NCBI GenBank assembly: GCA_964557115.1
Contig: CAZKYO010000014.1
Span: 6,144-70,143, forward strand
Origin: an uncultured Gemmatimonadaceae bacterium
GTDB taxonomy: Bacteria; Gemmatimonadota; Gemmatimonadetes; Gemmatimonadales; GWC2-71-9
Direction of reading: 5' to 3'
Length of the DNA stretch: 64,000 bases
Shown in pieces: positions 1 through 64,000 of the stretch. Each line of letters begins with the position of its first letter. Position 1 is the first letter of the stretch. The notes beneath the pieces were generated by a model. That model searched no databases and was not told the DNA's origin. It worked only from the letters and a program-made list of their open reading frames with translations. Position numbers and translations under genes: made by a program.

Positions 1-2
1 CC

Positions 3-743
3 CCCGACGGCACCGCACCCTGCCTGCTCCACGGCTACGGTGCCTACGGCTACCCGTATCCGGTCACCTTCTCCTCGAACCGCCTCTCGTTGCTGGAGCG
101 CGGGGTGACCGTGGCGATCGCGCACGTCCGCGGCGGCGGCGAGATGGGAAAGCGTTGGCACGATGCCGGCCGGATGGAGCACAAGCGGAATACCTTCACC
201 GACTTCCTGGCCGCGGCCGACGCGCTGGTGGCTTCGGGCGAGGCGGCCCCGGACCGGATCGCCGTCGAGGGCGGCAGCGCCGGCGGCCTGTTGATGGGGG
301 CCGTGGTGAACCTGGCGCCCGACCGCTTCGGTGCCGTGCTCTCGCAGGTGCCGTTCGTCGACGTGCTCAACACGATGTCCGACGCGACCCTGCCGCTCAC
401 CGTCGGCGAGTACGAGGAATGGGGCAACCCGGAGGTGCCGGAGCAGTTCGCCTGGATCCGCGAGTACGACCCCTACAACAACCTCCGGCCGGGACCGCAC
501 TCGCCGATGCTCGTGCGGACCTCGCTCAATGATTCGCAGGTGATGTACTGGGAACCGGCGAAGTACGTGGCGCGGCTCCGCACGCTGGCCACCGGGGACG
601 CGCCGCTGCTGCTGCTGACGAACATGGGCGCCGGCCACGGCGGCGCGTCCGGGCGCTACGATCGTCTGCGGGAGATCGCGACGGACTACGCGTTCGTGCT
701 GGTGATGCTGGGAGTGGAGCCGGAGGCGCTGGCGCGCGGCTGA
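3..743 (+). CDS. ptrB: Oligopeptidase B / S9 family serine peptidase, C-terminal part (5'-truncated by window edge)
   Basis: Frame is open from base 3 (PDGTAPCLLHGYGAYG...). Contains the GGSAGG nucleophile motif, SLNDSQVMYWEPAKYVA (Asp) and GAGHGGASGR (His), typical of oligopeptidase B. Confidence 0.9.
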   Translation, partial: PDGTAPCLLHGYGAYGYPYPVTFSSNRLSLLERGVTVAIAHVRGGGEMGKRWHDAGRMEHKRNTFTDFLAAADALVASGEAAPDRIAVEGGSAGGLLMGAVVNLAPDRFGAVLSQVPFVDVLNTMSDATLPLTVGEYEEWGNPEVPEQFAWIREYDPYNNLRPGPHSPMLVRTSLNDSQVMYWEPAKYVARLRTLATGDAPLLLLTNMGAGHGGASGRYDRLREIATDYAFVLVMLGVEPEALARG

Positions 744-1883
744 TCAGTCCTCGCGGCCGCCGAGCGCCCGCCAGGCCTCGAGGGCCCGCTGCCGCGCGGC
801 GATCGGCGTCTCGGCCAGCGCGGTGAGGTGGCCCATCTTGCGGCCGGGGCGCGCCTCGCGCTTGCCGTACAGGTGCAGGCGCACGCCGGGCATCGCGAGC
901 GCCTTCTCGAACGGCGGTTCCCCGTCGACCCAGAGGTCGCCGAGGAGGTTCACCATCGCCGCCGGGGTCATCAGGCGCGTCTCCCCGAGCGGCATGCCGG
1001 CGAGGATGCGGGCCTGCTGCTCGAACTGCGAGGTCACCGAGGCGTCGAGGGTCCAGTGGCCGCTGTTGTGCGGCCGGGGCGCGATCTCGTTGACGAGCAC
1101 CCGGCGGTCGGTCGTCACGAAGCACTCCACGCCGAGCACGCCGACATAGTCGAGCGCCGCCGCGGTCTTGAGGGCCAGGCGGCGCGCCTCCGCGGCCGTC
1201 CCCTCGTTGACGGGGGCGGGGACCACGGTCGTGTGGAGGATTCCGCGGACGTGGCGATTCTCGCCGATCGGCCAGGTGCTCGCCGTGCCGTCGGCGGCGC
1301 GGCCGACCATCACCGACACCTCCGTCGCCAGCGAGACGCGTTCCTCGAGGATGCAGGGGACGCCGCCGAACCGCGTGAAGGCTGCCTCCACCTCGTCGGC
1401 GGAGGCGACCACCGCCTGGCCCTTGCCGTCGTAGCCGAGGCGCGAGGTCTTCAGGATCGCCGATGGCGCCGCGAGGCGCGACCAGGCCGTCGCGATGTCG
1501 GCCGCCGTCCCGACCGCCTCCCAGCGGGCCGTGGCCACTCCGAAATCGTTCAGGAAGCGCTTCTCGGTCACCCGGTCCTGCGCCACCGCCACGGCGTCGG
1601 CGCCGGGACGGACGGGGCAGTGGGCCGCGAGGGCGCGCAGGACGTCGGCGGGAACGTTCTCGAATTCGGTCGTCACGGCGGCGACGGTGCGGCCAAGCTC
1701 GGCGATCACGTCGGGGTCGTCCCAGCGCCTGGCGAGGTGACGGGTGGCCAGCTGCGCCGCCGGGGCCGCGGGATCCGGATCGACCACCGTGACCCGATAG
1801 CCGAGGCGGGCCGCCTCGCCGGCGAACATCCGTCCCAGCTGGCCGCCGCCGAGCAGGCCGAGCGTGGCGCCCGGCGGGATCAC
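744..1883 (-). CDS. purK: N5-carboxyaminoimidazole ribonucleotide synthase (ATP-grasp)
   Basis: GTG start overlapping the purE stop. Motifs [59 protein letters not shown]. Confidence 0.96.
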
Positions 1884-2373
1884 GCGGGGTCGGGCAGCGA
1901 GAGGCCCAGGACCCGCGCCTCCTGCGAGGCGCGGAAGGCGGCGAGCCGCTCCGCCAGCGCGGGATCGGTGGTGGCGAGCATCGCCACCGCGAAGAGTGCG
2001 GCGTTGTGGGAACCCGCCTCGCCGATCGCGAAGGTCGCCACCGGGACCCCGGCGGGCATCTGCACGATCGAGAGGAGCGAGTCCATCCCCTTGAGGTGGC
2101 GGCTGGGGACCGGCACGCCAAGAACCGGGAGGGTCGTCCTGGCGGCGAGCATGCCGGGGAGGTGGGCGGCACCTCCGGCACCGGCGATGATGCACCGGAG
2201 CCCGCGCTCGGCCGCCGTGTCGGCGTACTCGAACAGCAGCCCGGGCGTGCGGTGGGCCGAGACCACGCGCCGCTCGTGCGGCACGCCGAAGTCGCGGAGC
2301 CGACCGGCGGCGTGCTGCATCACGTCCCAGTCCGAGTCGCTGCCCATCACGAGACCCACCAGCGGTCGCTCGC

Positions 2374-2377
<4 letters not shown>
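1880..2377 (-). CDS. purE: N5-CAIR mutase
   Basis: [51 protein letters not shown]. Confidence 0.97.
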
Positions 2378-5039
<2,662 letters not shown>

Positions 5040-5043
<4 letters not shown>

Positions 5044-6434
5044 ACCGGCGCCGCCATCGGCGGGGTGGCATGGCGCATCGCGTTGACGTCGTCGGGGATC
5101 TCGGTCGGGTAGTCGCCGGAGAAGCAGGCGTGGCACCAGCCGCTCGACGCGCCGGCGGCGTGGACCATCTCGTCGAGCGTGAGGTACTCGAGCGAGTCGA
5201 CGCCCAGGTAGTCGCGGATCTCCTCGCGGGAGTGGTTCGCCGCGATCAGCTCGTCGCGAGTCGGCGTGTCGATGCCGTAGTGGCACGGCCCGGTGATCGG
5301 CGGCGAACCGAGGCGGAGGTGCACCGCGCGGGCGCCGGCGCCGCGGATCATCTGCACCAGCCCCTTGCTCGTGGTGCCGCGGACCAGCGAGTCGTCGATC
5401 ACGACCACCGATCGGCCGGCGATCACGTCGCGCACCGGGTTGAACTTGATCCGCACCTTCGCGACCCGCAGCGCCTGGGTGGGGTTGATGAACGTGCGAC
5501 CGACGTAGTGGTTGCGGATCAGGCCGTGCTCGAGCTTGACGCCCGAGACCTCGGAGTAGCCCAGCGCCATCACGTTGGCGGAGTCGGGCACCGAGAACAC
5601 CACGTCGGCGTCGGGGGCGGCGTGGTGGCGCGCCAGCTGGCGCCCCAGTTCCCGGCGCACGTGGTCGACCGACTCGCCGAAGACGGTGGAGTCGGGGCGG
5701 GCGAAGTACACCAGCTCGAAGATGCAGCGGCTCACCCGGCGCGGCGTGAGCGGCGCCAGGTCGGTGATCATCCCGTCCTCGATCCGGATGAACTCGCCCG
5801 GCTGCAGCTCGCGCACGTCGCTCGCGCCGACCAGGTCGAAGGCGCAGGTCTCGCTGGCCACCACGACGCCCTGGCCGATCCGCGCCACGAACAGCGGCCG
5901 GAAGCCGCGGGCGTCGACGGCGGCGTAGAGCGTCCGCCCGATCGAGATCACCACCGTGCAGGCGCCGTCGACGCGCTCGAGCGCCTCGCGGATCTGCGCC
6001 TCGCGGGTCGGGGCGTCGCTCCGCGCGATCAGGTGGATCAGCACCTCGGTGTCGGAACTCGACTGGAAGATCGCGCCCTCGCGGGTCAGCGCGTCGCGGA
6101 TCTCCTGGGCATTGGTGAGGTTGCCGTTGTGGGCCACCGACAGCGGCCCGTCATGGTAGTTGACGAGGTAGGGCTGCGCGTTCGCCAGCACGGTGCTCCC
6201 CGCCGTGCTGTAGCGGGTGTGGCCGACCGCGATGTCACCCTCGATGGCCTGGAAGGTCGACTCGTCGAAGAGGTCGGCCACCAGTCCCATGCCCCGGTGG
6301 AGCCTGGCCTGGCCGGTGACGTCGACCGCGACGATCCCCGCGCTCTCCTGGCCGCGATGCTGCAGCGCGTACAGCCCCAGGTAGGCGGTCCGTGCCGCGC
6401 CGTCGATCCCCGAGACTCCGATCACGCCACACAT
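5040..6434 (-). CDS. purF: Amidophosphoribosyltransferase
   Basis: N-terminal MCG (Ntn Cys), QHRGQESAG, PRPP motif VVIDDSLVRGTTS, Fe-S cysteines (PCHYGID, CHACF). Confidence 0.97.
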
Positions 6435-6438
6435 CCGC

Positions 6439-8730
6439 TCACTCCTCGGTCGCGCCGAGGGGCGCGGCCATCCGACGGGGAATCGCCTCGAGCTGGATGC
6501 TTCGCAGTCTCGGCACCGACCAGCGCCAGCTGTTGTCGCGACGCCGGATCACCAGGTCGCCGCCGGGGGCGCCCACCAGTCCAAGGTAATGGCAGGGCAG
6601 GCCGTGTCGGGCGGCCAGTGCCTGCAGCGCCGCCACGTGCTGCGGCCGACAGCTCAGGAGCGCCCGCGCGCCATCCTCGCCGAAGAGCCAGCCGGCGTCG
6701 TCCACCGCCTCCGCGTGGCCGGCGAGGTCGGCCTCCGCGCCGAAGCAGCGCGTCGCCCAGGGCCCGCCGATGCACGCCTCCGCGATGGCCAGCGCCAGCC
6801 CGCCGTCGCTCAGGTCGTGGGCCGAGGCCATGAGTCGTTCGCGAGCGACCTCCACCAGGAGGTCCTGCAGGGCGCGCTCGCGCACGAGGTCGATCGGTGG
6901 CGGGGCGCCGCCGGTGCAGTCGAGCAGCTCGGCCCAGTAGGCGCTGCCGCCGAGGTGGCCCGCGGTGTGGCCCACGAGCAGGATCGCGTCGCCCTCGGCC
7001 TGGAACTCGCTCGGCACCGCGGCGGTCACGTCGTCGAGGAGGCCGATCATCCCGACGGTCGGCGTCGGCTGGATCGCCCCGAGCGGCGACTGGTTGTAGA
7101 GCGACACGTTGCCGCCGGTCACCGGCGTGTCGAACGCGCGGCACGCGTCGGAGATGCCGCGGCACGCCTCGCGGAACTGGAAGAAGACCTCGGGCCGCTC
7201 CGGATTGCCGAAGTTGAGGCAGTCGGTGATGCCGAGCGGCCGCGCCCCGGTGCAGGCGATGTTGCGCGCCGCCTCCGCGACGACCCCCTTGCCGCCCTCG
7301 TACGGATCGAGCAGGACGTGGCGGGCGTTGCAGTCGACCGTCATCGCGAGCGCGAAGTCGGTGTCCTCGACGCGCAGCACGCCGGCATCGCCGCCCGGCG
7401 GTGCGACGCTGCGCCCGCGCACCGTGCCGTCGTACTGCTCGAAGACCCAGCGCTTGCTGGCCAGCGTCGGAGCGTCGAGCAGCCGCTCCAGCGCCGCCAC
7501 GTGGTCCGGCGCCGCCACGGTCGGCCGCAGGGCGCGGCGCGCGACCGCCGCGTCGCCCTCGCGCGCCTCGGGATGGTAGATCGGGCAGCCCTCGACCAGC
7601 TCCTGTCCCGGGATCGCGGCGACGCAGAGTCCGTCGTGGATCACCCGGAAGAGCCCGTCGTCGGTCACGCGGCCGACCACCGTGGCGTCCTGCTCCCAGC
7701 GCTGGCAGACCGCGCGGATCTCGTCGACCCGGTGCGGCTCGGCCACCACCAGCATCCGTTCCTGCGATTCCGACAGCATGATCTCGTAGGGCGTCATGCC
7801 GGGTTCCCGCGTCGGCACCGCGCTGGTGTCGAGCTCGACACCGACGCCGCCACGCGCGGCCATCTCGGCCGACGACGACGTCAGGCCCGCGGCGCCCATG
7901 TCCTGGATCGCGACGATGTAGTCGCCGCGGATCAGCTCGATCGAGGCCTCGAGCAGCAGCTTCTCGGTGAACGGATCGCCGACCTGCACCTGCGGGCGGC
8001 GCGCCTCGCTCTCGGCGGTGAGGTCCTCCGAGGCGAACGAGGCGCCGTGGATCCCGTCGCGACCGGTCCTGGCGCCGACCGCGAGCAGCAGGTTGCCGAC
8101 GCCGTGGGCGCGCGCGGTGATCAGCTCGTCGGCCCGGAGCAGCCCGACCGCCATCGCGTTGACCAGCGGGTTGCCGCTGTAGCACGGGTCGAAGCGCACC
8201 TCGCCGCCGAGCGTCGGCACGCCCATGCAGTTGCCGTAGTCGCCGACTCCCTTGACCACCCCGGCGAACAGGTAGCGGTTGCGCGCATCGTCGAGCGGCC
8301 CGAAGCGGAGCGAGTTGAGCAGGGCCACCGGCCGGGCGCCCATGGTGAACACGTCGCGCAGGATGCCGCCGACGCCGGTCGCGGCGCCCTGGTACGGCTC
8401 CACCGCACTCGGGTGGTTGTGCGACTCGATCTTGAAGGCCACCGCCCAGCCATCGGGCAGCGACAGCACGCCGGCGTTCTCGCCCGGTCCCTGCAGCACC
8501 TGCGGCCCCTCGGTCGGGAAGGTGCGGAGGACCGGCTTGGTGTGCTTGTAGGAGCAGTGCTCGGACCAGAGCGCGGAGAAGATCCCCAGTTCGGTCAGGG
8601 TCGGCTCGCGCCCGCCCAGCAGGCCGCGGATCGCGTCGTGCTCCGCCGGCGTGAGCTTGTGCTCGCGCACCACCGCCTCGGTGACGGGGCGCTCGCCCGG
8701 GAACGGCTGTGCATCGGTCAGGACGGTCAT
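6439..8730 (-). CDS. purL: Phosphoribosylformylglycinamidine synthase subunit PurL
   Basis: [60 protein letters not shown]. Confidence 0.97.
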
Positions 8731-9431
8731 GCCGCCGCCCCCGTCCCGGCGAGCCGGTCGACCAGCGAGGTGAAGAAGCCGATGCCGATGTCGCTGCCGA
8801 GCGCCGGTTCGGCCAGTCGCTCGGGATGCGGCATGAAGCCGACCACGTTGCCGGCGGGATTGCAGATGCCGGCGATGTCGCGGGCAGAGCCGTTGGGATT
8901 GTGCGGCATGTCGCTGCCCGGCACCGCCACGTAGCGCAGCACCACCTGGCCGTCGGCCTCGAGGGCGTCAAGCGTCGCCTCGTCGGCGGTGTAGCGGCCC
9001 TCGCCGTGGGCGAGCGGGACGCGCAGCACCTGGCCGCGGGCGAAGCGGCCGGTCATCGCGGTGTCGGTCCGCTCGATGCGCAGGTCCACCGGGCGCGCGG
9101 TGAAGCGCTGCTGCCCGTTGTGCAGCAGCGCGCCGGGCAGCAGGTGCGCCTCGCAGAGGATCTGGAAGCCGTTGCAGATGCCGATCACCGGCGCACCGGT
9201 CTCGGCGAGCTCGCGGACCGGCCCCATCACCGGGGCGAAGCGGGCGATCGCCCCGCTCCGGAGGTAGTCGCCGTAGGAGAAGCCGCCGGGCAGGATCACC
9301 GCCTCCGCGCCGTCGAGCGCGGTGGCGCGGTAGTCGAGCAGGATCGCCTCGCCGCCGGCGTTCCGCACCGCGCGCAGCGTCTCGTCCTCGCAGTTGCTGC
9401 CGGGGAAGCGCACCACCGCCACGCGCGCCAT
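8727..9431 (-). CDS. purQ: FGAM synthase glutaminase subunit PurQ
   Basis: [42 protein letters not shown]. Confidence 0.96.
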
Positions 9432-9679
9432 CAGCCCTCCACCGCCACCACGAAGTCCTCGGTCACCGGGTTCGCGAGCAGCTTCTCGCACATCCGGCGC
9501 GCCGCCGCCTCGGCCTCCGCCGCGCTCGACGCGTCGATGCCGAGCTCGATCGCCTTGCCGACGCGGACGTCCCGCACCCCGCCGAAGCCGAGCGAGCCGA
9601 GGGCGTGCTCGACGGCCTGGCCCTGGGGATCGAGGAGGCCGGGCCGGGGGATCACGCGGACGTGGACGCGAAAGGTCAT
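9431..9679 (-). CDS. purS: FGAM synthase subunit PurS
   Basis: 82 aa. GLLDPQGQAV, VRVGK, MCEKLLANPVTE. Lies directly upstream of purQ. Confidence 0.95.
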   Translation of the reverse strand: MTFRVHVRVIPRPGLLDPQGQAVEHALGSLGFGGVRDVRVGKAIELGIDASSAAEAEAAARRMCEKLLANPVTEDFVVAVEG

Positions 9680-10515
9680 GCGTGCGACTCCTGGTCGCGG
9701 CCGTCTGGCCGCAGCGGGGTGGGGTCCGGCTCGTCGGCCGGGAGGAAATCGGTGTCGTCGTCGCCGCGGGTGAGGCCGTCCCACAGCGCCCGGAGGAGAC
9801 CGTAGGCGACGTAGGTGATCCCGAGCGGGAAGAGGAAGTGCTCCGGGACCAGCAGGCCGCCGGCGAGCACCAGCAGGTACACCGCGAGTCCGGCCAGTCG
9901 CTCGGCGCTCCCGAAGCCCGCCGCGGGCCAGCGCGGGTACTGCACGTTGCTGACCATCAGCACCGCGAGCAGCAGCATCAGGATCGCGACGCCCTGGTGC
10001 TCGAAGTTGAGCGAGGCGAGCCGCGCCGTGTACCAGTCGGTGTGCGAGAACGCGTAGTACGTCGCCAGCGTCATCCCCGCCGACGGCGACGGCAGCCCGG
10101 TGAACCAGCCCGGCCGCCCGCGGCCGGACCCGGCCATGACGTTGAAGCGCGCCAGCCGGATCGCCGCCGCCATCACGTAGAAGTAGCAGATCAGCCAGGC
10201 GAAGCGGCCCGTCGCGCTGAACTCCTGCATGTAGAGCAGCAGCGCCGGGGCCACGCCGAAGGAGGTGAGGTCCACCAGCGAGTCGAGCTCGGCGCCGAAG
10301 CGGGAGCCGGCGTTGCTGAGCCGCGCGATCCGGCCGTCGAGCATGTCGAGGACGCCGGCGAAGACGATGAACCACCCGGCCCAGGAGAAGTTGCCGTTGT
10401 AGGCCGAGACGATCGCCCAGATCCCGAAGAAGAGGTTGCCGAGCGTGAAGGCGCTGGGCACCACCACCACCACGCGCCGCATGCGGCCGCTGCCGCCGTT
10501 CCGCTCGGTCCTCAC
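9676..10515 (-). CDS. pssA: CDP-diacylglycerol--serine O-phosphatidyltransferase
   Basis: PSAFTLGNLFFG, CDP-alcohol motif DMLDGRIAR...G..LDSLVD, LARFN, FTGLPSP. Start is GTG 10515 (overlapping the psd stop) or ATG 10482. Confidence 0.92.
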   Translation of the reverse strand: MRTERNGGSGRMRRVVVVVPSAFTLGNLFFGIWAIVSAYNGNFSWAGWFIVFAGVLDMLDGRIARLSNAGSRFGAELDSLVDLTSFGVAPALLLYMQEFSATGRFAWLICYFYVMAAAIRLARFNVMAGSGRGRPGWFTGLPSPSAGMTLATYYAFSHTDWYTARLASLNFEHQGVAILMLLLAVLMVSNVQYPRWPAAGFGSAERLAGLAVYLLVLAGGLLVPEHFLFPLGITYVAYGLLRALWDGLTRGDDDTDFLPADEPDPTPLRPDGRDQESHA

Positions 10516-11138
10516 GGCCACTCCGCGAGCACCGTCTGCCCGGCCCGGGTGATGTCGCCGAGGGCGACCTTGACCGGCGTGCCGGCGGGGAGGAAGACGT
10601 CGACCCGGGAGCCGAAGCGGATCAGCCCGAGCCGCTCGCCCTGCACGGCGGCGAAGCCGACCTGGTGGTCGGTCACGATGCGGCGGGCCACCAGCCCGGC
10701 GATCTGGCGCACCAGCAGCGTGCCGCGCGCGGTGCGCAGCCCGATGTCGCTCTGCTCGTTCTCGAGCGCGGCCTTCTCGACCGCGGCGTTGAAGAAGCGG
10801 CCGGCACGATAGGCGCGGTGGATCACCTCGCCGGTGACGGGATACCGGTTCACGTGGACGTCGAAGACGTTCATGAAGATCGACACTCGGGTCGCGGCGC
10901 CGCCCACGACGGTCGGCTCGTCGATCGGGATGATGCTGACGATGCGCCCGTCGGCCGGCGCGATCACGAACGCCTCGCCGCGCGGTCCCTGGCGCACCGG
11001 GTCGCGGAAGAACGCGACCACCCAGGCGGCGATCGGCAGCAGGATCAGCGCGGCGACCCACCAGCCGGCGAGCGCGAAGGCGAGCACGACGAGCCAGGCC
11101 AGCGCGATGAACGGGCGGCCTTCCGGGGCGATCCGCAT
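10512..11138 (-). CDS. psd: Phosphatidylserine decarboxylase proenzyme (short type)
   Basis: FFRDPVR, IAPADG, SIFMNVFDVHVNR, QIAGLVARRI, self-cleavage motif IRFGSRVD. Confidence 0.94.
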   Translation of the reverse strand: MRIAPEGRPFIALAWLVVLAFALAGWWVAALILLPIAAWVVAFFRDPVRQGPRGEAFVIAPADGRIVSIIPIDEPTVVGGAATRVSIFMNVFDVHVNRYPVTGEVIHRAYRAGRFFNAAVEKAALENEQSDIGLRTARGTLLVRQIAGLVARRIVTDHQVGFAAVQGERLGLIRFGSRVDVFLPAGTPVKVALGDITRAGQTVLAEWP

Positions 11139-12058
11139 CAGTCGAGCTCCAGGTCGGTGCCGGTCAGCCGGCGGTACGCCTCGCGATAGCGGTCCGACGC
11201 GGCCCGGACCACCGCCTCGGGGAGCGGCGGGGCGGGGGCCTCGCCGTTCCAGCGGCCCGCGTCGCGCTCGGCCTGCAGCCAGTCGCGGATCGGCTGCTTG
11301 TCGAAGCTCGGCTGGGCGCGGCCGGGCTGGTAGCCGTCGGCCGGCCAGAAGCGGGACGAGTCGGGCGTGAGCACCTCGTCGATGAGGAGCGGTTGGCCCC
11401 CCGTGTCGAGGCCGAACTCGAACTTGGTGTCCGCGATGATCAGGCCGCGCGCGTGGGCGACCTCGCGCCCGGCGGCATAGAGCGCGAGCGAGAGGTCGCG
11501 CAGCGCCTCGGCGAGGTCGGGGCCCAGTTCGTCGTGCATCCGACCGAACGTGACGTTCTCGTCGTGGCCGCTCGTCGCCTTGGTCGCGGGCGAGAACACC
11601 GGCGGGGCAATCGGCGCGGACTCGACCAGTCCGGTCGCGAGCGGCTCGCCGGCAAGGGTGCCCCCCCGGCGGTACTCGGCCCATGCGGAGCCGGCGAGGT
11701 AGCCCCGCACCACGCACTCGAACGCCACCGGGGCGGTGCGGCGCACCAGCATCGCCCGACCGGCGAGCTGGTCGCGGTGGGGGGCCAGCCCGGGGACCTC
11801 GGTGATGATCGCGTCCGCGTCCGCGGTGAGGAAGTGCGACCGGGTGATCGTCGAGAGCCGCTGGAACCAGAAGGCGGAGAGCTGCGTGAGGACGCGGCCC
11901 TTGTGCGGGATCGGCTGGTCGAGCACGACGTCGAAGGCGCTCACCCGGTCGCTGGCGATCATCAGCAGGCGGTCGTCATCCACCGCGTACACCTCGCGCA
12001 CCTTGCCGCGACGCCAGAGCGTGAGCGGCAGGCGGCTTTCCACCATCGGGGCGGTCAT
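11138..12058 (-). CDS. purC: SAICAR synthetase
   Basis: RGKVREVY, SDRVSAFD, ECVVRGYLAGS, IADTKFEFG, DEVLTPDSSRFW, SFDKQ. Confidence 0.97.
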   Translation of the reverse strand: MTAPMVESRLPLTLWRRGKVREVYAVDDDRLLMIASDRVSAFDVVLDQPIPHKGRVLTQLSAFWFQRLSTITRSHFLTADADAIITEVPGLAPHRDQLAGRAMLVRRTAPVAFECVVRGYLAGSAWAEYRRGGTLAGEPLATGLVESAPIAPPVFSPATKATSGHDENVTFGRMHDELGPDLAEALRDLSLALYAAGREVAHARGLIIADTKFEFGLDTGGQPLLIDEVLTPDSSRFWPADGYQPGRAQPSFDKQPIRDWLQAERDAGRWNGEAPAPPLPEAVVRAASDRYREAYRRLTGTDLELD

Positions 12059-13494
12059 ACCCGGAGCTCCGCGGCCGCGGCGCTCGTCGCGGCCGGCCGC
12101 GCGCGCGCGACGAGCGGATCGAGGAACTCCCGCAGGAACTCGCCGACCTGCTCCGGGGCACGGCCGACGTAGCGGGCCGGGTCGAGTTCGGCCTGGAGCC
12201 GGCGGGCGTCCACCGCGGCGAAGGCCGGGTCGCTCGCGAGGCGGTCGAGGAGGTCGTTCGGCGCGCCGCGGGCACTCGCCTCCGCGGCCGCCATCGAGTG
12301 GCCGCGGATCACCTCGTGCAGCGCCTGGCGGTCGCCGCCGGCCTGCACGCCGAGCATCAGCCATCGCTCGGTGGCCATGAACGGCATCTGCTCGGCCACG
12401 TGCCGCGCCACCACGCCGTCGCGCACCTCGAGCCCGGCGGCGATGTTGGCCGCGAGGAGCAGCACGGCGTCGGTCGCGAGGAACGCCTCGGGCAGGGTGA
12501 GTCGCCGGTTGGCGGAATCGTCGAGCGTCCGCTCGAGCCACTGGGCGGCGGCCGTGTGCGCCGCGTTCTGCTGCAGCGTGATGACGTGACGCGCCAGCGC
12601 CCCGATGCGCTCGGCGCGCATCGGGTTCCGCTTGTAGGCCATCGCGCTGGAGCCGATCTGCTCCGACTCGAACGGCTCGAGCAGCTCGCCCTCGTGCTGC
12701 AGCAACCGGAGGTCCGCGCCGAACTTCGCCGCCGACTGCGCGATGCCGCTGAGCACGTCGAGCACCCGGCTGTCGGCCTTGCGCGGGTAGGTCTGCCCGG
12801 TGACCGGGAAGACCCGGTCGTGGCCGAGTCGCCGCGCCACCTCGCGCTCGAGCTTGCGCACCGTCTCGCCGTTGCCGGCGAACAGCTCGAGGAACGACGC
12901 CTGCGTGCCGGTGGTCCCCTTGCAGCCCCGCAGCCGCCACTGGCCCAGCAGCTCGAGCAGCGCCTCCACGTCGAGCGCGAAGTCCTGCAGCCAGAGGGTC
13001 GCGCGCTTGCCCACCGTGGTGAGCTGCGCCGGCTGGAAGTGGGTGTAGGCGAGGCAGGGGAGGGCGGCATGGCGCTCGGCGACCTGGCGCAGCGCGTCGA
13101 TCACCGCCAGCAGGCGGCCGAGCACCAGCCGGAGGCCGTCGCGCAGGATCAGCCCGTCGGCGTTGTCGGTCACGAACGCGGACGTCGCGCCGAGGTGCAG
13201 GTAGGGCCGCGCCGCCGGGGCCTGCTCGCCGAACGCATGCACGTGGGCCATCACGTCGTGCCGGAAGCGCTTCTCGAACTCCGCGGCGCGGTCGAGGTCG
13301 GCGTCGTCGAGGTGCGCCCGCATCGCCTCCAGCGCGGCGTCGGGGATCTCGATGCCCAGCTGCCGCTCCGCCTCGGCGAGCGCGAGCCAGACCCGCCGCC
13401 ACTGGCCGATCCGGTGCGCCTCGCTCCAGAGGCGGAGCATCTCGGGCGAGGCGTAGCGCCCGGCCAGCGGGGAGTTCCAGCGTTCGTGGGTCAT
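12055..13494 (-). CDS. purB: Adenylosuccinate lyase
   Basis: SPLAGRYAS, RHDVMAHVH, HLGATSAFVTDN, THFQPAQLTTVGKR, signature GSSAMAYKRNP. Confidence 0.96.
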   Translation of the reverse strand: MTHERWNSPLAGRYASPEMLRLWSEAHRIGQWRRVWLALAEAERQLGIEIPDAALEAMRAHLDDADLDRAAEFEKRFRHDVMAHVHAFGEQAPAARPYLHLGATSAFVTDNADGLILRDGLRLVLGRLLAVIDALRQVAERHAALPCLAYTHFQPAQLTTVGKRATLWLQDFALDVEALLELLGQWRLRGCKGTTGTQASFLELFAGNGETVRKLEREVARRLGHDRVFPVTGQTYPRKADSRVLDVLSGIAQSAAKFGADLRLLQHEGELLEPFESEQIGSSAMAYKRNPMRAERIGALARHVITLQQNAAHTAAAQWLERTLDDSANRRLTLPEAFLATDAVLLLAANIAAGLEVRDGVVARHVAEQMPFMATERWLMLGVQAGGDRQALHEVIRGHSMAAAEASARGAPNDLLDRLASDPAFAAVDARRLQAELDPARYVGRAPEQVGEFLREFLDPLVARARPAATSAAAAELRV

Positions 13495-14921
13495 TTGCGC
13501 ATGTCCACGCCGATGTAGGAGCCGCGCCGCTCGTAGATGATCCGGAAGCGGGCGTCCTGGGGGATGTCGCCAAGCGTGCGCACCAGGTCGCGCGCGGCCG
13601 CGATCGGCTGCTGCACCAGGCGACCCGCGCTGCCGACGTAGTCGATCCGGACGATCACGTCGCCCTGCTGCAGGCCGGTGTTCTGGGTGGTCACGTCGGG
13701 GATCGAGACGATCGCGGCGCCCGCGGTCGCCTGCGAACCGAGCTCGCCGGCGATGCTCGGGGTCAGCGTCACCAGGTCGAGGCCGCTCAGCCGCACGCGC
13801 TCCGCGGTGACCGTCGGCAGGTCGGCGGGGACGATCTGCCGGGTGACCTCGCGGTTGCCGGTGCGCACCACCAGGTCCACGCGGTCGCCGATGTGCAGGT
13901 CGAGCAGCACCGCCTCCCAGTCGAGGTAGTTGCGCAGCGTGCGGTCGTTGGCGCGGACCAGGATGTCGCCCTTGCGGAGGCCGGCCTTCTCGGCCGGCGA
14001 GTCCGGCACCACGCGCTGCACCGGCACCCCGCCGGCGGTCTTCCAGTCGCTCATGCTGTTGACGCCGGCCACGTCGAGTCCCACCCAGGCCCGCCGCACC
14101 GAGCCGTTCTGCACCAGCTCGTCGGCCACGCGCACGACTCGCTCGATCGGGATCGCGAAGCCCACGCCCACCGACTCGCCGGTGTTGGAGAGGATCGAGG
14201 AGTTGACGCCGATCACCTGGCCGAGTGCGTTGACGAGCGGGCCGCCCGAGTTGCCGGGATTGATCGCGGCGTCGGTCTGGATCATGTCGTAGTAGCGGCC
14301 GGTCAGGCCGCCGCTCGGCACGATGTTGCGGTCCTTCCCGCTGATCACGCCTGCCGTGACCGTGGGCTCGGTGTTGCCGAGGAGGTAGCTGTAGGGATTG
14401 CCGAGCGCGATCGCCCACTCGCCGACCTCGAGGTCGCTCGTCCTGCCGATCGGCGCCGGCGCGAGGTTGGTGCGCGCGATCTTCACGACGGCGATGTCGG
14501 TGAGCGGATCCTCGCCGAGGACCCGGCCGTCGACGTCGGTGCCGTCGGCCAGCGTCACCGTGATCTGCTCCGCACCGGCCACCACGTGCTGGTTGGTGAC
14601 GATGATCCCGTCGGGGCGGAGGATGAAGCCGGTGCCGAAGGACTGCGCGGTCTGCTCGCGCGGCGAGCCGAAGAAGAACGCGTCGTAGCTCGACATCTGC
14701 ACCTGCTGCCGCACCAGCGTGCGGATCGACACCACGCTCGGTGCCACCCGCTCGGTGGCGTCCACGATCGCGGTGTGGCGCGAGGCGTCGAGCGAGTGCG
14801 CCGCGGGCGGCGGCGGGGGCGTCGCGCTGCCGGTCGGCGTGCCCTGCGCCTTCGCGTCGTCCCGCGCGACGCAGGCGCCGAGGAGCATCGCGAGCCAGGC
14901 GAGGCGGATCGGACGGTTCAC
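13491..14921 (-). CDS. htrA: HtrA/DegP-family serine protease with PDZ domains, lipoprotein-type signal peptide
   Basis: GTG start, lipobox-like LLGAC, GTGFI, TNQHVV, TDIAVVK, QTDAAINPGNSGGPL, then PDZ-like regions. Confidence 0.9.
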   Translation of the reverse strand: MNRPIRLAWLAMLLGACVARDDAKAQGTPTGSATPPPPPAAHSLDASRHTAIVDATERVAPSVVSIRTLVRQQVQMSSYDAFFFGSPREQTAQSFGTGFILRPDGIIVTNQHVVAGAEQITVTLADGTDVDGRVLGEDPLTDIAVVKIARTNLAPAPIGRTSDLEVGEWAIALGNPYSYLLGNTEPTVTAGVISGKDRNIVPSGGLTGRYYDMIQTDAAINPGNSGGPLVNALGQVIGVNSSILSNTGESVGVGFAIPIERVVRVADELVQNGSVRRAWVGLDVAGVNSMSDWKTAGGVPVQRVVPDSPAEKAGLRKGDILVRANDRTLRNYLDWEAVLLDLHIGDRVDLVVRTGNREVTRQIVPADLPTVTAERVRLSGLDLVTLTPSIAGELGSQATAGAAIVSIPDVTTQNTGLQQGDVIVRIDYVGSAGRLVQQPIAAARDLVRTLGDIPQDARFRIIYERRGSYIGVDMRK

Positions 14922-15697
14922 CACGTCGCCACCTCGCCGAGGTAGATGTCGTCGGGATACCACGCGGACTCGAACGCGAGCCCGGCCGCCGGGGCGGGTG
15001 CCGCCGTGCGCTGGTTGTCGGTCTGGGACAGCAATTCGGCCATCTCGCCCCCCTCGCGCCGCCCGGTCCCGACCTCCACCATCGTGCCCACGAGGAAGCG
15101 CACCATGTGATGCAGGAACCGGTCGGCCGCAATCGTGAACCGGAGTCGTCCGGACGCGAGCTCTTCCCAGGCCGCCTCGCGCACCGTGCAGCGGTAGTGC
15201 GGCTTGGGTTCCCCGACCGCCGCGAACGCGCGGAAGTCGTGCTCGCCCATCAGGACGCTCGCGGCGCGCTGCAACGCACCGAGGTCGAGCGGCACTCCCA
15301 ACGGCCAGGCGGTCCGGCTCCGGAACGGCGAGCGGCACGCGCCGTCGGTGCCGACGTCGTAGCGATACCGGCGGCCCAGCGCGCTGCGGCGGGCGTCGGC
15401 CTCCGGTCGCACCGCGGCCACCGAGCGGACGGCGATCGCTGCCGGCAGCAGCGCGTTGGCCGCGCGGAGCAGCTCCGCGGCGCTCCAGCGTGCCGGCATC
15501 GTGACCGTCACCGGCATCGCCAGCGCATGGACGCCGGCGTCGGTGCGTCCGGCCGCCGTCGCGCGCACCGGCCCGTCCGCGAGACGCGCCAGGACCGATT
15601 CCACCGCCGCTTGCAGCGAGCAGCCGTCGCGCTGACGCTGCCAGCCGCAATACGCCGTCCCGTCGAACTGCAGCGTGAGGAGGAAGGCGCGGCTCAT
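14918..15697 (-). CDS. truA: tRNA pseudouridine(38-40) synthase
   Basis: FDGTAYCGWQ, AGRTDAGVHA, HDFRAF, FLHHMVRFLVG. Confidence 0.96.
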   Translation of the reverse strand: MSRAFLLTLQFDGTAYCGWQRQRDGCSLQAAVESVLARLADGPVRATAAGRTDAGVHALAMPVTVTMPARWSAAELLRAANALLPAAIAVRSVAAVRPEADARRSALGRRYRYDVGTDGACRSPFRSRTAWPLGVPLDLGALQRAASVLMGEHDFRAFAAVGEPKPHYRCTVREAAWEELASGRLRFTIAADRFLHHMVRFLVGTMVEVGTGRREGGEMAELLSQTDNQRTAAPAPAAGLAFESAWYPDDIYLGEVATW

Positions 15698-15749
15698 GAA
15701 GCCACCAAAAATAGCCGCATCGAGGGGTGCCAGCAAGGCGCGTAAACCC

Positions 15750-15765
15750 TTGTCAACATTGACAA
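15750..15765. promoter_or_regulatory. Perfect inverted repeat TTGTCAA-CA-TTGACAA containing the likely -35 (TTGACA) of the trpD promoter
   Basis: Read directly. TTGACA at 15759-15764 is followed 18 bp later by TACGCT (15783-15788, -10-like). It sits in the AT-richer truA/trpD divergent gap. Confidence 0.6.
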
Positions 15766-15796
15766 AACGCCCGCTCGCCCGATACGCTTGCCGGCC

Positions 15797-16826
<1,030 letters not shown>

Positions 16827-16843
<17 letters not shown>

Positions 16844-17435
16844 CGCCGACGACCACGCCCTGGATCAGCACCTCGCTCTCCTGGAAGCGGAGCGGCCGCA
16901 TCGCGGCGTTGGCCGGCTGGAGCCGAATCCATCCGCCCGGTTCGCGGTAGAAGCGCTTGACCGTCGCCTCGCTGCCGTTGACGAGGGCGATCACCATCTC
17001 GCCATTGTCGGCGCTCTCGCGACCGTTGACCACGACCATGTCGCCGTCGGCGATCTGCTCGTCGATCATCGAGTCGCCGCGGACCCGCAGGGCGTAGTTG
17101 GGGCCCCGGCGCGGCAGCATGGCGTCGGGCACGGCGACGACCTCGCCGGCCATCACCGACTCGATCGGCAGGCCGGCCGCGACCGAGCCGAGCAGGGGAA
17201 TCTCGGTCGCGCCGATGCTACCTCGAGGGGGGAGCACCTCGACCGAGCGGCTCTGGTTGTAGGAGCGGCGGATGTAGCCCTTCCGCTCCAGATTGCTGAG
17301 ATGCTCGTGGACGGTGGCCAGCGAGGTGTAGCCGAAGTGCTCGGCGATCTCCTCGAAGGAAGGAGCGAAGCCCTGGCGCTCGATCTCGCCGCCAAGGTAG
17401 TCCAGCATCTCGCGCTGCCTGCGGGTCAGTGGCAC
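16827..17435 (-). CDS. lexA: SOS repressor LexA
   Basis: GTG start with GGAGG SD. wHTH LTRRQREML...PSFEEIA...SLATVHEHLSNLERKG, Ala-Gly cleavage site VAAGLP, catalytic GDSM and TVKR. Confidence 0.96.
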
Positions 17436-17451
17436 ATGGCCTCCAGCGTGG

Positions 17452-17493
17452 CGAAGATAACCCGAAAGTGAAGCTACCCGAAGGGAACCCGAA
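17452..17493. promoter_or_regulatory. Two copies of a 15-bp motif CGAAG-NN-AACCCGAA (candidate LexA operators) in the lexA/trpC divergent gap
   Basis: CGAAGATAACCCGAA at 17452-17466 and CGAAGGGAACCCGAA at 17479-17493. The first overlaps a minus-strand TATCTT -10-like element upstream of lexA. Confidence 0.65.
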
Positions 17494-17500
17494 GCGCAAG

Positions 17501-18286
17501 ATGGCTGTCCTCGACGTGATCCTCGATGCGACGCGCGAGACCCTCCCAGGGGTCCGATCCCGCCGGCGCGAGCTGGAGCGGATGGTGGCGACCCGGGTCC
17601 CCGGCCCCGATTTCATGGCGGCCCTCCGGCGACCCACCGTGGCGGTGATCGCGGAGGTGAAGCGGCGGAGCCCGAGCGCGGGGGCGATCAACGAGGGGCT
17701 CGACCCGTCGGCCCTGGCCATCGAGTACACCGCCGGCGCGGCCGCCGCGATCTCGGTGCTCACCAACGCCAGCCACTTCGGTGGATCGCTGCTCGACCTG
17801 GAACGGGTCACCGCCTCGGTTGCGGTGCCGGTGCTCCGGAAGGATTTCATCCTGGACGAGGTGCAGTTGCTGGAGGCGCGGGCCGCGGGTGCCTCTGCCG
17901 TGCTGCTGATCGTGCGTGCGCTGACCCAGGCCGACCTCGTCTCGCTCCTGGCTGCGGCCGAGGCGCTCGAACTCGGGGTCCTTGTCGAGACCCACACCGC
18001 CGAGGAGCTGGCGCGCGCCCTCGACGCGGGGGCGCGCGTGATCGGGGTCAATGCGCGCGACCTGGATGACTTCACGATCGACGTCGGGCGATCGCTCGAC
18101 CTGGTGTCGCGCCTGCCGACCGACGTCGTGGCCGTGGCCGAGAGCGGCATGGTGTCGCTGGCGGACGTGGAGCGGGCCGCCGGCGCCGGCGCGGACGCGG
18201 TGCTGATCGGCGGGGCGCTCGCGTCCGCCGCGGATCCGCGGTCCTCGTGTCGGTCCTTCGCGGAAGTGACGCGTCGTGGCCGTTGA
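17501..18286 (+). CDS. trpC: Indole-3-glycerol phosphate synthase
   Basis: MAVLDVIL, IAEVKRRSPSAG, ISVLTN..HFGG, LRKDFI, GVNARDL, AESG. Confidence 0.96.
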   Translation: MAVLDVILDATRETLPGVRSRRRELERMVATRVPGPDFMAALRRPTVAVIAEVKRRSPSAGAINEGLDPSALAIEYTAGAAAAISVLTNASHFGGSLLDLERVTASVAVPVLRKDFILDEVQLLEARAAGASAVLLIVRALTQADLVSLLAAAEALELGVLVETHTAEELARALDAGARVIGVNARDLDDFTIDVGRSLDLVSRLPTDVVAVAESGMVSLADVERAAGAGADAVLIGGALASAADPRSSCRSFAEVTRRGR

Positions 18287-18900
18287 GGCGAAGATCTGCG
18301 GCATCACCCGGCCGGAGGACGCGGCGCTCGCCGTGGCGCTCGGTGCCGCCCGGTTGGGCGTGGTGTTCGCATGGGGTCCCCGGGTCGTGACGCCGGAGCA
18401 GGCGGAGCGGATCGTGGCCTCCGCCGACGGGGTCCCCGTGCTGGCGGTCGTCTCCGGTGGCAGTGCCACCGACCTGCGCGACCTCGCCCGCCGGACCGGG
18501 GTGCGGGGCTTCCAGCTGCATGGCGATGCCGATCCGGTCGTCGCGGGCGAGTTGCGCGAGTCGGGCTTCGAGGTGTGGCGGGTGGCGCCGCTCGAGACGC
18601 TGGAGACGGTCACGCGCGCCGTCGCCACCGCGACGATCGGGGCCGACGCGGTCGTCGTCGAGCCGCTCGTCGGCGGCCGATCCGGCGGGCTCGGCGTCGC
18701 GCTCACCCGTGACCTCGCCTTGGCGGCCCGTGACGTCCTCGCCGGCCGGCGGATGGTGCTCGCCGGCGGGCTCCGCCCCGAGACGGTCGCCGAGGCGATT
18801 CACCTCGTCGGGCCGGACCTCGTGGATGTAAGTTCCGGCGTCGAATCCGCGCCCGGGGTCAAGGATCCCCGGCGCCTGGCGCTCTTCCTGGAGGCAGTTC

Positions 18901-20099
<1,199 letters not shown>

Positions 20100-20103
<4 letters not shown>

Positions 20104-21782
20104 CGACGCCGGCCAATGTCGCGCCCGATGCGACCGAGGTTCGCGCGGTCGAGGAACTCGTGCGGGCGCTCGCCAAGGGGCTGCGGGCGCTGCAGATGTA
20201 CCTGCCCAACAATCCCGTCTACCACCGCACCGTCGAGCAGATGGCCGCCGCGTTCGCCCCGGTCTGGGCGACCACCGGTCGGCTGGTGCTCGACATCCAG
20301 GAGCACACGATCCTCTGGGAGGGCGTGCCGGTCCAGTCCGGGGTCGCGCAGCAGGGCGACGCGGTCTCCTGGCTGCTCTACAAGGACGGCCTCCGCCGCC
20401 TGACGCTGCTGCCGGGCGCGGAGGCCGAGGAGATCGTCCGCTTCCTCGAGGCGGTCAATCGCGCCCGGCGGCTGCAGACCGACGCCGGCGACGACCTCCT
20501 CACGCTGCTGTGGGAGCAGGAGTTCGTGCTGATCTCCTACGCGTTCGTCGAGGTGCTCGGTGACGGCATCGAGTTCCTGCAGGAGTCGCCGATCCGCGAG
20601 TACACCCCGGACAGCGGCGCGGCGAAGGCCGAGGCGAGCGCCTCCGCGCCGGCCCCTGAGGGGCTGCTGGAGCTCGACACCACCGACTCGACCCCGTACT
20701 TCCTCGACGAGGCCGAGGTCCGCTTCATCCAGAACGACCTCGAGGAGGAGTACCGCCGCGACATCCGGCGGAGCGCGATCGACGCGCTGCTCGACATCCT
20801 CGAGCTGATCAACGACGCCGAGGTCCGGCGCGAGGCGGTCAAGCTGCTCGAGGACGTGCTGCCGGCCCAGCTCGCCGTCGGCGGCTTCGGCGCGGTCGCC
20901 CACATCCTCCGCGAGCTGCGCGCCATCGTCGCGCGGGTGCCGGGGCTCGACCAGGAACTGCACGCGTCGCTGCTCGCCTTCGAGGAGCGGCTCTCGGAGC
21001 CGGCGATCCTCGAGCAGCTCTTCCGGGTGCTGGAAGACGGCCACGGCGGCGAGGAGGGCGACGTCGCCGCGGTGCTCCGCGAGCTCAAGCCGAGCGCCCT
21101 GCCGGCGATCCTCGCGCACGTCGGGCGCTCGCTCGACCCGCGGGTGCGGAAGGTGCTGGCCGACGGCGTCGACAACCTCGCGCGGAGCCAGCCGGCGCTG
21201 CTCGCGCAGGTGCTCGACACGGGGGCGCCGGAGGCCGTCGAGGCCGCGCTCGAGGTGGTCTCCCGGCTCCGGATGCAGCCGCTCCTGCCCAAGGTCGTCG
21301 CGCGCCTGAAGGATGGCGACGCGCCGGTGCGGCTTGCGGCCGTGCGCTCGCTCGCCCAGCTCGCCACCCCGACCGCGATCGATGCGCTCGAGGGGGCGCT
21401 GGTCGACACCGACCGCAGCGTGCGGCAGGCGACCCTCGCCGCGATCCTCGAGCGTGGCGGCAGTCGCGGGGCGCAGGACCGGCTCGCCCGGGTCATCTTC
21501 GAGGACGACGAGCTCGACCTCGACCGCAGCGAGCGCCGCGCGATGTTCGAGGCGTACGCGCAGCTCGCCGGCAACGCCGCGCTGCCCCGGCTCCGCGAGC
21601 TGCTGGCGCCCCGCGGCCTCTTCCGGCGCAGCGCCCCGGCGGAGGTGCGCGCCTGCGCGATCTACGCGCTCGCCCGGGTCGGCGGCATGGAGGCGCGGAT
21701 GGTCGTCGACGGCTACACCGGCGACAAGGAGCCGGTGGTGCGCTCCGCCGCGAACGCCGTGCTGCGCGAGTGGCGGGTATGA
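20100..21782 (+). CDS. HEAT/armadillo-repeat protein with uncharacterised N-terminal domain
   Basis: GTG start overlapping the trpB stop. C-terminal helical repeats ([46 protein letters not shown]). Confidence 0.8.
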
Positions 21783-23245
21783 GCGAGACCCCGGCCCAGG
21801 ATCCCGTCAGCTCGCAGCCCGACGACGCGCACGTCCGGCAGGCCGGCCGCGCGCTGCTGCTGACGATCCACGGCGCGGCGCGCGCGCTCAAGCTCTACCC
21901 GCTCGAGAATGCCGCCGTGCAGCGCGCCCTCGACGACCTGATGGCGGCCACCCTCGCCGTGGTCCGGCTCGAGGGCCAGGCCGAGGTGCGGCTGTCGGGC
22001 GACTTCATCTTCATCAACCAGATCCGCCTGCGGCTCGGCCTCGACAACTTCGCCTCGTTCAGCGGCTTCGTGGCGATGCTGCGCGACAGCGGCGTCGGCG
22101 TGCTCCGGGTCGAGGACGGCGTGACCCGCCGCGAGTGGCAGGCCTTTCTGTCGGCGATCGGGGCGCTGCCGCCCGACCAGGCGCCCGAGGAGCGCCTCGA
22201 CGCGCTGCGGATGCGGATGCAGCAGGCCGACATCGTCCGGATCGAGGTGGACGTCGGCGGCGACGCGCACGAGCACGACGCCGAGGGGGACGAGTCGCTC
22301 GAGCGCGCCAAGCGCACCTACGCCCACGGCGTGGCGGTGGCGCGCGACGTGGTGCAGGGCGTGCGCATGGGCCGCGCTCCCAACACCCGCCGGCTCAAGC
22401 GCGCCGTCCAGCTGCTGGTCGACCAGGTGCTCGAGAACGAGCTCTCGATCACCGGCCTCACCACGCTGCGCGACTACGACGAGTACACCTTCACCCACTC
22501 GGTGAACGTCTGCATCTTCGCCGTCGCGCTCGGCCGCCGCCTCGGCCTCTCCCGGCTGCAGCTCTTCGACCTCGGGCTCGCCGCGCTGATGCACGACATC
22601 GGCAAGTCGCGCATCGACCTCGCGCTGCTCAACAAGGAGGTCGCCCTCGACGAGCAGGAGTGGCGCCGGATGCAGGCCCACCCGTGGCTCGGCACCCTCA
22701 CGCTCTTCAAGATGCGCGAGGGCGAGGACCTGCCGTATCGCGCGATCCTCGCGGCCCACGAGCATCACATGAAGGTGGACCTGAGCGGCTACCCGCGACC
22801 GGTGCGCCCGCGGCGGCTCGGGTTCTTCTCGCGCGTGGTCGCGGTGGCCGACGGCTACGACGCCGCGACGACCCGGCGCTCCTATCAGTCGGATCCGTGG
22901 GAGCCGGCGGCGGTGTTGCGCGAGATGTGGCTCAACCCCGGCCGCGGCTACGACCCGGTGCTGGTCAAGGCGCTGATCAACCTGCTCGGCATCTATCCCG
23001 TGGGCACGGTGGTGATCCTCGACTCGTTCGAGGTCGCGATCGTCGCCGGCCCCGGCTCCAACTCCGAGCACCTGCACCGGCCGATGGTGCGGATCGCCGT
23101 CGATGCCCGCGGCGCCCGTCTCGCGCCGCCCGGGCAGCTCGTCGACCTCGCCCTCGCACGACCCGACGGGTCGCACGCCCGCACGATCGTCAAGGTGACC
23201 TCCCCGGACCGCTATGGCCTCGTCGTCGGTGACTACTTCGTCTGA
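21779..23245 (+). CDS. HD-GYP domain protein (putative cyclic-dinucleotide phosphodiesterase)
   Basis: DEYTFTHSVNV, LMHDIGK, HEHHMKVDLSGYP, VAVADGYDAATTRRSY. Confidence 0.88.
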   Translation: MSETPAQDPVSSQPDDAHVRQAGRALLLTIHGAARALKLYPLENAAVQRALDDLMAATLAVVRLEGQAEVRLSGDFIFINQIRLRLGLDNFASFSGFVAMLRDSGVGVLRVEDGVTRREWQAFLSAIGALPPDQAPEERLDALRMRMQQADIVRIEVDVGGDAHEHDAEGDESLERAKRTYAHGVAVARDVVQGVRMGRAPNTRRLKRAVQLLVDQVLENELSITGLTTLRDYDEYTFTHSVNVCIFAVALGRRLGLSRLQLFDLGLAALMHDIGKSRIDLALLNKEVALDEQEWRRMQAHPWLGTLTLFKMREGEDLPYRAILAAHEHHMKVDLSGYPRPVRPRRLGFFSRVVAVADGYDAATTRRSYQSDPWEPAAVLREMWLNPGRGYDPVLVKALINLLGIYPVGTVVILDSFEVAIVAGPGSNSEHLHRPMVRIAVDARGARLAPPGQLVDLALARPDGSHARTIVKVTSPDRYGLVVGDYFV

Positions 23246-24020
23246 CACGCGCATCGCGCGCACCTGGCAACGGCTTCGCGAGGAGGGACGCACCGGCCTG
23301 GTGCCGTACCTCACGGCGGGGTTCCCGACCGTCGCCGCCTCGCGCGAGGCGATGCGCGCCGCCGCCGACCTCGCCGACGTGCTCGAGGTCGGGGTGCCCT
23401 TCAGCGACCCGCTCGCCGACGGCCCCACCATCCAGGCCTCGACCTTCCGTGCCCTCGGCGAGGGGATGACGCTGGCCGGCACGCTGGACCTGGTCGCGTC
23501 GCTCGACGCGCCGGTGCCGATCGTGCTGTTCTCCTACCTCAATCCGGTGCTGCAGTACGGCGTCGAGCGACTCGCCGTGGATGCGGCGGCGGCCGGCGTG
23601 TCGGGGATCCTGCTCACCGACCTCCCCGCGGGCGCCGATCCGTCGATCGAGCAGCCGCTGCTGGATTCGCCGCTCGACCTGATCCGCCTCGTCGCCCCGA
23701 CCACGGTCGGGGATCGGCTGCGGGAGACGGTGCGCGACGCGCAGGGGTTCGTCTACCTGATCGGTCGCCTCGGCGTCACCGGCGCCTCGACCGAGCTGGC
23801 CGGCGGGCTCGCCGACTCGGTGGCGCGGGTGCGCGCGGCAACCGACCTCCCCATCGCCGTCGGCTTCGGGATCGGCCGCGCCGACCAGGCCCGCGAGGTG
23901 GCCAGGATCGCCGATGGCGTGGTCGTCGGCAGCGCCCTCGTCGACGCCCTCGGTCGCGGCGGTCCCGCGGCCTCCACCGCCTTGCTCCGCGAGTTGCGCG
24001 GCGCGATCGACGCGGCGTGA
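23229..24020 (+). CDS. trpA: Tryptophan synthase alpha chain
   Basis: LVPYLTAGFP, LEVGVPFSDPLADGPTIQ, FSYLNP, LVAPTT, GVTG, AVGFGI, DGVVVGSA. Start re-called at GTG 23229. Confidence 0.96.
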   Translation: MTTSSDTRIARTWQRLREEGRTGLVPYLTAGFPTVAASREAMRAAADLADVLEVGVPFSDPLADGPTIQASTFRALGEGMTLAGTLDLVASLDAPVPIVLFSYLNPVLQYGVERLAVDAAAAGVSGILLTDLPAGADPSIEQPLLDSPLDLIRLVAPTTVGDRLRETVRDAQGFVYLIGRLGVTGASTELAGGLADSVARVRAATDLPIAVGFGIGRADQAREVARIADGVVVGSALVDALGRGGPAASTALLRELRGAIDAA

Positions 24021-24430
24021 GCGACCACACCGTGTTCCTCGCGCTGGGCAGCAACCTCGGCGATCGCGCCGGCTGGCTGGCGTTCGCCACCGACCGCCTC
24101 GCGGCGATTCCCGGGTTCACGCTCGTCGCCGCCACGCCGGCCGAGGAGACGGCACCGCTCGATGGGGCCGACCAGCCGCCGTACCTCAACGCGATGGTGC
24201 GGGGCCGGACGGGACGCGCGCCGGAGGCCCTCCTCGCGGACTGTCACGCCATCGAGGCCGACGCCGGTCGCGACCGCACGACGCGCTGGGCCTCGCGCAC
24301 GCTCGACATCGATCTCGTCCGTTGCGGCGACCTCCTCTGCGACCGCCCCGACCTCACCCTGCCGCACCCCGGGCTGCGCGACCGGCCGTTCTGGGCGCGG
24401 CAGCTCGCGCTGCTGGAGCACCATGGCTGA
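24017..24430 (+). CDS. folK: 2-amino-4-hydroxy-6-hydroxymethyldihydropteridine diphosphokinase
   Basis: FLALGSNLGDR, QPPYLN, RWASRTLDIDLV, LTLPHPGLRDRPF. Confidence 0.94.
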   Translation: MSDHTVFLALGSNLGDRAGWLAFATDRLAAIPGFTLVAATPAEETAPLDGADQPPYLNAMVRGRTGRAPEALLADCHAIEADAGRDRTTRWASRTLDIDLVRCGDLLCDRPDLTLPHPGLRDRPFWARQLALLEHHG

Positions 24431-25229
24431 GCCCCGCCTCACGCTGCCCGGCCTCGCCGCCCGCAAGCGCAAGGGCGAGCGCCTCGCGATGCTCACCTGC
24501 TACGACGCGATGTTCGCCCGGCTGCTGGAACGCGCCGGCGTCGACATCCTGCTCGTGGGCGACTCCCTCAACGAGGTCATCGCCGGCAAGCGCACCACGC
24601 TGAGCGCGACGCTCGACCAGATGATCTACCATGCCGCCAGTGTCCGGCGCGGCGTGGAGCGCACCCCGGTCGTGGTGGACATGCCGTTCATGAGCTACCA
24701 GGCAAGCATCGAGGACGCGCTCCGCAACGCGGGGCGGGTGATGGCCGAGACCGACTGCGAGGGCGTCAAGCTCGAGGGGGGCGCGCCGATGGCCGCGACG
24801 GTGCGGGCGCTTGTCGATCGCGGCGTCCCGGTGGTGGGCCACCTCGGCTTCACGCCGCAGTCGGTCCACGCGCTCGGCGGCGCGCGGGTGCAGGGCCGCG
24901 ACGAGGCGGTCGCCGAGCGGCTGCTCGACGACGCGGTCGCGCTCGAGCAGGCCGGCGCCGCCGCGATCGTCCTCGAGCTGCTGCCCAGCCCCGTCGCGCG
25001 GCGGATCACGGAACGCGTCGCGATCCCGACCGTCGGCATCGGCGCCGGCCCGCACTGCGACGGCCAGGTCCTGGTGCTGCACGACATGCTCGGCCTCAAC
25101 GAGGACTTCTCCCCCAAGTTCCTCAAGCGTTACGCCGAGCTCGGGGCGGCGACCCGCGACGCGGCGGCGCGGTTCGTCGCCGAGGTGCGGGGCGGCGGCT
25201 ATCCCGACGACGACCACTCGTTCACCTGA
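24423..25229 (+). CDS. panB: 3-methyl-2-oxobutanoate hydroxymethyltransferase
   Basis: MLTCYDA, LVGDSL, VDMPFMSY, VKLEGG, GHLGFTPQS, GIGAG..CDGQVLV. Confidence 0.96.
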   Translation: MAEPRLTLPGLAARKRKGERLAMLTCYDAMFARLLERAGVDILLVGDSLNEVIAGKRTTLSATLDQMIYHAASVRRGVERTPVVVDMPFMSYQASIEDALRNAGRVMAETDCEGVKLEGGAPMAATVRALVDRGVPVVGHLGFTPQSVHALGGARVQGRDEAVAERLLDDAVALEQAGAAAIVLELLPSPVARRITERVAIPTVGIGAGPHCDGQVLVLHDMLGLNEDFSPKFLKRYAELGAATRDAAARFVAEVRGGGYPDDDHSFT

Positions 25230-25231
25230 CG

Positions 25232-26086
25232 ATGGAACGCGTCACCACGATCGCCGACGTCCGCCGGCACGTCGCGCTTGCCCGCCGGGCGGGGAAGACG
25301 ATCGCCCTGGTGCCGACCATGGGCGCCCTCCACGAGGGGCACCTCCGGCTCGTGGACGCCGCGCGCACCGAAGCCGACCTCGTCGTGATGAGCGTCTTCG
25401 TCAACCCGCTGCAGTTCCGGCCGGGCGAGGACTTCGAGCGCTACCCGCGACCACTCGAGCGCGATGCCGCCCTCGCCGAGGCGCGCGGCGTGTCGCTGCT
25501 CTTCACGCCCGAGGTGGCCGACATGTACGGCGCCGGCGACGAGATCCGGGTGGTCCCCGGTGACACCGCCGCGCGCTGGGAGGGGGAGTTCCGGCCCGGC
25601 CACTTCGAGGGCGTCCTGACCGTCGTCGCCAAGCTGTTCCACATCGTCCAACCCGATGTCGCGCTGTTCGGGCAGAAGGACATCCAGCAGGCGACGTTGA
25701 TCCGCCGGATGGTCGAGGAACTCGACTTTCCGCTCCGGGTCGTCGTGGTGCCGACGATGCGCGACGGCGATGGCCTGGCCCTCTCCTCCCGGAACGCCTA
25801 CCTCTCGCCCGACGAGCGCGCGGTCGCGCTGGCGATCCCGCGGGCGCTCCAGGCGATGGCGGCGGCGTGGGAGGCCGGCACCACCGACGCTGCGACGCTT
25901 CGGGGCACCGGCGAGGCCGTGCTCGCGGCATCGGGGAGCATCGTGGTCGACTATATTGCCGTGGCGGATCCGGAGCGCCTCGCGCCGGTCGAGACGGCGG
26001 CGTCCGGCACCGTGATCGCGATCGCCGCCAGGGTCGGGGCGACGCGACTGATCGACAACGTGCTGCTCGGGAACGGGATCGGCTGA
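25232..26086 (+). CDS. panC: Pantoate--beta-alanine ligase
   Basis: VPTMGALHEGH, SVFVNPLQF, RPGHFEGV, FGQKD, GLALSSRN, TRLIDN. Confidence 0.97.
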   Translation: MERVTTIADVRRHVALARRAGKTIALVPTMGALHEGHLRLVDAARTEADLVVMSVFVNPLQFRPGEDFERYPRPLERDAALAEARGVSLLFTPEVADMYGAGDEIRVVPGDTAARWEGEFRPGHFEGVLTVVAKLFHIVQPDVALFGQKDIQQATLIRRMVEELDFPLRVVVVPTMRDGDGLALSSRNAYLSPDERAVALAIPRALQAMAAAWEAGTTDAATLRGTGEAVLAASGSIVVDYIAVADPERLAPVETAASGTVIAIAARVGATRLIDNVLLGNGIG

Positions 26087-26087
26087 G

Positions 26088-26459
26088 ATGCGTCGCCACC
26101 TGATGAAGTCGAAGATCCACCGCGCGACGATCACGTCGGCGGACCTGCATTACGAGGGGTCGCTCACGCTCGACACCGAGCTGATGGCGGCGGCCGACCT
26201 CGTCGAGTTCGAGGAGATCCAGGTCGTCAACGTCAACAACGGCGCCCGGTTCTCCACATACGTCATTCCCGGCCCCGCCCACAGCGGGGTGATCCAGCTC
26301 AACGGCGCGGCGGCCCGCCTCGGCATGCCCGGGGACACGGTGATCCTGATCGCCTACGGCGAGTACGACGAGGACGAGGTCAAGGCGCACCGTCCCGCGG
26401 TCGTGTTCGTCGACGGGCAGAACCGGATCGCCAGGCCGCCGCTCAGCGTGGAACACTGA
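26088..26459 (+). CDS. panD: Aspartate 1-decarboxylase proenzyme
   Basis: MKSKIHRAT, cleavage site YEGS, NGARFSTY, NGAAAR. Confidence 0.97.
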   Translation: MRRHLMKSKIHRATITSADLHYEGSLTLDTELMAAADLVEFEEIQVVNVNNGARFSTYVIPGPAHSGVIQLNGAAARLGMPGDTVILIAYGEYDEDEVKAHRPAVVFVDGQNRIARPPLSVEH

Positions 26460-26463
26460 GGCG

Positions 26464-27024
26464 ATGAGCGCCGAGCGGGGCCGGACGGCCCAGGGCGGCC
26501 TGCCGCCCTGGGCCGTCGTCACGCCGGAGCGCGCCGCGCACGTCGGCCGCGTCGTCGCGCTGCTGGAGCGCTGGGCCGATCGCCTGGAGCTGGACCGCGA
26601 GGAGCGCGCGCGCTGGAGCCGGGCCGGCTGGCTCCACGACGCGTTGCGCGACGCCCCCGAGGACGAGCTGCGGCGCTGGGCGCCGATGGTCGAGGGCCCG
26701 CGGGCGTTCCTGCACGGCCCCGCCGCGGCGTCGCGCGCGGCGCTCGAGGGCGAGTCGGACACCGACGTGCTGAGCGCGGTGCGCCACCACACCGTGGGGT
26801 GGGCGCGCTGGGGCGAGGTTGGTCGCGCGCTCTATGCCGCCGACTTCCTCGAACCCGGTCGGCCGTTCGATCGCGAGGCACGGGCCGATCTTGCCGAGCG
26901 CTACCCCGATGAGCCCGGTGCGGTGCTGGTCGAGGTGATCGAGCGGCGGATCGTCTTCCACCGCGGCAAGGGACGCGAGCCGCTTCCCGAGACGGTGGCC
27001 TTCCTCGAGGCGCTCGCCCGATGA
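26464..27024 (+). CDS. YqeK-like HD-domain phosphohydrolase (possible Ap4A hydrolase)
   Basis: AGWLHDALR, LHGPAAA, AVRHHTVG, LYAADFLEPGR match the YqeK pattern. Confidence 0.7.
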   Translation: MSAERGRTAQGGLPPWAVVTPERAAHVGRVVALLERWADRLELDREERARWSRAGWLHDALRDAPEDELRRWAPMVEGPRAFLHGPAAASRAALEGESDTDVLSAVRHHTVGWARWGEVGRALYAADFLEPGRPFDREARADLAERYPDEPGAVLVEVIERRIVFHRGKGREPLPETVAFLEALAR

Positions 27025-27440
27025 AGCGACCCCTCGTCGCGAGTGCCGCGGCAATCCTCCTGATCGTCGTGATCGTCCTGGCATGGCGCGCGACCCGCGG
27101 GACGCCCGGACTGGCGAGCGCGGCCGGCGAGCGGACCTGGCCGCCGCTGCCCCACGTCGTCACGGTCGAGGTGCTGAACGGTGGTGGCTCGGCCGGGGCG
27201 GCGCGCGACGCGGCCCTGCGGCTCCGGCAAGGCGGACTCGACGTCGTCAGCTGGGGCAACGCCCCGCCGGAACTGCGCGACAGCGTGACCACGCAGGTGC
27301 GGGTCCTGCTGCGCGTCGGCGACAGCACCGGGAGTGGCCGGGTCGCCGAGGTGCTCGGTCCCGCCGAGGTCCGCGCGGACCTCGACGATTCGCGCCTGGT
27401 CGACCTCACCGTCGTCATCCCTCGCGACACGGCGCGCTAG
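27021..27440 (+). CDS. LytR C-terminal domain (LytR_C) membrane-anchored protein
   Basis: N-terminal TM helix, then TVEVLNGGGSAGAA...L...G.DVVSWGNA and DLTVVI. Confidence 0.8.
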   Translation: MKRPLVASAAAILLIVVIVLAWRATRGTPGLASAAGERTWPPLPHVVTVEVLNGGGSAGAARDAALRLRQGGLDVVSWGNAPPELRDSVTTQVRVLLRVGDSTGSGRVAEVLGPAEVRADLDDSRLVDLTVVIPRDTAR

Positions 27441-28786
27441 TACCAGCTCCACGGCATCGCCAGCACCAGGTCGCCGACGTTCGTGCCGGTGGCGCCCGGC
27501 CGGAACAGTGCGCCGATCGCGTCGAGCGCGGGGTACGCATCCCGACGACCGATGGCGGCCTCCACATCGATGCCTTTGGCGCGCCATTCGCTCCCGCTCC
27601 ACCCATCCACGAAGGCGCCCGCCGCGTCGGTCGGCCCGTCGCGGCCATCGGTGCCGGCGACGAGCACCGGCACGTCCATCTCCAGCGCACGGCGGCGGCC
27701 CAGCCAGTCGAGTCGCCGCGCCGCCACCAGCGCGAACTGCTGCGCCCTGCCGCCGGTCCCGTGCGCGTCCGGCAGCATCACCGTCGTCTCGCCGCTCCAC
27801 ACGTGGAGCTCGCGCAGCCGCGGTCCGGGCGTGATCCAGATCCCCGTCTCGGTGCCCGGCCGGATCCGGCGGGCGAGGACCTCGTGCCCGAGCCAGTCGG
27901 CGAGCGCGATCGCCGCGTCGTCGGTCTCCCCGTCGAGTGGCGCCGTGTGATGGTGCACCCGGACGCCCTCCGCCTGTGCCGCCTGCGCAGCGGCCTGGAC
28001 CGCCATCGCCCGATCAGCCACCACGACGTGCGGTACACGGGTCGCTGGCGGCGCAGGTGCGCCGAGGGCCGCGACCACGCTCGCCGGCAGTTGTGCGAGC
28101 AGGTCGCGTTGAGCCAGCAGGCGGGCGACGGTGTCCGGTGCGAGCGCGCCGCCGACCAGCGGGCCCGAGCCGATCGCGGCGAGGTCGTTGTCGACCACGT
28201 CGCTGATCACGAGGGCGCGCACGTCGCGTCCCGCGAGCGCAGTGGCAAGGCGTCCCGCGCTCCAGCGCGTGAGATGTCGGCGCAGCGCATTCATCGCGTG
28301 GATGTCGAGCCCCAGCGCGTGGAACGTCTCGAAGGCGGACCCCAATTCCGCATCAGCGATCGGGGCGAGCGGTGCCGCCAGCAGGGAAGAGGTGCCACCG
28401 GAGAGGAGGACGAGCACGGGCGCGCCGGCGGGAAGTGTCGCGATGACTTCCGCGAGGCGATCGGCCGCGGCGCGTGAACCGGCGCCAGGCACTGGATGCT
28501 CGCCGAGAACGACCGGGAGACGGAGCGCGTTCGCTGGTGGCGCCTCGTGACAGACGACGAGGCCGGTGGCCGGGGCGAGGCCGTGCGCGCCCAGCCATTG
28601 CTCGACGGCCAGGGCCATGCCTGCGGCCGCCTTCCCGAACGCGAGCACCACGGGAGCCCGCTCCGGACGCGGCATCGCCGCCAGCGCCCGCGACGTGGCC
28701 GCCACCGGATCCACCGCCCGGACGGCGGCCCGCCACCAGCGTTCCAGCGCCTGTCGTGCCTCGAGGACTTCCGCCGGACGATCCAT
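27437..28786 (-). CDS. Glycerate 2-kinase (DUF4147/MOFRL, TtuD/GckA family)
   Basis: AFGKAAAGM, GEHPVP, LLSGGTSSL, ISDVVDNDLAAIGSGP, GETTV, GGRAQ, AGTDGRDGPTDAAGA, TGTNVGD. Confidence 0.9.
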   Translation of the reverse strand: MDRPAEVLEARQALERWWRAAVRAVDPVAATSRALAAMPRPERAPVVLAFGKAAAGMALAVEQWLGAHGLAPATGLVVCHEAPPANALRLPVVLGEHPVPGAGSRAAADRLAEVIATLPAGAPVLVLLSGGTSSLLAAPLAPIADAELGSAFETFHALGLDIHAMNALRRHLTRWSAGRLATALAGRDVRALVISDVVDNDLAAIGSGPLVGGALAPDTVARLLAQRDLLAQLPASVVAALGAPAPPATRVPHVVVADRAMAVQAAAQAAQAEGVRVHHHTAPLDGETDDAAIALADWLGHEVLARRIRPGTETGIWITPGPRLRELHVWSGETTVMLPDAHGTGGRAQQFALVAARRLDWLGRRRALEMDVPVLVAGTDGRDGPTDAAGAFVDGWSGSEWRAKGIDVEAAIGRRDAYPALDAIGALFRPGATGTNVGDLVLAMPWSWY

Positions 28787-28855
28787 CGGCCCTCGCCGTG
28801 GGGACGCAGCCAACTTACACTCCGGCATCGCGGTTCCCCGAGCCCACGAGGCCCG

Positions 28856-30025
28856 ATGTCCGGACGCCGACACCTCTTCGTTCCCGGCCCCACCAACATC
28901 CCCGAGCGGATTCTCCGAGCCATGCACCGTCCGTCGGAGGACCATCGTGCCGTGGACTTTCCGGCGCTGGTCCTGCCGCTGCTCGACGACGTCGCGCGCC
29001 TGTTCGACACGCGCGACGGCAAGGTCGCCGTCTTCCCGGCCACCGGCACCGGCGGCTGGGAGGCGGCGCTGGTGAACACCGTGCCCGCCGCCAGCCACCT
29101 GCTGATGACCGGCGTGGGGCAGTTCGCCGACCTCTGGTGCGACCTTGCGGAGCGGCTTGGCCACGTGGTGCACCGCCTGCCCGGTCTCGAGTGGGGTGAT
29201 GCGCCGCCGCCCACTCTGGTCCATGATGCCCTCACCGCCGATCGCGAGCATCGCCTCGCCGCGGTCCTCGTGGTCCACAACGAGACCTCGACCGGCGTGA
29301 CCGCCGACCTCCCAGGGATTCGGCGCGCGATGGACGACGCCGGCCATCCTGCACTGCTGATGAGCGACGGCGTCTCGGCGATCGCCTCGCTGCCGTTCCA
29401 CCTCGACGCCTGGCGCGTGGACGTGGCGCTCACCGGCTCGCAGAAGGGGCTGATGCTGCCGGCCGGCCTGGCCCTGCTGGCGCTGTCCCCGCGCGCGCTG
29501 GAGCGCGTCGCCTCGAACGACGCCCCGCGCGGGTTCTTCGACCTCCGCCCGATGCTGGCGAGCAACGCCGACGGCTGGTTCCCCTACACACCGTCGATTC
29601 CGATGCTGCACGGCCTTCGCGAGGCGCTTGCCATGCTGTTCGAGGAGGGGCTGGAGAACGTCTGGGCCCGGCACCACCGCCTCGCCGACGGCGTCCGCGC
29701 CGCCGTGGAGGCGTGGGATCTGCAGCGCTGCTGTCGCGAATGGCGCGATGCCTCCAACACCGTCACCACCGTGATGCTGCCGCCCGCGATCGACGGCCGG
29801 GCCCTCGTGACCCACGCGCACCGGCGGCGCCAGCTCGACCTGGGCGGCGGCCTCGGTCCGCTCGCCGGCCGCGCCTTCCGGATCGGCCACCTTGGCGACC
29901 TGAACGAGGGGATGCTCCTCGGCGCGCTTGGCCTGGTCGAGTTGTCGCTCTCCGACATGGGCGCCAGGGTGCCGTTCGGCGCCGGCACGGGCGCGGCCCT
30001 GCGCGCGTGGGCGGACGCGGGATGA
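28856..30025 (+). CDS. Serine--glyoxylate aminotransferase-like (class V PLP enzyme, SgaA type)
   Basis: LFVPGPTNIP, TGTGGWEAALVN, VVHNETSTG, SQKGLMLPAGL, FPYTPSIPMLHGL, ARHHRLADGVRAAV, FRIGHLG. Confidence 0.85.
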   Translation: MSGRRHLFVPGPTNIPERILRAMHRPSEDHRAVDFPALVLPLLDDVARLFDTRDGKVAVFPATGTGGWEAALVNTVPAASHLLMTGVGQFADLWCDLAERLGHVVHRLPGLEWGDAPPPTLVHDALTADREHRLAAVLVVHNETSTGVTADLPGIRRAMDDAGHPALLMSDGVSAIASLPFHLDAWRVDVALTGSQKGLMLPAGLALLALSPRALERVASNDAPRGFFDLRPMLASNADGWFPYTPSIPMLHGLREALAMLFEEGLENVWARHHRLADGVRAAVEAWDLQRCCREWRDASNTVTTVMLPPAIDGRALVTHAHRRRQLDLGGGLGPLAGRAFRIGHLGDLNEGMLLGALGLVELSLSDMGARVPFGAGTGAALRAWADAG

Positions 30026-30996
30026 GCGGCCGCCCGAGGATCGTCGTCACCCGACGACTGCCGCACGCCGTCGAGGATGCCCTTCGCAGCCGCTACGAGG
30101 CGGTGCTCTCGAGCGACGATGTCGCGATGGACGCCGGGGCACTCCAGCGCGCCCTCGCCGACGCCGACGGGGTGCTCTGCACCGTGACGGACCGGTTCAC
30201 GGCCGAGGTGTTCTCCGGCTATCCGAAGCGCTGCCGGATCCTCGCCAACTTCGGCGTCGGCACCGACAACATCGACCTCGCGGCCGCGCGCGCCCACGGC
30301 ATCGTCGTCACCAACACGCCGGATGTCCTGACCGACGACACCGCCGACCTCGCGATGACGCTGCTGCTCATGACGCTGAGGCGCGCGGGGGAAGGGGAGC
30401 GCGAGCTGCGCGGCGGCCGCTGGACCGGCTGGCGGCCGACCCACCTGATGGGGAGTCGCGTCACCGGACGCGTGCTCGGCGTCGTCGGCCTCGGGCGCAT
30501 TGGTCGCGCGGTGGCACGCCGCGCGCGCCTGGGATTCGGGATGCGGGTGCTGGGCTGGGGCCGCACGATGCCGACCACGGGGGAACTCGCCGCGCTCGGC
30601 ATCGAGCCGGTGGGGTCGCTCGACGCGCTGCTGGCCGCGTCGGAGGCGGTGACCCTCCACGTCCCCGGCGGCGAGGGCACCCGTCACCTGATCGATGCGC
30701 GGCGCCTCGCCCTGATGCCGCCGGGGAGCGTGCTGATCAACACCGCCCGCGGTGCCGTCGTCGATACCGATGCGCTGGTGGATTCCCTCGTGGCCGGGCA
30801 CCTGCGCGGCGCCGGTCTCGATGTCTATCCGGCCGAGCCGAAGGTGGATCGCCGACTCCTGGGGATGGAGCAGGTGGTGCTGCTGCCGCACCTGGGGAGC
30901 GCGACGCGCGAGGGACGCGAGGAGATGGGCTTCCGTGCGCTGGGAAACCTCGACGACTTCTTCGGGGGTCGGGCGCCGCGGGATGCCGTGAACTAG
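30022..30996 (+). CDS. D-isomer-specific 2-hydroxyacid dehydrogenase (glyoxylate/hydroxypyruvate reductase, D-glycerate dehydrogenase)
   Basis: VVTRRLP, NFGVGTDNIDL, VTNTPDVLT, GVVGLGRIG, INTARG, GLDVY..EP, LPHLGSAT. Confidence 0.9.
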   Translation: MSGRPRIVVTRRLPHAVEDALRSRYEAVLSSDDVAMDAGALQRALADADGVLCTVTDRFTAEVFSGYPKRCRILANFGVGTDNIDLAAARAHGIVVTNTPDVLTDDTADLAMTLLLMTLRRAGEGERELRGGRWTGWRPTHLMGSRVTGRVLGVVGLGRIGRAVARRARLGFGMRVLGWGRTMPTTGELAALGIEPVGSLDALLAASEAVTLHVPGGEGTRHLIDARRLALMPPGSVLINTARGAVVDTDALVDSLVAGHLRGAGLDVYPAEPKVDRRLLGMEQVVLLPHLGSATREGREEMGFRALGNLDDFFGGRAPRDAVN

Positions 30997-31082
30997 GTGA
31001 AGGGTGAATAGTGAATGGTGAATGGTGAATGGGAGGCCTTTCCGGAGCGGTTCCCATTCACCATTCACCAGTCATCCGTCAC
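30997..31082. repeat. Heptamer-built palindromic intergenic element (GTGAATG)n...(CATTCAC)n between convergent genes
   Basis: GTGAAGG GTGAATA GTGAATG GTGAATG GTGAATG (30997-31031), a loop, then CATTCAC CATTCAC CAGTCAT CCGTCAC (31055-31082). Confidence 0.9.
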
Positions 31083-32143
31083 CCGTTGCCGGCTTCCGCC
31101 TTGCGCCGCCGCTTCTCCATCTTCACGTAGAGCTGCCCGCACGCGGCGTCGATGTCGAGGCCGCGGCTGCGCCGCACCACCGCCTCGATGCCGGCGTCGG
31201 CGAGCTCCTGGCGGAAGGCGCGGATCCTCGACGGCGGCGAGGGCACCAGCGTCTTGTCGCCGCCCGGATGGAGCGGCAGCAGGTTGACGTGCGCGCCGAG
31301 GCGGCGGGCGAGGCCGATCAGCGTGCCCGCGTCCTCGTCCCGGTCGTTGCGGCCCGCGATCATCACGTACTCGAACGTGATCCGCTTCTTGAACTCCTCG
31401 GCCGCCTGCAGCACGTCCTTCAAGTGGTACTTCTTCTCGATCGGCATCAAGCCGAGCCGGTCGGTCGGGTGCGGCGAGTGGAGCGAGATCGCCAGCCGGA
31501 ACTGCTCCGGCCGCGCGGCGAGCGCCTTCATCCCTGGCACGATCCCCACCGTGCTGACGGTGATGTGCCGTGCCCCGATCCCGAGCCCGTCCTCGGCGTT
31601 CAGGATCGTGAGGGCGAGGTCCACGCCGGGCCAGTTGAGCAGCGGCTCGCCCATCCCCATGAACACGATGTTGGTCGGCTTGTCGGCCGGGTTGCGGAGG
31701 ACCACCTCGCGCACCTGCGCCGCGATCTCCCAGCCGGCCAGGTTGCGCCGGAATCCCATCAGGCCGGTGGCACAGAAGACGCAGCCCAGCGCGCAGCCCG
31801 CCTGCGAGGAGATGCAAAGCGTGCGACGGCTCGCCGACGGGATCAGCACCGACTCGATCTTCTCGCCGTCGGCCAGGGCCCAGAGGTACTTGCGGGTGCC
31901 GTCCGATGAGGTCTGCACCACTTCCGTGCCGAGTCGCGCGATCGGGAAGGCGACGTCGAGCTCCTCACGGAGCGCCGCGGGAAGCTCGGTCGCGTCCTGC
32001 CAGCTGGCGACCGGATTGACCCAGAGGCGCCGGTGCAGCTGGCCTGCGCGGTATCCCGGCAGGCCGCGCGAGGCGACCCACTCCTTGAGGCGGATCGCCG
32101 CGCGGGCGGGGGTCTGGTCGAGGAGGTTCTCCGGTGCGGCCAT
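31079..32143 (-). CDS. rlmN: Dual-specificity RNA methyltransferase RlmN
   Basis: DGTRKYL, IESVLIP, CISSQAGCALGCVFCATG (radical SAM), FMGMGEPLLN, DIDAACGQL. Confidence 0.97.
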   Translation of the reverse strand: MAAPENLLDQTPARAAIRLKEWVASRGLPGYRAGQLHRRLWVNPVASWQDATELPAALREELDVAFPIARLGTEVVQTSSDGTRKYLWALADGEKIESVLIPSASRRTLCISSQAGCALGCVFCATGLMGFRRNLAGWEIAAQVREVVLRNPADKPTNIVFMGMGEPLLNWPGVDLALTILNAEDGLGIGARHITVSTVGIVPGMKALAARPEQFRLAISLHSPHPTDRLGLMPIEKKYHLKDVLQAAEEFKKRITFEYVMIAGRNDRDEDAGTLIGLARRLGAHVNLLPLHPGGDKTLVPSPPSRIRAFRQELADAGIEAVVRRSRGLDIDAACGQLYVKMEKRRRKAEAGNG

Positions 32144-32277
32144 GCCGAAAGGTAAGCCGCCGCCCGGCCTCCGTAGTTTGCCCGACCGGAAGAGACCGGA
32201 TGCCGGGTCGCGCCGGCGATCGGTAGACTGGCGGGCGTGCGTTCCCCTGCGCACGTCAATCTTCCGTGGAGAGCCAG

Positions 32278-34446
32278 ATGTCCTCCGTGATGGTGCGACG
32301 CGTCTCGTTGCCCGCGCTGTTCCTCCTCCTCTCCCTCCCGCTGGCCGCCCAGCGACCCGATTCCAGTCGATCCGACTCCCTCTCGCGCCCGGTGCAGGCC
32401 CTCGCCCCGATGGTGGTGACCGCCACACGCGGCCAGCGACCGCTCCTCGACGTCCCCGGTGCGGCGTCGGTGATCACGGGCGTGGAACTGCAGCGGCGAC
32501 CGATGGCGACCGTCGCCGACCTCTTCGTTGACCTGCCGGGCCTCGACCTCACCGGCGTCGGCCCGAGCCAGGGACGGCCGGTCATCCGCGGCTTTACCGG
32601 CCAGCGGGTGCTGCTCCTCGAGGACGGTCTCCGGGTGACCAACACCCGGCGCCAGCAGGACTTCGGCGAGCTGCCGGCGCTGGTGGACCAGCGCGCGCTC
32701 GAGCGGGTCGAGGTGGTGCGCGGTGCGGCGTCGGTGCTCTACGGATCCGACGCGATCGGCGGCGTCGTGAACATGGTGAGCGCCGAGCTGCCGCGCGACG
32801 ACGCGATGCACGGCGAGCTCCGCTTCGGCTACGTCGGCGGCACGGCGGGAACCACCGAGCCTTCCGGCACGCTCGACGGCCGCACCGGGCGCCTCGCCTT
32901 CCGCCTCGACGCCGATCGGCGCGTTGCCGACGCGTACGAGGCGCCGGCCGGCACCTTCGGCAACCTCACGCTGCACGCTCCGGCGACGGTGCAGGGCACC
33001 GGCGTCACCGACCGCCACCTGCGCGGCCGGGTCTCCCTCGACCTGGCGCCCGGGCAGCAGCTCTTCGCGAGCTACGACGATTACCGCGCCGAGGACGCCG
33101 GCTTCGGCTTCCTCGATCCGTCGCTCCTCGGCGAAGGGCAGCCGACGATCGACATCCGCTACCCCGACCAGCAGGTGCGCCGCGGGACGGTCGGCTACCG
33201 CGGGCGCGACCTCCGCCTGCCCTTCGCCGACCGCATCGACGTCGCCGCCTTCCGCTCGGTGAACCGACGCCATCTCGACCAGGACATCTTCATCCCGTTC
33301 GGGCCTGACGCCGGCATGAGCGTCGCCACCCGGAACTTCACCGACGTCGGCGCGACGGGCGTGCGCGTCGAACTGGCCCGCGGCCTCGGCGCTCGGCACC
33401 TCGTCACCTACGGGGCCGAGTTCAACCAGGACCGGGCGTCGGGAACCGACTCGAGCCAGACGACGATCTCCGGCTTCGGGCCGCCGCAGACCGACGTCTC
33501 CAACACGCCCTCGCTGCCCGAGGCGCGCACCCGGTCACTCGGCGTGTTCGCCCAGGACGAATTCCGCGCCAGTGAACGGCTCTCGGTCATCGTCGGCGGG
33601 CGTTACCAGGGCAACCGCGCCGAGTCGTTCGCGACGGCCGGCCTCGCTCAACCGCCCGCCTCGAACGCGGACGATGCGGGCGTCTGGTCGGCCAGCGCGC
33701 TGTATCGGCTGACCGGCGACGTGCGGCTGATCGCCTCGGCGAGTCGCGGGTTCCGGAGCCCGAACCTGGTCGAGCGGTTCTTCGACGGCGTGACGCCAGA
33801 GGGCAGCGGCTTCCAGTCGCGGAATCCCGCGCTGCGGCCGGAGTCGAGCCTCGACGTCGACCTCGGGTTCCGGCTGCAGCGGCCACGCTGGTCGCTGGAG
33901 ACGTTCGTGTTCCAGAATCGCCTGCACGACGGGATCCGGATCGCCGCCACCGGCGACACCGTGATGGGCTTCCCGGAGTACCAGAACATCAACGTGGACA
34001 AGCTGCGGGTGCGCGGTGTCGAGGCGTCGGCGTCCGTGTCCCCGTTCGCGGGGGCCACCCTGTCCGGCAACTACACCACCCTCGACGAGACCGACACCGA
34101 TCGGCCGCTCGTGCCGGTGGGTGACGGATACGGGAGCAAGCTGGTCCTCGCGGCGCGCTACCGGCTGCCGTCGGGACGCGCGTGGGCGGCGGTACGGTTC
34201 CGGCACCAGGGGAGCCGTGACGCCGCGGCGTCGGCGGAGAGCGTCGTGGGGCCGACCATTCCCGGCTTCGCCACGCTCGACGTCGACGTCGGCCTCATTC
34301 CGGTCCAGCTCGGCGGCACGGTGAGTGTCCTCACCGCCACCGTGGAGAACGTGACGAACACCCTGTATGCCGAGGAGGGCAACGCCGGCTTCGTCCGACC
34401 GGCCCCGGGGCGCCGGGTGCTGCTCGCCTGGCGGACCGCCTTCTGA
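32278..34446 (+). CDS. TonB-dependent outer-membrane receptor
   Basis: Signal peptide, MVVTATR, plug-domain LERVEVVRGAASVLYGSDAIGGVVN, FRSPNL...RNPALRPE, C-terminal PGRRVLLAWRTAF (terminal Phe). Confidence 0.93.
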   Translation: MSSVMVRRVSLPALFLLLSLPLAAQRPDSSRSDSLSRPVQALAPMVVTATRGQRPLLDVPGAASVITGVELQRRPMATVADLFVDLPGLDLTGVGPSQGRPVIRGFTGQRVLLLEDGLRVTNTRRQQDFGELPALVDQRALERVEVVRGAASVLYGSDAIGGVVNMVSAELPRDDAMHGELRFGYVGGTAGTTEPSGTLDGRTGRLAFRLDADRRVADAYEAPAGTFGNLTLHAPATVQGTGVTDRHLRGRVSLDLAPGQQLFASYDDYRAEDAGFGFLDPSLLGEGQPTIDIRYPDQQVRRGTVGYRGRDLRLPFADRIDVAAFRSVNRRHLDQDIFIPFGPDAGMSVATRNFTDVGATGVRVELARGLGARHLVTYGAEFNQDRASGTDSSQTTISGFGPPQTDVSNTPSLPEARTRSLGVFAQDEFRASERLSVIVGGRYQGNRAESFATAGLAQPPASNADDAGVWSASALYRLTGDVRLIASASRGFRSPNLVERFFDGVTPEGSGFQSRNPALRPESSLDVDLGFRLQRPRWSLETFVFQNRLHDGIRIAATGDTVMGFPEYQNINVDKLRVRGVEASASVSPFAGATLSGNYTTLDETDTDRPLVPVGDGYGSKLVLAARYRLPSGRAWAAVRFRHQGSRDAAASAESVVGPTIPGFATLDVDVGLIPVQLGGTVSVLTATVENVTNTLYAEEGNAGFVRPAPGRRVLLAWRTAF

Positions 34447-34493
34447 CCGGACGAGGCGGGGCAACCACGGAAGTCCAAGAGAATCCCGCACTT

Positions 34494-34525
34494 GCGCGGC
34501 CCTTCCGGGGGCCGCGCTTGCTTTC
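34494..34525 (+). terminator. Probable intrinsic terminator after the TonB-dependent receptor
   Basis: Stem GCGCGGCCC / GGGCCGCGC with a 6-nt loop, followed by TTGCTTTC. Confidence 0.6.
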
Positions 34526-34602
34526 ACCCCCGGCGGTCCGGCGTTAGCTTTCGGCCCCGGAATCGGCCCGAACCCAAGCATCCCGACGGTATCCACGCCC
34601 GC

Positions 34603-36384
34603 ATGGCACAGACCGCCCTTCGCACCCATCGCTGTGGCTCCCTGACCGCCGACCAGGTCGGCCAGGTCGTGCGCCTCGGCGGGTGGGTCCATCGTCGCCG
34701 CGACCTGGGGGGCATCGTCTTCATCGACCTCCGCGACCGCGATGGCCTGGTGCAGCTTGCCTGCGATCCGGAGTGGACGCCCGCGGCGGTGCTCGAGCGT
34801 GCCTCGGCCGTCGGTGCGGAGACGGTGCTGCTTGTCGAGGGCACGGTCGAGCGGCGGCGCGAGCCGGCCCGCGACCAGACGATGACCTCGCGCGACGTCG
34901 AGGTGCGGGTCACCGCGCTGGAGATCGCGGGTCCCGCCGTCACGCCGGCGATCCCGGTCGGCCGTCGCGAGGGGGAGGAACTCGCCTCGGAGGAGATGCG
35001 GCTGCAGCATCGGGTGCTCGACCTGCGCCGCCCGGAGCTGCAGTGGGCGATCCGCCTGCGCCACCGGCTGATGCAGCGCGCCCGGCGGACGCTCACCGAG
35101 CTCGGCTTCCTCGAGATCGAGACGCCGATCCTCACCAAGCCGACGCCCGAAGGGGCGCGCGACTACCTGGTGCCCAGCCGCGTGCATCCGGGCGAGTGCT
35201 TCGCGCTGCCGCAGAGTCCGCAGATCTACAAGCAGCTGCTGATGATGGCCGGGTTCGATCGCTACTTCCAGATCGCCCGCTGCTTCCGCGACGAGGACCT
35301 CCGCGCCGATCGCCAGCCGGAATTCACCCAGATCGACCTCGAGGCGTCGTTCGTGTCGCAGGACGACGTGATCGCGGTGGTCGAGGCGGTGCTGCGCGAC
35401 CAGTGGGCCGAGGCCGGCCACGAGGTCGCCGTGCCGTTCCCGCGGCTCTCCTGGCGCGAGGCGATGGAGCGCTTCGGGATCGACAAGCCGGACCTGCGGT
35501 ACGGCCTCGAGCTGCAGGACTGGACGGCGCATGCCGGGGCCGACGCCGCGCCATTCGTGACCGACGCGATCGCGGCCGGCGGGCGGCTGCGCGGCATCCA
35601 CGCGCCGGGGCTCGGCGTGCTGTCGCGCAAGGAGCTCGACGCCCTCGCCGCCGCCGCCAAGGCGGCCGGCGCCGGCGGGCTGCTCTGGGCACGTCGCACC
35701 GCGGCCGGCTGGGAGGGGCAGGGGGTCAAGGCGTTCGGCGAATCGGCACTCGCGGCGCTGCCCGGTGCCGAGGGCGACCTGCTGGTCGCGGTCACCGGTC
35801 CCGACCGGATCACCTCGCCCGCGCTGCACGCGGTGCGCGCCGCACTCGGGCAGCGCCCCGAGGTGCCGCGCACGGCCGAGCACGCCTTCCTCTGGGTGGT
35901 TGACTTCCCGCTCTTCGAGCAGGACGCCGAGAGCGGGCACTGGATCTTCACCCACCATCCGTTCACGTCGCCGCATCCCGAGGATCGCGCCTTCCTCGCG
36001 ACCGATCCTGGCCGTTGCCGCGCGCTGCACTACGACGCCGTGTACAACGGCGTCGAGCTCGGCAGCGGGTCGATCCGGATCACCGACCCGGCGCTGCAGG
36101 CGGAGGTGTTCCGCTTCCTCGGCATCGACGCCGCCGAGCAGCGGCTCCGCTTCGGCTTCCTGCTCGACGCCCTGGCCTCGGGTGCGCCGCCGCACGGCGG
36201 CTTCGCGCTCGGCCACGACCGCATCGCGATGCTGCTGGCCGGGGCCAGCTCGCTGCGCGACGTGATCGCGTTCCCCAAGACCGCCCAGGCGCGGGCGCTG
36301 TTCGAGGGGGCGCCGGTCGCGGTTCCCGCGGGCGACCTCGCCGCCCTCCACCTCCGGACGATGGCAGGCACACCTGATGAGTGA
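34603..36384 (+). CDS. aspS: Aspartate--tRNA ligase
   Basis: RTHRCGSL, GWVHRRRDLGGIVFIDLRD, LTKPTPEGARDYLVPSR, ALPQSPQIYKQLLM, FRDEDLRADRQPEFTQID, PPHGGFALGHDR. Confidence 0.97.
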   Translation: MAQTALRTHRCGSLTADQVGQVVRLGGWVHRRRDLGGIVFIDLRDRDGLVQLACDPEWTPAAVLERASAVGAETVLLVEGTVERRREPARDQTMTSRDVEVRVTALEIAGPAVTPAIPVGRREGEELASEEMRLQHRVLDLRRPELQWAIRLRHRLMQRARRTLTELGFLEIETPILTKPTPEGARDYLVPSRVHPGECFALPQSPQIYKQLLMMAGFDRYFQIARCFRDEDLRADRQPEFTQIDLEASFVSQDDVIAVVEAVLRDQWAEAGHEVAVPFPRLSWREAMERFGIDKPDLRYGLELQDWTAHAGADAAPFVTDAIAAGGRLRGIHAPGLGVLSRKELDALAAAAKAAGAGGLLWARRTAAGWEGQGVKAFGESALAALPGAEGDLLVAVTGPDRITSPALHAVRAALGQRPEVPRTAEHAFLWVVDFPLFEQDAESGHWIFTHHPFTSPHPEDRAFLATDPGRCRALHYDAVYNGVELGSGSIRITDPALQAEVFRFLGIDAAEQRLRFGFLLDALASGAPPHGGFALGHDRIAMLLAGASSLRDVIAFPKTAQARALFEGAPVAVPAGDLAALHLRTMAGTPDE

Positions 36385-37333
36385 CGAGGTCCGCACCCAG
36401 CTCTCCGCCGAGGGCGCCGACCCGCTGCTCCTCGCCGGCGTCAACGACGCCAACTTCACCGAGGTCCAGCGGGCCCTCGGCGTGCGCGTCTCGCAGCGCG
36501 GCGACATGCTCACGCTCACCGGCACGAGCGAGCAGCTCGAGCGCGCCGTGCCGGTGCTGCAGGGGCTGGTCGACATGGCACGGATCGGCGAGGCCTCCTC
36601 GCCCGAGGACGTCTTCCGCTACGCCACCGAGGGGTTTGCCCCCCAGGAACTCGGCACCCCCGGCGACGACGCCAAGGTGGTGCTCCCCGGAATGCGCCGG
36701 GCGATCACGCCCAAGACGCCGGGACAGCGCGAGTACCTCTCGCAGATCCAGAACTACGACATCGTCGTCGGCATCGGGCCGGCCGGCACCGGCAAGACCT
36801 ACCTGGCCGTCGCCAAGGCGGTCGAGGCGCTGGCGCGCAAACGGGTCAAGCGGATCGTGCTGGCGCGCCCGGCCGTCGAGGCGGGCGAGTCGCTCGGCTT
36901 CCTCCCCGGCGACCTCCAGCAGAAGGTCGATCCGTACCTGCGGCCGCTCTACGACGCGCTCGAGGACATGATGCCCTACGAGCGGGTGCAGAAGGCGCTC
37001 GACGCGCGGATCATCGAGATCGCGCCGCTCGCGTACATGCGCGGCCGCACCCTCAACGACGCGTTCATCATCCTCGACGAGTCGCAGAACGCCACCGGCG
37101 CCCAGATGAAGATGTTCCTCACCCGCCTCGGCGTGAACAGCAAGGTCGTGGTCACCGGGGACAAGACCCAGATCGACCTGCCGCATCGCGAGGATTCCGG
37201 CCTGGTGCAGATCGAGCGGATCCTCCCGGGCATCGACGGCATCGCCTTCCACTACTTCACCGACGCGGACGTGGTGCGGCACCGGCTGGTCAAGGAGATC
37301 ATCCGGGCCTACGCGGAGGACCAGGCCGGCTGA
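36377..37333 (+). CDS. phoH: PhoH family ATPase
   Basis: [56 protein letters not shown]. Confidence 0.95.
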
Positions 37334-37749
37334 TGGCGGGCTCGGTGATCGTCGCGGGGAGCGACGCGCTCCCGGTGCGCACCGTGGCGCGGGCCGTCCG
37401 GCACGTCCTCGCGGGCGAGCGTCGCGAGGCCGACGTGTCGGTCACCTTCCTGGGGCGCGCCGCGATGCAGGCGATGAATCGCGACTACAAGCACCACGAC
37501 CGACCCACCGACGTGATCGCGTTCGCGCTGCCGCAGCCCGACGGCACCCTTGCCGGCGACGTCTACATCTGCCGCTTCGTCGCCGCGCGCGAGGCCCGCA
37601 GTCGCGGCGTGCCGGTGCGCGAGGAGCTGCTGCGCCTGGTGGTGCACGGCACCCTGCACGTGCTGGGGCACGACCATCCCGAGTCGGCGGCGCGCGAGCG
37701 CTCGCCGATGTGGCGGCGCCAGGAGCGCTACGTGCAGGCGCTGGCGTGA
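37333..37749 (+). CDS. ybeY: rRNA maturation endoribonuclease YbeY
   Basis: NRDY...[15 protein letters not shown], metal motif [11 protein letters not shown]. Confidence 0.95.
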
Positions 37750-38930
37750 ACGGCCTCCTCGAGGGCGCCCTGCCGGCACTGGTCGGGATCCTGATGATCT
37801 GGGCCGGCGTCGTGGCGCTGGCCGGCCAGGCCGCGGGGAACATCCGCGCCGAGGTGCTCACCGACCCGCGTCGCCAGGCGCTCACGCCCGAGCGCACGCT
37901 CCACGTGATGCACTTCGCCTCGCTGACCCTGGCCGCCGCGGTGGCCGGCACCTGGACCGGCTGGTGGCTCTTCTCGCCGACCCTCGCCCTGATCCGCGTG
38001 GTGCTGGTGGCCGTGCTGGTCTGGGCGATCGGCGACCTGGTGCCGCGGCTGCTTGCGGTGCTGGCCCCCGAGATCGTCCCCTACGTCCGCGACAAGGTGC
38101 TCCTCGCCGCGCCGCTCTACGCCCCGCTGCTCTGGATGGCCCGCCGCCTCGACCTCGGCCTGCCGAGCGTCGCCGGCCCCGGCGGCGACGGGCGCGCCGA
38201 GTCGACCAAGGAGATGGCGATGGGGGTCTTCTCCCTCAAGGAGATGACCGTCGGCGAGGTGATGACGCCGCGGATCGACATCGTGTCGGTGCCGAGCGAC
38301 GCCGACGAGGCGAGCGTCGTCGCGACGCTGCGGCGGAGCGAGCACGCCCGTCTCCTGGTGGACGAGGGCGCCCTCGACGACGTGGTGGGGATCATCTACG
38401 CCAAGGACGTGCTGCCGCGGCTCGCCACCGACCTGCCGCAGCGGACGCCGTGGCAGGAGCTGATCCGTCCGGCGGCGTTCGTCCCCGAGGGGAAGACGCT
38501 GGAGCGGCAGCTGCGCGACTTCCAGCGCGGCCCCGGCCACATCGCGGTGGTGGTCGACGAGTACGGCGGTACGGCGGGACTGGTGACGCTCGAGGACATC
38601 CTCGAGCAGATCGTCGGCGAGATCCAGGACGAGTACGACGTCGACGAGGTGGCGCCGATCACCCACCACACCGACGGGCACCTCACCGTGCTGGGTGGCG
38701 TGCCGCTCGCCGACCTCGAGCAGGAGATCGAACACGACTTCGAGCGCGAGGACGTCGCGACCGTCGGCGGGCTGGTCTTCGCCGAGCTTGGCCGGGTGCC
38801 GCGCACCGGCGAGTCGCTCGAGGTGGACGGCTGGCGCTTCACCGTCGAGCTGGTGGTCCGGCGTCGGGTGCGCCGGGTGACGGTCTGGCCGCCGGTCCTG
38901 GCCGACGTCGAACCGGGCGACGACGCATGA
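37746..38930 (+). CDS. Hemolysin-family / CNNM (CorB/CorC-like) CBS-domain membrane protein, paralog 1
   Basis: N-terminal TM helices, [40 protein letters not shown]-terminal CorC domain ([14 protein letters not shown]). Confidence 0.88.
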
Positions 38931-40117
38931 GGTGGCTCCTGCTCCTGGTCGGGCTGCTGCTCGCCTGGGTCGGCTCCGCCGGCGCCGCCGCGCTGCTCAC
39001 CGCCGCGCGTTCGGAGCTCGCCGAGGCGGTCACCCGTCGGCTGCGCGGGTCGGACGAGTCGTTCGAGTGGCTCGCCGAGGCCGAGCGTCTCGTGGTGGCA
39101 GCGATGGCGATCGCGTCGCTCGGCGTGGCGCTGGCGGGCGCGGCGATCCCCGGAATCTTCGACGCGCTCACGCTGCCCGGGCTGGTGCTGCTGCTGATCT
39201 TCGTGGTCGTGCCGGTGACACTGCTGGGCGGCTACCTGCTGCCGCGCTGGCTCACCGTGCCGCGGGCCGGTCGCGCCGTCGCGTCGCTGCGGGCGCCGCT
39301 GTCGGCATTCGCCGGCGTGCTCCGCATCGTGCTGCCGAGCGGCACCGGCAGCATGCGCGAGGAGGTACAGGCGATGGCCCGGGAGGGGAGCGCCTCGGGA
39401 CTCGGCGCCGGCGAGGAGCTCGCGATGGTGGGCGGCGTCGTCAGCTTCGCCGAGCGGCCGGTGCGCGAGATGATGACGCCGCGCACCGACGTGGTGGCAG
39501 TGCCGGCCGACGCCGCGCGTGACGAGGTGCTGGCGACCTTCGCGGAGAGCGGCTACACCAGGTTGCCGGTGTACAACGGCACGCTCGACGAGATCGTCGG
39601 GATGGTCCATGCCTTCGACCTCTTCAAGCTCGAGGCCGGGCAACCGCTCCCGGTGCGGCCGGTCGCGCAGGCGCCCGAGACGCGCACCGCCGCCGACCTG
39701 CTGCTCGACATGCAGCGCGACCGCCGCCACCTCGCGGTCGTGCTCGACGAGTTCGGCGGTACCGCGGGGGTGGTGACTCTCGAGGACCTGCTCGAGGCGC
39801 TGGTCGGCGAGATCGCCGACGAGGACGAGGCGATGGCGGCGCCGGCGCCGGTGGCGGGCGACTTCCTGTTCGTCGACGGCACCTCCGCCGCCGATCGGGT
39901 GGCCGAGTACTTCGGCGTCGCCGTGCCGGGCGGCGAGGCGACCTCCTACGCCGGCCTGCTGGTCGAGCGCCTCGGGCGGATCCCGCGGCCCGGGGAACGC
40001 TTCCGGCTCGGCAAGCTCGACATCGACGTCATCGAGGCATCCCCGGTCCGCATCGAGCGACTGGTGCTCCGACGCGGCACCCCGGGACCGATCCCGCTCG
40101 ATCGGGAGGGCGCATGA
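38927..40117 (+). CDS. Hemolysin-family / CNNM (CorB/CorC-like) CBS-domain membrane protein, paralog 2
   Basis: N-terminal TM helices, EMMTPRTDVV, SGYTRLPVY, VLDEFGGTAGVVTLEDLLEALVGEIADE, C-terminal CorC domain. Confidence 0.88.
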   Translation: MRWLLLLVGLLLAWVGSAGAAALLTAARSELAEAVTRRLRGSDESFEWLAEAERLVVAAMAIASLGVALAGAAIPGIFDALTLPGLVLLLIFVVVPVTLLGGYLLPRWLTVPRAGRAVASLRAPLSAFAGVLRIVLPSGTGSMREEVQAMAREGSASGLGAGEELAMVGGVVSFAERPVREMMTPRTDVVAVPADAARDEVLATFAESGYTRLPVYNGTLDEIVGMVHAFDLFKLEAGQPLPVRPVAQAPETRTAADLLLDMQRDRRHLAVVLDEFGGTAGVVTLEDLLEALVGEIADEDEAMAAPAPVAGDFLFVDGTSAADRVAEYFGVAVPGGEATSYAGLLVERLGRIPRPGERFRLGKLDIDVIEASPVRIERLVLRRGTPGPIPLDREGA

Positions 40118-41454
40118 GCACGCCGGAAGAACTGCGGCTCGAGGAACTTGTCGCGCTGGCGCGCGAGGGGCGCACCGAGGCCTTCATCGAGCGGGCGTGG
40201 GAGCTGGAGCCGGCCGACCTGGGTGACGTGCTCGCCGTGCTCGACGAGGAGGAGCGGATCGCGCTGGTGCGGGTGCTGCCGCCCGAGCTGTCGTCGCAGG
40301 CGCTGGTCGAGATGCCCGACGAGGCGCACCCCGAGGAGACCCTCGCGGCGCTGCCGCCCGAGCACGCCGCCGAGATCGTCGAGGAGCTCGAGGACGACGA
40401 CGCGGCCGACATCCTCGGCGAACTGGAGCCCGAGCAGCAGGAGCTGATCCTCGCCGGCCTGTCGGACCGGAGCGACGTCGACCGGCTGCTCCGCTACGAC
40501 GAGGAGACGGCCGGCGGCCTGATGACGACCCGCGTCGTCACCGTCACCGACCTCGACACCGTGGGACTCGCGCTGGAGGCGGTAAGGCGCCAGGCGGACG
40601 AGGTCGAGGACGTGACCGAGATCTACGTCGTCGACCGCTCGCGCCGCCTGGTCGGGATGCTCTCGTTCAAGCAGCTGGTGGTGAGCGGCAACGACCGACT
40701 CGTGCGCGACGTGATGGACGACGCCGACGTGCGCGCCACGGCCGACGTCGACCAGGAGGAGGTCGCCCGGCTGATGGCCCGCTACAACGTGCCGTCGGTG
40801 CCGGTGGTCGACACCGCCGGCCGCCTGCTGGGGCGGGTGACCTACGACGACGTGATCGACGTCGCCGAGGCCGAGGCGACCGAGGACCTGCTGCGCTTCG
40901 GCGGCGTCTCGCCGGATGAGGAGCTGGCCGGCTCCTGGACCAGCGCGATCCGGTCACGGTTGCCGTGGCTCTACGTCAACCTGCTGACGGCGTTCCTCGC
41001 CGCCACCGTGGTGCACTTCTTCCAGAGCTCGATCGCCGCGCTGCCGGTGCTCGCGGTGTGGATGCCGATCATCGCCGGGATGGGCGGCAACGCCGGCACC
41101 CAGGCGCTCGCCGTCACCGTCCGCCGCGTCTCGCTGGGCCAGGTCCCCGTCTCGGGGCTCCGCAGCGTGATCGCCAAGGAGCTGCTGGTCGGCATCATCA
41201 ACGGCGCCGCGATCGGCGCCGTGGTCGCCACCGTGGCGGTGCTCTCGGGCGAGTCGTGGCGACTGGGGGCGGCGGTCTTCGCCGCGATGACCCTCAACCT
41301 CTTCGTGGCGGGCTTCGCCGGGTCGTTCGTTCCGGTGACCCTCGAGCGGATGGGGGTCGATCCCGCCGTCGCGTCGTCGATCTTCGTGACGACCTTCACC
41401 GACGTCTGCGGCTTCGGCCTGCTGCTGGGGCTGGCGACGATGGTGATGCTCTAG
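40114..41454 (+). CDS. mgtE: Magnesium transporter MgtE
   Basis: DDAADIL, YDEETAGGLMT, CBS pair, RLPWLYVNL, MGGNAGTQAL, DPAVASSIFVTTFTDVCG. Confidence 0.96.
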   Translation: MSTPEELRLEELVALAREGRTEAFIERAWELEPADLGDVLAVLDEEERIALVRVLPPELSSQALVEMPDEAHPEETLAALPPEHAAEIVEELEDDDAADILGELEPEQQELILAGLSDRSDVDRLLRYDEETAGGLMTTRVVTVTDLDTVGLALEAVRRQADEVEDVTEIYVVDRSRRLVGMLSFKQLVVSGNDRLVRDVMDDADVRATADVDQEEVARLMARYNVPSVPVVDTAGRLLGRVTYDDVIDVAEAEATEDLLRFGGVSPDEELAGSWTSAIRSRLPWLYVNLLTAFLAATVVHFFQSSIAALPVLAVWMPIIAGMGGNAGTQALAVTVRRVSLGQVPVSGLRSVIAKELLVGIINGAAIGAVVATVAVLSGESWRLGAAVFAAMTLNLFVAGFAGSFVPVTLERMGVDPAVASSIFVTTFTDVCGFGLLLGLATMVML

Positions 41455-41456
41455 GC

Positions 41457-41513
41457 GTAAATGGTGAATGGTGAATGGGTCACCCGGCCGCCCATTCACC
41501 ATTCACCATTCAC
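41457..41513. repeat. Second heptamer-built palindromic element (GTGAATG)n...(CATTCAC)n between convergent genes
   Basis: GTAAATG GTGAATG GTGAATG, a 15-nt loop, then CATTCAC x3. Confidence 0.9.
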
Positions 41514-41548
41514 CTTGCCAATGCTTCGCCCTCATCGGGCGAGTCGTG

Positions 41549-42019
41549 TCACATCTTCATCTCCGGCACCTCGGCGAGCCGGACGATCTTCCATTCCTTG
41601 TAGCCACGGCGCAGGACCACGAGGTAGTGGCTCTTCATTTCGCCACCCGCGGCGGGATGGAAGGTCACCGTGCCGACGTCGATGCCGGTGTTGCCGAACA
41701 CCGAGAGCGTGTCGGACGTGATGATCATGTGGCCGCCGGCGCCGATGCGCTTCGCGAGCTCGGCCTTGATCGCCGCACCGCCGGTGTAGGTCATTCCGTC
41801 GCCACTGAACCAGACGGCGTCGTCGGCGTAGGTGTTGCCGAGGCCGGTCTGGTCCTTCTGGTTGAACATCTCGGCGTACGAGCTCCGGAACCGCGCCAGC
41901 TCGGTGCGGGCGGTCTGCAGCGGGACCAGCCCCTGCTCGATCTGGGCACGGGCGACTGTCGGCACCGCGAGGAGCGTGGCGGCAAGGGCAGGAACGATGA
42001 GACGAATGCGTGAAGACAC
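41549..42019 (-). CDS. Secreted NTF2/SnoaL-like (DUF4440-type) protein
   Basis: GTG start with GAGAGG SD, signal peptide ending A-R-A, YADDAVW, YLVVLRR...WKIV. Confidence 0.75.
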   Translation of the reverse strand: MSSRIRLIVPALAATLLAVPTVARAQIEQGLVPLQTARTELARFRSSYAEMFNQKDQTGLGNTYADDAVWFSGDGMTYTGGAAIKAELAKRIGAGGHMIITSDTLSVFGNTGIDVGTVTFHPAAGGEMKSHYLVVLRRGYKEWKIVRLAEVPEMKM

Positions 42020-42190
42020 GATCACCTCTCGACGTTTGGGGACGCACCGGAATGCTACCGCCGGTCCCCGCCGCCGCAAGGGACGATCGTCAGCGACGGG
42101 TCAGCGCGGCGGAGCGCCCAGGCCCTTACCGGATCGCCGTCGGGGCGGTACCCTATCCGGCCCCGGTCGTCCCCTCCCATCGGACCCCGA

Positions 42191-42631
42191 ATGCACGGCG
42201 AGAAGATCTACGAGTACGACCTGGCGATGTCCGGGCTCACCGAGCACGGCCTCACGCTCGCCGACGTCCTCACCGGGTCGGCACCGATCCCGCCCGAGGG
42301 GGCCCGGATCGAGGTGGAGGTCGCCGGGACGATCGCCGGTCGCCTGAGCGGCACCGTGACCGGGGCCGACCTCACGGTGCTCCGGGCCGATGGCCTGATC
42401 GACCTCGACATTCGCGCGACGATCGAGACCGAGGAGGGGGTGCGGATCGCGCTCTGGGCCGACGGCGTCGCCGTGCCGCGGCCGGACGCACCGATCGGCG
42501 ACCTGTTCGAACAGGTCCTGCTCGGGACATCGGCCCCTGGCTATGAATGGCTCCACGGCCGCCAGGTCTGGGGGATCGGCACCGTCGACTTCGCCGAGGG
42601 GAAGATTCACATCGACGGGTACCTGCAGTGA
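42191..42631 (+). CDS. DUF3237-family protein
   Basis: GRLSGTVTGAD...RADG...LDIRATIETEEG and SAPGYEWL pattern; family recognised from memory. Confidence 0.7.
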   Translation: MHGEKIYEYDLAMSGLTEHGLTLADVLTGSAPIPPEGARIEVEVAGTIAGRLSGTVTGADLTVLRADGLIDLDIRATIETEEGVRIALWADGVAVPRPDAPIGDLFEQVLLGTSAPGYEWLHGRQVWGIGTVDFAEGKIHIDGYLQ

Positions 42632-43179
42632 GGCGGCCCTACGCCATTCGCTACCGGGCCGCGTGGGCGATCGTGCTCGTCGCCGCATGTGCCCCCGCGC
42701 CCTCCGAGCCACCGCCTCCGCCGGTCCCGGCCGGGCACCAGCCGGGCGAGGAAGCCGCCGTGCTGGCGGCGATGGATGGCTACCTGCGGGGGATCGCCAC
42801 CAACGACGTGGCCAACCTCGTCCCGCTGCAGACCGCCGATGGAATGACCTACCGCGCCAAGGCACTGCCTGAGGGCGGCATGGAGATCGTATCGCATCCC
42901 AACAGCTACTGGATCGATCCGTCCCAGAACGACGGCAGCACCAACCGCGAGCGCTACTGGTCGCCAACGGTGCTGATCCGCGGCGGGATCGCGGTGGTGT
43001 GGGCCCCATACGAGTATCAACGGAACGGCGCCACGAGCCATTGCGGCGTGGACGTGTTCGACTTCATCAAGCGTGACGGGAAGTGGATCGTCTCCAACGC
43101 GACCTGGACCGTCGAGCCGGATGCCTGCCCGTCGCTCCGGCCCGCCGACTCGTCGATCGTCCGGCCCGCCGGGGGCTGA
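42628..43179 (+). CDS. NTF2-like lipoprotein
   Basis: GTG start overlapping the upstream stop, lipobox LVAAC, IAVVWAPYEY...SHCGVDVFDFIKRDGKWIV. Confidence 0.75.
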   Translation: MRRPYAIRYRAAWAIVLVAACAPAPSEPPPPPVPAGHQPGEEAAVLAAMDGYLRGIATNDVANLVPLQTADGMTYRAKALPEGGMEIVSHPNSYWIDPSQNDGSTNRERYWSPTVLIRGGIAVVWAPYEYQRNGATSHCGVDVFDFIKRDGKWIVSNATWTVEPDACPSLRPADSSIVRPAGG

Positions 43180-43297
43180 CACCCCGAAGCCACACCGGTC
43201 CGGCCGCCGCCCACTCGGCTCCTGGGTGACCTCGCCCGACCCCACGGGGTCTGGGGATGGACCCACCCCAGCTTCGATTCGCTCCCCGGAGACCGCC

Positions 43298-44008
43298 TTG
43301 CGCCGACTCCTGCCCGGCATCCTGCCCTTTCTCGTGGTCACCATCGTCGCCTGTGGCGGTGACAACGGATCCGCCGGCCCCACGAATCTCGAGGCACCCG
43401 ACACCCGTTCCACCGGCGAGCTGGCTTCAGCGGACGGCAACTTCCGGGTCCGCTTCACGCTCGAGGGCGGCGTGCCTCCCAAGGTGCCGATCCTCGTCGC
43501 GTTCGACGGACGGGAACCGGATCCGATCATGCTCTCGCGTCCGATCGACGAGCGCCGCTACCAGCTCACCCCCGGCTCGCACCGGATCGCCATCTCGCTC
43601 GATCAGGCGAGCTGCGGGGTGAACCGGTCGATCGACGAGGAGGGGAACTACCATAGCCTCGAGAATATCCTCGTCCTCGAGAATCACGTCGGCAATTACC
43701 AGGTCGATGTCGACTGCACCAGCATCCTCGACACCTGGGTGGTCAAGGTGACGCCGCAGAGTGAGAAGCTCGACGAGGGCGGCTTCACGCTCACCTTCTC
43801 GAACCCGGAGTTCGGTACCCGGACCGAACACCTGCCGGCGGAGGGCCGACTCGAGTTGATCGGGTATCACGTGGGGTGGTACAAGCTGCGGCTGACCGAC
43901 GTAGATCCCAACTGCTCGGTCCGTGGCCTGGGGGCACCGGGCTGGGGCGATTCGATCGAGATCAAGCCCTACAGCGGCGTGATCTTCTACTGGGTGACCT
44001 GCAGCTAG
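43298..44008 (+). CDS. Hypothetical lipoprotein with two Cys-bracketed beta-rich repeats
   Basis: TTG start after GGAG, lipobox IVAC, repeats ending SCGV...VDC and NCSV...VTC. Confidence 0.65.
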   Translation: MRRLLPGILPFLVVTIVACGGDNGSAGPTNLEAPDTRSTGELASADGNFRVRFTLEGGVPPKVPILVAFDGREPDPIMLSRPIDERRYQLTPGSHRIAISLDQASCGVNRSIDEEGNYHSLENILVLENHVGNYQVDVDCTSILDTWVVKVTPQSEKLDEGGFTLTFSNPEFGTRTEHLPAEGRLELIGYHVGWYKLRLTDVDPNCSVRGLGAPGWGDSIEIKPYSGVIFYWVTCS

Positions 44009-44058
44009 GCGAACGAGTTCCGCCCCGGCCGAGGGGCGCGGCGACGCTATCTTCCGGC

Positions 44059-44103
44059 ATGACGCACCAAGTCCACCATCCGCTCCCCTCGGCGTCGCAA
44101 TGA
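44059..44103 (+). CDS. Possible leaderless 14-aa upstream ORF (MTHQVHHPLPSASQ) coupled to the next gene
   Basis: TATCTT (44048-44053), 5 nt, then ATG. Its stop overlaps the next ATG (ATGA). Confidence 0.35.
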   Translation: MTHQVHHPLPSASQ

Positions 44104-44531
44104 CGCCGGGGTCGCCGCACCTCGATCCAACCCAGGCCGCCGGCCGCGACTTCGTGATGCGCGGCATCCGCGGGCCGGTCGTGATGCTCAACCTCCTCCG
44201 CTACCGCGACACGGCCGACTACGCCTCCTCGCCCGAGCTGGCGCCGCCCGCACCGATCAGCGGCGAGGCGGCCTACCGGCGCTACATGGAGCACACCCTG
44301 CCGTTCCTGGAGCGGTCGGGCGGCAAGGTGACCTTCTTCGGCAAGGGCGGGCCCTGGCTCATCGGCCCGGCGGGCGAGCGGTGGGACGCGGCGATGCTGG
44401 TGGAGCAGGCGAGCGTCGAGTCGTTCCTCGCGTTCGCGACCGATGTCGAGTATCTCAAGGGGATCGGTCACCGGACCGCGGCCCTCGCCGATTCCCGGCT
44501 CCTGCCGCTCGAACCGACCCCGGTGGGCTGA
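44100..44531 (+). CDS. DUF1330-family protein (dimeric alpha/beta barrel)
   Basis: GPVVMLNLLRYR, EAAYRRY, GGKV, ERWDAAMLVE, HRTAALADSRL. Confidence 0.8.
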   Translation: MTPGSPHLDPTQAAGRDFVMRGIRGPVVMLNLLRYRDTADYASSPELAPPAPISGEAAYRRYMEHTLPFLERSGGKVTFFGKGGPWLIGPAGERWDAAMLVEQASVESFLAFATDVEYLKGIGHRTAALADSRLLPLEPTPVG

Positions 44532-44541
44532 CGGAGGCACA

Positions 44542-44778
44542 ATGCTCAGGATCCTCGGCTACCTCGTCCTCGCCAGCGGACTGGCCGCGATCTGGATGTT
44601 CCACACCGGCTGGAAGACAAAGCACCCCGGTGAGCCGTGGCCCCGGATGGCGGTCTTCTCCTTCGGCGGCGTGATCGTCGCCGGGCTCGGGCTGATCGTG
44701 AACAACATGACCATCGCGGTCGTCGGCGGGGTGCTCTGGCTGCTCGGGCGCGTTTCGGGGAGGAAGTCCACCGGATGA
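44542..44778 (+). CDS. Small hypothetical membrane protein (about 3 TM)
   Basis: GGAGG SD, ATG 44542, 78 aa, mostly hydrophobic. Confidence 0.7.
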   Translation: MLRILGYLVLASGLAAIWMFHTGWKTKHPGEPWPRMAVFSFGGVIVAGLGLIVNNMTIAVVGGVLWLLGRVSGRKSTG

Positions 44779-44791
44779 CATCCACCCTCGA

Positions 44792-44819
44792 GTCGCACAT
44801 CTCGAATCGCGGATCTCGC
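44792..44819. repeat. Degenerate heptamer tandem (ATCTCG-like) upstream of the GH127/146 gene
   Basis: GTCGCAC ATCTCGA ATCGCGG ATCTCGC, period 7. Confidence 0.5.
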
Positions 44820-44822
44820 TAG

Positions 44823-47270
44823 ATGCCCCTCTCCCGCCGAGACCTCGTCCGCCTCGGGGTCGCCGCCAGCGCGCTCCCGGCACTCACGCGCCGACTCCAC
44901 GCCCTTGGCATCGCCGGCCACCCCGACGCCCCGCCGCTCTGGGCCACCCCGATTCCGCTCGAACGGATCCGCCTCACCGGCGGCCCGCTCCGCGAGGCCC
45001 AGCTGGCCGACGCCCGCTACCTCCTCTCGCTCGACCCCGACCGGATGCTGGCCTACTACCGCCTCCGCGCCGGCCTCGAGCAGAAGGCGGAGCCCTACGG
45101 CGGGTGGGACGGCGGCGGCCGCAACCTCACCGGCCACATCGCCGGCCACCACCTCTCCGCCATCTCGTTGATGTGGGCCGCCACCGGCGACGAGCGCTTC
45201 AAGCAGCGGGCCGACTACATGGTCCGCGAGCTCGACGCCGTCCAGCGCGCCAACGGCGACGGCAACCTGGTCGCACTCGAGAACGGCAAGAAGGCGTTCG
45301 AGGCGCTCCAGGCCGGGACGATCCGCGCGTCGTCCTTCTCGCTGAATGGCGAATGGTCGCCCTGGTACACGTTGCACAAGACGTTCGCAGGCCTGCGCGA
45401 TGCGTACCGCCACACGGGAAACGCCACGGCGCTCGACGTGGAGGCGAAGTTCGCCGCTTGGGCGGCCGGGATCCTGGCGCCGCTCAGCGACGAGCAGATC
45501 CAGCAGATGCTGCGCACCGAGTTCGGCGGCATGAACGAGGTGCTGGTGGACCTCGCCCACGACACCGGCGACTCGCGCTGGATGGATCTCTCCTGGAAGT
45601 TCGAGGACAAGGCGTTCACGGGGCCGCTTGCGCTGAACGAGGATCACCTCGACAACGTCCACGGCAACATGTCGATCCCCAAGCTGATCGGCTCGGCCGA
45701 TCGTTGGGCGGTGCTCGGCGCCCAGGCCGACCTCGTCGCCGCCAACGCGTTCTGGGAACTGGTGGTCCAGCACCACTCGTTCGCGACCGGCGGCCACGGC
45801 ACCGATGAGTACTGGGGGCCGGCCGATGTGATCGGCGGCCGGGTGGACGGCCGCACCGCCGAGTCGTGCAACGTGTACAACATGCTCAAGCTGACCCGGC
45901 AGCTCTTCTCGTTCCGGCCGGAGGCGCAATTCGCCGACTTCCACGAACGGGCGCTCTTCAATCACGCCCTCGCCTCGATCAATCCCGAGGACGGCCGGAT
46001 GTGCTACATGGTCCCGGTGGGGCGGGGCGTGCAGCACGAGTATCAGGACCCGTACGAGTCGTTCACCTGCTGCGTCGGCTCCGGCATGGAAAACCACACC
46101 CTCCACGGCCTGGGCCTCTACTACACCGATGCCGGGAAGCTCTGGGTCAACCAGTTCGCGCCGTCGGTGGCGGAATGGCCGGAGATGGGCGCCCGACTCG
46201 AGATGACGACCGACTTCCCGGTCGGCGACTCGGCAACGCTCACCATCCGGCTCAAGGCGCCCCAGACGCTCCAGGTGATGGTGCGGAAGCCGCACTGGGC
46301 GGGCGAGGGCTTCAAGCTGCACGTGAACGCGACCCCGCCGCAGGACGTCATGGTGCTCATGCCGCCCCGGCCGACCGCCCCGCCGGGAACCAGTGACTAC
46401 ATGAGCATCGTGCGCGAGTGGCGCGACGGCGACCGGATCGAGATCACGCTCCCCAAGTCGCTGCGGCTCGAGCCGACGGCCGACATGCCGGAGCGCACGG
46501 CGATCCTCTGGGGCCCGCTGGTGCTGGCCGGCGACCTTGGGCCCGAGGGCGCCCGCGGTCAGGACGAGGAGGAGCGGATCGATCCGCCTGCGCCGGCACC
46601 GGTGCTGGTGCATGCCTCCAAGGATCCGGTCCGGTGGCTCGCCCCGGCCGGCACGCCGGGACACTTCCGCACATCCGACGCGTTCGAGCCGAACGCGAGT
46701 GGCGTTGTGCATCCGGTCGAGTTCGTGCCGTTCTACCAGCTGCACCGCCGTACCTACGGCGTCTACTGGGACCTCTACTCGCCGGAGCAGTGGCGGGGGA
46801 TGCGGGCCGAGCTCGCCGCCGAGGCGGCGCGGCATCAGCGGATCGAGGCGGCGACGATCGCCAAGGTCATCGCCGGGGACGAGGCGTCCACCAAGGCGGC
46901 CAACTATCAGGGAAGCAGTGACGCCGGGCTCAACTACATCGTCGGCCGTCGCGGCTGGCGGACCGGCGGCTGGCTGTCGTTCGAGCTGCCGGTGGAGGGC
47001 GACAAGGCGATGGCGCTTGTCGCCACCTGGTACAACGCCGATCGCCGTTCGTTGCCGGCCAGGTTCGACATCAAGGTGGACGGCACCGTGATCGCCTCGC
47101 CGGCGATGCGGATCGAGGCGCCGAGCCGGTTCTTCGACGCGACCTATCCGATCCCGGCCGAGCTGGTGCAGGGCAAGGAGAAGGTCACGGTGCGCTTCGA
47201 GGCGCCCCGCGGCGGGCGGGTGGCGGCGCTGTTCGGGGTGCGGATGGTGAGGGCGGCGGAGCTCCGCTAG
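44823..47270 (+). CDS. Tat-exported beta-L-arabinofuranosidase-like glycoside hydrolase (GH127/GH146)
   Basis: Tat motif SRRDLV, YGGWD, GHIAGHHLSA, WSPWYTLHK, EFGGMNE, Zn/nucleophile motifs AESCNVYNMLK and FTCCVGSGME. Confidence 0.88.
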   Translation: MPLSRRDLVRLGVAASALPALTRRLHALGIAGHPDAPPLWATPIPLERIRLTGGPLREAQLADARYLLSLDPDRMLAYYRLRAGLEQKAEPYGGWDGGGRNLTGHIAGHHLSAISLMWAATGDERFKQRADYMVRELDAVQRANGDGNLVALENGKKAFEALQAGTIRASSFSLNGEWSPWYTLHKTFAGLRDAYRHTGNATALDVEAKFAAWAAGILAPLSDEQIQQMLRTEFGGMNEVLVDLAHDTGDSRWMDLSWKFEDKAFTGPLALNEDHLDNVHGNMSIPKLIGSADRWAVLGAQADLVAANAFWELVVQHHSFATGGHGTDEYWGPADVIGGRVDGRTAESCNVYNMLKLTRQLFSFRPEAQFADFHERALFNHALASINPEDGRMCYMVPVGRGVQHEYQDPYESFTCCVGSGMENHTLHGLGLYYTDAGKLWVNQFAPSVAEWPEMGARLEMTTDFPVGDSATLTIRLKAPQTLQVMVRKPHWAGEGFKLHVNATPPQDVMVLMPPRPTAPPGTSDYMSIVREWRDGDRIEITLPKSLRLEPTADMPERTAILWGPLVLAGDLGPEGARGQDEEERIDPPAPAPVLVHASKDPVRWLAPAGTPGHFRTSDAFEPNASGVVHPVEFVPFYQLHRRTYGVYWDLYSPEQWRGMRAELAAEAARHQRIEAATIAKVIAGDEASTKAANYQGSSDAGLNYIVGRRGWRTGGWLSFELPVEGDKAMALVATWYNADRRSLPARFDIKVDGTVIASPAMRIEAPSRFFDATYPIPAELVQGKEKVTVRFEAPRGGRVAALFGVRMVRAAELR

Positions 47271-47279
47271 CGGAGCTCC
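47258..47279. repeat. Perfect 22-bp palindrome at the overlapping stop codons of two convergent genes
   Basis: GGAGCTCCGCTAGCGGAGCTCC equals its own reverse complement, and both proteins end in ELR*. Confidence 0.95.
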
Positions 47280-49891
47280 ACGACGGTCGGTCGGCCGGAG
47301 AGCGGCACAACATAGGCCCCGCGCTCCATTCGGAACTCGCCCACCGGCCGCGCCGCGCCCTCCACCCGGAGCCTGGCCACGGGAGTGAACCGGTCGGCCG
47401 GTGACAGCGTCACCAGGACCCTGTCGCCGGTCACCCGCACCTCGTCGAACGTGCCGGCCTCGAGCACCAGCCAGAGCTTGAGCCGCGCGATGAACACCCG
47501 GGAGCGCCCGGCGTCGCGCGGCTCGACCGTCACCGTCTCGCCAGCGACGGTCCAGTTCCCCCCGAACGCCAGCCAGCCGAACACCGGATCCTTCGTGACG
47601 TATGTCGCCGCGTTGATCGCGTGCCCGAAGAACCCCGGTCCGTAGTCGCCCGAGTAGCCATCATTCTTGAGCGTGTTCGGCCACGCATGGAACCCGCTCG
47701 GCCCGAAGCCGTCCTCGGTGACATTGGCGATGCTGCCGAGCAGGCCGCCATAGCCCACCCGCAGGAGGTAGAGGTCCTGCGGCTCGCGGCGGAACTCGCT
47801 CAGCACCGGGATCGCGTTCAGCCCCGAGCCGTAGTGGTGCAGTTGCCGCTCCACCCGCCGGGTCTTGCCGGCGTACTGGAAGTCCCAGTAACGCCGCGCG
47901 CTGCCGTTGTAGCCCCAGTGCGGCACCGTCGGCATGTAGCCGAGGATCGCGTTGAGCGTCACGAGCGCCTTGTCGTCGAAGCCGAAGTAGCGGCACCAGG
48001 CGTAGACCTCCTCCTGGCCGGTCGAGTCCCACGGCATCTCGCTGCCGTAGGGGTAGGCGAGCGCGTCCCATGCCTCCGCCCGCTTCCGCATCAACGCCTC
48101 GAGCTGGTCGGCCTGGGTGTCCCATCCCTCGCGCCGGAGATCGGCGAGGATCAGCACGAAGACGGTCCCCTCCATCTGCCCGAACTGCGCGTAGTCCGGC
48201 GCCAGCCGCACCATCGCCTCGGCGGTGCGCCAGGCGCGGTCGAGGTACCAGTCCCACGGATGGTTGGTGACCAGCCCGACGTGGTTGCGGGCGTTGCGGT
48301 AGAGCACCCAGTGCGCCGCCGCCACGTGGGGATAGTCGTAGGAGCGTCCCACGCTCATCGCATGGTCGCGCTTCCAGCTCGACCAGCCGCCGTAGCGGAT
48401 GCTGTCGCCGTAAGTCCCCGCCGGCATCGAGTCGGGTTCGTAGTAGAACATCGACTTCCGCACGCCGTAGGCATTGGGCCCGTCGGCGTACTGGAGCCCG
48501 CCCCAGAGCACGCCGTCGACGAAACGCTGCAGCTTGGCCGTCACGGCGCTGTCGGGACTCACCAGCTGGGTCATCACCGCCGCCAGCCACGAGCCCGAGC
48601 CGCCCTCGTCGCCCAACCCGGCGATCCAGGCGCGATTGTCCTCGGTCACCTGGCGCTTGGTGTCATAGTCGTAGGAGATGACCGACGGGCTCCGCCCGAA
48701 CGGATCGTCGGGCCGCTCGAACCACTGCGCCGTGGTGAGGAAATGGGCCATGTCGCCCACCACATCGCGCGCCGGGTGGATCACCTTGTAGTGGATCTGC
48801 TGCTCGAGCCCGTCGCTCCAGGTGATGGTGACCCGTGCCCGGCCCCACGTCACGCCGCGGAGGGCGTAGGCGTGCCACCCCTTCGGCGACGCGACCGGAG
48901 TGATCCGGATCGCGCCGGCGGGTTCCACCGAGATGCTCCGCACGCTGGTCGAGTGCTGCAGGAAGAGTCGCGCATCGAGGTCCTGCGGCAGCACGTAGCC
49001 GGGAACGCCGACCGCCACCGGCCGGTGCGCCGCTGCAAGCGTCGCCTCGATCTCGCGCACCCCCGAAGCCAGCAGGAACCGGACGCCCCACGAGCGCTTC
49101 TCTCCCGGCGCCAGCGTCACGCTGGTGGGCGGGTTCCACGACGCCGCGTTGGCCCACGCCGAGTCGGCGAACGCCCGGCTGAGCGCCAGCCACTCGTAGA
49201 ACCCCTCGAAGGTGATGCCGCGCTGGGTCTTCTCGTCGAGCAGCGGATTCCACGCCTCCAGCGGTGTCTTCCCCCACGGGGCAACGACGAGCGCCGGACC
49301 GGTGCCGGTGAGCCGGGTGACCTGCACGTAGCCGGCGTCGCCGCTGATCGACGGGTCGGTGAACGAGTTGATCGCGTGGGCCTGGTCGAGCGAGTGGTCC
49401 GAGAGGATGTTGTCGAACGGCATCGGGATGCCGAGCGCGCCGATCTCGATCGGTCGGTAGGTGCGATTGGCGACCTCGAAGCGGAGCACCAGCGTCCCGT
49501 CGTGCACCTCCCAGCTCCGGTGCACGGTGAGCGGGATGTCGGCCGGCAGGGCGGGGGCGAGGTCGGAGGCGGCGAGGGCGCCCCTGATCACCAGCGGCGT
49601 CACGGCACGCCGCACCGTCGCGGTGCTCGTGCGGGTCCAGCTCGTGGTCCCCGCCGTCCGCCAGGCCAGCGTGAGGTCGCCCAGGTGGTAGAAACGGTCG
49701 CCGCGACGCGCCGAGTCGCGACCGGCGGGGAGGAAGTCGAACGGCTCGGCGCCCTCGGGGGCAAGCGACACCGCCACCCCGCTGGCACGAGCCAGCCGCA
49801 GGTGGAAGCCTGCGGTGTCGATCGCGAGGGTCGAATCGGGGCCCTGGGCCAGCGCGGCGAGCAGCGGGAGGAGGAGCACGGTGGCGGTCAT
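47267..49891 (-). CDS. DUF5695-family secreted protein (putative glycoside hydrolase)
   Basis: Signal peptide. RSYDYPHV, YGSEMPWDSTGQE, HWGYNGSARRYWDF and ERQLHHYGSGLN recognised from memory as DUF5695-type motifs. Confidence 0.75.
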   Translation of the reverse strand: MTATVLLLPLLAALAQGPDSTLAIDTAGFHLRLARASGVAVSLAPEGAEPFDFLPAGRDSARRGDRFYHLGDLTLAWRTAGTTSWTRTSTATVRRAVTPLVIRGALAASDLAPALPADIPLTVHRSWEVHDGTLVLRFEVANRTYRPIEIGALGIPMPFDNILSDHSLDQAHAINSFTDPSISGDAGYVQVTRLTGTGPALVVAPWGKTPLEAWNPLLDEKTQRGITFEGFYEWLALSRAFADSAWANAASWNPPTSVTLAPGEKRSWGVRFLLASGVREIEATLAAAHRPVAVGVPGYVLPQDLDARLFLQHSTSVRSISVEPAGAIRITPVASPKGWHAYALRGVTWGRARVTITWSDGLEQQIHYKVIHPARDVVGDMAHFLTTAQWFERPDDPFGRSPSVISYDYDTKRQVTEDNRAWIAGLGDEGGSGSWLAAVMTQLVSPDSAVTAKLQRFVDGVLWGGLQYADGPNAYGVRKSMFYYEPDSMPAGTYGDSIRYGGWSSWKRDHAMSVGRSYDYPHVAAAHWVLYRNARNHVGLVTNHPWDWYLDRAWRTAEAMVRLAPDYAQFGQMEGTVFVLILADLRREGWDTQADQLEALMRKRAEAWDALAYPYGSEMPWDSTGQEEVYAWCRYFGFDDKALVTLNAILGYMPTVPHWGYNGSARRYWDFQYAGKTRRVERQLHHYGSGLNAIPVLSEFRREPQDLYLLRVGYGGLLGSIANVTEDGFGPSGFHAWPNTLKNDGYSGDYGPGFFGHAINAATYVTKDPVFGWLAFGGNWTVAGETVTVEPRDAGRSRVFIARLKLWLVLEAGTFDEVRVTGDRVLVTLSPADRFTPVARLRVEGAARPVGEFRMERGAYVVPLSGRPTVVELR

Positions 49892-49942
49892 CCCCGTCGA
49901 AGGTGATATTCTTCCCCGATCCAACCTACCCCGGAACAATCA

Positions 49943-51076
49943 ATGTCGCGATTCACGGCCGACCAGCTCGCCTTCGCCCGTACCCGCACCGGTTACCTCG
50001 ACCGCGCCGCGTCGATCGAGTTCCTGAAGACGATGGACATCCGGATGAGCGTGGGACACTGGTCGGCCGGCGACTTCTGCGACCGCTTCGCGCCGCCGGG
50101 CTACCACTCCGATGATCCCGCCTTCGGCAGCGACTTCGAGGGACAGTGCCGCCGGACCAGGGCCGCCGGGATCGACGCCATCGAGATTCACCAGTCGGTG
50201 TTCGAGAAGACCCTCAACGGCGACATCGACTGGCCCGCCCTCGAACGGGCCCGCGACACGCTCCTCCCCGAACTCGGCCTCACCATCCCCGCCTGCAACA
50301 TCAACACCTGGACCAACCCGCGCTTCCGCCTCGGCGGCCCGTGCAATCCCGACCCCGCGCTCCGGCGCGCGGCGCAGGAGGAGCTCGAGAAGGGCGTCGA
50401 ACTCTGCAAGGCGCTGGGGATCACCGTGCTGAGCGTCTGGCCCGGCTCCGACGGCGCCGACTACCACTTCCAGATCGACTATCTCGAGTCGCTGGGGTGG
50501 TTCACCGAGGCGCTGGTGGCCATCAATCGCGAGTGCCTCAAGGCGGGGATCCGGCTCGCGATCGAGCCCAAGCCGTACGAACCGCGCGAGCTGTACATGA
50601 TCGTCCCCACCGCGGCCTCGGCGATCCTGGTGGCCCAGGAGGTCAACCGCCAGACCGGCGGCAACAACGTCGGCCTCACGGTGGACTACGGCCACCAGAA
50701 GATGGAGGGCACCACCGCCTCCACCGCCTGCGACCTCGCCGCCTACGCCGGCGTGCCGGTCCACAAGTTCGACGTCAACGACGCACGCCAGGGCCGCAAC
50801 GACCAGGACCTGATGTTCGGCACCATCTCGATCCCCGAGTCAGTCGAGTACCTCTATACCACCTTCCGGCGCGACTACCGCGGCTGGTACTCGCAGGACC
50901 AGTTCACGTACCGCGACGAGCCGACCCGCGCGATGGAACGCAGCATGATCAACTTCGCGAACCTCGCCCTCAAGGCAGTGCGGCTCTACGATCAGCAGCC
51001 GGCGATCGACGCCGCCCGGAAGACGGGGACCGGCCCGGACGTGCTCGATATCGTGAGTCCGGTGCTGGTGGGCTGA
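49943..51076 (+). CDS. Xylose-isomerase-family TIM-barrel sugar isomerase (predicted by context to be an L-arabinose isomerase)
   Basis: WPGSDG, LAIEPKPYEPR, GLTVDYGHQKMEG and FDVNDARQGRNDQDLMFG parallel the xylose-isomerase metal-binding motifs. It is the first gene before araB-araD. Confidence 0.85.
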   Translation: MSRFTADQLAFARTRTGYLDRAASIEFLKTMDIRMSVGHWSAGDFCDRFAPPGYHSDDPAFGSDFEGQCRRTRAAGIDAIEIHQSVFEKTLNGDIDWPALERARDTLLPELGLTIPACNINTWTNPRFRLGGPCNPDPALRRAAQEELEKGVELCKALGITVLSVWPGSDGADYHFQIDYLESLGWFTEALVAINRECLKAGIRLAIEPKPYEPRELYMIVPTAASAILVAQEVNRQTGGNNVGLTVDYGHQKMEGTTASTACDLAAYAGVPVHKFDVNDARQGRNDQDLMFGTISIPESVEYLYTTFRRDYRGWYSQDQFTYRDEPTRAMERSMINFANLALKAVRLYDQQPAIDAARKTGTGPDVLDIVSPVLVG

Positions 51077-51078
51077 GC

Positions 51079-52722
51079 GTGCCCTGCACGATCGGGGTCG
51101 ACTTCGGGACCAACTCCGTCCGCGCCGTCGTCGCCGACTGCGCCGACGGCCGCATCCTCGGCACGGGCGTCACGCCCTATCCCTCGGGCGACCTGGGGAT
51201 CCTCCTCGATCCCGCCGATCCGCACCTCGCCCGCCAGCATCCCGGCGACTATGTCGTCGGACTGCAGGATTCGATCACCACGGCGCTCCGTGAGGCGAAG
51301 GTCGCTCCAGCCGACATCGTCGGCATCGGGATCGACACAACCGGCTCGACGCCGATGCCGGTGGACGCCCAGAACCGCCCGCTTGGTCTGGATCCCCGCT
51401 GGGAAGGCCACCTCGCCGCCCACGCCTGGCTCTGGAAGGACCACACGGGCGCCGCCGAGGCAGCGGAGATCACCGCGCTGGCGCGGGAGCTCGCGCCGGA
51501 ACACCTGGCGGTGATCGGCGGGGTGTACTCGTCGGAGTGGTTCTGGGCCAAGATCCTCAAGTGTCGCCGCGTGGCGCCCGACGTCTTCGCCGCGGCGCAC
51601 AGCTGGGTCGAGATCGCCGACTGGATCCCGTCGGTGCTCACCGGGGCGACCAGCCCGGACCAGATCCTCCGCGGCATCTGCGCGGCGGGGCACAAGGCGA
51701 TGTTCAGCGACGCGTGGGGCGGGCTGCCGTCGGAGGAGTTCCTGGCACGACTCGATCCGGCACTGGCGGAGCTGCGGGGACGGTTGTTCGATGAGGCCTA
51801 CGCCGCCGACCGACCGGCGGGGCATCTCTGTGCCGAGTGGGCCGCGAAGCTGGGGCTGCGCGAGGGAATCCCGATCGCGATGGGGCAGTTCGATGCGCAC
51901 CTGGGCGCCGTCGGCTCGGGCGTCGGGCCCGGCACTCACGTCAAGATCATCGGCACCGCGAGCTGCGACATCACGGTGGCGGCGGGCGACGGCCCCGCGC
52001 CGGTGATCCCCGGCATCTGCGGCATCGTGCCCGGCTCGGTGCTGCCGGGGATGCACGGCATCGAGGCCGGGCAGTCGGCGGTCGGCGACCTCCTCGGCTG
52101 GTGGACCCGTGCCGTCGGCATCGACCACGCCGAGCTCGAGCGGCAGGTCGCCGACGATCGCCCCGGCGCCGCCGGCCTCCTGGCGCTCGACTGGAACAAC
52201 GGCAACCGCACCGTGCTGGTCGACCCACTGCTCACCGGGCTGATCCTCGGCCAGACGCTGCACACCACGGTCGCCGAGATCTACCGCGCGCTGGTCGAGG
52301 CGACCGCGTATGGGGCCAAGGTCATCCTCGACCGGATCAAGGACGGCGGCGTCACCATCGAACGCGTCGTCTGCTGCGGCGGCATCGCCGAGAAGAACGA
52401 CATGTTCATGCAGATCTATGCCGACGTGCTGGGGATGCCGATGCTCACCGCCGGCAGCAAGCAGACCCCGGCGCTCGGCTCGGCGATCTCCGCGGCGGTG
52501 GCCGCCGGCGTCCACCCCGACTTCGCGAGCGCCCAAGCGGCGATGACCCGACTCGGCACCCGCGCCTTCCATCCCCGGCCCGACGCGCAGGCGGTGTACG
52601 CCGAGCTGTACGGGATGTACTGCGAGCTGCACGACGCGTTCGGCGCGGTGCAGGGGACCGCCACCGATCTCCCCACCCTGATGAAGCGACTGCTCGCCCT
52701 GCGCGAGAGGAGCGCCGCATGA
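51079..52722 (+). CDS. araB: Ribulokinase (FGGY family)
   Basis: IGVDFGTNSVRA, ARQHPGDY, GIGIDTTGSTP, WLWKDHT, YSSEWFWAK, CAAGHKAM, GIEAGQSAVGD, LDWNNGNRT. Confidence 0.92.
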   Translation: MPCTIGVDFGTNSVRAVVADCADGRILGTGVTPYPSGDLGILLDPADPHLARQHPGDYVVGLQDSITTALREAKVAPADIVGIGIDTTGSTPMPVDAQNRPLGLDPRWEGHLAAHAWLWKDHTGAAEAAEITALARELAPEHLAVIGGVYSSEWFWAKILKCRRVAPDVFAAAHSWVEIADWIPSVLTGATSPDQILRGICAAGHKAMFSDAWGGLPSEEFLARLDPALAELRGRLFDEAYAADRPAGHLCAEWAAKLGLREGIPIAMGQFDAHLGAVGSGVGPGTHVKIIGTASCDITVAAGDGPAPVIPGICGIVPGSVLPGMHGIEAGQSAVGDLLGWWTRAVGIDHAELERQVADDRPGAAGLLALDWNNGNRTVLVDPLLTGLILGQTLHTTVAEIYRALVEATAYGAKVILDRIKDGGVTIERVVCCGGIAEKNDMFMQIYADVLGMPMLTAGSKQTPALGSAISAAVAAGVHPDFASAQAAMTRLGTRAFHPRPDAQAVYAELYGMYCELHDAFGAVQGTATDLPTLMKRLLALRERSAA

Positions 52723-53431
52723 CCAAGCGGCTCCGCAAGCTGCGCCAGGCGGTCTGCGACGCCAACCACGCCCTCGTGGAGCACGGCCTCGTGATGGGCA
52801 CCTTCGGCAACGTCTCGGGCATCGACCGCGACGCGGGGGTCTTCGTCATCAAGCCGAGCGGCGTGCCGTACGACGAGCTCACCCCCGAGGCGCTGGTCCC
52901 CGTCTCGCTGGAGACCGGCGAGGTGCTGGACGGTGGGCTCCGGCCGTCATCCGACACGCCGACGCACCTCGAGCTCTACCGCGCCTTCGAATGTGGCGGC
53001 ATCGCCCACAGCCACGCCGTGCACGCCACGGCGTTCGCGCAGGCGTGCCGTGGCATCCCCTGCATGGGGACCACCCACGCCGACCACTTCCGCGGCGACG
53101 TCCCGGTCACCCGGGCGATGACGGCCGCCGAAGTGGGCGGCGCGTACGAGGCGGAAACGGGGCTTGTCATCGTCGAGACGTTCCTGCGGGGCGGCATCGA
53201 CAGCCGCGAGGTCCCGGGCGTGCTCGTCGCGCACCACGGGCCGTTCACGTGGGGCCGGGACGCGGCGGCCGCGGTCGAGAACGCCGCCGTGCTCGAGTAC
53301 CTCGCCCGGATCGAGATCGCCCGGCTCGCCATCGATGCGCATGCACCGAGACCCGCCGAACACCTGGTTGACCGCCACTTTTCCCGCAAGCATGGTCGCG
53401 ACGCCTACTACGGTCAGGGAGAGCCACCCAC

Positions 53432-53435
<4 letters not shown>
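52719..53435 (+). CDS. araD: L-ribulose-5-phosphate 4-epimerase
   Basis: TFGNVSGIDR, VIKPSGVPY, PSSDTPTHLELY, GGIAHSH, GTTHADHFRG, HGPFTWG, KHGRDAYYGQ. Confidence 0.95.
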
Positions 53436-55185
<1,750 letters not shown>

Positions 55186-55189
<4 letters not shown>

Positions 55190-55824
55190 GCGTGCGGGCG
55201 GTGCTCTGGGACCTCGACGGGACGCTCGTCGCATCGGCCGAGGAGCATTGGCAGGCGTGGCGGGAGGTGCTGGAGGCGCGCGGGCATCGGGTGGAACGCG
55301 ACCACTTCGACCGGACCTTCGGTTGGCGGAACGACGCGATCCTCGCCGCGTGGCTGGGCGGCAGGGTGGCGGAGGCGGAGGTCCGGGAGATCGGCGACCT
55401 CAAGGAGGCGCGCTACCGCGAGCTGGTGGCGGCCGGGTCGCTGGCGCCGCTTCCCGGCGCGGCGGAGTGGGTGGCGCGCCTGGCGGCCGACGGGTGGAAG
55501 CAGGCGATCGCCTCCTCCGCGCCGCGGGCCAACGTGGAGGTAGTCGTCGCGGCGCTCGGCTTCGAGCGCTACCTCGATGCGATGGTCGGCGCCGAGGACG
55601 TGCGGCACGGCAAGCCGGCACCGGACGTCTTCCTCGAGGCGGCGCGAAGGGTAGGGGCTGCGCCCGACCGGTCGGTCGTGGTGGAGGATGCGGCGGCCGG
55701 GATCGAGGCGGCCCGTGCGGCGGGGATGGCGTGCATCGGCGTCGGCAACCTGCCGGCGGACGTAAGTGTAGCAACGCTGGCGGAATTGAAACACGACCAG
55801 TTCGACAGGTTGGTTCCGGGCTGA
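55186..55824 (+). CDS. HAD-superfamily phosphatase (beta-PGM-like)
   Basis: WDLDGT, IASSAP, GKPAPDVF, VVEDAAAGIEAA. Confidence 0.9.
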
Positions 55825-55825
55825 C

Positions 55826-55867
55826 GTGACGCGTGACGGGTCACGGGTCACCCGTCCCCTGTCACCC
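55826..55867. repeat. Heptamer tandem GT(G/C)AC-NN, six units, with inverted halves
   Basis: GTGACGC GTGACGG GTCACGG GTCACCC GTCCCCT GTCACCC. Confidence 0.8.
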
Positions 55868-55882
55868 ACCAAGTGAGGTGCT

Positions 55883-56338
55883 GTGACTCCTGAAGTGATC
55901 GACGCCCCGCAGCTGCGGGTGGCAGCGGTCCGGCACGTTGGTCCGTACCCCGAGATCGGCCGTGCCTTCGCGCGGCTCGAGGAGATCATCGCGGGGGCCG
56001 GGATGCTGGAGGGCGGGGCGACGCTGGTGGCGATCTTCCATGACAACCCCGCGACCGTCCCGGCGGCGGAGTTGCGCTCCGATGCCGGGGTCGTGCTCCC
56101 GGCCGGCGCCACGGTGCCGCCCGGGCTGGCCGTCGTCGTGCTCCCCGCGGGCAAGCACCTGCGCGGTCGGCATGTGGGGCCGTACAGCGGCTTGCCGGGG
56201 GCCTGGGCGGTGGTGCGGGATGCCGTGCTGGCCGACCATCGGCGCGGCGACGGCCCGGGGTACGAGCTCTACCTCAACAACCCCAACAACGCCCGGCCGG
56301 AAGATCTCGTCACCGAGATCCACATTCCGCTGGCGTGA
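55883..56338 (+). CDS. GyrI-like small-molecule-binding protein
   Basis: GAGGTG SD, RHVGPY, HDNP...ELRSDAG, HVGPYSGL, ELYLNNP...EDLVTEIHIPL. Confidence 0.88.
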   Translation: MTPEVIDAPQLRVAAVRHVGPYPEIGRAFARLEEIIAGAGMLEGGATLVAIFHDNPATVPAAELRSDAGVVLPAGATVPPGLAVVVLPAGKHLRGRHVGPYSGLPGAWAVVRDAVLADHRRGDGPGYELYLNNPNNARPEDLVTEIHIPLA

Positions 56339-56369
56339 GAGGTACACCCGGCGAACGGAGGGGTTGATC

Positions 56370-56729
56370 ATGCCGCACGGAAAGATCTGCTACGTGGAGA
56401 TCCCGGCCGACCGAGCCGAGGATGCCGCGGAGTTCTACACGGGGCTGTTCGGGTGGAGTGCGCGGACGCGGGGCGACGGCGCCCTCGCCTTCGACGACAC
56501 CGGCGCGGTGAGCGGCACCTGGGTCAAGGGCGAGGATCACGGTCCCGACGAGCGGATGCGGGTCTACATCATGGTGGACTCGATCGCCGAGTCGCTGCAG
56601 GGGATCGTGGCGCGGGGCGGGCGGGTGCTGACGCCGCGCACCGACATCGGCCCGGGGATGGGGGCGTTCGCGGCGTTTGCCGATCCGGTGGGGAACGAGT
56701 GGGGGCTGTACGAAGAGCCGGCGCGCTGA
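56370..56729 (+). CDS. VOC (glyoxalase/bleomycin-resistance) family protein
   Basis: GKICYVEIPA, FYTGLFGW, YIMVDSI, FADPVGNEWGL. Confidence 0.9.
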   Translation: MPHGKICYVEIPADRAEDAAEFYTGLFGWSARTRGDGALAFDDTGAVSGTWVKGEDHGPDERMRVYIMVDSIAESLQGIVARGGRVLTPRTDIGPGMGAFAAFADPVGNEWGLYEEPAR

Positions 56730-57002
56730 GGCGCTGGCCGCCGTGGTGGCGGTGCTGGCTCTGCTGACCGGGCCCAGAATAGGGCGCACAGTACCGCGAG
56801 TCGTGGTCGGCCGCTAGACTGAAAGGGAATCCCGTCCTGCAAGGCATCCCCCCGTGCCTGACGAAGCCCGCATTCCTGCACGACCTTTCGCCGCCCGGCC
56901 CCGTGGCCGAGCCTGGCCGCTCGGGCGCGTCGGCCTCGCGGTCGCCGGGATGAGCGCTCGATTGGTCGTCGTGTCCGGACGCGCGGAAGGAGGCTGCGTG
57001 CC

Positions 57003-57428
57003 ATGAGTGCCCCCGACCTCAATGGCGCGACTCGATCCACGCAGGCGTTCGTGCTCTGGACCGGCGGGGCCTTCGTCGGCCTCACGCTCGTCTTCGTGAT
57101 CGTCGACGCGCTGCTGTTCCAGAATCCGGACGCCCCTTCCCGTGGGGCCGCCATGGCCTGGATGCTGGCCTTCTTCGGCGCAGTCGGACGGTATCGCAAG
57201 CCGGAATGGCGCCAGGCCGTCGCGCCGGAACATGCGGCCGGACTCGGGCTAGTCGGCGTCCTGGGGCTGTGGGCCTGGCCGTTTCTCGATCCCGTCGTGG
57301 ATCGCCCGTTGGTCGCCGTGCAATACCTCCTGCTCGTGGTGGTCACCGCGATCCCCGGCACCCTCCTCGTGATGGCCATCCGCGAGATCCGCAAACGACA
57401 CGCTCTGGCGGGGGAGCGAGGGGCTTGA
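57003..57428 (+). CDS. Hypothetical membrane protein (about 4 TM)
   Basis: AGGAGG upstream, hydrophobic helices, stop abuts the next ATG. Confidence 0.7.
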   Translation: MSAPDLNGATRSTQAFVLWTGGAFVGLTLVFVIVDALLFQNPDAPSRGAAMAWMLAFFGAVGRYRKPEWRQAVAPEHAAGLGLVGVLGLWAWPFLDPVVDRPLVAVQYLLLVVVTAIPGTLLVMAIREIRKRHALAGERGA

Positions 57429-57937
57429 TGCCGACCGCGACAGGGTCGGTAATGAGGCGACTGCGGGGCGCGCTGGGGGTAGGACTTGTCTGGGCCATTG
57501 GTTGGGGCCTCGTGGCGGCCGGCCTCGCCTTTGTTGAGACGTGGGGACAGCTCAGTACCCGGTTCTTCAGCGCGTGGTTCCTCCAAGGGTTCATGGTGCA
57601 GGTGCTCCTCGGCGGCCTCTTCGGCTTTGCGAGCGGGGTGCTCTTTGCGATCGTGCTCGCTGCCCTCTCTCGTGCCAGCTGGTTCAAGGCAAGATCGATC
57701 TGGCCCTTCGTCGCCGCCGGTGGACTGGGAATGGCAGGAACCGAAATGCTCTACATCGCCATTCGGGCGGGCTACCTGTTCGCTCGCAGTGGCGTCGCCG
57801 TCGGCATCGCGCTCGGCTGGTTCGGCCTGCTCGGCGCCGTGTCGTCGATGGCCACCCTGGCGATCGTCCGGCACGCCGACCGACGCGCCCTTCCGGACCC
57901 CGGACGGGCGGCCTTGCCCGACGGCGCGGCGGGCTGA
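57428..57937 (+). CDS. Hypothetical membrane protein (about 4 TM)
   Basis: Start re-called at ATG 57428 (or 57452). MRRLRGALGVGLVWAIGW followed by four hydrophobic segments. Confidence 0.7.
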   Translation: MPTATGSVMRRLRGALGVGLVWAIGWGLVAAGLAFVETWGQLSTRFFSAWFLQGFMVQVLLGGLFGFASGVLFAIVLAALSRASWFKARSIWPFVAAGGLGMAGTEMLYIAIRAGYLFARSGVAVGIALGWFGLLGAVSSMATLAIVRHADRRALPDPGRAALPDGAAG

Positions 57938-57955
57938 CCCTCTCGCGGAGGCATC

Positions 57956-58441
57956 GTGTACTTCTGGCGCATTGAGAATCTCAAGGATCAGCTGCGGAGT
58001 GGCCCGCTGCCGGCACGCGACACGTTCGGGTACCTCCTCCTCCTTGCGGCGTCGCAGACACTGACGGGCCTCCTCGCCGGCGGGTATCCCCGCCCGGACT
58101 GGATCAAGGATCTGCCGATCACGGTTGGCGTCGTGCTTGTGTGGGTGACCTGTCTCTGGCTTGTGTACCGAGCCAATGGCGGGGCCGATGGCCGGGACCT
58201 GGCGGGAAGGTTCCTTTCGCTCGGCTGGGTGCTTGGACTGAGGTTCTTCGTCGGAGGGATGCTCATCGCCCTTGTCCTGCCGGTGATCGGGATCCTCCTC
58301 GTGGCCGTGGGAATCCCATTCGAGGCGATTCCGATCCCGACGTTCGTCATGACCATGTTTCTCCTGATGATCGCGCTGGTCACCTGGCGGCTCGTGCACC
58401 ACCTGCACGACATCAACGTGGTGCCCCGGACAGACGCATGA
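57956..58441 (+). CDS. Hypothetical membrane protein
   Basis: GGAGG SD, MYFWRIENLK, NGGADGRDLAGRFLSLGWV, four TM segments. Confidence 0.75.
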   Translation: MYFWRIENLKDQLRSGPLPARDTFGYLLLLAASQTLTGLLAGGYPRPDWIKDLPITVGVVLVWVTCLWLVYRANGGADGRDLAGRFLSLGWVLGLRFFVGGMLIALVLPVIGILLVAVGIPFEAIPIPTFVMTMFLLMIALVTWRLVHHLHDINVVPRTDA

Positions 58442-58457
58442 CCTCAGGGAGGCAGTG

Positions 58458-58973
58458 ATGCCGAGATATTGGGTCGCGAGGCGCGCCATCTTCTGCGCCA
58501 CCCTCCTTGCCGCCGCCCTGCCCGCGAGTGGAGGCGCCCAGTCGATGTCCGCCGCCCTGGGCCGTGTCGTCGCCAAGTACTTCAATAGCCAGGTGATCTT
58601 CGTCGTCCCGACGCTGCCGTGCTTTGCGCGCGGCGGCAACTGCCAGGACTACCCTGAGGCCGGCAAGGGCCTCGACCTCGATGCCCTGACTCGGGAGATT
58701 CCGAAGGGCGTTCACGTCACGTCGCGTGAACACGGTGGCGCCATAGAGGCCACGCGGATTCGCGAGTGTGAGGCACCGCTCCGCTGCAGCGTGGTTGGAT
58801 TCGTGCTGCTGCCGCCCGAGGGTGATTCGACGGTCGTGCGCTACAAGGTGTTGTCCTCGGCGGTCAGGGGGTATCGGCCGAGGGTGGCATACGAGGAGGA
58901 CTACGTCGTCGCATTGCGACGCAATGGCGACAAGTGGGAGGTCCTCTCGGTGAAACGAGACCGGATCACCTGA
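58458..58973 (+). CDS. Hypothetical secreted protein with cysteine pairs
   Basis: GGGAGG SD, signal peptide, two close Cys pairs in the mature region, C-terminal YVVALRRNGDKWEV. Confidence 0.7.
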   Translation: MPRYWVARRAIFCATLLAAALPASGGAQSMSAALGRVVAKYFNSQVIFVVPTLPCFARGGNCQDYPEAGKGLDLDALTREIPKGVHVTSREHGGAIEATRIRECEAPLRCSVVGFVLLPPEGDSTVVRYKVLSSAVRGYRPRVAYEEDYVVALRRNGDKWEVLSVKRDRIT

Positions 58974-58990
58974 GCGTCACACTCCACACC

Positions 58991-60685
58991 CTACCCGATC
59001 TCCGCCACCCCCTCCGGCTCGATCCAGTCGAACTGGCGCTCCCGTCCGCCGAGCCGCCAGCGCCTGGGCCACGTGGTCTCCCGCCAGTCGAGCGGCTCGC
59101 CCAGCGGCTGCTCCACCGCCGCCCGTGCCAGCGCGGCCTTGAGGTCCCGACGCTGCTCGGCTCCCACGGCATCCGGCGCCAGCGACGCGAAGAGCATCGT
59201 GCCACTGCCGCCCAGCAGCTCCAGCCACTGCCGGTTGAGCGTCCACGGAATCTTGCTCGTGACCCCCACGCAGTCGGGGTCCGCCGCGTAGAACGCCCCG
59301 TGCTGCACCGCACGGAACGCCAGCGTGTTGACGCCCATCCGCCGGGTGCGGGTCCACTCGGTGCCGCTGGTGTCGTCGCCGATCCGGCAGAGCGCGAACT
59401 GGCCCGCCGAGAGGTGGCTGACGGTGTTGCAGCCGATCACCAGCGCGTCGCCGACCGACGTCCGGATCGTGTCGTAGAACCGGTTGATCACCTCGGCGGT
59501 GGTCCGCGTCGGCCCGCTCGCGAAGGTCCACCCCGACTTGGTGAGCGAGGCGCCCATCTGGAAGCCCCAGCGGCCGAGGATGTCCCAGGTCGAATAGTCG
59601 TGCTTGATCAGCTCGTAGCCCCAGCCGCGGAGGCGAGTCATGTCGGCCGCGACCTTCTCGAGCACGCCGTCCACGGTGGGGTCCATCACCCCCTTGTCAC
59701 GCGAGAGGCGCCAGGAGTCCGGTGCGTCCTCGGTGGCGAGCAGCGGCCGCACCCAGATGCCGGGCCGGGCACCCTGACCACGGATGTCGGCGGCGAGGGC
59801 TGCCATGTCGCCGAACTTCTCGTTGCCCCGGTCCCAGAGGCCCACGCCCTTGCCCGACGCACTCCGCTCCGGCTGCCAGCCGTCATCGATCACGGAGAAC
59901 GGCCGGTTGCCGCCGCCCGGCGACAGCTCGACGATCAGCCCCGTCTCCACCCGGATCTTTTCGGCGCTGCTGTCGCCGTAGGCGTAGTACCAGTCGTTGG
60001 CGCCGTAGACCGGCAGGGCGGGGAGGAGCGGCCGCGGGCACATCTGGCGGCAGAAGGCATGCAGCGCCGCGAAGGGCGTCTCGCCCGCACGGCCCTGGCG
60101 CGCCAGCACGTCACAGCAGGCGAGGGTGCGATCGCCCAGTTGGAGTGGCACGCCGCCGGCGCGCACGTCGATCCAGAGCGACAGCCCGCCGGCATCGACC
60201 TGCCACGCGCAGAACGCCGCGGCGCCGGTGCGGACGCCGTAGCAGTGCGTGGCACCACTGTCGATGGTGGCGACGTACCATGGCATCACCCGGTCGGGGA
60301 CGAAGCCGCGCCATTCGAGGTCGCCGTAGGCGCGCTCCCACGCGTCGCCCAGGATGCGGGAGTCGGCCGAGAGCGTTCCGCGCCAGCGGAGGTGCAGCCG
60401 CTGGATGCCGGTGCCTGGGGCGCTCAGGGAGACGCGCACGGCGTCGCCGGTGACCGTCGTCGTCACGCGGATGCGGTCGGCGTCCCACGTGCCGGACTGC
60501 GCCGACTTGAGCGAGACGTATCCGTCGGCGGTCTGCGCGGTGACGAAGTCGGGCGGCCGGATCAGGCCGACGAACGAGGCGGCGCCGACCGGCGGTGCGG
60601 AAGCTGCCGCATGGGCGGAGTGGGGGAGCGCCAGGCCGGCGGCGGCGAGGGCGCTCCGTTCGAGGAAGTCGCGGCGTGTGGGCAT
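58991..60685 (-). CDS. Tat-exported GH36/GH27-clan glycoside hydrolase (alpha-galactosidase-like)
   Basis: TRRDFL Tat motif, PVYGANDWYYAYG, VIDDGWQ, IKHDY (nucleophile Asp), RIGDDT (acid/base Asp). Confidence 0.8.
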   Translation of the reverse strand: MPTRRDFLERSALAAAGLALPHSAHAAASAPPVGAASFVGLIRPPDFVTAQTADGYVSLKSAQSGTWDADRIRVTTTVTGDAVRVSLSAPGTGIQRLHLRWRGTLSADSRILGDAWERAYGDLEWRGFVPDRVMPWYVATIDSGATHCYGVRTGAAAFCAWQVDAGGLSLWIDVRAGGVPLQLGDRTLACCDVLARQGRAGETPFAALHAFCRQMCPRPLLPALPVYGANDWYYAYGDSSAEKIRVETGLIVELSPGGGNRPFSVIDDGWQPERSASGKGVGLWDRGNEKFGDMAALAADIRGQGARPGIWVRPLLATEDAPDSWRLSRDKGVMDPTVDGVLEKVAADMTRLRGWGYELIKHDYSTWDILGRWGFQMGASLTKSGWTFASGPTRTTAEVINRFYDTIRTSVGDALVIGCNTVSHLSAGQFALCRIGDDTSGTEWTRTRRMGVNTLAFRAVQHGAFYAADPDCVGVTSKIPWTLNRQWLELLGGSGTMLFASLAPDAVGAEQRRDLKAALARAAVEQPLGEPLDWRETTWPRRWRLGGRERQFDWIEPEGVAEIG

Positions 60686-60780
60686 GGTGAATCGAAGGTA
60701 AGCGGCCCGGAATGGGGCCTGGGACGGCGACGCCTTGCATCTCTAGCGACTTCGGCGTTTCTTCGGTAAGGCCTACCTCC

Positions 60781-60808
60781 AATCGCCAATCTCAAATCTC
60801 GAGTCTCG
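60781..60808. repeat. Heptamer tandem (AATCTCG-like) directly upstream of the VOC gene
   Basis: AATCGCC AATCTCA AATCTCG AGTCTCG, then A-ATG. Confidence 0.7.
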
Positions 60809-60809
60809 A

Positions 60810-61169
60810 ATGACTACTGGCACCCATCCCCACCACGGCATCGACTACATCGAATTCACCGTCACCGACATGCAGGCGGCCCAGGCCTTCTACGGGAAGG
60901 CGTTCGGCTGGGAGTTCACCGACTACGGCCCCGACTACGCCGGGATCCGGAAGGGCGACGGCGAGATGGGCGGCTTCCGCTCCGACATCCCGGTCAAGCC
61001 GGGCGGCGTGCTGGTGATCCTGTATTCCAAGGACCTCGCGGCGTCGCTCGAGGCGGTGCAGGCGGCGGGCGGGGCGATCACCACCGAGCCATTCGAGTTT
61101 CCCGGCGGGCGGCGCTTCCACTTCGCCGACCCGAGCGGCAACGAGCTGGCGGTGTGGTCGGAGCACTGA
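60810..61169 (+). CDS. VOC (glyoxalase/bleomycin-resistance) family protein
   Basis: IDYIEFTVTD, FYGKAFGWEFTDYGPDY, FPGGRRFHFADPSGNELAVWS. Confidence 0.92.
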   Translation: MTTGTHPHHGIDYIEFTVTDMQAAQAFYGKAFGWEFTDYGPDYAGIRKGDGEMGGFRSDIPVKPGGVLVILYSKDLAASLEAVQAAGGAITTEPFEFPGGRRFHFADPSGNELAVWSEH

Positions 61170-61285
61170 TCCGGCCTCAGCGCAGCATGAAACGCGTCCG
61201 TCTCGATGCCACTCGGTTGCTTGACACCCCTTGCCCCGGGCCGTAGGTCTGGGGATCGGTGCCGCTCGGGCAAGGAGAGTGACGG

Positions 61286-62470
61286 ATGTGCGCCATCGCT
61301 GTGCGTCGATCGAGACTGCGTGAGGCCTTCGCTTCGTCCAGGTTCGCCCTGATCGTGCTGGCGGCAGGCCTTGGGGGATGTGACGAGGAGTCGACGATCA
61401 TCGTGAATGTCGTCGGTGCCGGTGACGGTTTTGGCCAGGTCACCGGCTCCAACACGACCACTGGGCTGGCTGAGATCCACTGCACTGTCGACGCGGGGCA
61501 GACCTCACTCTCCGATTGCCAGGAGTCCATCTACAAGCTCGGTGGATCGTACACCCTGGTGGCACAGCCTGTGGGCGGCAGCTCCTTCACCGGCTGGTTC
61601 TGCAGCAGTACCGGCGGGGACTGCACCGGTTGCACCGGGACGGGCAATTGCGTCCTGACCTTCACCGAGGCCGGCACCACGGACATCAGGTTCACGGTGA
61701 CGGCACGATTCGATGCCCTGCCCGGCGGCGCCTGTCCCCTGAGCCAGCCGTTGGCGCGCTGGACGATGGATGGCAACACGGCGGATGTGGTCGGGACCGC
61801 GGACGGGCCTGCGAACCTGCCATCGGGAATCTCGGGGGCAATCGACCGCAAGCTGCTTTCGGTCGGTGCGCTCCAGTTTGACGGCACGGCCGGCTTCAAT
61901 GTTGGTACGGCCACGACCTTCGACAATCTCACGCTGCCGTTCACCATCGCCGTGTGGCTCTATCGCGAGGCGGGGCCGACCAGCGCCTCGATCTTCGCCA
62001 CCGATCCGATCCTCAGCTCCTATCAGGGGATCTGGATGGGGTGGGGAGCCAACACCCTCGGCATCTCGTTTGGCGATGGGGGCGGGGGCGGGCCTTCGCA
62101 CCGGCGGTCTGCCGCGGGTGCCCAGGTGCCGGTGGGGCAGTGGACGCACATCGCTGCCGTCGTGACCGGGCCCGATTCGCTCGGCTTCAAGCTCTACGTC
62201 AACGGGACGGCGATTGCCCACACCTACGAGGGCACCGGCGGCCCGCTGGTGCATTCGGCGAGCGCCGGGCCGAACATCGGCAGCTGGCAACTGGTCGCGG
62301 CCAACCAGCCCTGGAAGGGGCGGATGGACGACCTTCGGCTCTACAACTGTGCACTGAGCGCCGTGGACGTCACGACCTTGCAGGCGCTTATCGCGAGTCC
62401 GTCGCAGGCGCCGGTTGGTCGGTTCAATTCACATGGATCAGGCAGAAGCGGGGTCCTCGTCCTGCCCTAG
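61286..62470 (+). CDS. Lipoprotein with Cys-rich N-terminal module and LamG/pentraxin-like domain
   Basis: AAGGAG SD, lipobox LGGC, FTIAVW, WTHIAAV, KLYVNG, WKGRMDDLRLYNCALS. Confidence 0.8.
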   Translation: MCAIAVRRSRLREAFASSRFALIVLAAGLGGCDEESTIIVNVVGAGDGFGQVTGSNTTTGLAEIHCTVDAGQTSLSDCQESIYKLGGSYTLVAQPVGGSSFTGWFCSSTGGDCTGCTGTGNCVLTFTEAGTTDIRFTVTARFDALPGGACPLSQPLARWTMDGNTADVVGTADGPANLPSGISGAIDRKLLSVGALQFDGTAGFNVGTATTFDNLTLPFTIAVWLYREAGPTSASIFATDPILSSYQGIWMGWGANTLGISFGDGGGGGPSHRRSAAGAQVPVGQWTHIAAVVTGPDSLGFKLYVNGTAIAHTYEGTGGPLVHSASAGPNIGSWQLVAANQPWKGRMDDLRLYNCALSAVDVTTLQALIASPSQAPVGRFNSHGSGRSGVLVLP

Positions 62471-62543
62471 AGGAGTGTCGCAGCGTCGGGTCTTCCTTGG
62501 AGTGCTGCCCACGCAGCCCCACGCGGCCGTCCCCGGCCCCCGG

Positions 62544-63203
62544 CTAGGCGGGGGCCTTGTCCGACGCGCCTTGGCGACCGAAGCCGGGTTCGGGCGACCA
62601 CAGCGCGAGGCAGAACAGCACCAGTCCCAGGATGCCGAATACGGCCTTGACTTCCCATACCGGGATCAGCCAGCGCGAATTCGAGGTCGACAGGATGGTG
62701 CTCAGGGGCCAGACGGCGACGATCGGTCCATAGGTCAGGGCGGTCGCGAGTCCGGTCAGGCCTGCCCGTCGCCGCTGCGGGGCCGAGAGGTGCGTCCCGC
62801 TCCGCACCAGGAGCGCGATGCCGACGGAAGCAAGCATGATCGCATGGATGGGCGCGGCAAAATTTGAAAAGCCGGTCTCCTGCTCGCGTAGGACGATCCC
62901 GAACAGCCAGACTGCGATGAAGGCGAGGAAGAGAGGCCACCTAAAGCGCCTGACAGACTCCATCACCTGGAATCCCAATAGAGCCGTGAGCCCGAGCCAC
63001 ATGGAGAGCGGGTAGGAGAACCAAGTGATCCACCAGGTCCCGGTGTGCCTCGACCCGAGGTAGGCCAGGGCAAAGTTTTCAAGCGCCATCATGGTGACCC
63101 AGATCCACACTGCTCTGCGATCGAGGTCCTTCGCCGCCCCGCGGGACAGCCCGATCAGCACGGGGAGCGGGCTCAGGTACACGCCGACTTCCGAGATGTA
63201 CAT
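62544..63203 (-). CDS. Hypothetical seven-transmembrane protein
   Basis: 219 aa with seven hydrophobic segments by eye. Starts 3 nt after the upstream gene's stop. Lower GC than the core. Confidence 0.8.
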   Translation of the reverse strand: MYISEVGVYLSPLPVLIGLSRGAAKDLDRRAVWIWVTMMALENFALAYLGSRHTGTWWITWFSYPLSMWLGLTALLGFQVMESVRRFRWPLFLAFIAVWLFGIVLREQETGFSNFAAPIHAIMLASVGIALLVRSGTHLSAPQRRRAGLTGLATALTYGPIVAVWPLSTILSTSNSRWLIPVWEVKAVFGILGLVLFCLALWSPEPGFGRQGASDKAPA

Positions 63204-63206
63204 AGG

Positions 63207-63515
63207 CTAGTTCCCGCGGAGCGGGCTGTTCTGATCACAAAAGGGGGGGCACGGCAGGAACTCCTCAAGGATGAGCCCCTGAGTGATGTCCTTGCCATCG
63301 TTGTCGATCCCGACCATCACCGGGGTGACCGCACCATCGGTCTTGGTACCCATATAGACGCGGATTCCCGTGACCCCGGGTTGCGCCAGAAGCTCCCGAA
63401 GTTCCTCGCCGACGTCCAAGGCCCACGGCCCGATCGGGCTCTTTTCCGATTCCCGGTACCGCTTGGTCAGCTCGACCGCCTGCTCCAGCGAAATCCGGTG
63501 ACTCGAATCAGCCAT
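63207..63515 (-). CDS. Small hypothetical protein with C-terminal PCPPFC motif
   Basis: GGAGAG SD before ATG 63515. ISLEQAVELTKRYR...LLAQPGVTGIRVYMG...VMVGIDNDGKDITQGLILEEFLPCPPFCDQNSPL. Confidence 0.85.
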   Translation of the reverse strand: MADSSHRISLEQAVELTKRYRESEKSPIGPWALDVGEELRELLAQPGVTGIRVYMGTKTDGAVTPVMVGIDNDGKDITQGLILEEFLPCPPFCDQNSPLRGN

Positions 63516-63555
63516 CAGGCTCTCCTGATCGAGTGTTCTCACGGGGGGAAGGGGA

Positions 63556-63601
63556 ATGTTGTCGCCACGGAGGACCGATGTCCACTAGGAAAAATCCTAG
63601 T
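63556..63601 (-). promoter_or_regulatory. Candidate activated promoter: palindrome ACTAGGA-AAAA-TCCTAGT abutting TGGACA-N17-CAACAT
   Basis: Perfect 7-4-7 inverted repeat at 63584-63601. On the minus strand a -35-like element at 63584-63579 and a -10-like element at 63561-63556, with exactly 17 bp between them. Confidence 0.65.
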
Positions 63602-63742
63602 CGGGCCCCGGGGGCCTCCGTTTCTGGCCGGGGCGTTGCACGACCGAAACATCGCTCCCGTCCGCCCATGCCGTGGATCCCTCGCGCGGCCCTGCGTGAT
63701 AGCTTGCAGCGTGGTGCGGACCCTCTCCCAGGGAGCGTTCCA

Positions 63743-64000
63743 ATGGACCCCGCCGACATCGGATTCCTGAAGGCTGCGATCGCGTTCATCCTCGTCGCCG
63801 GGACGAGCCTCACCGCCGTCAAGCTCTGGCTCCGGGCGCGGACCGGCGCACCCGCCTTGTCTGACGCCGCGCTCGACGCGCTCCGCGAGGAGCAGGACGA
63901 GTACCGGGCGATCACCGACGCACGGATCGCCGAGCTCGAGGAGCGAGTCGACTTCGCCGAGCGGCGGCTGGTGCAGGACGCCGATCCGCTCCGGCGGATC
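63743..64000 (+). CDS. Small membrane-anchored coiled-coil protein (PspB-like tail), 3'-truncated by window edge
   Basis: GGGAG SD, MDPADIGFLKAAIAFILVAG...RIAELEERVDFAERRL. Extended -10-like TGATAGCTT at 63697-63705. Confidence 0.7.
   Translation, partial: MDPADIGFLKAAIAFILVAGTSLTAVKLWLRARTGAPALSDAALDALREEQDEYRAITDARIAELEERVDFAERRLVQDADPLRRI

Follow-up and report, generated by a model that had tools for sequence, protein, structure and literature searches.

LexA boxes vary among bacterial phyla. In Alphaproteobacteria, lexA and recA promoters often carry two copies of the box, as does recA of Rhizobium and Rhodobacter. This alphaproteobacterial box is the direct repeat GTTC-N7-GTTC (PMC8565304; also PMC9578287). 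The same sequence is given for Acidobacterium capsulatum in a citation within PMC7739468 (its ref. 53), which also cites Sanchez-Osuna, Barbe and Erill 2017 (Environ Microbiol 19:3465) for a direct-repeat LexA motif of Patescibacteria; where PMC7739468 cites them, the Patescibacteria and Acidobacterium repeats are named as further independent cases. For Balneolaeota, comparative genomics of draft genomes yielded the LexA direct-repeat motif TTACACATATTTTWTACATA and a LexA regulon with recA, translesion polymerases, and a radical-SAM protein among its members (PMC7739468). The Gram-positive LexA box, as in B. subtilis (DinR), is the inverted repeat CGAAC-N4-GTTCG (PMC9578287 Table 1). In the literature searched, we found no description of an SOS box from Gemmatimonadota.

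We analyzed a stretch of 64,000 nucleotides from an uncultured Gemmatimonadaceae bacterium (the window), in which lexA is preceded by two copies of a tandem repeat with the consensus TTCGG-N6-TTCGG. Like the boxes of Alphaproteobacteria and Acidobacterium, this is a direct repeat with an 11-bp period and a TTC core, and it would likewise mediate repression by promoter occlusion. The repeated unit differs from the alphaproteobacterial one, being TTCGG with a conserved CGG and no preference for G before TTC, where Alphaproteobacteria have GTTC. The proteins differ as well. The reading helix of Gemmatimonadota LexA is SLATVHEHL (the segment SLATVHEHLSNLERKGYI in the LexA of the window), whereas that of a Paracoccaceae LexA, whose promoter carries GAAC-N7-GAAC, is SKSGIHRLI, and the DNA-binding domains of the Paracoccaceae and window proteins are 33% identical. 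With the GTTC unit absent and a LexA of another type, we rejected membership in the GTTC-N7-GTTC family, with which the architecture alone is shared. The original prediction of a variant LexA operator for this lineage appears sound as regards a lineage-specific direct repeat with an 11-bp period, duplicated on the lexA promoter, but the element is not a simple variant of the alphaproteobacterial box in either its unit or its LexA type.

With the Gram-positive half-site, the one found here shares the core TTCG/CGAA. The reading helix is also of the corresponding type, S-x-x-TVH-x-HL, which is seen in an Acidimicrobiales LexA (helix SSTVHAHL; DNA-binding domain 43% identical to that of the window LexA) whose own promoter carries GAAC-N4-GTTC. 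In the Gram-positive box, however, the half-sites are inverted and 9 bp apart from start to start within 14 bp, whereas here they stand head-to-tail with an 11-bp period, so that the two DNA-binding domains would be oriented differently toward each other. In the lexA sites, TTCGG has no conserved CCGAA or CGAA facing it and the N6 spacer is variable, which argues against a hidden inverted repeat. The Balneolaeota motif is likewise a direct-repeat LexA box with recA and a radical-SAM protein in its regulon, but its sequence is unrelated, with units of TTACA and TACATA.

The lexA-trpC intergenic region

The two repeats are located in the 65-bp gap between the divergent genes lexA and trpC (Table 1). 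On the forward strand, they appear as the 15-mers CGAAGATAACCCGAA and CGAAGGGAACCCGAA, which start 27 bp apart, as first described in the original prediction, and are identical at 13 of 15 positions. The lexA product contains the domains LexA_DNA_bind (PF01726) and Peptidase_S24 (PF00717) and matches NCBIfam TIGR00498 (198.7 bits; cut-off 110.95). Read on the lexA strand, the gap has the structure CAT-c-TTGCGC-TTCGGGTTCCCTTCGG-G-TAGCTT-CACT-TTCGGGTTATCTTCGC-CACGCT-GGAGG-CCAT-gtg, in which TTCGGGTTCCCTTCGG and TTCGGGTTATCTTCGC are the candidate operators 1 and 2.

Table 1. Features of the lexA-trpC region and the second boxed promoter, in window coordinates
Feature	Coordinates	Strand	Basis or remark
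trpD, other flank of lexA	15788-16843	+	
lexA, 202 aa, presumed binder of the boxes	16827-17435	-	Pfam, NCBIfam
lexA start codon, GTG	17435-17433	-	
Gap holding both 15-mers	17436-17500		
lexA Shine-Dalgarno sequence GGAGG, 4 nt before GTG	17440-17444	-	GGAG/GAGG kept in relatives
Candidate operator 2 (lexA-proximal), TTCGGGTTATCTTCGC, TTCGG-N6-TTCGC	17451-17466	-	One mismatch
15-mer CGAAGATAACCCGAA	17452-17466	+	Read from window sequence
Predicted lexA -10, TAGCTT, between the operators	17471-17476	-	TAnnnT kept in 80 upstream regions
Candidate operator 1 (lexA-distal), TTCGGGTTCCCTTCGG, exact TTCGG-N6-TTCGG	17478-17493	-	Exact pair here in 80/80 lexA promoters
15-mer CGAAGGGAACCCGAA	17479-17493	+	Read from window sequence
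Predicted lexA -35, TTGCGC	17494-17499	-	Comparative; cTTGCnC or TTGACC kept among 80 upstream regions
trpC (indole-3-glycerol-phosphate synthase), divergent from lexA, ATG at 17501	17501-18286	+	Pfam IGPS, 243.9 bits
Exact box elsewhere in the window, TTCGGCGTTTCTTCGG	60751-60766	+	Upstream of VOC-family gene 60810-61169

Comparative alignment suggests that TTGCGC is the -35 and TAGCTT the -10 element of lexA, and the overlap of operators and promoter is predicted from the same alignment. The corresponding -10 hexamers of aligned relatives, which include TATAGT, TAATGT, TATGAT, and TAGCTT, lie 17 nt after the -35 element. A consensus scan of positions 17350-17600 returned no sigma-70-like promoter and no terminator, the -35 element scoring below threshold. 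TATCTT, originally proposed as the -10 element, was rejected, since it sits inside the proximal box at a place where relatives have TTCTCT or TCTATT; the conserved hexamer is the TAGCTT between the boxes. In RNA runs, the metatranscriptome contigs found were fragments of the lexA coding sequence of relatives only and ended short of the promoter.

With these assignments, operator 1 and the G that follows it make up the entire 17-bp spacer between the predicted -35 and -10 elements. Operator 2 starts 4 nt downstream of the predicted -10 element, spans the predicted transcription start, and ends 15 nt before the GTG. Its TTCGC variant is common to the closest relatives (L001-L009 and L047), with TTCGT in L004.

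TTCGG-N6-TTCGG upstream of SOS genes in relatives

The box is conserved, and it is restricted to the promoters of SOS genes. We compared 80 related Gemmatimonadales lexA loci (LexA 66-93% identical), 79 of which include upstream sequence and, together with the window, give 80 promoters. All 80 contain an exact TTCGG-N6-TTCGG pair, so that the motif recurs upstream of lexA orthologs, as the original prediction required of a genuine operator, and 75 contain another with no more than a single mismatch. Their layout is fixed: cTTGCnC (or TTGACC), pair 1, G, TAnnnT, 1-4 nt (more in a few loci), and pair 2. Exact matches number 141 on both strands of the 874,558 bp of these loci, and 139 of them are found within 160 bp upstream of lexA.

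Within the lexA sites, the pentamers are invariant, with about 2 bits per position, while the N6 spacers are near 0 and the flanks vary, with a weak preference for T. This combination of invariant pentamers and variable spacers is the pattern expected of a protein-binding site, and the half-sites are 11 bp apart from start to start, about one helical turn. The alignment also sets the register of the box. The CGG after TT is kept in 99-100% of first units, and the last G is kept in 92% of second units. The base before TTCGG, on the other hand, is A in 29%, C in 48%, G in 12%, and T in 11% of first units, and A in 27%, C in 34%, G in 27%, and T in 12% of second units. The CTTC-N7-CTTC reading proposed at the outset is therefore replaced by TTCGG-N6-TTCGG.

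The original prediction had pointed to recA and to imuA-imuB-dnaE2 as further places to look, and in relatives the box is present at both. In metagenomes, a search for the box ahead of the RecA peptide FGKGx[IV]M gave nine matches, one of which is a Gemmatimonadota recA of high G+C content (L217); the other recA matches look like chance. Using the N-terminal 71 residues of this RecA, we collected 80 recA loci by similarity, without regard to the motif, nearly all of them labeled Gemmatimonadota. Within 260 bp upstream of recA, an exact box is present in 30 of these loci and a box with at most one mismatch in 77. The density of exact sites is 1.445 per kb in the recA promoter windows and 0.00094 per kb over the 1.06 Mb outside them, an enrichment of about 1,500-fold. 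The only exact site outside them belongs to L294, where it is found on the other strand, about 78 bp ahead of recA.

The recA boxes fall into several forms. Many Gemmatimonadales have TTGC-TTCGG-N6-TTCGG-TATTAG, whereas Gemmatimonadaceae have TTCGT-ATTTTG-TTCGG with the -10 element TATTTT inside the box. Longimicrobiaceae have TTCGC-CTTATC-TTCGG, and a small group (L241, L242, L257, L263, L276, and L300) has TTCGGTATATATTCGG, with TTTATA in L263.

For the translesion genes, a query for imuA-like sequences, some of whose peptide patterns were unspecific, returned 12 loci, and the 11 with an imuA-like protein were analyzed. An exact box lies within 130 bp upstream of the imuA-like gene in nine of the 11. 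In the remaining two, it precedes a radical-SAM gene of the Rv2578c/PA0069 family that has the same orientation and heads the gene string. Downstream of the imuA-like gene are a Y-family imuB-like gene and dnaE2. The radical-SAM genes of L207 and L211 have separate boxes, and dnaE2 is boxed in L193 and in L211, where the box is its own; a stand-alone dnaE2 is boxed too.

We also scanned 185,579 genomes for two pairs spaced 12-42 bp apart, a search that returned at least 120 loci and gives no enrichment statistic. Among the matches listed, ten are from Gemmatimonadota, and all ten are at SOS promoters (six lexA, three imuA-like, and one dnaE2). The six lexA promoters belong to more distant LexA proteins. 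The imuA-like products have a RecA fold and score 57-59 bits against ImuA_translesion, under the cut-off, and the dnaE2 product matches NF004225 with 1028.6 bits (cut-off 939). Of the listed matches, the 100-odd that come from neither Gemmatimonadota nor Patescibacteria fall mostly in 11-bp tandem arrays or in coding sequence rather than at SOS promoters.

In tblastn searches of the window and the 80 lexA loci with E. coli RecA, SSB, RuvA, RuvB, UvrA, UvrB, DinB, and RecN, none of these genes was found. Compared with plasmids, the window LexA gave only matches of at most 41% identity. The first 50 kb of Gemmatirosa kalamazoonensis plasmid 1 (PLSDB, unannotated) hold one exact site in no obvious promoter context.

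The second exact box of the window precedes a gene encoding a 119-aa protein of the glyoxalase/bleomycin-resistance (VOC) family, with its end 43 nt from the ATG. Orthologs of this gene were located by exact look-up, and one (L304) was left out of the box count, having too little upstream sequence. In L303 and L305, an exact box ends 36 nt upstream of the ATG, and over 6.4 kb no other site has one mismatch or fewer. The two loci have different neighboring genes, and the 1.07-Mb contig that carries L303 also carries the closest relative, L001. The VOC-family gene is thus a probable further, lineage-specific target of LexA.

LexA as the likely binder

We consider it very likely that the two 15-mer repeats are two LexA operators on the promoter of lexA itself. 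Several observations point indirectly to LexA as the binder: the boxed genes form a canonical LexA gene set, the site lies on the lexA core promoter, the same box occurs in Patescibacteria together with the same reading helix, and the half-site core TTCG overlaps the Gram-positive half-site GTTCG. In that phylum, exact TTCGG-N6-TTCGG pairs are present on the lexA promoters of Kerfeldbacteria and Saccharibacteria (L095 and L106) and on a dinB promoter of Blackburnbacteria (L108). The layout in L095, TTGACA-TTCGGGTTTTGTTCGG-G-TACCCT, matches that of the Gemmatimonadota lexA promoters. This identity of the box refers to the Patescibacteria promoters analyzed here. The reading helix of the Patescibacteria LexA proteins with the box is (S/A)TVHEH(L/I), sharing TVHEH with Gemmatimonadota, and their DNA-binding domains are 46-48% identical to that of the window LexA. 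The phylum is nevertheless very distant, and overall LexA identity is about 41-48%; the likeness may stem from shared ancestry, transfer, or convergence. Most economically, the boxes would be bound by a LexA that has a Gram-positive-like reading head and holds its two DNA-binding domains head-to-tail, one helical turn apart. We infer that LexA acts as a repressor through these sites, with one dimer per pair.

The strongest competing explanation is that lexA, recA, and the mutasome genes are under a separate regulator specific for tandem repeats, with LexA using another site or none. The link between LexA and the box rests on sequence comparison, and direct repeats are unusual targets for a dimeric helix-turn-helix repressor, both of which leave room for such a protein. 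However, the genes that carry the box are those of the canonical LexA regulon, the box is on the lexA core promoter in 80 of 80 loci, and the Patescibacteria pair the same box with the same LexA reading helix. The half-site also resembles that of Gram-positive LexA, and other phyla have established LexA boxes of the direct-repeat kind (PMC8565304, PMC7739468). Furthermore, the lexA, recA, and imuA promoters showed no further conserved element in common. We therefore regard a separate regulator as unlikely.

Much less probable is that the repeats are promoter elements, such as sites for an alternative sigma factor or an UP-like element, rather than a repressor site. The boxes are always within or beside core promoter elements, and the consensus scan found no good sigma-70 promoter in the gap of the window, both of which favor this explanation. 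An 11-bp period is, however, a poor match to -35/-10 geometry, and distinct, conserved -35-like and -10-like hexamers lie beside the box. In addition, the register of the box relative to TTG...TAnnnT varies among the lexA, imuA, and recA classes: depending on the gene, the box is in the spacer, across the -10 element, or after it, and it may be wholly downstream of the -10 element. A box that shifts in this way between genes points to an operator and not a promoter element. We rejected an alternative-sigma promoter element on the strength of the period, the shifting register, and the separate hexamers.

An equally improbable explanation is that the repeats serve trpC, as a trp regulatory site or part of its ribosome-binding region, and that their adjacency to lexA is incidental. 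A mere 7 bp separate operator 1 from the trpC ATG, and 55 of the 80 lexA loci keep the order trpD, reversed lexA, trpC, with gaps of 63-142 bp. Yet the boxes are equally frequent in the 25 loci where lexA was not found beside a divergent trpC, which indicates that they travel with lexA, and the recA, imuA, and dnaE2 promoters carry boxes with no trp genes nearby. A trpC-specific function was rejected on these two grounds. Bound LexA may still have a secondary influence on trpC expression. The trpC start codon abuts the predicted lexA -35 element, and the trpC ribosome-binding region consequently overlaps operator 1 on the opposite strand.

Chance similarity or a functionless local duplication is a negligible prospect: CGA- and GAA-rich strings are common at 71.5% G+C and the loose motif CGAA-N7-CGAA is not enriched in the window (three matches against 1.69 expected; 28 of 100 shuffles reach three), but the refined TTCGG-N6-TTCGG has two exact matches against 0.14 expected, a count that 0 of 100 shuffles reach, its pentamers are invariant over 80 diverged promoters with variable spacers, and its enrichment at recA is as high as stated above. 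The comparison across the 80 lexA promoters, all of which have the motif, is the decisive evidence that the repeats are real.

Proposed mechanism and significance

In the model that we favor, LexA operators on the lexA promoter, each operator would be a head-to-tail TTCGG pair whose 11-bp spacing places both half-sites on one face of the helix, and each pair would presumably be bound by one LexA dimer. With operator 1 in the spacer between the -35 and -10 elements and operator 2 over the transcription start, bound LexA would exclude RNA polymerase and so shut off lexA, a case of negative autoregulation. Once DNA is damaged, RecA would stimulate LexA to cleave itself and so release the promoter. 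Besides lexA, the box would control recA, imuA-imuB-dnaE2, dnaE2 alone, and the radical-SAM repair gene, and in this lineage the VOC gene. The element is very probably of an ordinary kind, an autoregulated double SOS operator, in a form specific to the phylum.

More tentatively, and with somewhat less confidence than doubt, we suggest that TTCGG-N6-TTCGG is the recognition mode of a single LexA lineage, marked by the helix (S/A)TVHEH and spanning Gemmatimonadota and Patescibacteria, which would have retained a Gram-positive-like reading head and the TTCG half-site but with head-to-tail binding. If true, this would be a natural switch from palindrome to direct repeat by way of a re-oriented DNA-binding domain, with base readout unchanged. 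It would also imply either ancient shared descent of lexA or its transfer between Gemmatimonadota and Patescibacteria.

Soil and activated sludge are rich in Gemmatimonadota, few of which have been cultured. Each new LexA box makes the DNA-damage regulon of a phylum readable from genomes, and TTCGG-N6-TTCGG would make this regulon predictable in hundreds of Gemmatimonadota metagenome-assembled genomes. The predicted regulon so far comprises lexA, recA, imuA-imuB-dnaE2, the radical-SAM repair gene, and the VOC/bleomycin-resistance-family gene; in the window, it amounts to two predicted SOS-controlled promoters, those of lexA and of the gene at 60810. The box would also enlarge the still small group of LexA motifs that are direct repeats. 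Since both its half-site and the reading helix are Gram-positive-like, it may offer a good system for studying the change from inverted to tandem half-sites in a dimeric repressor.

Arrangement of lexA between trpD and trpC

The order trpD, reversed lexA and trpC is kept in 55 of the 80 Gemmatimonadales lexA loci surveyed, and in the window the trpD and lexA genes overlap tail to tail by 17 nt. Most loci have a gap of 63-87 bp between lexA and trpC, and eight Gemmatimonadaceae loci have a longer one of 109-142 bp. The predicted lexA -35 element immediately adjoins the trpC start codon (CAT-cTTGC) in the window and in many relatives. Because this gap is occupied by the lexA promoter and the predicted LexA operators, it leaves no obvious space for a trpC promoter. 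The transcript of trpC may cross lexA in antisense orientation, and LexA, when bound, could form a roadblock.

Table. Positions of the features discussed, in the window or in the locus named
Feature	Position	Strand	Context
trpD-lexA-trpC region	window 15788-18286		
trpD/lexA overlap	window 16827-16843		
Exact TTCGG-N6-TTCGG box	window 60751-60766	+	43 nt from box end to VOC gene ATG
Glyoxalase/bleomycin-resistance (VOC) family gene	window 60810-61169	+	119 aa; downstream of exact box
recA-proximal box	L294 3061-3076	-	Gemmatimonadetes MAG; opposite strand, ~78 bp upstream of recA
DnaA-box-like sequences	L217 750-800; L250, L254, L281, L260, L261, L271, L279, L283		upstream of recA
TTCGG repeats	L138 4453-4512		Bacteroidetes MAG; 178 nt from divergent UmuD/S24-peptidase-like gene
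Exact TTCGGGTTACGTTCGG	L081 11106		Gemmatirosa kalamazoonensis plasmid 1

Elements upstream of recA

Among the 80 recA loci, the box is inverted only in L294. A further element of ~18 nt (for example, GTGACTCAAAATCAGTCAC or TGTAGCAAAATCAGCCAC) occurs twice in many Gemmatimonadales recA promoters (e.g., in the 170-bp upstream regions of L248, L243, L251, L264 and L287). It lies once upstream of the recA -35 element and once in the 5' leader, and it may be the site of a second regulator. The DnaA-box-like sequences TGTGGATAA and TTGTCCACA are present in Gemmatimonadaceae recA upstream regions, where they overlap the predicted -35 element TTGTCC in some loci.

Boxes and TTCGG repeats at other genes and in other phyla

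Four Saccharibacteria loci (L084, L113, L137 and L139) contain double TGTTCGG-N6-TTCGG boxes followed by a conserved 'acagggaaaac' string. No long ORF was found within 250 nt after these boxes, which may control a small gene or RNA under SOS control. In other phyla, 11-bp-period TTCGG tandem arrays (L127, Bryobacteraceae; L136, L161, L141, L134, L122 and L179) look like iterons or microsatellite-like repeats, with no SOS gene nearby. Therefore, beyond Gemmatimonadota and Patescibacteria, a match to the bare motif is no evidence for a LexA box. The proximity of the L138 repeats to a UmuD/S24-peptidase-like gene may be chance.

The Gemmatirosa plasmid is a 1.1-Mb replicon (NZ_CP007129, which is without annotation in PLSDB), and the match to TTCGGGTTACGTTCGG is the only one in its first 50 kb. 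In the window, the VOC-family gene has orthologs in two loci, L303 and L305, that also have an exact box upstream and differ in their gene neighbors. This gene is a probable lineage-specific member of the SOS response.

Follow-up and report, generated by a model that had tools for sequence, protein, structure and literature searches.

ComQXPA, agr, UhpABC, LiaFSR/VraTSR and NreABC are the described signalling systems closest to the locus considered here. ComQXPA of Bacillus subtilis comprises the pheromone ComX, the HisKA_3-class kinase ComP, which is fused to its sensor, and the NarL-type regulator ComA, which binds a 6-N4-6 inverted repeat known as the ComA box (TTGCGG-N4-CCGCAA). The agr system of staphylococci (AgrB, AgrD, AgrC and AgrA) is a four-gene autoregulated operon in which a small gene lies beside that of a polytopic membrane protein; AgrB belongs to a peptidase family, the kinase AgrC, of the HPK10 type, carries a fused sensor, the regulator AgrA is of the LytTR type, and the AIP is a thiolactone. 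In UhpABC, the membrane sensor UhpC, a 12-TM MFS protein, works with the kinase UhpB and the NarL-type regulator UhpA. In both UhpABC and LiaFSR/VraTSR, the input to a HisKA_3-class kinase is supplied or gated by a separate membrane protein, and the partner of the kinase is a NarL-type regulator; LiaF forms a domain family of its own, and LiaR autoregulates through a palindrome. In NreABC of staphylococci, the small soluble protein NreA, a nitrate-binding GAF domain, modulates NreB, a cytoplasmic HisKA_3-class kinase with an Fe-S cluster, and the regulator NreC is of the NarL type.

We herein analyse a two-gene cassette on the minus strand of the window, that is, the whole 64-kb stretch of DNA under study. 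It encodes a 102-aa protein with a CPPFC motif (S) followed by a 219-aa seven-helix membrane protein (the 7-TM protein; Table 1), and it constitutes the input half of a four-gene signalling module that is conserved and as yet unnamed. The original prediction of a CPPxC gene and a 7-TM gene 3 nt apart was confirmed, since both ORFs are real, their coordinates were recovered, and the 7-TM ORF starts 3 nt past the S stop codon. The predicted CPPxC tail of S is likewise present, but the quoted end was short by the last three residues, the true C-terminus being LPCPPFCDQNSPLRGN. The cassette shares a 227-nt intergenic region with the divergent 94-aa gene, whose product has no Pfam match and is 90% identical in the sister organism, and the gene downstream of the cassette encodes a convergent Laminin_G_3 protein. 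A lower GC content had also been predicted, and it was found both overall (0.60–0.64 in the cassette vs. 0.68–0.74 nearby) and at third codon positions (GC3 of 0.80/0.84 in the cassette genes vs. 0.91–0.93 in flanking genes). Lower GC and excess divergence, the two lines of evidence on this point, suggest that the cassette may have been acquired horizontally. A cis-regulatory RNA in the intergenic region or leader was considered and rejected, as an Rfam scan of the conserved intergenic region gave no match and shuffled sequences fold just as well as the 5' leader.

Table 1. Features of the cassette and its upstream region, in window coordinates.
Feature	Position	Strand	Remark
7-TM gene (stand-alone, 219 aa)	62544..63203	-	Predicted N-out/C-in seven-helix membrane protein
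Hypervariable segment	62754..63317	-	S residues 67-102 and 7-TM residues 1-150 (TM1-TM5); sister comparison
S gene (small protein, 102 aa)	63207..63515	-	ATG start; ORF read from sequence
Shine-Dalgarno AGGAG	63522..63526	-	6 nt 5' of S ATG; kept in sister organism
Putative promoter	63556..63584	-	TGGACA (63579-63584), 17-nt spacer, CAACAT (63556-63561); sequence reading
Perfect palindrome ACTAGGAAAAATCCTAGT (ACTAGGA-N4-TCCTAGT)	63584..63601	.	Candidate operator, NarL/LuxR-type dimer
Divergent 94-aa gene	63743..64000	+	Membrane-anchored coiled-coil protein; truncated by window end

The module was defined from about 70 related loci in Gemmatimonadota, Bacteroidota and Zixibacteria. Its genes encode S, the 7-TM protein, a HisKA_3 kinase and a REC-GerE (NarL/LuxR) regulator, in that order (L007, L012, L013, L018, L019, L023, L025, L026, L028 and L149), with permuted orders in L015, L016 and L021. 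The 7-TM gene comes after S in every locus with downstream sequence, and the kinase and regulator genes come next wherever flanking sequence allows; at least 42 of the 53 Bacteroidota loci contain the full module. The kinase combines HisKA_3 and HATPase_c domains with one TM helix and is devoid of a sensor domain. In the Zixibacteria locus a PAS-GerE protein replaces both kinase and regulator, so that the output domain is a LuxR-type HTH throughout. Genes for an exporter, a protease or a modifying enzyme were absent from all modules examined. A fused 7-TM/kinase gene split by a frameshift in the complete modules was rejected, since over 40 loci keep the two reading frames apart and gene calling reports them as a pair of genes that overlap. 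The occurrence of the module in relatives supports the modular reading of the original prediction, which had placed similar pairs beside a histidine kinase and a NarL/LuxR regulator in Bacteroidota; the same neighbourhood is seen in Gemmatimonadota as well.

Palindromes of a 6/7-N4-6/7 design usually lie 5' of the module, in one to four copies. CTGGAGgtaaCTCCAG is present in three to four upstream copies with 24-bp spacing (L007, L009, L019), CTATGAgatcTCATAG in two (L008), and a CTAGTAnnnnTAyTAG-like palindrome in two to three (L012, L013, L017, L018). Bacteroidota loci possess repeated upstream palindromes too.

Compared with ComQXPA, the module has the same kinase and regulator classes, a 6-N4-6 inverted repeat like that bound by ComA, a small gene directly before the membrane sensor, and signal and sensor parts that are hypervariable between conserved flanks. 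It differs in lacking a ComQ-type prenyltransferase and in having, in place of a 55-aa precursor, S, a predicted folded domain of 100 aa. Sensor (7-TM) and kinase are encoded as two proteins, the hosts belong to Gram-negative phyla, and the window copy is without kinase and regulator; no ComQ, short ComX precursor or fused-sensor ComP was found in the window locus or the related loci. With agr it shares the layout of a four-gene, here putatively autoregulated, operon, the small gene beside a polytopic membrane protein, and a hypervariable block covering the signal and the sensor half. However, the 7-TM protein has no Pfam match, the kinases are HisKA_3 and the regulators GerE proteins, and the loop in question would be closed by a disulfide; the AgrB peptidase, HPK10 kinase and LytTR regulator of agr are all missing from the module. 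UhpABC and LiaFSR/VraTSR resemble the module in their separate membrane protein and their kinase and regulator pairing, but both lack an S-like protein, and no sequence or fold relation to the cassette proteins was detected. NreABC offers a small soluble modulator of the kinase but no 7-TM component.

The S family is large, with 2,004 clusters (clustered at 50% identity) at E ≤ 1e-3. Its signature is HRISL...LTKRYR...ELLxQPG...RxYxG...VGxD...CPPFC...SPL, of which window S carries the module form HxIxL...RxYxG...VGxD...CPPxC; R52, C89, P90 and C93 are invariant in 53 diverse members, and conserved residues are distributed along the full length in the alignment with relatives. Pfam and NCBIfam scans of both window proteins, plus 53 and 24 family members, yielded only sub-threshold noise (ferrochelatase, DUF2427, exosortase XrtW), with no match for S or for its relatives, and PDB profile searches with both proteins returned nothing. 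Neither protein matches a characterised enzyme or transporter family, in line with the original prediction, and our literature search found no description of the S/7-TM family. AlphaFold2 models the core of S as beta-alpha-alpha-beta-beta with low confidence (pLDDT 66) and the CPPFC-bearing tail at a pLDDT below 50. A fold search with this low-confidence model gave a best match no better than E 0.3, and profile, PDB and fold searches detected no known metal-binding or redox fold. From the model, S is predicted to be a folded alpha/beta domain. Tandem two-domain relatives exist, several of which retain only one CPPxC motif.

Where S acts is a matter of contradictory evidence. As originally predicted, window S has no signal peptide, and one is ruled out in most relatives by an in-frame stop immediately 5' of the domain; in 72 of 74 sampled loci S is leaderless, with no room for a signal peptide. 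On the other hand, clear Sec signals are present on S inside the same four-gene module (L149 and L193) and in about a fifth of the top 150 S family matches.

The AlphaFold2 model of the 7-TM protein shows the seven helices that had been predicted (pLDDT 77, pTM 0.74), and the Lys/Arg bias of its loops points to an N-out, C-in topology with outward loops of only about 7–12 residues. The protein aligns collinearly with the 7-TM proteins of the modules (E 1e-4 to 1e-8) and belongs to no Pfam or NCBIfam family; exosortase XrtW remained sub-threshold (E 0.008, 14.6 bits vs. a 425-bit cut-off), and so did DUF2427. Foldseek retrieved only generic seven-helix (GPCR-/rhodopsin-like) bundles at E ≥ 0.06, and no significant sequence or fold match was obtained to 7TMR-DISM, HisKA_7TM, exosortase, rhodopsin or GPCR proteins. 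Membership in the GPCR/rhodopsin group is accordingly not claimed. Gene callers often overlook the 7-TM gene in high-GC genomes.

Hypervariability within the window clade was measured in one organism pair, the window and its sister. Identity is 61% over S residues 67–99, 34% over 7-TM residues 1–50 (dS 2.1), 47% over 7-TM residues 1–150 and 86% over residues 151–219, while the flanking genes are at 87–96% (dS 0.16–0.44). Divergence peaks in the S C-terminus and TM1–5 and is back at flank level in TM6–7. In 27 of 33 related module pairs, divergence is greatest in the 7-TM protein; mean identities over the pairs are 0.68 (S), 0.56 (7-TM), 0.64 (kinase) and 0.73 (regulator). The variable parts of S and the 7-TM protein co-diverge, as expected of a ligand-receptor pair, and by analogy the pattern resembles that of the agr and comQXP pherotype loci.

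We propose that the 7-TM protein is a membrane sensor that would control the sensor-less kinase through membrane contacts of its conserved TM6–TM7 end. S would be its dedicated, co-translated partner or ligand, with the C-terminal third (the CPPxC loop) meeting the variable TM1–TM5 half, and the phosphorylated regulator would bind the palindromes and so autoregulate the operon. The window copy would most likely be under the control, in trans, of a NarL-type regulator whose gene lies elsewhere, and would probably signal via a kinase that is likewise not encoded at this locus. Taken together, the input-half identity, the orphan copy driven in trans and S as a whole folded partner form a reading to which we give slightly better than even chances. 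By a small margin, a whole folded protein partner is preferred over a processed, diffusible peptide as the form in which S acts.

One alternative is that S is a cytoplasmic redox or metal co-sensor, which would use its Cys pair, possibly as four cysteines in a dimer or tandem protein, and dock in an NreA-like manner on the 7-TM/kinase complex from the cytoplasmic side. This would suit a small, acidic protein that is predicted to fold, is leaderless in nearly all loci and is translationally coupled to the 7-TM gene (the gap is 3 nt here, and relatives have either a 1-nt gap or an overlap), and tandem proteins with two CPPxC motifs would provide four Cys ligands. However, Sec-bearing S proteins occur in the same module with a 7-TM partner of the same predicted topology, several tandem proteins have a single CPPxC motif, and the searches for a metal-binding or redox fold were empty; we regard the co-sensor as conceivable but doubtful.

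Closer to the original prediction, S may be an exported precursor or secreted signal whose CPPxC disulfide loop is released and sensed outside by the 7-TM protein in an autoinducing, pherotype-like circuit. The Sec signal peptides found on some S proteins of the four-gene module indicate that the domain can work outside the cytoplasm, and the Cys pair is nearly invariant. A natural conopeptide has a C-P-P-F-C single-disulfide loop, so the chemistry of such a loop is feasible (PMC9409646). Like agr and comQXP, the locus has a hypervariable segment, made up of the S C-terminus and the 7-TM sensor half, set between conserved flanks, and the operator position is compatible with activation and hence with feedback. 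Nevertheless, a signal peptide has no room in 72 of the 74 sampled S genes, the modules contain no exporter, protease or modifying enzyme, and the outward loops of the 7-TM protein are short (about 7–12 residues). The N-terminal 85 residues of S are conserved like the tail and predicted to fold, tandem two-domain forms occur, and CPPxC with the following S-x-L-N is the most conserved part of the family, whereas mature pheromones are usually the most variable part. Processing of S to a disulfide-closed peptide, as first envisaged, is disfavoured by the full-length conservation, predicted folding, tandem forms, mostly leaderless genes and absence of an exporter or protease alongside, and the secreted-signal reading as a whole seems to us rather unlikely.

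Another form of self-signalling would have the leaderless S of about 100 aa, or its disulfide-closed tail, leave the cell in some way, perhaps via the 7-TM protein itself, to be read by the variable 7-TM half in strain-specific communication. Kinase-less copies would then be additional signal/receptor alleles feeding into a kinase and regulator elsewhere, or might be eavesdroppers or decoys. We consider this reading unlikely.

Returning to the preferred reading, that of an orphan input half driven in trans, the relevant site is the palindrome, which lies 68 nt 5' of the S ATG and overlaps TGGACA by one base on the gene strand. If TGGACA and CAACAT are the promoter, its centre is at about −43.5, a geometry that fits LuxR-type class II activation, although a consensus promoter scan of the region made no call at TGGACA-N17-CAACAT, and the putative promoter is therefore weak. 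The original prediction of a perfect palindrome abutting a weak promoter with its centre near −43 thus agrees with the positions recovered. A single palindrome abutting the −35 in this way makes control in trans by a NarL-type regulator most likely, and positive feedback of the cassette can be inferred from the operator position. In the sister organism the palindrome arms are identical and the N4 spacer differs; the −35 and −10 hexamers are kept although about 60% of the intervening spacer has changed, and the 227-nt region as a whole is 82–91% conserved.

By itself the window palindrome is not remarkable and lies within chance: shuffling 200-nt upstream regions yields a 7-bp-arm inverted repeat in about 8% of cases, and perfect 7-N4-7 repeats number 20 in the window vs. 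about 14 in shuffles. Its weight comes from the related palindromes that recur upstream of relatives, where conservation of the site had been anticipated and the same 6/7-N4-6/7 architecture is found. The window palindrome, CTAGGAttttTCCTAG, fits this operator class, as a single copy vs. the usual two to four in relatives. Scanning for the motif elsewhere, as had been suggested, led to no further linked sites in the genome and metagenome collections covered. The genome-contig scan for ACTAGGA-N4-TCCTAGT gave more than 119 matches, mostly chance, of which none adjoined a family gene and three had a NarL-type regulator within 8 kb, about the chance level; the metagenome scan for the operator plus GGAC gave nine matches, with no link to family genes and no new alleles.

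The site had been likened to the RcsAB box, which has the consensus TAAGAATATTCCTA. The likeness lies in a palindrome that would be bound by a GerE-type HTH dimer and is centred close to −43 of the putative weak promoter, and 11 of 14 core positions agree with the consensus. RcsA/RcsB is, however, enterobacterial, and the operators of the module's own relatives are the better comparison.

The palindrome could serve a different regulator or the divergent 94-aa gene, unrelated to any NarL-type protein, given that it lies in the common divergent region, conserved as a whole, and that unrelated soil contigs contain identical operator-plus-GGAC strings without family genes in the vicinity. Yet its 6/7-N4-6/7 design and CTAG-type half-sites match those before complete modules with their own REC-GerE regulator, and it abuts the S −35 and is 141 nt from the start of the 94-aa gene, which leaves this possibility quite improbable.

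In the preferred reading the cassette is an orphan. The original prediction called it detached, and indeed no HisKA_3-type kinase or REC-GerE regulator is present in the 64-kb window, in 10 kb beyond or in L001. The window locus has the S signature, the adjacent homologous 7-TM gene and the upstream palindrome, and is missing the adjacent kinase and the adjacent regulator; it and the copy in one sister organism are the only ones without kinase and regulator among the related loci. As the kinase and regulator for the window copy were not found, its trans-regulation is an assumption. Both ORFs are intact in the two lineages (dS ~1), with dN/dS of 0.18 and 0.41, values which suggest that the cassette is still functional. 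That it is instead a decaying remnant left after loss of the kinase and regulator, with the palindrome a relic or coincidence, is very improbable: the absence of both genes, the indels around the locus (the LamG gene and a 371-aa gene are missing in the sister) and a palindrome that alone is within chance would agree with decay, but the ORFs are intact, the RBS, −35, −10 and palindrome arms were kept while the promoter spacer changed, and TM6–TM7 are 86% conserved, as if contact with a partner persists.

Two-component systems are well known, but here the whole input side consists of two families with neither a Pfam/NCBIfam model nor a solved structure. The S family comprises about 2,000 clusters, and the order of the four genes hardly varies in Bacteroidota and Gemmatimonadota, two phyla that abound in soil and water. 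Should S and the 7-TM protein prove to be ligand and receptor, they would represent a sensing principle that is both new and common in these groups, and might even amount to protein- or peptide-based self-signalling; to our knowledge, a self-signal/receptor system of this kind has not been described in Gram-negative phyla. The palindromes of the module define a testable operator class. Among cultured strains, Parafilimonas terrae DSM 28286 carries two modules.

The gene pair in the window encodes a small protein with a CPPxC motif, here CPPFC (S), and a seven-helix membrane protein (7-TM). Comparison of about 70 related loci shows that the pair is part of a conserved module of four genes. Its output is in every case a DNA-binding protein of the GerE type, and repeated palindromes stand in front of the module. 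In five Gemmatimonadales loci (L007, L012, L013, L018 and L019) the order is S, homologous 7-TM, kinase and REC-GerE regulator, the kinase being about 250 aa long with one TM helix, HisKA_3 and HATPase_c; L015 and L016 are permuted (kinase, regulator, S, 7-TM), and L008, L009 and L017 end at contig ends. The original prediction had placed such pairs next to a histidine kinase and a NarL/LuxR regulator in Bacteroidota, and this arrangement occurs there in at least 42 of 53 loci, the others being contig-truncated or partly detected, and in Gemmatimonadales as well. All four Bacteroidota-type contigs reached from the 7-TM side have the order S, 7-TM, kinase, regulator. The Flavobacterium-type 7-TM ORF is present, though diverged past the reach of the 7-TM profile used.

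Kinase and 7-TM are separate polypeptides, because the 3' end of the 7-TM gene is regularly overlapped by the kinase gene in a different reading frame. In complete modules this overlap is in the -1 frame (L007 10931-11024, L008 about 3050-3147, L025 5618-5654, L028 1697-1736); its length is about 40 nt in Bacteroidota and, with the first start codon taken, can reach about 90 nt in Gemmatimonadota. The out-of-frame 7-TM tail is low-complexity Ser/Pro. In high-GC Gemmatimonadota contigs, the public annotation overlooks the 7-TM gene (L007 10314-11024 is uncalled, and for L009 1537-2247 a wrong-strand ORF at 1384-2073 is called instead), which probably explains the few 7-TM relatives in the protein search. 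In some Bacteroidota modules, S and kinase are separated by two or three 7-TM paralogues in tandem (L020/L194 682-2390, L165 214-3048, L196, L200). In a Zixibacteria MAG (L014 6908-7795), a single protein that combines a hydrophobic N-terminal segment, PAS and GerE HTH stands in place of kinase and regulator. A hybrid PAS-HisKA-HATPase_c-REC kinase is divergent from the module in three Gemmatimonadales loci that are related to one another, L007 (8245-9816, minus strand), L009 and L019, and the repeated palindromes there sit in the intergenic region common to both.

Features of the cassette in the window
Feature	Position	Strand	Description
S gene	63207-63515	minus	ORF, 102 aa, ATG start, C-terminal end LPCPPFCDQNSPLRGN
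Shine-Dalgarno AGGAG of S	6 nt 5' of ATG	minus	read from sequence
7-TM gene	62544-63203	minus	ORF, 219 aa, begins 3 nt past S stop codon
Perfect palindrome ACTAGGAAAAATCCTAGT	63584-63601		read from sequence
Putative promoter: TGGACA, 17-nt spacer, CAACAT		minus	TGGACA begins at last palindrome base (gene strand)

The original prediction had described two ORFs 3 nt apart, a low GC content and a palindrome abutting a weak promoter with its centre near -43. The ORFs lie as described, with seven helices predicted for the second; GC is 0.60-0.64 across the cassette versus 0.68-0.74 in the surroundings; the abutment places the palindrome centre near -43.5 of the putative promoter, at which a strict sigma-70 scan called nothing. 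The sole slip in the observation was the quoted C-terminal end of S, which lacked the last three residues.

Taken alone, the window palindrome is statistically unremarkable, as shuffling of 200-nt upstream regions gives a 7-bp-arm inverted repeat in about 8% of them and the window holds 20 perfect 7-N4-7 repeats versus about 14 in shuffles. The original prediction had pointed to the upstream regions of homologues as the place to look for the motif. In modules that begin with S, palindromes of a related kind usually lie 70-200 nt upstream, mostly repeated: CTGGAGgtaaCTCCAG in three or four copies with 24-bp spacing (L007, L009, L019), CTATGAgatcTCATAG in two copies (L008), CTAGTAnnnnTAyTAG-like sites in two or three copies (L012, L013, L017, L018), and, in Bacteroidota loci, CAGTAGAACTACTG, CCGTATnnATACGG and TGGTATCAnTACCA, each present twice. 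Chance falls far short of explaining exact 14-16-nt repeats inside 200 nt. No palindrome was found upstream of S in L015 and L016, where S follows the regulator gene. Judged by its sequence, the window's CTAGGAttttTCCTAG fits the palindrome class of complete modules. In the sister organism (L010 and L011, both encoding the same S protein), the palindrome arms, TGGAC and CAACAT are identical to those of the window, and the hexamers are separated by a 17-nt spacer that is mostly changed, a pattern that reads as a promoter-like footprint. NarL-family dimers, ComA among them, are known to use operators of 6-N4-6 design; the proposed likeness to the RcsAB box is no more than a resemblance. The 227-nt divergent intergenic region (63516-63742) is 82-91% identical to the sister, though the neighbouring S gene has a dS of about 1.1; palindrome, -35, -10 and RBS account for only part of this conservation, and Rfam finds no known RNA within it.

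The copy of the module in the window is unusual in having the input part only. As the predicted detachment of the pair implied, no kinase or regulator of the module type is found in the 64-kb window or 10 kb beyond, and among the approximately 70 loci, the window and the sister alone have an unrelated, convergent gene after the pair. The sister lacks the Laminin_G_3 gene downstream of the cassette (window 61286-62470, plus strand) and the 371-aa gene upstream (8367-9482 of L001, the extended contig around the window), which marks the locus as an indel hot spot; its cassette lies directly between a 94-aa gene and a glyoxalase gene.

Neither S nor 7-TM, scanned singly or by way of 53 and 24 family members, has an above-threshold match in Pfam or NCBIfam or a sequence relative in the PDB, so the search for a characterised family, a match to which would have spoken against the prediction, came back empty; no description of either family was found in the searchable literature. 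A word-indexed search returned just seven S proteins and one additional 7-TM protein. Profile searching over cluster representatives places S in a large family by sequence similarity (2,004 clusters at E<=1e-3, 827 at E<=1e-10), in which CPPxC is near-universal, many members have two domains in tandem, about one fifth of the top 150 begin with a Sec signal or a membrane anchor, and all named members are annotated "hypothetical protein". Conserved positions are spread from end to end (H6, I8, A13, L43, Q45, R52, Y54, G69, G80, C89, P90, P91, C93, L99). The AF2 model of S is of modest confidence (pLDDT 66), with a beta-alpha-alpha-beta-beta core and CPPFC in an unconfident tail, and Foldseek found nothing with it. 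The AlphaFold2 model of 7-TM, built with 24 homologues (pLDDT 77, pTM 0.74), has seven transmembrane helices, with the N-terminus predicted outside and the C-terminus inside from the Lys/Arg distribution; Foldseek returned generic seven-helix bundles only (E>=0.06).

Divergence between window and sister
Segment	aa identity	dS	dN
Flanking genes	87-96%	0.16-0.44	0.016-0.081
S, whole	73%	1.12	0.20
S, residues 67-99	61%	n.a. (pS 0.83, saturated)	0.38
7-TM, whole	59%	0.80	0.33
7-TM, residues 1-50	34%	2.1	0.66
7-TM, residues 151-219	86%	0.36	0.09

A hypervariable S/7-TM block is an observation new in this analysis. Divergence climbs along S, is highest at the start of 7-TM and, over the last third of that protein, falls back to the level of the flanks. 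Since dN/dS is below 1 (0.15-0.42), both genes are under purifying selection and not decaying. Among 33 related pairs of complete modules, 7-TM is the most diverged component in 27 (one example: S 0.81, 7-TM 0.60, kinase 0.85, regulator 0.89). At agr and comQXP pherotype loci, hypervariability takes in a small gene together with the sensor half of the gene next to it, and the flanks on either side are conserved; the cassette appears to match this pattern, the basis in the window clade being one organism pair.

These features suggest that 7-TM would do the sensing for a kinase lacking such a domain of its own, probably contacting it through the conserved TM6-7 end, while S would be a dedicated partner or ligand of 7-TM via its variable C-terminal third. 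The regulator would bind the palindromes and autoregulate, and both the control of the window copy and its signalling may run through a kinase and a regulator whose genes lie elsewhere. ComQXPA and agr are closest in working (small gene, variable sensor, autoregulation), and UhpABC, LiaFSR and NreABC are similar in that an accessory protein provides input to a HisKA_3 kinase and a NarL-type regulator; the module falls outside all five because the defining components of each are missing. It can be classed as a two-component system in which two proteins form a novel input.

A role of S as cytoplasmic co-sensor, a rival comparable to a processed peptide, is possible though rather unlikely. Clear Sec signal peptides occur on S in otherwise ordinary four-gene modules (L149 5022-5465, L193 827-1300), but in 72 of the 74 S genes sampled an in-frame stop close upstream rules one out; across the family, the domain is thus inconsistently located. 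The originally predicted precursor of a processed disulfide peptide is a minority reading and unlikely: the Cys pair is invariant, the Sec variants stand beside a 7-TM of the same predicted topology, and the S/7-TM hypervariability resembles pherotype loci, but besides these leaderless genes, no exporter or protease is ever present with the module, S is conserved and apparently folded end to end, and tandem two-domain forms exist. A CPPFC single-disulfide loop occurs in a conopeptide (PMC9409646), which bears on chemical feasibility only.

ARAGORN called a 95-nt tRNA-Ser(GCT) at window 12535-12629 (plus strand), inside several long ORFs; Rfam gave no tRNA there at gathering or relaxed thresholds, and the call is probably a false positive. 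On a Gemmatimonadota scaffold (L095, about 1130-1400), dense short GACTAGGAC/GTCCTAGTC-like repeats surround one chance match to the operator pattern. AACTAGGA-N4-TCCTAGTGGAC also occurs in several unrelated soil metagenome contigs of GC 0.56-0.62 (L150/L154/L158, L155/L157, L152, L156), at apparently intergenic sites with no family genes nearby and in a number close to chance expectation.
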